Virus record (IMG/VR): IMGVR_UViG_3300035492_000070
Strand: one strand, 5' to 3'
DNA from: a virus
Lineage: Duplodnaviria > Heunggongvirae > Uroviricota > Caudoviricetes
Length of the DNA: 16,570 bases
Within the stretch, counting starts at the first letter, position 1. Each line of letters starts with the position of its first letter. Both the position numbers and the translations under genes were made by a program. This document shows positions 1 through 16,570 of this stretch, piece by piece. The notes under the pieces are model-generated. The model made no database searches and was not told the DNA's origin. It worked only from the letters and a program-made list of their open reading frames with translations.

Positions 1-419
1 TGCTGATCCAGATGGTTAGCCTGAGGGCTAACTATCTGAATACCTCAAAATTAAGGAATATCGGTTCACATATTAGCGGACTTATTTTCAATATGATCAA
101 CGAGTTCTGGCCAGAGTTGTTTACTATAGGTGTCATGTGTAAAATCACACCTCCATTAATTATGGCAACCGCTGGTAAGAATAGTTTTGAATTTTTTACT
201 AGCAATGAGTATAGCGATTGGGCAAAAACAGCACCTAAGCACTCTCATAAGTATTTCAAAGGTTTGGGTACATACAGCACAAAAGACTTTAAACGGTTCT
301 TGGCAGATCCTAAATATTCTGTTACTATTACGGTGACAGATAAAACAGACATCGAAGCATTGAACATAGCATTCGACAAGTCTAAAGCAGATGAACGCAA
401 AGAATGGTTATTAGGTTAA
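1..419 (+). CDS. gp60: Type IIA DNA topoisomerase large (B/TOPRIM) subunit, 3' part, gp39/gp60-like; 5'-partial; interrupted by a coding gap at 17-65
   Basis: Frame 2 (2-16) reads A-D-P-D-G then TAG. Frame 3 from 63 reads G-S-H-I-S-G-L...WPELF...KYFKGLGT...ADERKEWL. Joined, this gives the canonical TOPRIM DxDGSHI motif plus the YxKGLG and RKEW motifs of gp60/GyrB/Top2. The track's ATG at 12 is probably not the real start. Confidence 0.92.
   Translation, partial: LIQMVSLRANYLNTSKLRNIGSHISGLIFNMINEFWPELFTIGVMCKITPPLIMATAGKNSFEFFTSNEYSDWAKTAPKHSHKYFKGLGTYSTKDFKRFLADPKYSVTITVTDKTDIEALNIAFDKSKADERKEWLLG
10..65 (+). other. Programmed translational bypass (ribosome hop) element, T4 gene 60-like
   Basis: Take-off GGT 14-16, stop TAG 17-19, stem 10-21 pairing with 26-37 (12 bp, one G-U) around loop TGAG, SD-like AAGGA 53-57, landing GGT 63-65, resume codon TCA 66-68. 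49 nt are skipped. The gap resembles the T4 gene 60 gap as I recall it. Confidence 0.85.
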
Positions 420-429
420 GGAGAATAAC

Positions 430-699
430 ATGGGTTTAGCACACAGCTTAGCAAAACAAGTTCACGTTGAATATCAGAAAAAATTCCAAATGGAAGTCGA
501 TAAATTCATTTCTGACATATCTTCCAAGTTCATTGAGAGCGCTGCAACGGAATTGGTTGTTTCAGGTTTCGTATTAGCATATGAATCTTTACTTAGGAAC
601 GCTATTAAAATGAAGCTTCAAGAAGAAGGATTTATTTTCAAGGATTCTTCTCAGGGTTTATATATTGCTCTTCCTAAGTTGGCACCAGGTGACGAATAA
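430..699 (+). CDS. Hypothetical protein (89 aa) between the topoisomerase subunit genes
   Basis: SD AAGGAG at 418-423; its TAA overlaps the next ATG (TAATG 697-701). No recognisable motif. Confidence 0.7.
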   Translation: MGLAHSLAKQVHVEYQKKFQMEVDKFISDISSKFIESAATELVVSGFVLAYESLLRNAIKMKLQEEGFIFKDSSQGLYIALPKLAPGDE

Positions 700-1175
700 T
701 GCAAGATTACTCATTAAAGCAATTTATTGATAATGACTTGCGTGTTTTCTCGAACCTCGACAACGTAAGATCTATCCCGTCTATCGTGGACGGGTTTAAA
801 GACTCTCAACGTAAAGCCGTATTCGGTATGCTCAGTCATGGTTCTAGTGAAATTAAAGTAGCTCAGTTGGCTGGTCATGCTGCAATGTGTTTGCATCCAG
901 ATACTTTAATTAATGTTATGGGAAAATATTTTAAAATTAAGGATTTGGTGGGACGGTCTAACTTTGATTTGATATCATTCAACGAAACATCAAATGAATA
1001 TGAGGTCGACAACTGTGAACGTGCATTTGTGAGTGGTAACACTGATACTTTTGTTGAGATAGAATTAGAATCAGGTAATACAATTAAACTGACACCTGAC
1101 CATCTAGTTCTAACTAATTCCGGGTGGAAGAAGTCTGTTGATGTTAACGAAAAGGATTTGATAGTTAGTATCTAA
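699..1175 (+). CDS. gp52: Topoisomerase II A subunit (gp52-like) N-extein (63 aa) fused to split-intein N half (95 aa)
   Basis: RSIPSIVDGFKDSQRK and KVAQLAG are Top2/GyrA N-terminal motifs. At 888 the sequence switches to intein block A (CLHPDTLI), then block B (IKLTPDHLVL, TxxH) and ends KDLIVSI-stop. Confidence 0.92.
   Translation: MQDYSLKQFIDNDLRVFSNLDNVRSIPSIVDGFKDSQRKAVFGMLSHGSSEIKVAQLAGHAAMCLHPDTLINVMGKYFKIKDLVGRSNFDLISFNETSNEYEVDNCERAFVSGNTDTFVEIELESGNTIKLTPDHLVLTNSGWKKSVDVNEKDLIVSI
888..1172 (+). mobile_element. Split intein N-fragment (IntN)
   Basis: Starts with Cys1 (TGT 888-890); block A CLHPDT, block B TPDH; no endonuclease domain; stops at the position typical for natural IntN halves. 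Confidence 0.9.
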
Positions 1176-1180
1176 TATCA

Positions 1181-1233
1181 CTGTGTGTATACTATCTTAT
1201 ATTTTATAAATATATTTATTAGTATACACACGG
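1181..1233 (+). promoter_or_regulatory. RNA hairpin covering the endonuclease RBS, with late promoter TATAAATA (1205-1212) in its loop
   Basis: GTGTGTATACTA 1183-1194 is the reverse complement of TAGTATACACAC 1220-1231. U-G and C-G pairs extend the stem to 1181/1233, into the GGAG SD (1232-1235). Exact T4 late promoter consensus at 1205-1212. Confidence 0.7.
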
Positions 1234-1241
1234 AGATGAAA

Positions 1242-2282
1242 ATGTTTTGTTATACTATAAGAATGAAAAATAACGATACTGTCATATATTGCGGCGCGGT
1301 TATAGGTAAAAATAAACAACCTTTAGATAGGTTTAACGAACATATACAAGGAAAAGGTGGTAAGTTTCTTTACGAGGCGATTATAAAAGGTAATCTTGAT
1401 GTTAGTAATATCTATATTCAAGTAGAGTCATATCATCGTACTTACCTTGAAACTTTTGAAAAAGAACGAGAACTTATATTACATCATCGAACATACAATA
1501 AATGGGGCTCAGGATACAACGGTAACTGTGGTGGTGGTTTATTCATAGGCAAACATACAAGGTGCTATAAGTTCAAAGAGAATGGCCATTGTTATCTTAT
1601 GCCCGTCGACAGCACTTATCAGAAAACGGAGATTGTAGATAGAGTGGAAGATGTTGTAGGAATTTCATCACAAAATTGGAGAAGTTTATCCTGTTTAAAA
1701 ACGGATATTAAAATACGCAGTTGTGTTATGGTAGGAGACCTCTCTGGTTATAAATGTTTGGAGTTTATCAAAGGTTTATTCGGCGAAGATGTAGCAATTG
1801 AGCTGTTGTTAAGCATTCTTGAGATTAAAGACTTTGATGTTAATATAAATTGGTTAAACCAGTTTAAAAAAAGTTTCGGTAAAAACGGCAATCAATGGTG
1901 CCCAGTTCTTTCTAAAATATCATATTACGAAAACAAAACATATACATTAAAATGCCCCGAGTCTTTAAGGTTAAAAACAAGTTTGAAATTAAAGGGCAGA
2001 TGTATTAATGTAAACGAAGGGTGGTTAAAAGGAAGACAAAATTTTAGGGAAAGAGTTGGAAAGAAACAATTTACCAATGCTGAGATTAAAGGTAGAGTTA
2101 GAACAACCAAAGCTGTTATCGAAGATTGGAAAATTAAATCAAAAGAAGAAAGATTGAATAAAACCCAATCAGGTAGAGATGCAATGAATATTCAAGTTGA
2201 GTGCGAGCACTGCAAAAGAATAATTAATGGTTTGGGAAATTATAAAAGATGGCATGGCGACAATTGCAAAAATAAAGGGTGA
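1242..2282 (+). CDS. Free-standing GIY-YIG family homing endonuclease inside the split intein
   Basis: FCYTIR..TVIYCG (GIY-YIG-like), RFNEH, E..LI....Y....GYN motifs; C-terminal CEHC...NYKRWHGDNCK Zn-binding motif common in phage endonucleases. Likely start ATG 1242 (6 nt after GGAG) or 1236, not the GTG at 1185. Confidence 0.8.
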   Translation: MFCYTIRMKNNDTVIYCGAVIGKNKQPLDRFNEHIQGKGGKFLYEAIIKGNLDVSNIYIQVESYHRTYLETFEKERELILHHRTYNKWGSGYNGNCGGGLFIGKHTRCYKFKENGHCYLMPVDSTYQKTEIVDRVEDVVGISSQNWRSLSCLKTDIKIRSCVMVGDLSGYKCLEFIKGLFGEDVAIELLLSILEIKDFDVNINWLNQFKKSFGKNGNQWCPVLSKISYYENKTYTLKCPESLRLKTSLKLKGRCINVNEGWLKGRQNFRERVGKKQFTNAEIKGRVRTTKAVIEDWKIKSKEERLNKTQSGRDAMNIQVECEHCKRIINGLGNYKRWHGDNCKNKG

Positions 2283-2286
2283 GTAA

Positions 2287-2412
2287 ATGAAATATATTAG
2301 TGTTAAGAGTGTAAAATCTATAAAGTTACCTTTCCCTGTAGATGTTTATGACCTTACGGTTTCCAAAAATCATAATTTTCAAGCAACGTTTGACAATATT
2401 ATAGTGCATAAT
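2287..2412 (+). mobile_element. Split intein C-fragment (IntC)
   Basis: Own ATG behind GGGTGAG; basic N-terminus; block F VYDLTV; terminal His-Asn (2407-2412); +1 Cys (TGC 2413-2415). Confidence 0.92.
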
Positions 2413-3555
2413 TGCACACATTACTCGCATGGCGAAGGTTCAATGGCTGAAACCATTGTGGGTTTAGCTCAGAACTTTCCAGGCTCTAACAACATCAATT
2501 TGCTTGAGCCTATTGGGCAGTTTGGATCTATTCTAAATGGTCAATCTGCTAGCCCTCGTTATATTTACACCAAGCCTAGCAAGTTCATGCGTAAAATGTT
2601 ACGAGTTGAAGATGACCTAATTTTAGAGCACCGTGTAGAAGAGGGCGTGAACTTAGAGCCAGTCAACTACTTCCCCATCCTCCCTTTATGGTTGGTGAAC
2701 GGTGTAGTGGGTATTGGTACAGGTCACAGTGTTAAAATTCTACCACGTGACCCTAAGAAGATTAGTGACTTGATTTCTAAGCTGGCTCAAGGCATTGCAC
2801 CTCAACAAAAAACGATTGATGATGCTCTACTACCGTACTTTGGCGATTGGAAAGGTAAAGTTACTAAGGGTGATTCTGACACTCAATGGGAAATGACAGG
2901 TGTACTGGAAGTTGTGAATACCACCACGCTACGAATTACTGAATTGCCGGTGACATACGGCGTGAACCGTTATAAAGATATTCTTATTGGCTTAATGGAT
3001 AAGAACATCGTAAAAGACTTTGATAATAAATCAAATGAGGAATCTTTTGACTTTGTTGTTACGATTCCTCGTGAAGTGGGTCGTAAGTCTTTAACCGAAT
3101 TGATTAATATTTTTAAATTGGTTACAAAGGTAGGTGAAAACGTTACCTTATGGAATAGCAAAGGCGCATTGCAACGATACGAAAGTGTCTACGAAGCCCT
3201 TAAAGAATTTGTAGAATTTCGTTTGTCTAAGTATACAGAACGCAAAGAAAAACAGTTGGATGAATATCAGACTGAAATTGACTGGTTGACTGCTAAGTAC
3301 AAGTTCATCGAATACTGGAACACCAAGTTAAAAGACCCTCATAAGAAATCCGAGGAAGAGTTAACTGAGTTGTTATCCAAAGTAATCGATGTGAAATATG
3401 TTGATCGGTTATTGTCATTACAGATTAGTTCATTGACAATGAAAAAGATTGACGAGTTAAAGGCACAGATAGAAGCGTTAAAAGAAAAGGTGAATGTTTT
3501 AACATCCACCTCTATTGAAACTCTATACGTTACAGATTTAAAATCAGGAATTTGA
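2287..3555 (+). CDS. gp52: Split-intein C half (42 aa) fused to topoisomerase II A subunit C-extein (380 aa)
   Basis: MKYISVKSVKSI...VDVYDLTV...IIVHN followed by C (blocks F and G), then CTHYSHGE, LAQNFPGSNN, GQFGS, SPRY (catalytic Tyr codon 2560-2562), LVNGVVGIGTG, ITELP. The predicted spliced product is 443 aa, close to T4 gp52 (about 442 aa). Confidence 0.93.
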   Translation: MKYISVKSVKSIKLPFPVDVYDLTVSKNHNFQATFDNIIVHNCTHYSHGEGSMAETIVGLAQNFPGSNNINLLEPIGQFGSILNGQSASPRYIYTKPSKFMRKMLRVEDDLILEHRVEEGVNLEPVNYFPILPLWLVNGVVGIGTGHSVKILPRDPKKISDLISKLAQGIAPQQKTIDDALLPYFGDWKGKVTKGDSDTQWEMTGVLEVVNTTTLRITELPVTYGVNRYKDILIGLMDKNIVKDFDNKSNEESFDFVVTIPREVGRKSLTELINIFKLVTKVGENVTLWNSKGALQRYESVYEALKEFVEFRLSKYTERKEKQLDEYQTEIDWLTAKYKFIEYWNTKLKDPHKKSEEELTELLSKVIDVKYVDRLLSLQISSLTMKKIDELKAQIEALKEKVNVLTSTSIETLYVTDLKSGI

Positions 3556-3999
3556 TTCATGGCGGGACCTGAGATAATCTTTCAGGTCCTCTCTTGTAAT
3601 GTAATCTTTGCCTATAGTGGTCTGTAAACGTAGGATTTCTTTTTCGATTTCATGTGAATGTTCACTGGTTTTAGCCAATTTATTTTCGATAGAATCGACG
3701 TGGCCTCTAATATAGTCAAGTTCTTTAGAAATGAATTCTTTCATTTCACGGTTTTTTGAGTCTACTGAGGTATAAACATCACTGATTCTTGTATCGAAAT
3801 GTGAACGAAAGTCTCTTAGGTCATCTTTTAGAGAATTGAAGGAGATTAAATTGTTATTTTTAAGCTCAACTATAATCTTTTCATTGTCTGTTTGTATTTT
3901 GGCGCTTTGCCACTTTAAGAACCAAATAGTTGAACCTACAATAGTCCCTGATATAGCAAGCAGCGCTACGAAAATCTCCAAAAGTGATATTGATTCCAT
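3544..3999 (-). CDS. Membrane-anchored coiled-coil protein (151 aa), late gene; possibly lysis-related
   Basis: N-terminal hydrophobic helix LLEIFVALLAISGTIVGSTIWFL followed by a heptad-rich region; TATAAATA upstream on the minus strand. Function is inferred only. Confidence 0.7.
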   Translation of the reverse strand: MESISLLEIFVALLAISGTIVGSTIWFLKWQSAKIQTDNEKIIVELKNNNLISFNSLKDDLRDFRSHFDTRISDVYTSVDSKNREMKEFISKELDYIRGHVDSIENKLAKTSEHSHEIEKEILRLQTTIGKDYITREDLKDYLRSRHESNS

Positions 4000-4042
4000 C
4001 TGCGTGATCCCGTGGTCAATTTGTGTTAATATTGAATAAAAT

Positions 4043-4050
4043 TATTTATA
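4043..4050 (-). promoter_or_regulatory. T4-type late promoter TATAAATA
   Basis: Plus strand TATTTATA in the intergenic gap, pointing toward the 3999 start. Confidence 0.6.
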
Positions 4051-4062
4051 AGGTGTCGTGAA

Positions 4063-5106
4063 GTGATAGAACCTAAATTGCACGTTGATTTACAGTGGCT
4101 TAATAAAGTTTCTTATTCTTTGGATAAGTTCAACAAAGTCAAGAGTGATGTGTTCAACTCTCGCTGTCCTATATGCGGTGACTCTCCAACAGACCCTAAA
4201 AAGAAACGTTTCTATATTTACGTCAAGAAAAGATTACTGCGGGTTTATTGTCATAAATGTGGCTATTCCCATTCTTTTTATCGTTTCATGAAGGACCAGT
4301 TCCCTTCAATGTTCAACGAATATCAAAGGGAAACATTGTTTGACGTGTTTAAGAAGCGTTCTAATGCGACAGAAGATTTAGTTAATACGTTGGGTCAAGT
4401 TAAACCGGAAACAGTGGCAGAATTAGATACAGGCGTTTCTATAGCACGTTTGAAGCAGATGGCTATATGCCTTACCGATTTAGATGTAAAGCACCCCGCA
4501 AGAAAAGCCATGACAGACCGCGGCATGACACCTCGAGAATTGTCTAGATTATATTACACTGACGACTTCAAAGAAATTGCTACTGCTATTAACAAAGAGT
4601 CAAGCCTAAAACTGAAAGAAGAGCCTCGTATAGTTATCCCTTTCATATCGCCCGAAGGTGTTGTTGAAATGGTACAGGGTCGATCACTGGATAAAGAATC
4701 TTCTTTACGGTATATTTCAATCAAAGCAAATGATGAAGTCGATAAAATATATGGTCGATATGAGTTAGATGAAACCGAAATTGTAACCTGTGTAGAAGGA
4801 CCATTAGATTCTTTGTTCGTTGATAATGCCATTGCAACTTGTGATGCAAAACTGACACGGGTCGAAGCGGATCGCTATTGCTGGGATTGTCAACCAAGAC
4901 AGAAAGAAATTATTCGTTTTATGGAAGAAGCAATCGAAACAGGAAAGTCTGTTGTGATATGGCCCTTTGTTCCTAATAAGAAATTGGACATTAATGATAT
5001 GATTATGATGGGCATGACACGATCCCAGATTATGTCAGTTATAAACAAGTCTACATATTCTGGGTTAATGGCTAAAGCAAAGTTTACTCAGTGGAAAAAA
5101 CTCTAG
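4063..5106 (+). CDS. gp61: DNA primase (T4 gp61-like)
   Basis: RCPICGDS...CHKCG zinc-binding domain; RIVIPF, QGRSL and TOPRIM VEGPLDSLF motifs; 347 aa; GTG start. Confidence 0.93.
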   Translation: MIEPKLHVDLQWLNKVSYSLDKFNKVKSDVFNSRCPICGDSPTDPKKKRFYIYVKKRLLRVYCHKCGYSHSFYRFMKDQFPSMFNEYQRETLFDVFKKRSNATEDLVNTLGQVKPETVAELDTGVSIARLKQMAICLTDLDVKHPARKAMTDRGMTPRELSRLYYTDDFKEIATAINKESSLKLKEEPRIVIPFISPEGVVEMVQGRSLDKESSLRYISIKANDEVDKIYGRYELDETEIVTCVEGPLDSLFVDNAIATCDAKLTRVEADRYCWDCQPRQKEIIRFMEEAIETGKSVVIWPFVPNKKLDINDMIMMGMTRSQIMSVINKSTYSGLMAKAKFTQWKKL

Positions 5107-5116
5107 AGGAATAAGT

Positions 5117-6703
5117 ATGTCGCTAGAAAGAGATGATATAAAAATTGAAGTCCTTCGTTTGAACAATGAGGGACTTTCGCTAAGGAAAATTTCTGATATA
5201 GTAGGAGTTAATCGTACTTCCCTTAGTAAATTTCTAAGAAAGGAAAGTCATAAAGAGTGGTGGAACAACCATAAAAAGCCTCTGGCAAATGGAACTCTAC
5301 ACGATCACTATAATGATATCAAAAAACTTGACGGTAAATGTTTCATTATCACATCCGCTCAGAATAATACTTATGTTCATTCTCGTACTTTAATGGCATT
5401 AGAACAGATCGCAAAACATCGCAATGCTCAAATTCTAGTAGGAACTTTTTCTTATAACCTTTCAGGGTTCCAAAACCTACAAAAATCTGAAGGTGAATGG
5501 TTTGATCCTAAGTTGAAGGATTATATTGTCGATGAACCTGTTTTGTTAGCGGATAGCTTGGTATATTGTGGTGAATTAAATATTCTCCCTACTGCAACAA
5601 ATCCACTAAGCGGTTTTCAGTCATACACTAAGAATAAGTCAGGTATTATTCCCCATGTAAAAATGCAACTTGAAAGTTTACCGGGTGCAAACGGAGATAG
5701 TGCAAGATTCCTTTATACAACTGGAACGGTCACGAAAAGAAATTATGTTCAAAAGAAAGCAGGACAGAAAGCATCATTTCACCATATCTTTGGTGCGTTG
5801 ATTGTAGAGATTGATGATACAGGTGATTGGTTTGTAAGACAGTTAATTGCTGATACTCACACGGGTGAAATTCAAGATTTGAATGTTCATTATACTCCAT
5901 ATGGTTGGACTGAAAATGTATCGGTTGAGGCCATTAATTGGGGAGATATTCACGCTGAACAATTAGATGAAGTTGTAGCTTATACCTGTTTCGGTAAGAA
6001 TGGAATGCTGGATACACTAAAACCTAAATACCAGTTTGGTAACGATATTATGGACTTCTCTGCTAGAAATCACCATAACATTAATGATCCATATTTTAGA
6101 TTTAAATCATATATTAGAAAACAAGATACAGTGAAAGGCGATATACAGAAAGTTGCTACTGTAATGAAAATGATGGAACGACCTTACTGTCAAACTGTCA
6201 TTGTAGAATCTAATCATGATTTAGCATTACAAAAATGGTTAAGAACAGCAGATTATAAAACAGATCCCGCAAATGCAATATTCTTTTTAGAGTTACAACT
6301 TGCTCAATATAAAGCGATTGAAGCTGGATTTTCAAACTTCAGTATCTTTGAGTTTGCGTTGAAAACAGTTGAACCGTCTTTAATGAAAGTGAAGTTCCTA
6401 AAAACAGATGAGTCTTTTATGGTCTGTGGTGATGATGGCGTAGAATGCGGTTCTCATGGTCACTTAGGAAACAACGGAGCTAAAGGTTCCATTAAGGCTT
6501 ATACTTACCTTGGGAAGCGTTATAACATCGGCCATAGTCATTCCTGTGCGATCTATGATGGTGTATATCAAGCAGGTACCTGTTCCAAACTGGACTTAGG
6601 TTATAACAAGGGCGGGTCGTCGTGGAGCCACTCTCAAATTGTAACATACCCAAACGGTAAGCGTGCTATCGTCACTATCAAAAACGGCAAATGGCGAGCC
6701 TAA
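5117..6703 (+). CDS. HTH plus calcineurin-like metallophosphoesterase/nuclease, resembling phage T5 A1
   Basis: N-terminal HTH (GLSLRKISDIVGVNRTSLSKFL); metal motifs GDIH, GNDIMD, ESNHD, HGH and GHSH; ITSAQNNT and C-terminal SSWSHSQIVTYPNGKR...GKWRA recalled as A1-family features. Confidence 0.7.
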   Translation: MSLERDDIKIEVLRLNNEGLSLRKISDIVGVNRTSLSKFLRKESHKEWWNNHKKPLANGTLHDHYNDIKKLDGKCFIITSAQNNTYVHSRTLMALEQIAKHRNAQILVGTFSYNLSGFQNLQKSEGEWFDPKLKDYIVDEPVLLADSLVYCGELNILPTATNPLSGFQSYTKNKSGIIPHVKMQLESLPGANGDSARFLYTTGTVTKRNYVQKKAGQKASFHHIFGALIVEIDDTGDWFVRQLIADTHTGEIQDLNVHYTPYGWTENVSVEAINWGDIHAEQLDEVVAYTCFGKNGMLDTLKPKYQFGNDIMDFSARNHHNINDPYFRFKSYIRKQDTVKGDIQKVATVMKMMERPYCQTVIVESNHDLALQKWLRTADYKTDPANAIFFLELQLAQYKAIEAGFSNFSIFEFALKTVEPSLMKVKFLKTDESFMVCGDDGVECGSHGHLGNNGAKGSIKAYTYLGKRYNIGHSHSCAIYDGVYQAGTCSKLDLGYNKGGSSWSHSQIVTYPNGKRAIVTIKNGKWRA

Positions 6704-6718
6704 AATCTGCTAGAAAAA

Positions 6719-6764
6719 TCCCTTATAAAAAGTGTGGCGTAAACAACCACACTTCTATAAGGGA
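6719..6764 (+). promoter_or_regulatory. Long imperfect hairpin (terminator or RBS-sequestering stem)
   Basis: TCCCTTATA 6719-6727 pairs with TATAAGGGA 6756-6764; AAGTGTGG 6730-6737 pairs with CCACACTT 6747-6754. The 3' arm contains the AAGGGA SD of the next gene. Confidence 0.55.
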
Positions 6765-6769
6765 AGACA

Positions 6770-6913
6770 ATGAGCCTAACAAAAATAGAACAAATATGCC
6801 AGGAATGTGGTAAACACTATATTCTGGTAGTTAAACAAAAAGAAGTCCATGATGTAACCTGTTGCCCATTCTGCGGTCATGAAGTTGCAATTCAATCGGA
6901 CGAAGAAGAATGA
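6770..6913 (+). CDS. Small Zn-ribbon protein (47 aa), absent from the ORF track
   Basis: MSLTKIEQICQECGKHYILVVKQKEVHDVTCCPFCGHEVAIQSDEEE; CxxC and CPFCG motifs; SD AAGGGA; ATGA overlap with the next gene. Confidence 0.8.
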   Translation: MSLTKIEQICQECGKHYILVVKQKEVHDVTCCPFCGHEVAIQSDEEE

Positions 6914-7455
6914 GTGCAGTAGCCGGTCTAGACTGGTCAATGACATGCCCTAGCATTTGTATATGGGATAAGTCAAAGCCCTTCAAATTCTCGAATTGTG
7001 TTTTCTATTTCTATATTGATAATAAGAAATATGACAAATCATTCGGCAACATTCATGGCTTTAAGGCTGAACTCTATCAATCAGAGCAAGAACGCTTTGA
7101 TAATATTTCCGAATGGGCAATGACTATAATGCGTAAACATAAAGTCAAACAAGCCTGTTTAGAGGGATATTCGATGGGCTCATCTGGTCGTATTTTCAAT
7201 ATCGCTGAAAACATCGGTCTACTGAAACATAAAATGTGGAAAGAGGGCATTGAGTTTATTACCCCTGCACCTACCACAGTCAAGAAACATTTTAGTGGAA
7301 AAGGTAATGCGAAAAAAGAAGATCTTCACAGTAAGTTATTAGAAAGTGAAGGTATAAATGTATCTGAAATACTGAATTCTAAAATTAGTACCTCACCTGT
7401 TTCTGATATAGTTGATAGTTATGCTATGGTTAGTTACTATATCACTAACTCTTAA
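6910..7455 (+). CDS. RuvC-like Holliday junction resolvase/nuclease
   Basis: Acidic motifs GLD, LEGY and DIVD, plus PTTVKKHFSGKGNAKK matching the RuvC PxxVKxxxxGxGxAxK pattern. Confidence 0.8.
   Translation: MSAVAGLDWSMTCPSICIWDKSKPFKFSNCVFYFYIDNKKYDKSFGNIHGFKAELYQSEQERFDNISEWAMTIMRKHKVKQACLEGYSMGSSGRIFNIAENIGLLKHKMWKEGIEFITPAPTTVKKHFSGKGNAKKEDLHSKLLESEGINVSEILNSKISTSPVSDIVDSYAMVSYYITNS
7411..7438 (+). repeat. 28-bp perfect direct repeat, copy 1
   Basis: GTTGATAGTTATGCTATGGTTAGTTACT; identical to 8269-8296. Confidence 0.95.
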
Positions 7456-8152
7456 TTTTGTCAATAGCGGTCTTAGAGATAATTCTATGTCCGCTACTGC
7501 ATTTTCTAGGACCGTACATATTACCAGAATTGATTTGATGATCTCTGCAATACGATTCAATACTTCTAGTTGTGGATATAATACCTTCAGGAGATTCAAT
7601 TTCGTAAATAAATTTTTGTTTTGCTAAACTCTGTTTACTTTTGGTTTCATCAGAAGTTTTCTTACCAAACATATGGTTATTAGCACCAGACATTCTTTTT
7701 CTACATTTTTCTTTTGTTTCTTCAGAATATTTCTTATTTTTCTGTCCTTTGGACATATTAGACTTTGCCTTTTCTGAAAAGGGTTTTCTTTTAGCGCCTA
7801 GGTTAACTTCTTTTAATCTTAGTTTATGTTCTTCAGTTAAAGGTTTATTATACCTTGGGTGGAGTTTACCTTTTGTTGTTCCTTTTCCTCCTATAGACAT
7901 ATTATACGTATCTTTACGTAGAACAAAATGTTCATCAACAATTAGAGATTCAAACCAAAAAGCATCGTCTTCCGTAAAAGCACAAAATAAAATATCTTTA
8001 ATAAATGCAGCAGATCCGTACTTTTCAATAGCTCGCTTGATTGAAACGCCGGACCCTAAGTAATTGTCTTTTGAATTTGACGTTGTGTGTTTACCTATGT
8101 AAACTTTGTTGTTTATGGTGTTTGTTGTCTTATATACTGTATAAAATATCAT
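7445..8152 (-). CDS. Seg-like GIY-YIG homing endonuclease with NUMOD3-type repeats
   Basis: VYKTTNTINNKVYIGKH, YLGSG, E...YN..GG; repeats TEEHKLRL, SEETKEK, GKKTSDETKSKQS. Confidence 0.92.
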   Translation of the reverse strand: MIFYTVYKTTNTINNKVYIGKHTTSNSKDNYLGSGVSIKRAIEKYGSAAFIKDILFCAFTEDDAFWFESLIVDEHFVLRKDTYNMSIGGKGTTKGKLHPRYNKPLTEEHKLRLKEVNLGAKRKPFSEKAKSNMSKGQKNKKYSEETKEKCRKRMSGANNHMFGKKTSDETKSKQSLAKQKFIYEIESPEGIISTTRSIESYCRDHQINSGNMYGPRKCSSGHRIISKTAIDKIKS

Positions 8153-8178
8153 AATACTTCTTTTCCATATTTTTAAAA

Positions 8179-8186
8179 TATTTATA
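8179..8186 (-). promoter_or_regulatory. Late promoter TATAAATA for the Seg-like endonuclease
   Basis: Plus strand TATTTATA, 26 nt upstream of the 8152 start. Confidence 0.65.
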
Positions 8187-8187
8187 G

Positions 8188-8313
8188 TCTTTAGTTGAAA
8201 AAGAACCTAGCATTGACCTTATAAATCTGTTAAACTGTAAATCGGGTGACGGGCCTTTAGCAGACGTTGTTGATAGTTATGCTATGGTTAGTTACTGGAT
8301 TGCCAACACTTAG
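8188..8313 (+). pseudogene. Orphaned alternative 3' end of the ruvC-like gene (41 codons, no start)
   Basis: Reads SLVEKEPSIDLINLLNCKSGDGPLADVVDSYAMVSYWIANT-stop, colinear with the functional C-terminus LLESEGINVSEILNSKISTSPVSDIVDSYAMVSYYITNS. Confidence 0.85.
8269..8296 (+). repeat. 28-bp perfect direct repeat, copy 2
   Basis: Identical to 7411-7438, same reading frame relative to the VDSYAMVSY codons. Confidence 0.95.
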
Positions 8314-8331
8314 AACTAGGAATGAAAATCT

Positions 8332-9279
8332 ATGACAATCACTGCTCAGGTGATCGCTGATTCTATTAATGATCAGGGAACACGCATTACAACTCTTGAA
8401 ATTGAAACACCTCGAATTATTTGGTCGGAGTTTCTTACACACCGTATGCTTTCTAAAAACGCATCCTCTTCAAGGGCCATTCCTGTTAAGAAAATGCTTG
8501 ACTTGGTGCGTAAAGAAGCAGCTCGTCCTTTTCATTGGGGCAAAAACCAACCAGGTATGCAAGCATTTGAAGAACAGACTACGTTGATTAATGGTTATAC
8601 CGCCGATGAATGGTGGGATTTAGCTGCTAACTCTGTTGCTAACTTTGCGGAGGCATTTGAAGAAGCAAAATATCATAAGCAGGTAGTAAATCGCTTACTG
8701 GAACCCTTTTCTCATATTAAAGCGGTTGTAACAGCCACGTCATATGACAACTTCTTCAAACTGCGTATTCATGAAATGGCTGATCCTACCATTCATATGT
8801 TAGCGGTCACCATGTTCCAAGCTATGAAAGAGAATACTCCCCGTGTTCTTGTACCTGGTGAATGGCATACCCCTTACTATCAAGATGGGTACTGGTCAGA
8901 TACTGGAAATGGTAAGGACGTTCATGGTTGTACATTACAAGAAGCCTTGATGATTAGCGCATCTTGTTGTGCCCAGGTTTCTTATCGTAAGTTAGATGAT
9001 AGTTTTGAAAAGGCAGTTGATGTATTCACTAAGTTGAATCTTACTGACGATAATGAAGATCCTAGGCATTCTTCCCCCGCTGAACACCAGGCCACTCCTA
9101 TGGAACACCCTATTTGGGACAATGAACTATTTCAGAAGAGTTGTGAAGGCGAGTATACTTGGGAGAATGGTGTAACCCATTTAGACCGTGAAAATAACTT
9201 CCATTCAGGTAATTTTATGCACTGGATTCAACATCGTCAGTTGATACCAGGGCATGATTGTAAACACTACCAACCATAA
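8332..9279 (+). CDS. thyX: Flavin-dependent thymidylate synthase
   Basis: THRMLSKNASSSR matches the ThyX signature RHRxxSxxxxSxR; ASCCAQVSY and HSSPAEHQA are typical of phage ThyX. Confidence 0.92.
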   Translation: MTITAQVIADSINDQGTRITTLEIETPRIIWSEFLTHRMLSKNASSSRAIPVKKMLDLVRKEAARPFHWGKNQPGMQAFEEQTTLINGYTADEWWDLAANSVANFAEAFEEAKYHKQVVNRLLEPFSHIKAVVTATSYDNFFKLRIHEMADPTIHMLAVTMFQAMKENTPRVLVPGEWHTPYYQDGYWSDTGNGKDVHGCTLQEALMISASCCAQVSYRKLDDSFEKAVDVFTKLNLTDDNEDPRHSSPAEHQATPMEHPIWDNELFQKSCEGEYTWENGVTHLDRENNFHSGNFMHWIQHRQLIPGHDCKHYQP

Positions 9280-9285
9280 AACGAA

Positions 9286-9303
9286 GGGGCCTTAATAGGC
9301 CCC
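9286..9303. terminator. Likely bidirectional intrinsic terminator between convergent thyX and gp29-like genes
   Basis: GGGGCCT-TAAT-AGGCCCC, followed by GTTTG on plus and TTCGTTTT on minus. Confidence 0.7.
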
Positions 9304-11142
9304 GTTTGTTGCAAACCGTAGACGTCTATTGGTATTGTTGGTGTTAGTAGAAGCACCAACAAATTGGCTTTGGTTAACTTGTGTATTGCTAGGTGCGATC
9401 ACATTCGTACCACCGCCACGAGCCATTTCCATTTGTTTTCTTTGCTGTTCTAGATCCATTTGTTGAGATGCTCTTTCAATGTTGGCCATAACGCCACTTG
9501 TCATTGGTATACCAGTAGTCATTTCGAGTCTTTGGGTATTTGCTAATAGAGTACCTCCTGCTCTGCCTTGAGCAACCCTTTTCTCATAAGCAACCTGTCT
9601 TTCCATAATCTCTTCTTGCATAATCTCTTCATCGGTTTTGAAGAGTTTTCCTATGCCTGGGATCTTACCTAGACTTTGTCTCCATTCATTTAATTTGTTT
9701 TCGATTGCTTCATAAATAGATTTAAAGGTTTCTGTAATCTTACCAAATATCTCGGTTACCTTATCTACACCGGCTTGATATCCATCCTTAATAGCGGTGC
9801 CCATCGAATCGATCATATTCATTACGGTATCAGGTATAGACTTGAAGAAATTCAATACAGAGTCATAAGCATTGCTGACCCATTCTATAACCGTAGCTGT
9901 TAAATTCTCAACGAAGTTAAACATAGCTACGGCCATCTCTTCTTTACTCTTAGATGTTCCGCCTGTAAGCCACGCAAAAACATCCGTGAATATACTAACA
10001 AACCCTGCTATTGCACTATAGACGCCCATCTTAATTCTATCTAATAGACTAACATCCTCTTCATTTTTTCCTAGCCATTCACCTACGCTAAAGAACCCAT
10101 CGAAAAAATCGTAAATTGCTTTGAATACTACAATAGGCAATGCTAGTTTAGAAACAAGTTTAACAGCAAATGCGCCTATGCCTTTTAGAATTCCCATCAT
10201 TGCAATCAGAGGCGCAGTAAAGGCAGCTAAAGATAATCCTAATCCGGTGACAATAGCTAAAGCTCCTCTTGCAAGCATTCCCAGCATACCGCCTTTTCTA
10301 CCTTGAGTAACACCTTTAGGACCTTGCTCAGGCATTTGAACAGGTGTACCACTAGACTCTTTCATTTTAGTTAGTTTTTCGTCTCGGTCGTTTTTCTTAT
10401 CGGCCTCTTCAAAATAACGAATCAGTTTATTCGTGCTATCTTCAATAGTCTCCGCAATAAACAAGGCATGGTCATCAGTCATCGAAAGAATGTTAGACTG
10501 TCTATCATTGTCAGTAACAGGTGCGTCAGTTTCAACCCTTTCTAATACAGGTTTTTCCTTTTCCTTGATCGCATCTTCCTCTTTTTCTGTTACAGCCTCT
10601 TCCTTTTCAAGTTGCTCAAACTGAGCGTTGATAAGTTCAGTTTCCATCTTGATTTTCTTTAGGCGTTCTTGTTCCATTTGACGTGCCTGTTGTTTTGCCT
10701 CTGATCTAGATTTGGCCATATCTCGGAACAATTTAACACCGTAACCTAACAAAGGGTTAGCAGTCATAAGAGCAGCAACTAAAGAATCACTTGAAGGAAA
10801 TGCGCCTTTAATAGAGTCGATAGCACCTTCATATGCTTTGTTGTTTTGATTAGTCTGGTCTAACATTTCTTCAATTTGACCGATAACGTGAGTATATGAA
10901 CCTACCACTTGGTTAGTCTTTGACCCTGCACTGATCTGTCCTGCCATCATATCTTGACGCAGTTGTTTTAACTCTTCAAGAGATTTTTTCTGTAAGATTT
11001 TTGATCCAGAGTTTTGAATATGAATTGACTCAATTAGAATGTTTTTTAACTCTTCTAATGACTCTTCTGGGCTTTGTCCTCTTAGTCGCATATTCCTACG
11101 ACCTGCTTTGACATTAGCATAAATGTTTTCTAAAATAGCCAT
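9292..11142 (-). CDS. Tape measure / baseplate hub protein, gp29-like (616 aa)
   Basis: Helical, coiled-coil N-terminal half; Gly/Ala-rich hydrophobic central stretch; Asn/Thr-rich C-terminus (NVIAPSNTQVN); length near T4 gp29; neighbours gp54, gp26 and gp51; late promoter upstream. Confidence 0.65.
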   Translation of the reverse strand: MAILENIYANVKAGRRNMRLRGQSPEESLEELKNILIESIHIQNSGSKILQKKSLEELKQLRQDMMAGQISAGSKTNQVVGSYTHVIGQIEEMLDQTNQNNKAYEGAIDSIKGAFPSSDSLVAALMTANPLLGYGVKLFRDMAKSRSEAKQQARQMEQERLKKIKMETELINAQFEQLEKEEAVTEKEEDAIKEKEKPVLERVETDAPVTDNDRQSNILSMTDDHALFIAETIEDSTNKLIRYFEEADKKNDRDEKLTKMKESSGTPVQMPEQGPKGVTQGRKGGMLGMLARGALAIVTGLGLSLAAFTAPLIAMMGILKGIGAFAVKLVSKLALPIVVFKAIYDFFDGFFSVGEWLGKNEEDVSLLDRIKMGVYSAIAGFVSIFTDVFAWLTGGTSKSKEEMAVAMFNFVENLTATVIEWVSNAYDSVLNFFKSIPDTVMNMIDSMGTAIKDGYQAGVDKVTEIFGKITETFKSIYEAIENKLNEWRQSLGKIPGIGKLFKTDEEIMQEEIMERQVAYEKRVAQGRAGGTLLANTQRLEMTTGIPMTSGVMANIERASQQMDLEQQRKQMEMARGGGTNVIAPSNTQVNQSQFVGASTNTNNTNRRLRFATNGAY

Positions 11143-11166
11143 GTTTCTTCCTATGTGAAGATGATA

Positions 11167-11194
11167 TTGACTATTTAGTTTGATGTGTTAAAAT
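11167..11194 (+). promoter_or_regulatory. Sigma70-type promoter
   Basis: TTGACT 11167-11172, 16-nt spacer, TAAAAT 11189-11194 preceded by an extended -10 TG at 11186-11187. Confidence 0.55.
11172..11179 (-). promoter_or_regulatory. Late promoter variant ACTAAATA for the gp29-like gene
   Basis: Plus strand TATTTAGT, 29 nt upstream of the 11142 start; the same octamer recurs at 12421 and 12433. Confidence 0.6.
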
Positions 11195-11216
11195 TAAGGT
11201 TTAACCGGAGGTATAT

Positions 11217-11384
11217 ATGAACGAAGTAGATTATTGTAAGAAATGTGGTGGGTTTATTGAGTGGAGTACATCAGTTCAGTTATTAACTTATCCGCCTAAA
11301 TATATGGGGACCTGTAAAGAGTGTGGTGCTACACATTATGCTCGGTGTAGTGATGTTCACGAATCACAGAACAGCGTCAATTGA
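11217..11384 (+). CDS. Small Zn-ribbon protein (55 aa), absent from the ORF track
   Basis: MNEVDYCKKCGGFIEWSTSVQLLTYPPKYMGTCKECGATHYARCSDVHESQNSVN; two CxxC motifs; strong SD GGAGG 11207-11211. Confidence 0.85.
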   Translation: MNEVDYCKKCGGFIEWSTSVQLLTYPPKYMGTCKECGATHYARCSDVHESQNSVN

Positions 11385-11391
11385 CGCTGTT
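11370..11391. repeat. 22-bp perfect palindrome between convergent genes
   Basis: AACAGCGTCAATTGACGCTGTT; covers the TGA at 11382-11384 and touches the stop codon of the opposite gene. Confidence 0.85.
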
Positions 11392-11764
11392 AGACCACTG
11401 TACCAGTAGAGTCTACCCATGCAGTTCCTGTCCACCATATGGGTTTTCCTTCTACTGATAGAGTTGTATCGAAATACATCTTACCCAGATCTTTTGAATT
11501 TAATGTAGGTCTGTTTGCAGTCGGGCCTTTCATAATCACAATCACTTTCTGCCAGCTGGCATTAGTAGGAGCACTACCCGCCGTAACGGTATATGGTAAT
11601 GCCCCTGTCCATTTCCATGCAGTACCGTTCAAATCTATTACTTCATGATTAGCTTTATCAATAGTTCCACCCGTAGAAAAATATAGAGTTTGTTTGATAT
11701 GGGATAAATCCATCAACTCAGTACCATTTCTTTTTGCTATTTGATTGACTCTTAATTTTGACAT
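11390..11764 (-). CDS. Miniature tail fibre/tailspike-like protein (124 aa)
   Basis: N-terminus MSKLRVNQI and WKWTGALPYTVTAGSAP match the tailspike at 14323. C-terminal GPTANRP...YFDTTL...GKPIWW.GTAWVDSTG is recalled as a common tail-protein end motif. Confidence 0.7.
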   Translation of the reverse strand: MSKLRVNQIAKRNGTELMDLSHIKQTLYFSTGGTIDKANHEVIDLNGTAWKWTGALPYTVTAGSAPTNASWQKVIVIMKGPTANRPTLNSKDLGKMYFDTTLSVEGKPIWWTGTAWVDSTGTVV

Positions 11765-11775
11765 TTAAGTTCTTC

Positions 11776-12405
11776 CTATAATTTCCAAGCCTGTGCATTG
11801 GTGCCTTTCTGGAACCTAGCCGTTGGTAAAAATGCCGCCAATTCCCATGCCGAAGCAGGGACTTCTACGAATACCGATTTAACATGATCCATTCTATAAG
11901 CATGAACAGAGTGTTCAAAATACTTAGACTCTGACATTTCTTTTAATGCTGACCATTCCATATCTAAACGAGTCGATTTTCTAAATCTTTTTTCTGTTTT
12001 CATTTTCAGTAATGCACGATATGCGACCATACGCAAAGCAGGTGGTAGGTAATGTAAATTGATACCGATCACAATTATCGCACCATCTTTTGCTTTATAT
12101 GTAGAAAAAGGAAATATCAAAGGATATCTATCCCATAAAGGCAGAGTGTCTTTGTGTTTTGCATCATATTCAAAAAAGTACATTTTGCCTAAGGTCATTT
12201 TAGTTTTCCACATATCCCTATCACGGAACATGGTACCAGTACCAACTTTATTGAATGACCGACCTACATATTTACGGAACCAATCTAAAGACTTAGCAGT
12301 GTTCCGCTTTTGAGAAGTTGGGTTATTCTTTGCCCATGCTCGCTCAATACGTTTTAGAATTTCTAATTCCGTACCTGTGGTATTGACGTATTCTTGATCG
12401 GCCAT
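11776..12405 (-). CDS. gp2: DNA end protector protein
   Basis: SLDWFRK, GKMYFFEYDAKHKDTLPLWDRYPLI and GINLHYLPP are gp2-family motifs. Confidence 0.9.
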   Translation of the reverse strand: MADQEYVNTTGTELEILKRIERAWAKNNPTSQKRNTAKSLDWFRKYVGRSFNKVGTGTMFRDRDMWKTKMTLGKMYFFEYDAKHKDTLPLWDRYPLIFPFSTYKAKDGAIIVIGINLHYLPPALRMVAYRALLKMKTEKRFRKSTRLDMEWSALKEMSESKYFEHSVHAYRMDHVKSVFVEVPASAWELAAFLPTARFQKGTNAQAWKL

Positions 12406-12420
12406 TCTTTATCAACTCAT

Positions 12421-12440
12421 ACTAAATAAAGTTATTTAGT
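12421..12440. promoter_or_regulatory. Two face-to-face late promoters forming an inverted repeat
   Basis: ACTAAATAA-AG-TTATTTAGT: ACTAAATA on plus (12421-12428) toward gp54 and on minus (12433-12440) toward gp2. Confidence 0.65.
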
Positions 12441-12454
12441 TAATTAAAGGCTGA

Positions 12455-13402
12455 GTGACTATGGCAACGTTTAAAGAGTATTCCGCTCACCTTAGGAAGA
12501 ATGGGTTAGCAAGAACCAACAGATTCCAGGTGTTGATACCTTTACCAGAAAAATTACAACAAGAATTGGCAGTTGCTGAAAAAGATGTTTCGCCTCTACA
12601 AAGAACCATAGGCGAAATTGTCAAAGTGATTAAAATATTCACAGGCCCCACATCAACCGAATATACTCGTGGCCTTGATATGATGTGTAGTCAAACTGAA
12701 CTGCCGGGTAAAATTATCAATATCGCTGAAACGAAAAACAATGGTGATACATGGAAAGTAGGCCAATCTGTAACCTATGGTAACCAGCAATTCGTATTCA
12801 AAGTATCAAATGACATGATTGAAAAGGATATCATTGACAAATGGATGGCAATGGTAATTGACCCTACTACTCATGAAGTAGGTTACCTAAAAGATTATTC
12901 TGTTTCTATTACCATTTACCAGTTAGACATGAGCGACCGTATCACTCATGCGGTGGTGTTAAGAGATGCTTATCCTGTTATGACCAACCCTTTAACACTG
13001 TCTAACTTGGATCAAAACAACGTTCATGAATTAATGACTCAATTTACATATCGTTCATGGTATAATGCGTCAATTGAACAGGCCAATCCTAATGATGTTT
13101 CAAGTTTATCCCAAACCCCGTTAGGCCCATTGCTGGCTCCTATTCTATCAAACCCGGTTGTTCAACGTGGTTTAGAATATGTCAAACAGAATACGGGATT
13201 AGACTTAGAAGGTGAAGCTGTTAATATCTACAATCAGGTCAATCAAGTCATTATCAATACCACAGGCGAGTCTATTGGTAAAACTACCAGTATATTGAAT
13301 AAAACATTGGTTGATCTTGATTTGAACTCTAACATCAATCCAGCAAACAAATTGAAATTGGGCAACTATATAACAGGTGCATTGGATAAACTAGGTGGAT
13401 AA
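12455..13402 (+). CDS. gp54: Baseplate tail-tube initiator (gp54-like, tube-protein fold)
   Basis: RTNRFQV, MCSQTELPG, WMAMVIDPTT and AYP..TNPLTLS...ELMTQFTYR pattern; about 315 aa; start GTG 12455 or ATG 12461. Confidence 0.75.
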   Translation: MTMATFKEYSAHLRKNGLARTNRFQVLIPLPEKLQQELAVAEKDVSPLQRTIGEIVKVIKIFTGPTSTEYTRGLDMMCSQTELPGKIINIAETKNNGDTWKVGQSVTYGNQQFVFKVSNDMIEKDIIDKWMAMVIDPTTHEVGYLKDYSVSITIYQLDMSDRITHAVVLRDAYPVMTNPLTLSNLDQNNVHELMTQFTYRSWYNASIEQANPNDVSSLSQTPLGPLLAPILSNPVVQRGLEYVKQNTGLDLEGEAVNIYNQVNQVIINTTGESIGKTTSILNKTLVDLDLNSNINPANKLKLGNYITGALDKLGG

Positions 13403-13404
13403 AC

Positions 13405-14109
13405 ATGGCATTACCAAAGATTAAACATACGCTTTTTGAACATTACTTGACTGGTTTGAAAAAGAAAGTGCAATTCAGAGCTTTTACCAACCAGGAACAA
13501 AAGGCTTTATTGATTGCAAAGGAAAACAAGGGCAAGGATGAAGAGTTTGATAGTGTGCTGTTAGCCATTAAACAAATTATCACGAATTGTACATTAGGCA
13601 AGGTTGATGTTGACAATCTGTCTATATTTGACTTAGAAGATTTATTCTTACGTATTCGCTCTAAGTCAGTCAGTGATGTTTCTACTATCAAATACCGTTA
13701 TGATTATACCGAAGATGGTAAGAAGTTAAGCAAGTTTATTGAAGTGACTGTGAACTTGGATGACGTTAAGGTCCAAACCAACGAAAAACACACCAACAAA
13801 ATTCAGTTGACTGATGAAGTTGGCATTGTAATGAAGTACCCAACATTCAGTATGATGAACATTCCAGAAGAGGAATTGCCCATTCATTGTATTGACTATA
13901 TCTACGACAGGGAATCAATTTACTCGTCTGTTGATAGCACCATCGAAGAGTTGACTCAGTTCTACAATGATATTGATATTCGTGGTATGTTAAAGATTAA
14001 AGAATTCTTTGACACCATGCCAAAGATTCGTTATAGCACAGAAGTAGATTTGGGTAATGGTGAAAAAGAAACAATCGTACTGGAGAGACTCGAGGATTTT
14101 TTTTCCTAA
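13405..14109 (+). CDS. gp26: Baseplate hub subunit/assembly chaperone
   Basis: MALPKI, FRAFTNQEQKALL, DLEDLFLRIRSKSV, GIVMKYP, FFDTMPK and terminal LEDFF. Confidence 0.9.
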   Translation: MALPKIKHTLFEHYLTGLKKKVQFRAFTNQEQKALLIAKENKGKDEEFDSVLLAIKQIITNCTLGKVDVDNLSIFDLEDLFLRIRSKSVSDVSTIKYRYDYTEDGKKLSKFIEVTVNLDDVKVQTNEKHTNKIQLTDEVGIVMKYPTFSMMNIPEEELPIHCIDYIYDRESIYSSVDSTIEELTQFYNDIDIRGMLKIKEFFDTMPKIRYSTEVDLGNGEKETIVLERLEDFFS

Positions 14110-14111
14110 GT

Positions 14112-14291
14112 ATGACGCATGAGTCAATGTTGTCATACTATACGAACAATTTCAATTTGATGTTCTACAAGGATGTAGGGTACGTCAATAACATTAGAAT
14201 GAGTGACCTTGAAGAAATGCATCCTTTTGAAAGGGACATCTATATCATGCTAATGCAACAGAAGTTAGAGGATGCTAGAACTAATAAATAG
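14112..14291 (+). CDS. gp51: Baseplate hub assembly catalyst (59 aa), absent from the ORF track
   Basis: MTHESMLSYYTNNFNLMFYKDVGYVNNIRMSDLEEMHPFERDIYIMLMQQKLEDARTNK; YYxxNFxLM and MxPxERDIY motifs; directly follows gp26. Confidence 0.85.
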   Translation: MTHESMLSYYTNNFNLMFYKDVGYVNNIRMSDLEEMHPFERDIYIMLMQQKLEDARTNK

Positions 14292-14297
14292 TTCTAG
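14275..14297 (+). promoter_or_regulatory. 9-bp inverted repeat overlapping a late-promoter-like AATAAATA (14283-14290)
   Basis: CTAGAACTA-ATAAA-TAGTTCTAG, upstream of the tailspike gene. Confidence 0.45.
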
Positions 14298-14322
14298 TCA
14301 TGCCTTAATAGGAATAATATAA

Positions 14323-16242
14323 ATGTCAAAGATTAGAGTAGATAACATCGGAAATATTGATGACAATGTCAATTTTGAAGTCGATAAGGTTGTTAATATT
14401 GCAGGTAAATTTGCAGATGGATTTGTATTCAGAAGTGAAGGTCAAATAGGTATTACTCCTGATGGTCAGTGGTGGAGCTATAACGGCAGCTTACCGTTTA
14501 CTGTGCCAGCAGGCACTGTTCCATCTGAGCCAACATATACTAACCGTGGCGATGCTGCATTACGCAGCGCCCTAGCCGCCCCTGATAGCACTGTACTGGT
14601 GGGTGGGGTTGAGGCTGGTAAGATAGCTGGATCAAACAGTATTGAAATAAATTACACGGTAGGTACGACAGGGGATTTTTCGACAATTAATGCCGCATTG
14701 GCTTTTATATCTTTAAAGCATCGACAGGCGTTAGGCGGCAGGGTCAATCTTTTACTGCTATCAGGATTTGAGTTAACGCAACAATTAGTAATCGACACAA
14801 TAGATTTATCTTTTGTCCGTATAACATCACAAGACCTTGTTGTGCCAGTTTTAGCATCAGTTTGGAGTGGATCGCATGAGGACTCAGGGTACAAACCTGC
14901 AATAGCTATACGATTCGGCGCTATATCTCCAATTTTTGATGTGATATTCGATGCTGGTGAGACTGTGACAGCAGATAACAACAAGGCTGGCTTTATTGTC
15001 AGGTCTGGCGCAAAACTGCTTTCATCGGGGCAATCTACAGCAAGTCTGGGTTTTAAAAACTTAAACGGTAGGGGTTGTTATGTTTTTCAGAATGCAACAG
15101 CCCAAATAAATTTTGCTGATTTTCAAGGCTGCTTTGTTGGTCATAGATGCTCAAACCAAGGGTTTTCTCAAATTCGATGGGGTAATGTTTCTAATTGCGT
15201 ATCGTTTGGTTTGATGTGCGACAGTAGTTATATCAACGCCTCCTCGATAACTGGTGATGGTTGTGGCTCTTTTGCCATTGCGACAAACAACGGTAATTTA
15301 ATGTGCATCAATGCCGTAGCAAAAAATTGCTTAACCAACGCGGTGCAATGCGTTGACGGCGGTAAAATAACCGCGACCAATGCAGATTTTTCAGGAAGTG
15401 GGCCTGCTTTAGTAGCGGTCGGGGGTCAATTGAACGGTAACGGGCTGAACTTGAGCGGCGGCATCGGTGATGGCATTTATGCCAGAACAGGGGCTATAGT
15501 AAATGCGCCTAGCGCAAATCTATCTAACCGATCCACTGGGATTCGGGCGCGATTCGGTGCAAAAGTTGAAGCTACTAACGTAACAGCTACTGACTGCGTG
15601 TTCGGCGTTATTTCTGAAAATTCAGAGGTTTATTGCGAAAATGCAACTCTAACAAATTGTGGGACTGGACTATACTCGAATTTATCTGGACTAATTGTTG
15701 CAAACGCGGCAAATGTAAGCGGAGCAACCAACACAGGTGTAAACGCAACCAGCGGAGGCGAGGTACGAGCGAGGGGTATTATCGCAAACAATTGTGCTAG
15801 ACCAGCGCAAGCGAGTGCCGGTGGCATTATTAAAATGACCGGTGGGAGTGCCACAGCAAGAACGAGCCAAATTAGGGTTCTTACTGGAGGGACTATTCAC
15901 GCCTACGGCTTAACAACAGACTCAGGAGTACCGGGTCGTGCGGATTTTACAGGTATTTCTGTTTTCAATGAATTAGGTGCAGGCGGTATTGTTTACGCTG
16001 ACGTAATAAACAAAAACAGCGGCACCGCAAACATAACAACTGGTAACACATCTGTTGTCGTAACTCATGGAGTGGGCTATACAATTACAGCAGCTGATAT
16101 AGCCGTGACACCAATAAATAGCATGGGCGCAGCAACAAAGTTTTGGATTAGCAATGCTGGCGCAACGGGATTTACGATCAATGTCGATGTAGATCCAGCA
16201 GCAACAGCGTCTTTTGCTTGGAGTGTAAACAAAGTTAAATGA
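14323..16242 (+). CDS. Tailspike / receptor-binding protein with beta-helix, possible depolymerase (639 aa)
   Basis: Particle-attachment module WWSYNGSLPFTVPAGTVP, neck GDAALRSALAAPDS, long G/A/N-rich repeats of roughly 22-24 aa (beta-solenoid pattern), and a beta-sandwich-like C-terminus. Confidence 0.8.
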   Translation: MSKIRVDNIGNIDDNVNFEVDKVVNIAGKFADGFVFRSEGQIGITPDGQWWSYNGSLPFTVPAGTVPSEPTYTNRGDAALRSALAAPDSTVLVGGVEAGKIAGSNSIEINYTVGTTGDFSTINAALAFISLKHRQALGGRVNLLLLSGFELTQQLVIDTIDLSFVRITSQDLVVPVLASVWSGSHEDSGYKPAIAIRFGAISPIFDVIFDAGETVTADNNKAGFIVRSGAKLLSSGQSTASLGFKNLNGRGCYVFQNATAQINFADFQGCFVGHRCSNQGFSQIRWGNVSNCVSFGLMCDSSYINASSITGDGCGSFAIATNNGNLMCINAVAKNCLTNAVQCVDGGKITATNADFSGSGPALVAVGGQLNGNGLNLSGGIGDGIYARTGAIVNAPSANLSNRSTGIRARFGAKVEATNVTATDCVFGVISENSEVYCENATLTNCGTGLYSNLSGLIVANAANVSGATNTGVNATSGGEVRARGIIANNCARPAQASAGGIIKMTGGSATARTSQIRVLTGGTIHAYGLTTDSGVPGRADFTGISVFNELGAGGIVYADVINKNSGTANITTGNTSVVVTHGVGYTITAADIAVTPINSMGAATKFWISNAGATGFTINVDVDPAATASFAWSVNKVK

Positions 16243-16358
16243 TAAACAGAGCTATTCTCATTTGTGTTTAGGTTGTCACAAGTGAATGATGATAATCAAA
16301 GTGCTAACCAGCGACGAGTGGCTTAAGCTAAAGCCCTATCGTTGCAAGTGAGGGATTA

Positions 16359-16478
16359 ATGATTAACAAAATAGTAATCCACTGCGCCGATACATTTGCT
16401 GATATGGATATTGGTGCAAAGGAGATTGACCAGTGGCACAGGCAGCGCGGTTGGTCTGAGATTGATTATCATGAGTAG
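16359..16478 (+). pseudogene. Truncated N-acetylmuramoyl-L-alanine amidase (T7 lysozyme/Amidase_2-like), 39 aa
   Basis: MINKIVIHCADTFADMDIGAKEIDQWHRQRGWSEIDYHE-stop matches the IxxHC...IxxWH..RGW..IGYH N-terminus of the family; SD GAGGG upstream. Confidence 0.8.
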
Positions 16479-16488
16479 GAAATAATAC

Positions 16489-16570
16489 ATGAAATTAGGA
16501 TTTAAACAATTTACACCGTACATATACAGAGAAAAATCTTTATCTCCTTGGGCGGGTACAGCAAAAATGG
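16489..16570 (+). CDS. Hypothetical protein, 3'-partial
   Basis: AGGA SD at 16477-16480; MKLGFKQFTPYIYREKSLSPWAGTAKM is open to the window edge. Confidence 0.5.
   Translation, partial: MKLGFKQFTPYIYREKSLSPWAGTAKM

Follow-up and report, generated by a model that had tools for sequence, protein, structure and literature searches.

A fractured gp52-like topoisomerase II gene in a T4-like phage, with a putatively trans-splicing split intein flanking a GIY-YIG endonuclease gene

Background

How might a phage obtain the DNA-cleaving subunit of its type II topoisomerase when the corresponding gene lies in two pieces, with an endonuclease gene between them? The locus that raises this question is part of a 16,570-nucleotide stretch of caudoviricete DNA (IMG/VR record IMGVR_UViG_3300035492_000070), hereafter called the window. 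An earlier interpretation of the letters and open reading frames, made without database searches (the sequence-only reading), had described a gp52-like gene fractured by a naturally split intein and likened it to the fractured gp41, NrdJ and IMPDH genes. This comparison is apt. Such a layout has been known since 2009, with split inteins in gp41, NrdA, NrdJ, IMPDH, DnaE, DNA ligase and terminase genes whose halves are separated by GIY-YIG or Vsr-like endonuclease genes (Dassa et al. 2009, PMC2677866), and the window conforms to it. A split intein in a metagenomic phage topoisomerase II large subunit, in the order Hint, VSR endonuclease and HintC, has also been mentioned in passing (bioRxiv 10.1101/2022.08.31.505936). 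In the literature that we searched, we found no split intein in gp52 or at the site occupied here. The locus is a well-supported new example of the fractured-gene layout, and it leaves the accepted view of how such systems work unchanged.

Anatomy of the fractured topoisomerase gene

Table 1. Features of the fractured locus, in positions of the window
Feature	Positions	Strand	Basis
N-extein, gp52-like topoisomerase II medium subunit, first 63 residues to AGHAAM	699..887	+	phrog_551 3.2e-16; PF00521
N-intein (IntN), 95 residues, Cys1 (888-890) to Ile (1170-1172), stop TAA	888..1175	+	PF14890
RNA hairpin, 14-bp perfect stem (1181-1194 with 1220-1233)	1181..1233	+	Fold energy versus shuffles
Free-standing gene for a putative GIY-YIG homing endonuclease, 346 aa	1242..2282	+	Pfam GIY-YIG, family alignment
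C-intein (IntC), 42 residues, ending HN	2287..2412	+	PF14890 model 120-155
C-extein, 380 residues: Cys+1, THYSHGE, remainder of topoisomerase subunit	2413..3555	+	PF00521 2e-65; phrog_551 4.2e-104

The two half-genes (Table 1) are an open reading frame of 158 aa (699-1175), in which 63 topoisomerase residues are followed by 95 intein residues, and one of 422 aa (2287-3555), in which 42 intein residues up to VHN (2410-2412) precede CTHYSHGE. Both match PF00521 in Pfam, the former over residues 24-67 (9.4e-10, model positions 1-47) and the latter over residues 43-411 (2e-65, model positions 42-419), and the two matches adjoin on the model. Ligation at an AAM-CTHY junction is predicted to give a product of 63 + 380 = 443 aa, only 21 residues longer than the 422-aa C-terminal precursor. 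The catalytic tyrosine is that of the RY in SASPRYIYT (residues 91-92 of the C-terminal frame, codon 2560-2562) and would become residue 113 after ligation; a PF00521 domain with its catalytic tyrosine in an RY motif identifies the encoded protein as a type IIA DNA-cleavage subunit.

Aligned to gp192 of Pseudomonas phage pf16, a 446-aa protein whose gene is uninterrupted, the exteins prove colinear and need no gaps, the N-extein being 73.8% identical to it over residues 2-62 and the C-extein 57.7%; the gene order around pf16 gp192 is likewise conserved with the window. A second uninterrupted relative, L011 from IMG/VR, is colinear with the exteins as well. The sequence-only reading, which had proposed such a comparison, had placed the end of the first topoisomerase segment at AGHAAM, IntN at 888-1172 and IntC, ending in HN, at 2287-2412, all of which proved exact. 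Its gap-free AGHAAM-CTHYSHGE junction, 443-aa product and tyrosine at residue 113 are borne out by the abutting PF00521 matches and the colinearity with pf16. The N-extein aligns to human TOP2A as far as residue 752, and the insertion point falls between the equivalents of TOP2A E753 and M754, 50 residues upstream of the catalytic tyrosine.

Some smaller observations concern the same region. The ATG at 699 overlaps the stop codon of an upstream 89-aa frame (TAATG), for which no Pfam or PHROG match was found; it does not resemble the small ORF in the corresponding position of locus L009 either. Matches of the Vibrio phage VAP7 type over query residues 5-136 come from an uninterrupted 453-aa gene, and we take their extra alignment length to be spurious. 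An 18.6-kb Logan contig from run SRR11791770 is identical to the window over 8768 compared bases, but it possibly derives from the same sample and hence is not an independent observation.

The split intein

IntN has CLHPDT as block A and TPDH as block B (Thr132 and His135, in ORF numbering), IntC has VDVYDLTVSKNHNF as block F (Asp22 and His29) and IIVHN as block G; between them the two halves have the full canonical set of class 1 splicing residues. In a Hint-profile search of the kind envisaged by the sequence-only reading, IntN passes the Intein_splicing model (PF14890; 4.6e-11, 43.2 bits against a cut-off of 35.8), and IntC matches it on residues 3-42 with 2.6e-5 and 24.5 bits, which by itself is below the 35.8 cut-off, as expected of only 42 residues. 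The closest solved structures to IntN, the DnaB mini-inteins 6frg and 1mi8, are nonetheless distant in sequence (E ~1e-8). Both halves align colinearly to P0144, a contiguous mini-intein at the same site, with IntC corresponding to its C-terminal part. The net charge of IntN is -7 and that of IntC +2, with -5 and +4 on the contacting strands. A complex model of the halves, computed with alignments that we built ourselves, scored 0.81 as against 0.04 for the best of three controls, a pass that may reflect the availability of solved split inteins. Of 80 solved complexes 58 attain the mark used, as do 2 of 110 mismatched pairs; at least 87% of contacts are common to the runs, and the pLDDT of the partner is at least 70.

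Four other complete loci (L004, L006, L007 and L009) contain the same cassette, namely IntN, an endonuclease of one family and an IntC ending in HN followed by CT. Across 26 same-site N-halves Cys64 (Cys1) and His135 are invariant and Thr132 is nearly so, and across five C-halves D22, H29, H41, N42 and C43 are invariant; outside the catalytic residues these N- and C-halves are only 20-50% identical. The Pfam matches, the catalytic residues, the colinearity, the four loci with the same cassette and the complex model together thus uphold the proposal that a naturally split intein flanks a free-standing endonuclease gene, and the cysteines that the sequence-only reading had noted at both position 1 and +1 are present and invariant in the relatives compared. 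Judged by their sequences, IntN and IntC constitute a class 1 intein in split form, and we infer that they carry out protein trans-splicing.

It could instead be supposed that the halves no longer splice and that the intein persists as a non-covalent dimerisation module, comparable to the tails of the endonuclease-split NrdA in phage Aeh1. The complex model addresses association only, and T4-like phages do possess functional split enzymes that work without splicing (PMC3045599; T4 39/60, bioRxiv 10.1101/2022.08.31.505936). However, every catalytic residue is kept, here and throughout the 26 N-halves and five C-halves, which would be unnecessary for mere association. Moreover, the position of Cys+1 is occupied by V, I or E in intein-less relatives, and hence this cysteine goes with the intein. 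On this evidence we consider a non-splicing module unlikely.

A decaying remnant, in which endonuclease insertion broke gp52 and left the phage dependent on the host enzyme, appears very improbable. Nothing beyond the interruption itself speaks for it, in a phage that does contain many selfish endonucleases. Each half is an open frame of full length preceded by an SD sequence of its own, identity of the exteins to intact homologues is 58-63% over their whole length, and the layout persists across many diverged lineages.

The endonuclease gene and its hairpin

The endonuclease frame is open from a GTG at 1185, and PHROG endonuclease matches cover residues 334-363; its start is likely to be the ATG at 1242, 6 nt after a GGAG, rather than this GTG, and a gene caller applied to L010 yields the identical 346-aa protein. 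An N-terminal catalytic core is followed by a variable middle and a conserved C-terminal region that ends in a CxxC...H...C motif. The Pfam GIY-YIG match of the window's own protein is weak (7.5e-4, 20.2 bits, below the cut-off of 22.6), and two of four endonuclease relatives pass this cut-off (P0171 with 25.0 and P0007 with 23.2). In the five family members, from the window and the four same-site loci, Y4 of GIY, Y16 and G18 of YIG, R30, H34 and E75 are invariant. No match to the endonuclease emerged from a tblastn search of 50,697 phage records, and a word-based protein search returned only the query itself.

Between IntN and the endonuclease lies an RNA hairpin with a fold energy of -24 kcal/mol (z -4.9), and none of 200 shuffled sequences is as stable. 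Its loop contains a predicted TATAAATA late promoter at 1205-1212, and its 3' arm together with a 4-bp outer stem covers the GGAG at 1232-1235 as well as the first ATG, at 1236. L004 and L007 have hairpins with TATAAATA in the loop in the equivalent position, and the stem sequences of these three loci, including the window, are unrelated. Hairpins that precede the endonuclease start and in many cases contain TATAAATA have been described for fractured genes (PMC2677866), and such hairpins also for I-TevI, segB and mobE (PMC2988022). Downstream of the endonuclease, IntC has an SD-like GGGTGAG of its own, and its ATG lies 4 nt past the endonuclease stop.

Removal or bridging of the insert, by an intron or by stop read-through and frameshifting that would yield a contiguous intein with an endonuclease domain, can be dismissed as scarcely credible. 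In its favour, IntN shares its reading phase with the endonuclease frame, from which a single TAA separates it, and the contiguous intein of P0060 at this site includes a GIY-YIG domain in frame. Against it, no Rfam family, group I introns included, matches anywhere in the window, and a group I intron is rejected on this ground; IntC follows a TGA, in a different frame and with its own start; IntN and the endonuclease are out of phase in L007; and the hairpin and promoter between the two genes are in keeping with a separate gene.

A proposed mechanism

In the explanation that we regard as highly probable, a mobile split-intein/GIY-YIG cassette has fractured the gp52-like gene of a T4-like phage related to pf16, and the two halves are joined by trans-splicing. 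The half-genes would be translated separately, each from its own ribosome-binding site, and the acidic IntN would associate with the basic N-terminal strand of IntC to form one Hint fold. Cys1, the TxxH block, the Asp of block F, the terminal His-Asn and Cys+1 would then mediate standard protein trans-splicing, releasing the 443-residue subunit with its AAM-CTHY junction. Given that the hairpin covers its ribosome-binding site, the endonuclease would probably be silent on early read-through transcripts, and it would be made late from the TATAAATA promoter in the hairpin loop. It would then cut intein-less alleles in co-infecting phages, whereupon the cassette would be copied in. For this particular copy, the search for a closely related allele with an empty site gave none; L011, the nearest intein-less allele that we found, has only 63% protein identity, and an empty homing site or recent mobility can therefore not be demonstrated. 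The junction DNA of pf16 and L011 is likewise too diverged (59% at the nucleotide level) for a homing site or a tract of co-conversion to be delimited.

If this explanation is correct, the DNA-cleaving subunit of phage topoisomerase II would join the essential replication genes that survive splitting by selfish elements through trans-splicing. Together with the endonuclease split and the gene-60-like bypass, both in the large subunit, one enzyme would then display three separate rescue mechanisms, a vivid illustration of its selfish-element load.

Relationship to known systems

Every feature tested is shared with the fractured genes of Dassa et al. 2009: the gene order on one strand, the break between the N- and C-terminal intein motifs, an acidic N half and a basic C half, the free-standing GIY-YIG endonuclease between the halves and the TATAAATA hairpin 5' of the endonuclease start (PMC2677866). 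The window differs in its host gene, the topoisomerase II medium subunit, as that paper mentions neither topoisomerase nor gyrase nor gp52, and it also differs in intein sequence and in having Cys at +1. It resembles the large-subunit case (bioRxiv 10.1101/2022.08.31.505936) in that intein halves in a phage topoisomerase II gene flank an endonuclease, whereas that case concerns the other, gp39/60-like subunit and a different endonuclease family. Among solved chains, NrdJ-1 matches the intein at only E 0.06, and gp41-1 and IMPDH-1 are absent from the matches up to E 1; the intein thus lacks the close similarity expected of a member of these three split-intein families.

The Npu and Ssp DnaE split inteins have Cys1 and Cys+1, like the window's intein. 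In contrast to the latter, with its phage host gene and adjacent endonuclease gene, their halves are encoded at distant loci. Mycobacterial GyrA inteins such as Mxe GyrA likewise interrupt a DNA-cleaving type IIA topoisomerase subunit, but they are contiguous and lie directly after the catalytic tyrosine. The sequence-only reading was correct in setting its site apart from theirs; the window's intein, being split and 50 residues upstream of the tyrosine, is not an allele of them.

Inteins at and near the same site

Although a split intein at this topoisomerase site was not found in the literature searched, in line with the sequence-only reading, the site is commonly occupied in sequence data. 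An exhaustive protein search recovered 26 clusters of N-halves (at 50% identity) at exactly this gp52 site and 11 more at two neighbouring sites. The insertion site is used by many diverged phage lineages. In addition to the split forms, P0144, P0060 and P0132, which belong to the same topoisomerase protein family, have contiguous inteins at the very same site. The in-frame endonuclease domain of the P0060 intein has no detectable kinship to the window's endonuclease. In the huge phage LR756500.1 and in L013 the gene is split 8 residues further on (between YHHGD and S) and has a different endonuclease. When IMG/VR was scanned with an alignment of the N-halves, most of the relatives retrieved were intein-less and only two were split, L013 being at the other site. 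Megablast of positions 600-3600 found no match among the 50,697 phage records, and a word-based protein search with the IntC region retrieved only intein-less topoisomerases. A tree built from 37 N-inteins has good support for just 2 of its 34 inner branches, and a single as against a multiple origin of the three sites is not shown by it.

A tentative generalization, which we hold to be possible rather than probable, is that the short helix preceding YHHGE in phage topoisomerase II is an undescribed intein hot spot, where insertion occurs at three adjacent points and the split pairs, all with Cys1 and Cys+1, number in the dozens and are deeply diverged. The family comprises many diverged Cys/Cys split-intein pairs that are candidate ligation tools; should the generalization hold, and the pairs be fast and mutually orthogonal, they would offer a ready-made natural library for multi-fragment protein ligation. 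Inteins in this helix region are found in gp52, GyrA and ParC homologues, and the helix itself immediately precedes the one that contacts drugs in type IIA topoisomerases. Insertion site b coincides with the position of TOP2A M762, which corresponds to GyrA S83.

Architecture of the split gp52 gene

Examination of the ORF list and the raw sequence reveals that the gp52-like topoisomerase II gene is fractured by a split intein, with three successive plus-strand ORFs making up the locus (see the table below). In Pfam searches DNA_topoisoIV (PF00521) model positions 1-47 match residues 24-67 of the N ORF and positions 42-419 match residues 43-411 of the C ORF (2e-65), in agreement with PHROGs (phrog_551, topoisomerase II). 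The coordinates of the sequence-only reading prove correct, as do its length of 443 aa for the ligated product and its numbering of the catalytic Tyr as residue 113 of that product. Both intein halves match the Intein_splicing profile (PF14890): the tail of the N ORF at model positions 10-93 (4.6e-11, exceeding the curated cut-off) and the head of the C ORF at positions 120-155 (2.6e-5).

Features of the fractured gp52 locus in window coordinates
Feature	Position	Strand	Details
N ORF	699-1175	+	158 aa; residues 1-63 end AGHAAM, then a 95-residue stretch from Cys
Cys1 codon of IntN	888-890	+	raw sequence
Middle ORF (endonuclease)	1185/1242-2282	+	
C ORF	2287-3555	+	422 aa; 42 residues ending IIVHN (to 2412), then CTHYSHGE
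Hairpin	1181-1194 with 1220-1233		14-bp perfect stem between IntN and endonuclease; z -4.9

The class 1 signatures are complete, comprising Cys1, TPDH in block B, Asp22 and His29 in block F, and His-Asn with Cys+1 in block G. Across 26 N-halves with the identical split site, which share only 23-48% identity, Cys1 and the block B His never vary and the block B Thr hardly does; five C-halves show no variation at the block F and G positions. IntN and IntC align to successive parts of the contiguous mini-intein at the same site in protein P0144, so the break falls in the customary position, separating the N-terminal from the C-terminal motif group. The net charges of IntN (-7) and IntC (+2), and of the strands in contact in the model (-5 and +4), follow the pattern of natural split inteins (PMC2677866). 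The solved structures closest to IntN are DnaB mini-inteins (E about 1e-8); NrdJ-1 is distant (E 0.06).

IntN (residues 50-158) and IntC (1-62), modelled as a complex on alignments built in this analysis, scored 0.81, with the best of three controls at 0.04; 58 of 80 solved complexes attain this mark, as do 2 of 110 mismatched pairs. At least 87% of the contacts agree across runs, with partner pLDDT of at least 70. As solved split-intein complexes exist, the modelled association indicates likeness to split inteins, and may simply reflect those solved complexes. Since the locus agrees with the fractured-gene layout (Dassa et al. 2009, PMC2677866) in each feature tested, it is a further case of this known kind. 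The earlier proposal of a split intein with an intervening endonuclease gene is supported, and the two halves would be joined by trans-splicing.

Position and novelty of the insertion site

Aligned to full-length human TOP2A (6zy5) and TOP2B (7yq8), the N-extein can be followed as far as Ala62, the equivalent of TOP2A residue 752, so that the junction sits between the counterparts of E753 and M754. A second site, after HHGE, falls between TOP2A E761 and M762. We take the region of the window's site to be the helix-turn-helix of the winged-helix domain. TOP2A M762, TOP2B Q778 and GyrA S83 are drug-contact positions; the site lies 8 residues upstream of the M762/S83 position and 50 upstream of the catalytic Tyr.

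Dassa et al. 2009 (PMC2677866) describe gp41, IMPDH, NrdA, NrdJ, DnaE, ligase and terminase, and their text contains no topoisomerase, gyrase or gp52. Novikova et al. 2016 list cellular inteins in GyrA, GyrB, TopA and Top6B, in passages that give no insertion sites. A 2022 preprint (bioRxiv 10.1101/2022.08.31.505936) mentions in passing, for one metagenomic phage, a large subunit interrupted by a Hint/VSR/HintC arrangement. A full-text search, covering few subscription journals and hence not proof of absence, found no report of a gp52 intein, split or otherwise. Searchable papers report neither this host gene nor this site, but in sequence data the site is common.

Searching 1.84 billion representative proteins with a profile built from three N-halves gave 6194 matches at E up to 1e-3, most of them inteins hosted by other proteins. 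Among the best 150 of these are 37 short proteins combining a gp52-type N-extein with an N-intein: 26 split exactly at the window's site, four residues past the motif AG, 8 one residue further on, and 3 after YHHGx. Two full loci, in the huge-phage record LR756500.1 and at L013 of IMG/VR, are of the YHHGD|S type and have an endonuclease differing from the window's. Contiguous inteins also occupy the window's site in P0144, P0132 (with a large insert) and P0060. P0144 (741 aa) carries in one topoisomerase subunit two contiguous mini-inteins just 10 residues apart (IVGN|C and HPHSD|C), both at sites where phage gp52 genes carry split inteins. The GyrA/ParC-like P0060 (L091 465-3887), known from one 4-kb Logan contig only, has its contiguous intein at residues 47-478, with an in-frame GIY-YIG-like domain just below cut-off (Pfam 1.7e-4; SegE_GIY-YIG 4.7e-5), and a second mini-intein further along; GIY-YIG domains were unknown inside inteins as of Dassa et al. 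2009 (PMC2677866).

Among the matches listed, no IntN exceeds 50% identity to the window's; the nearest, P0018 (50%), has an extein merely 37% identical, and the nearest extein, P0002 (67%), accompanies an IntN merely 37% identical. This mismatch is consistent with a cassette moving between alleles, for which the tree is too weak to serve as proof.

The endonuclease and its hairpin

The middle ORF shows a weak Pfam GIY-YIG match and belongs to the same family as the endonucleases at this position in four other full loci (L004, L006, L007, L009). The family keeps the catalytic Tyr, Tyr-x-Gly, Arg, His and Glu, and two members exceed the Pfam GIY-YIG cut-off; a conserved C-terminal region is common to all, ending in CxxC...H...C except in the L006 copy. 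Translation likely starts at ATG 1242, 6 nt downstream of GGAG (1232-1235). Together with the outer stem, the 3' arm of the hairpin masks both the GGAG and the first ATG, and TATAAATA lies within the loop (1205-1212). L004 and L007 have hairpins of unrelated stems at the same place, whose loops likewise contain TATAAATA and whose 3' arms include the SD. The same arrangement has been described for I-TevI, segB and mobE (PMC2988022) and for 15 of 16 fractured-gene endonucleases (PMC2677866). The endonuclease would be left untranslated on early read-through transcripts and translated on late ones, and we infer that its translation is late-only. IntC, whose ATG lies 4 nt past the endonuclease stop, is preceded by an SD-like sequence of its own. 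The endonuclease presumably mediates homing.

In L006, an ENA relative, the hairpin upstream of the endonuclease lacks TATAAATA and leaves the SD uncovered; an extra 129-aa ORF of unknown family (5480-5869) separates its GIY-YIG endonuclease from the IntC half.

Phage context

The window derives from a T4-like phage. Among 50,697 phage records there is no DNA-level match to the locus and, at tblastn sensitivity, no intein in gp52 of isolate phages; the closest isolate is Pseudomonas phage pf16 (57.7% identity in the C-extein). The comparison with uninterrupted relatives that had been suggested is provided by pf16 gp192 (446 aa), with neighbouring gene order kept, and by the nearest intein-less IMG/VR allele, L011 (443 aa, 63% identity); intein-less relatives have V, I or E in place of Cys+1.

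The topoisomerase large subunit contains a gene-60-like translational bypass (window 11-65; 9313-9367 of L010, the Logan contig carrying the locus). Its frame ends ...DADPDG with GGT TAG at 14-19, followed by a short hairpin (TAGCCTGAGGGCTA), and the landing GGT at 63-65, with SHISGL after it, leads in another frame into SHISGLIFNMINEFWPELF, about 49 nt being skipped. Upstream of the bypass, L010 encodes a gp39-like part of 502 aa and an endonuclease of 363 aa. The topoisomerase II of this phage is therefore spread over five ORF pieces.

An 89-aa ORF (430-699) with no match in Pfam or PHROG separates the gp60-like gene from gp52N, its stop overlapping the gp52N start (TAATG); pf16 lacks it, and its two topoisomerase genes are immediately adjacent. 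A homing endonuclease gene on the minus strand (7445-8152; phrog_314, 3.4e-44; NUMOD3 in the precomputed Pfam list) adjoins, in antisense orientation, a RuvC-like gene (6910-7455).
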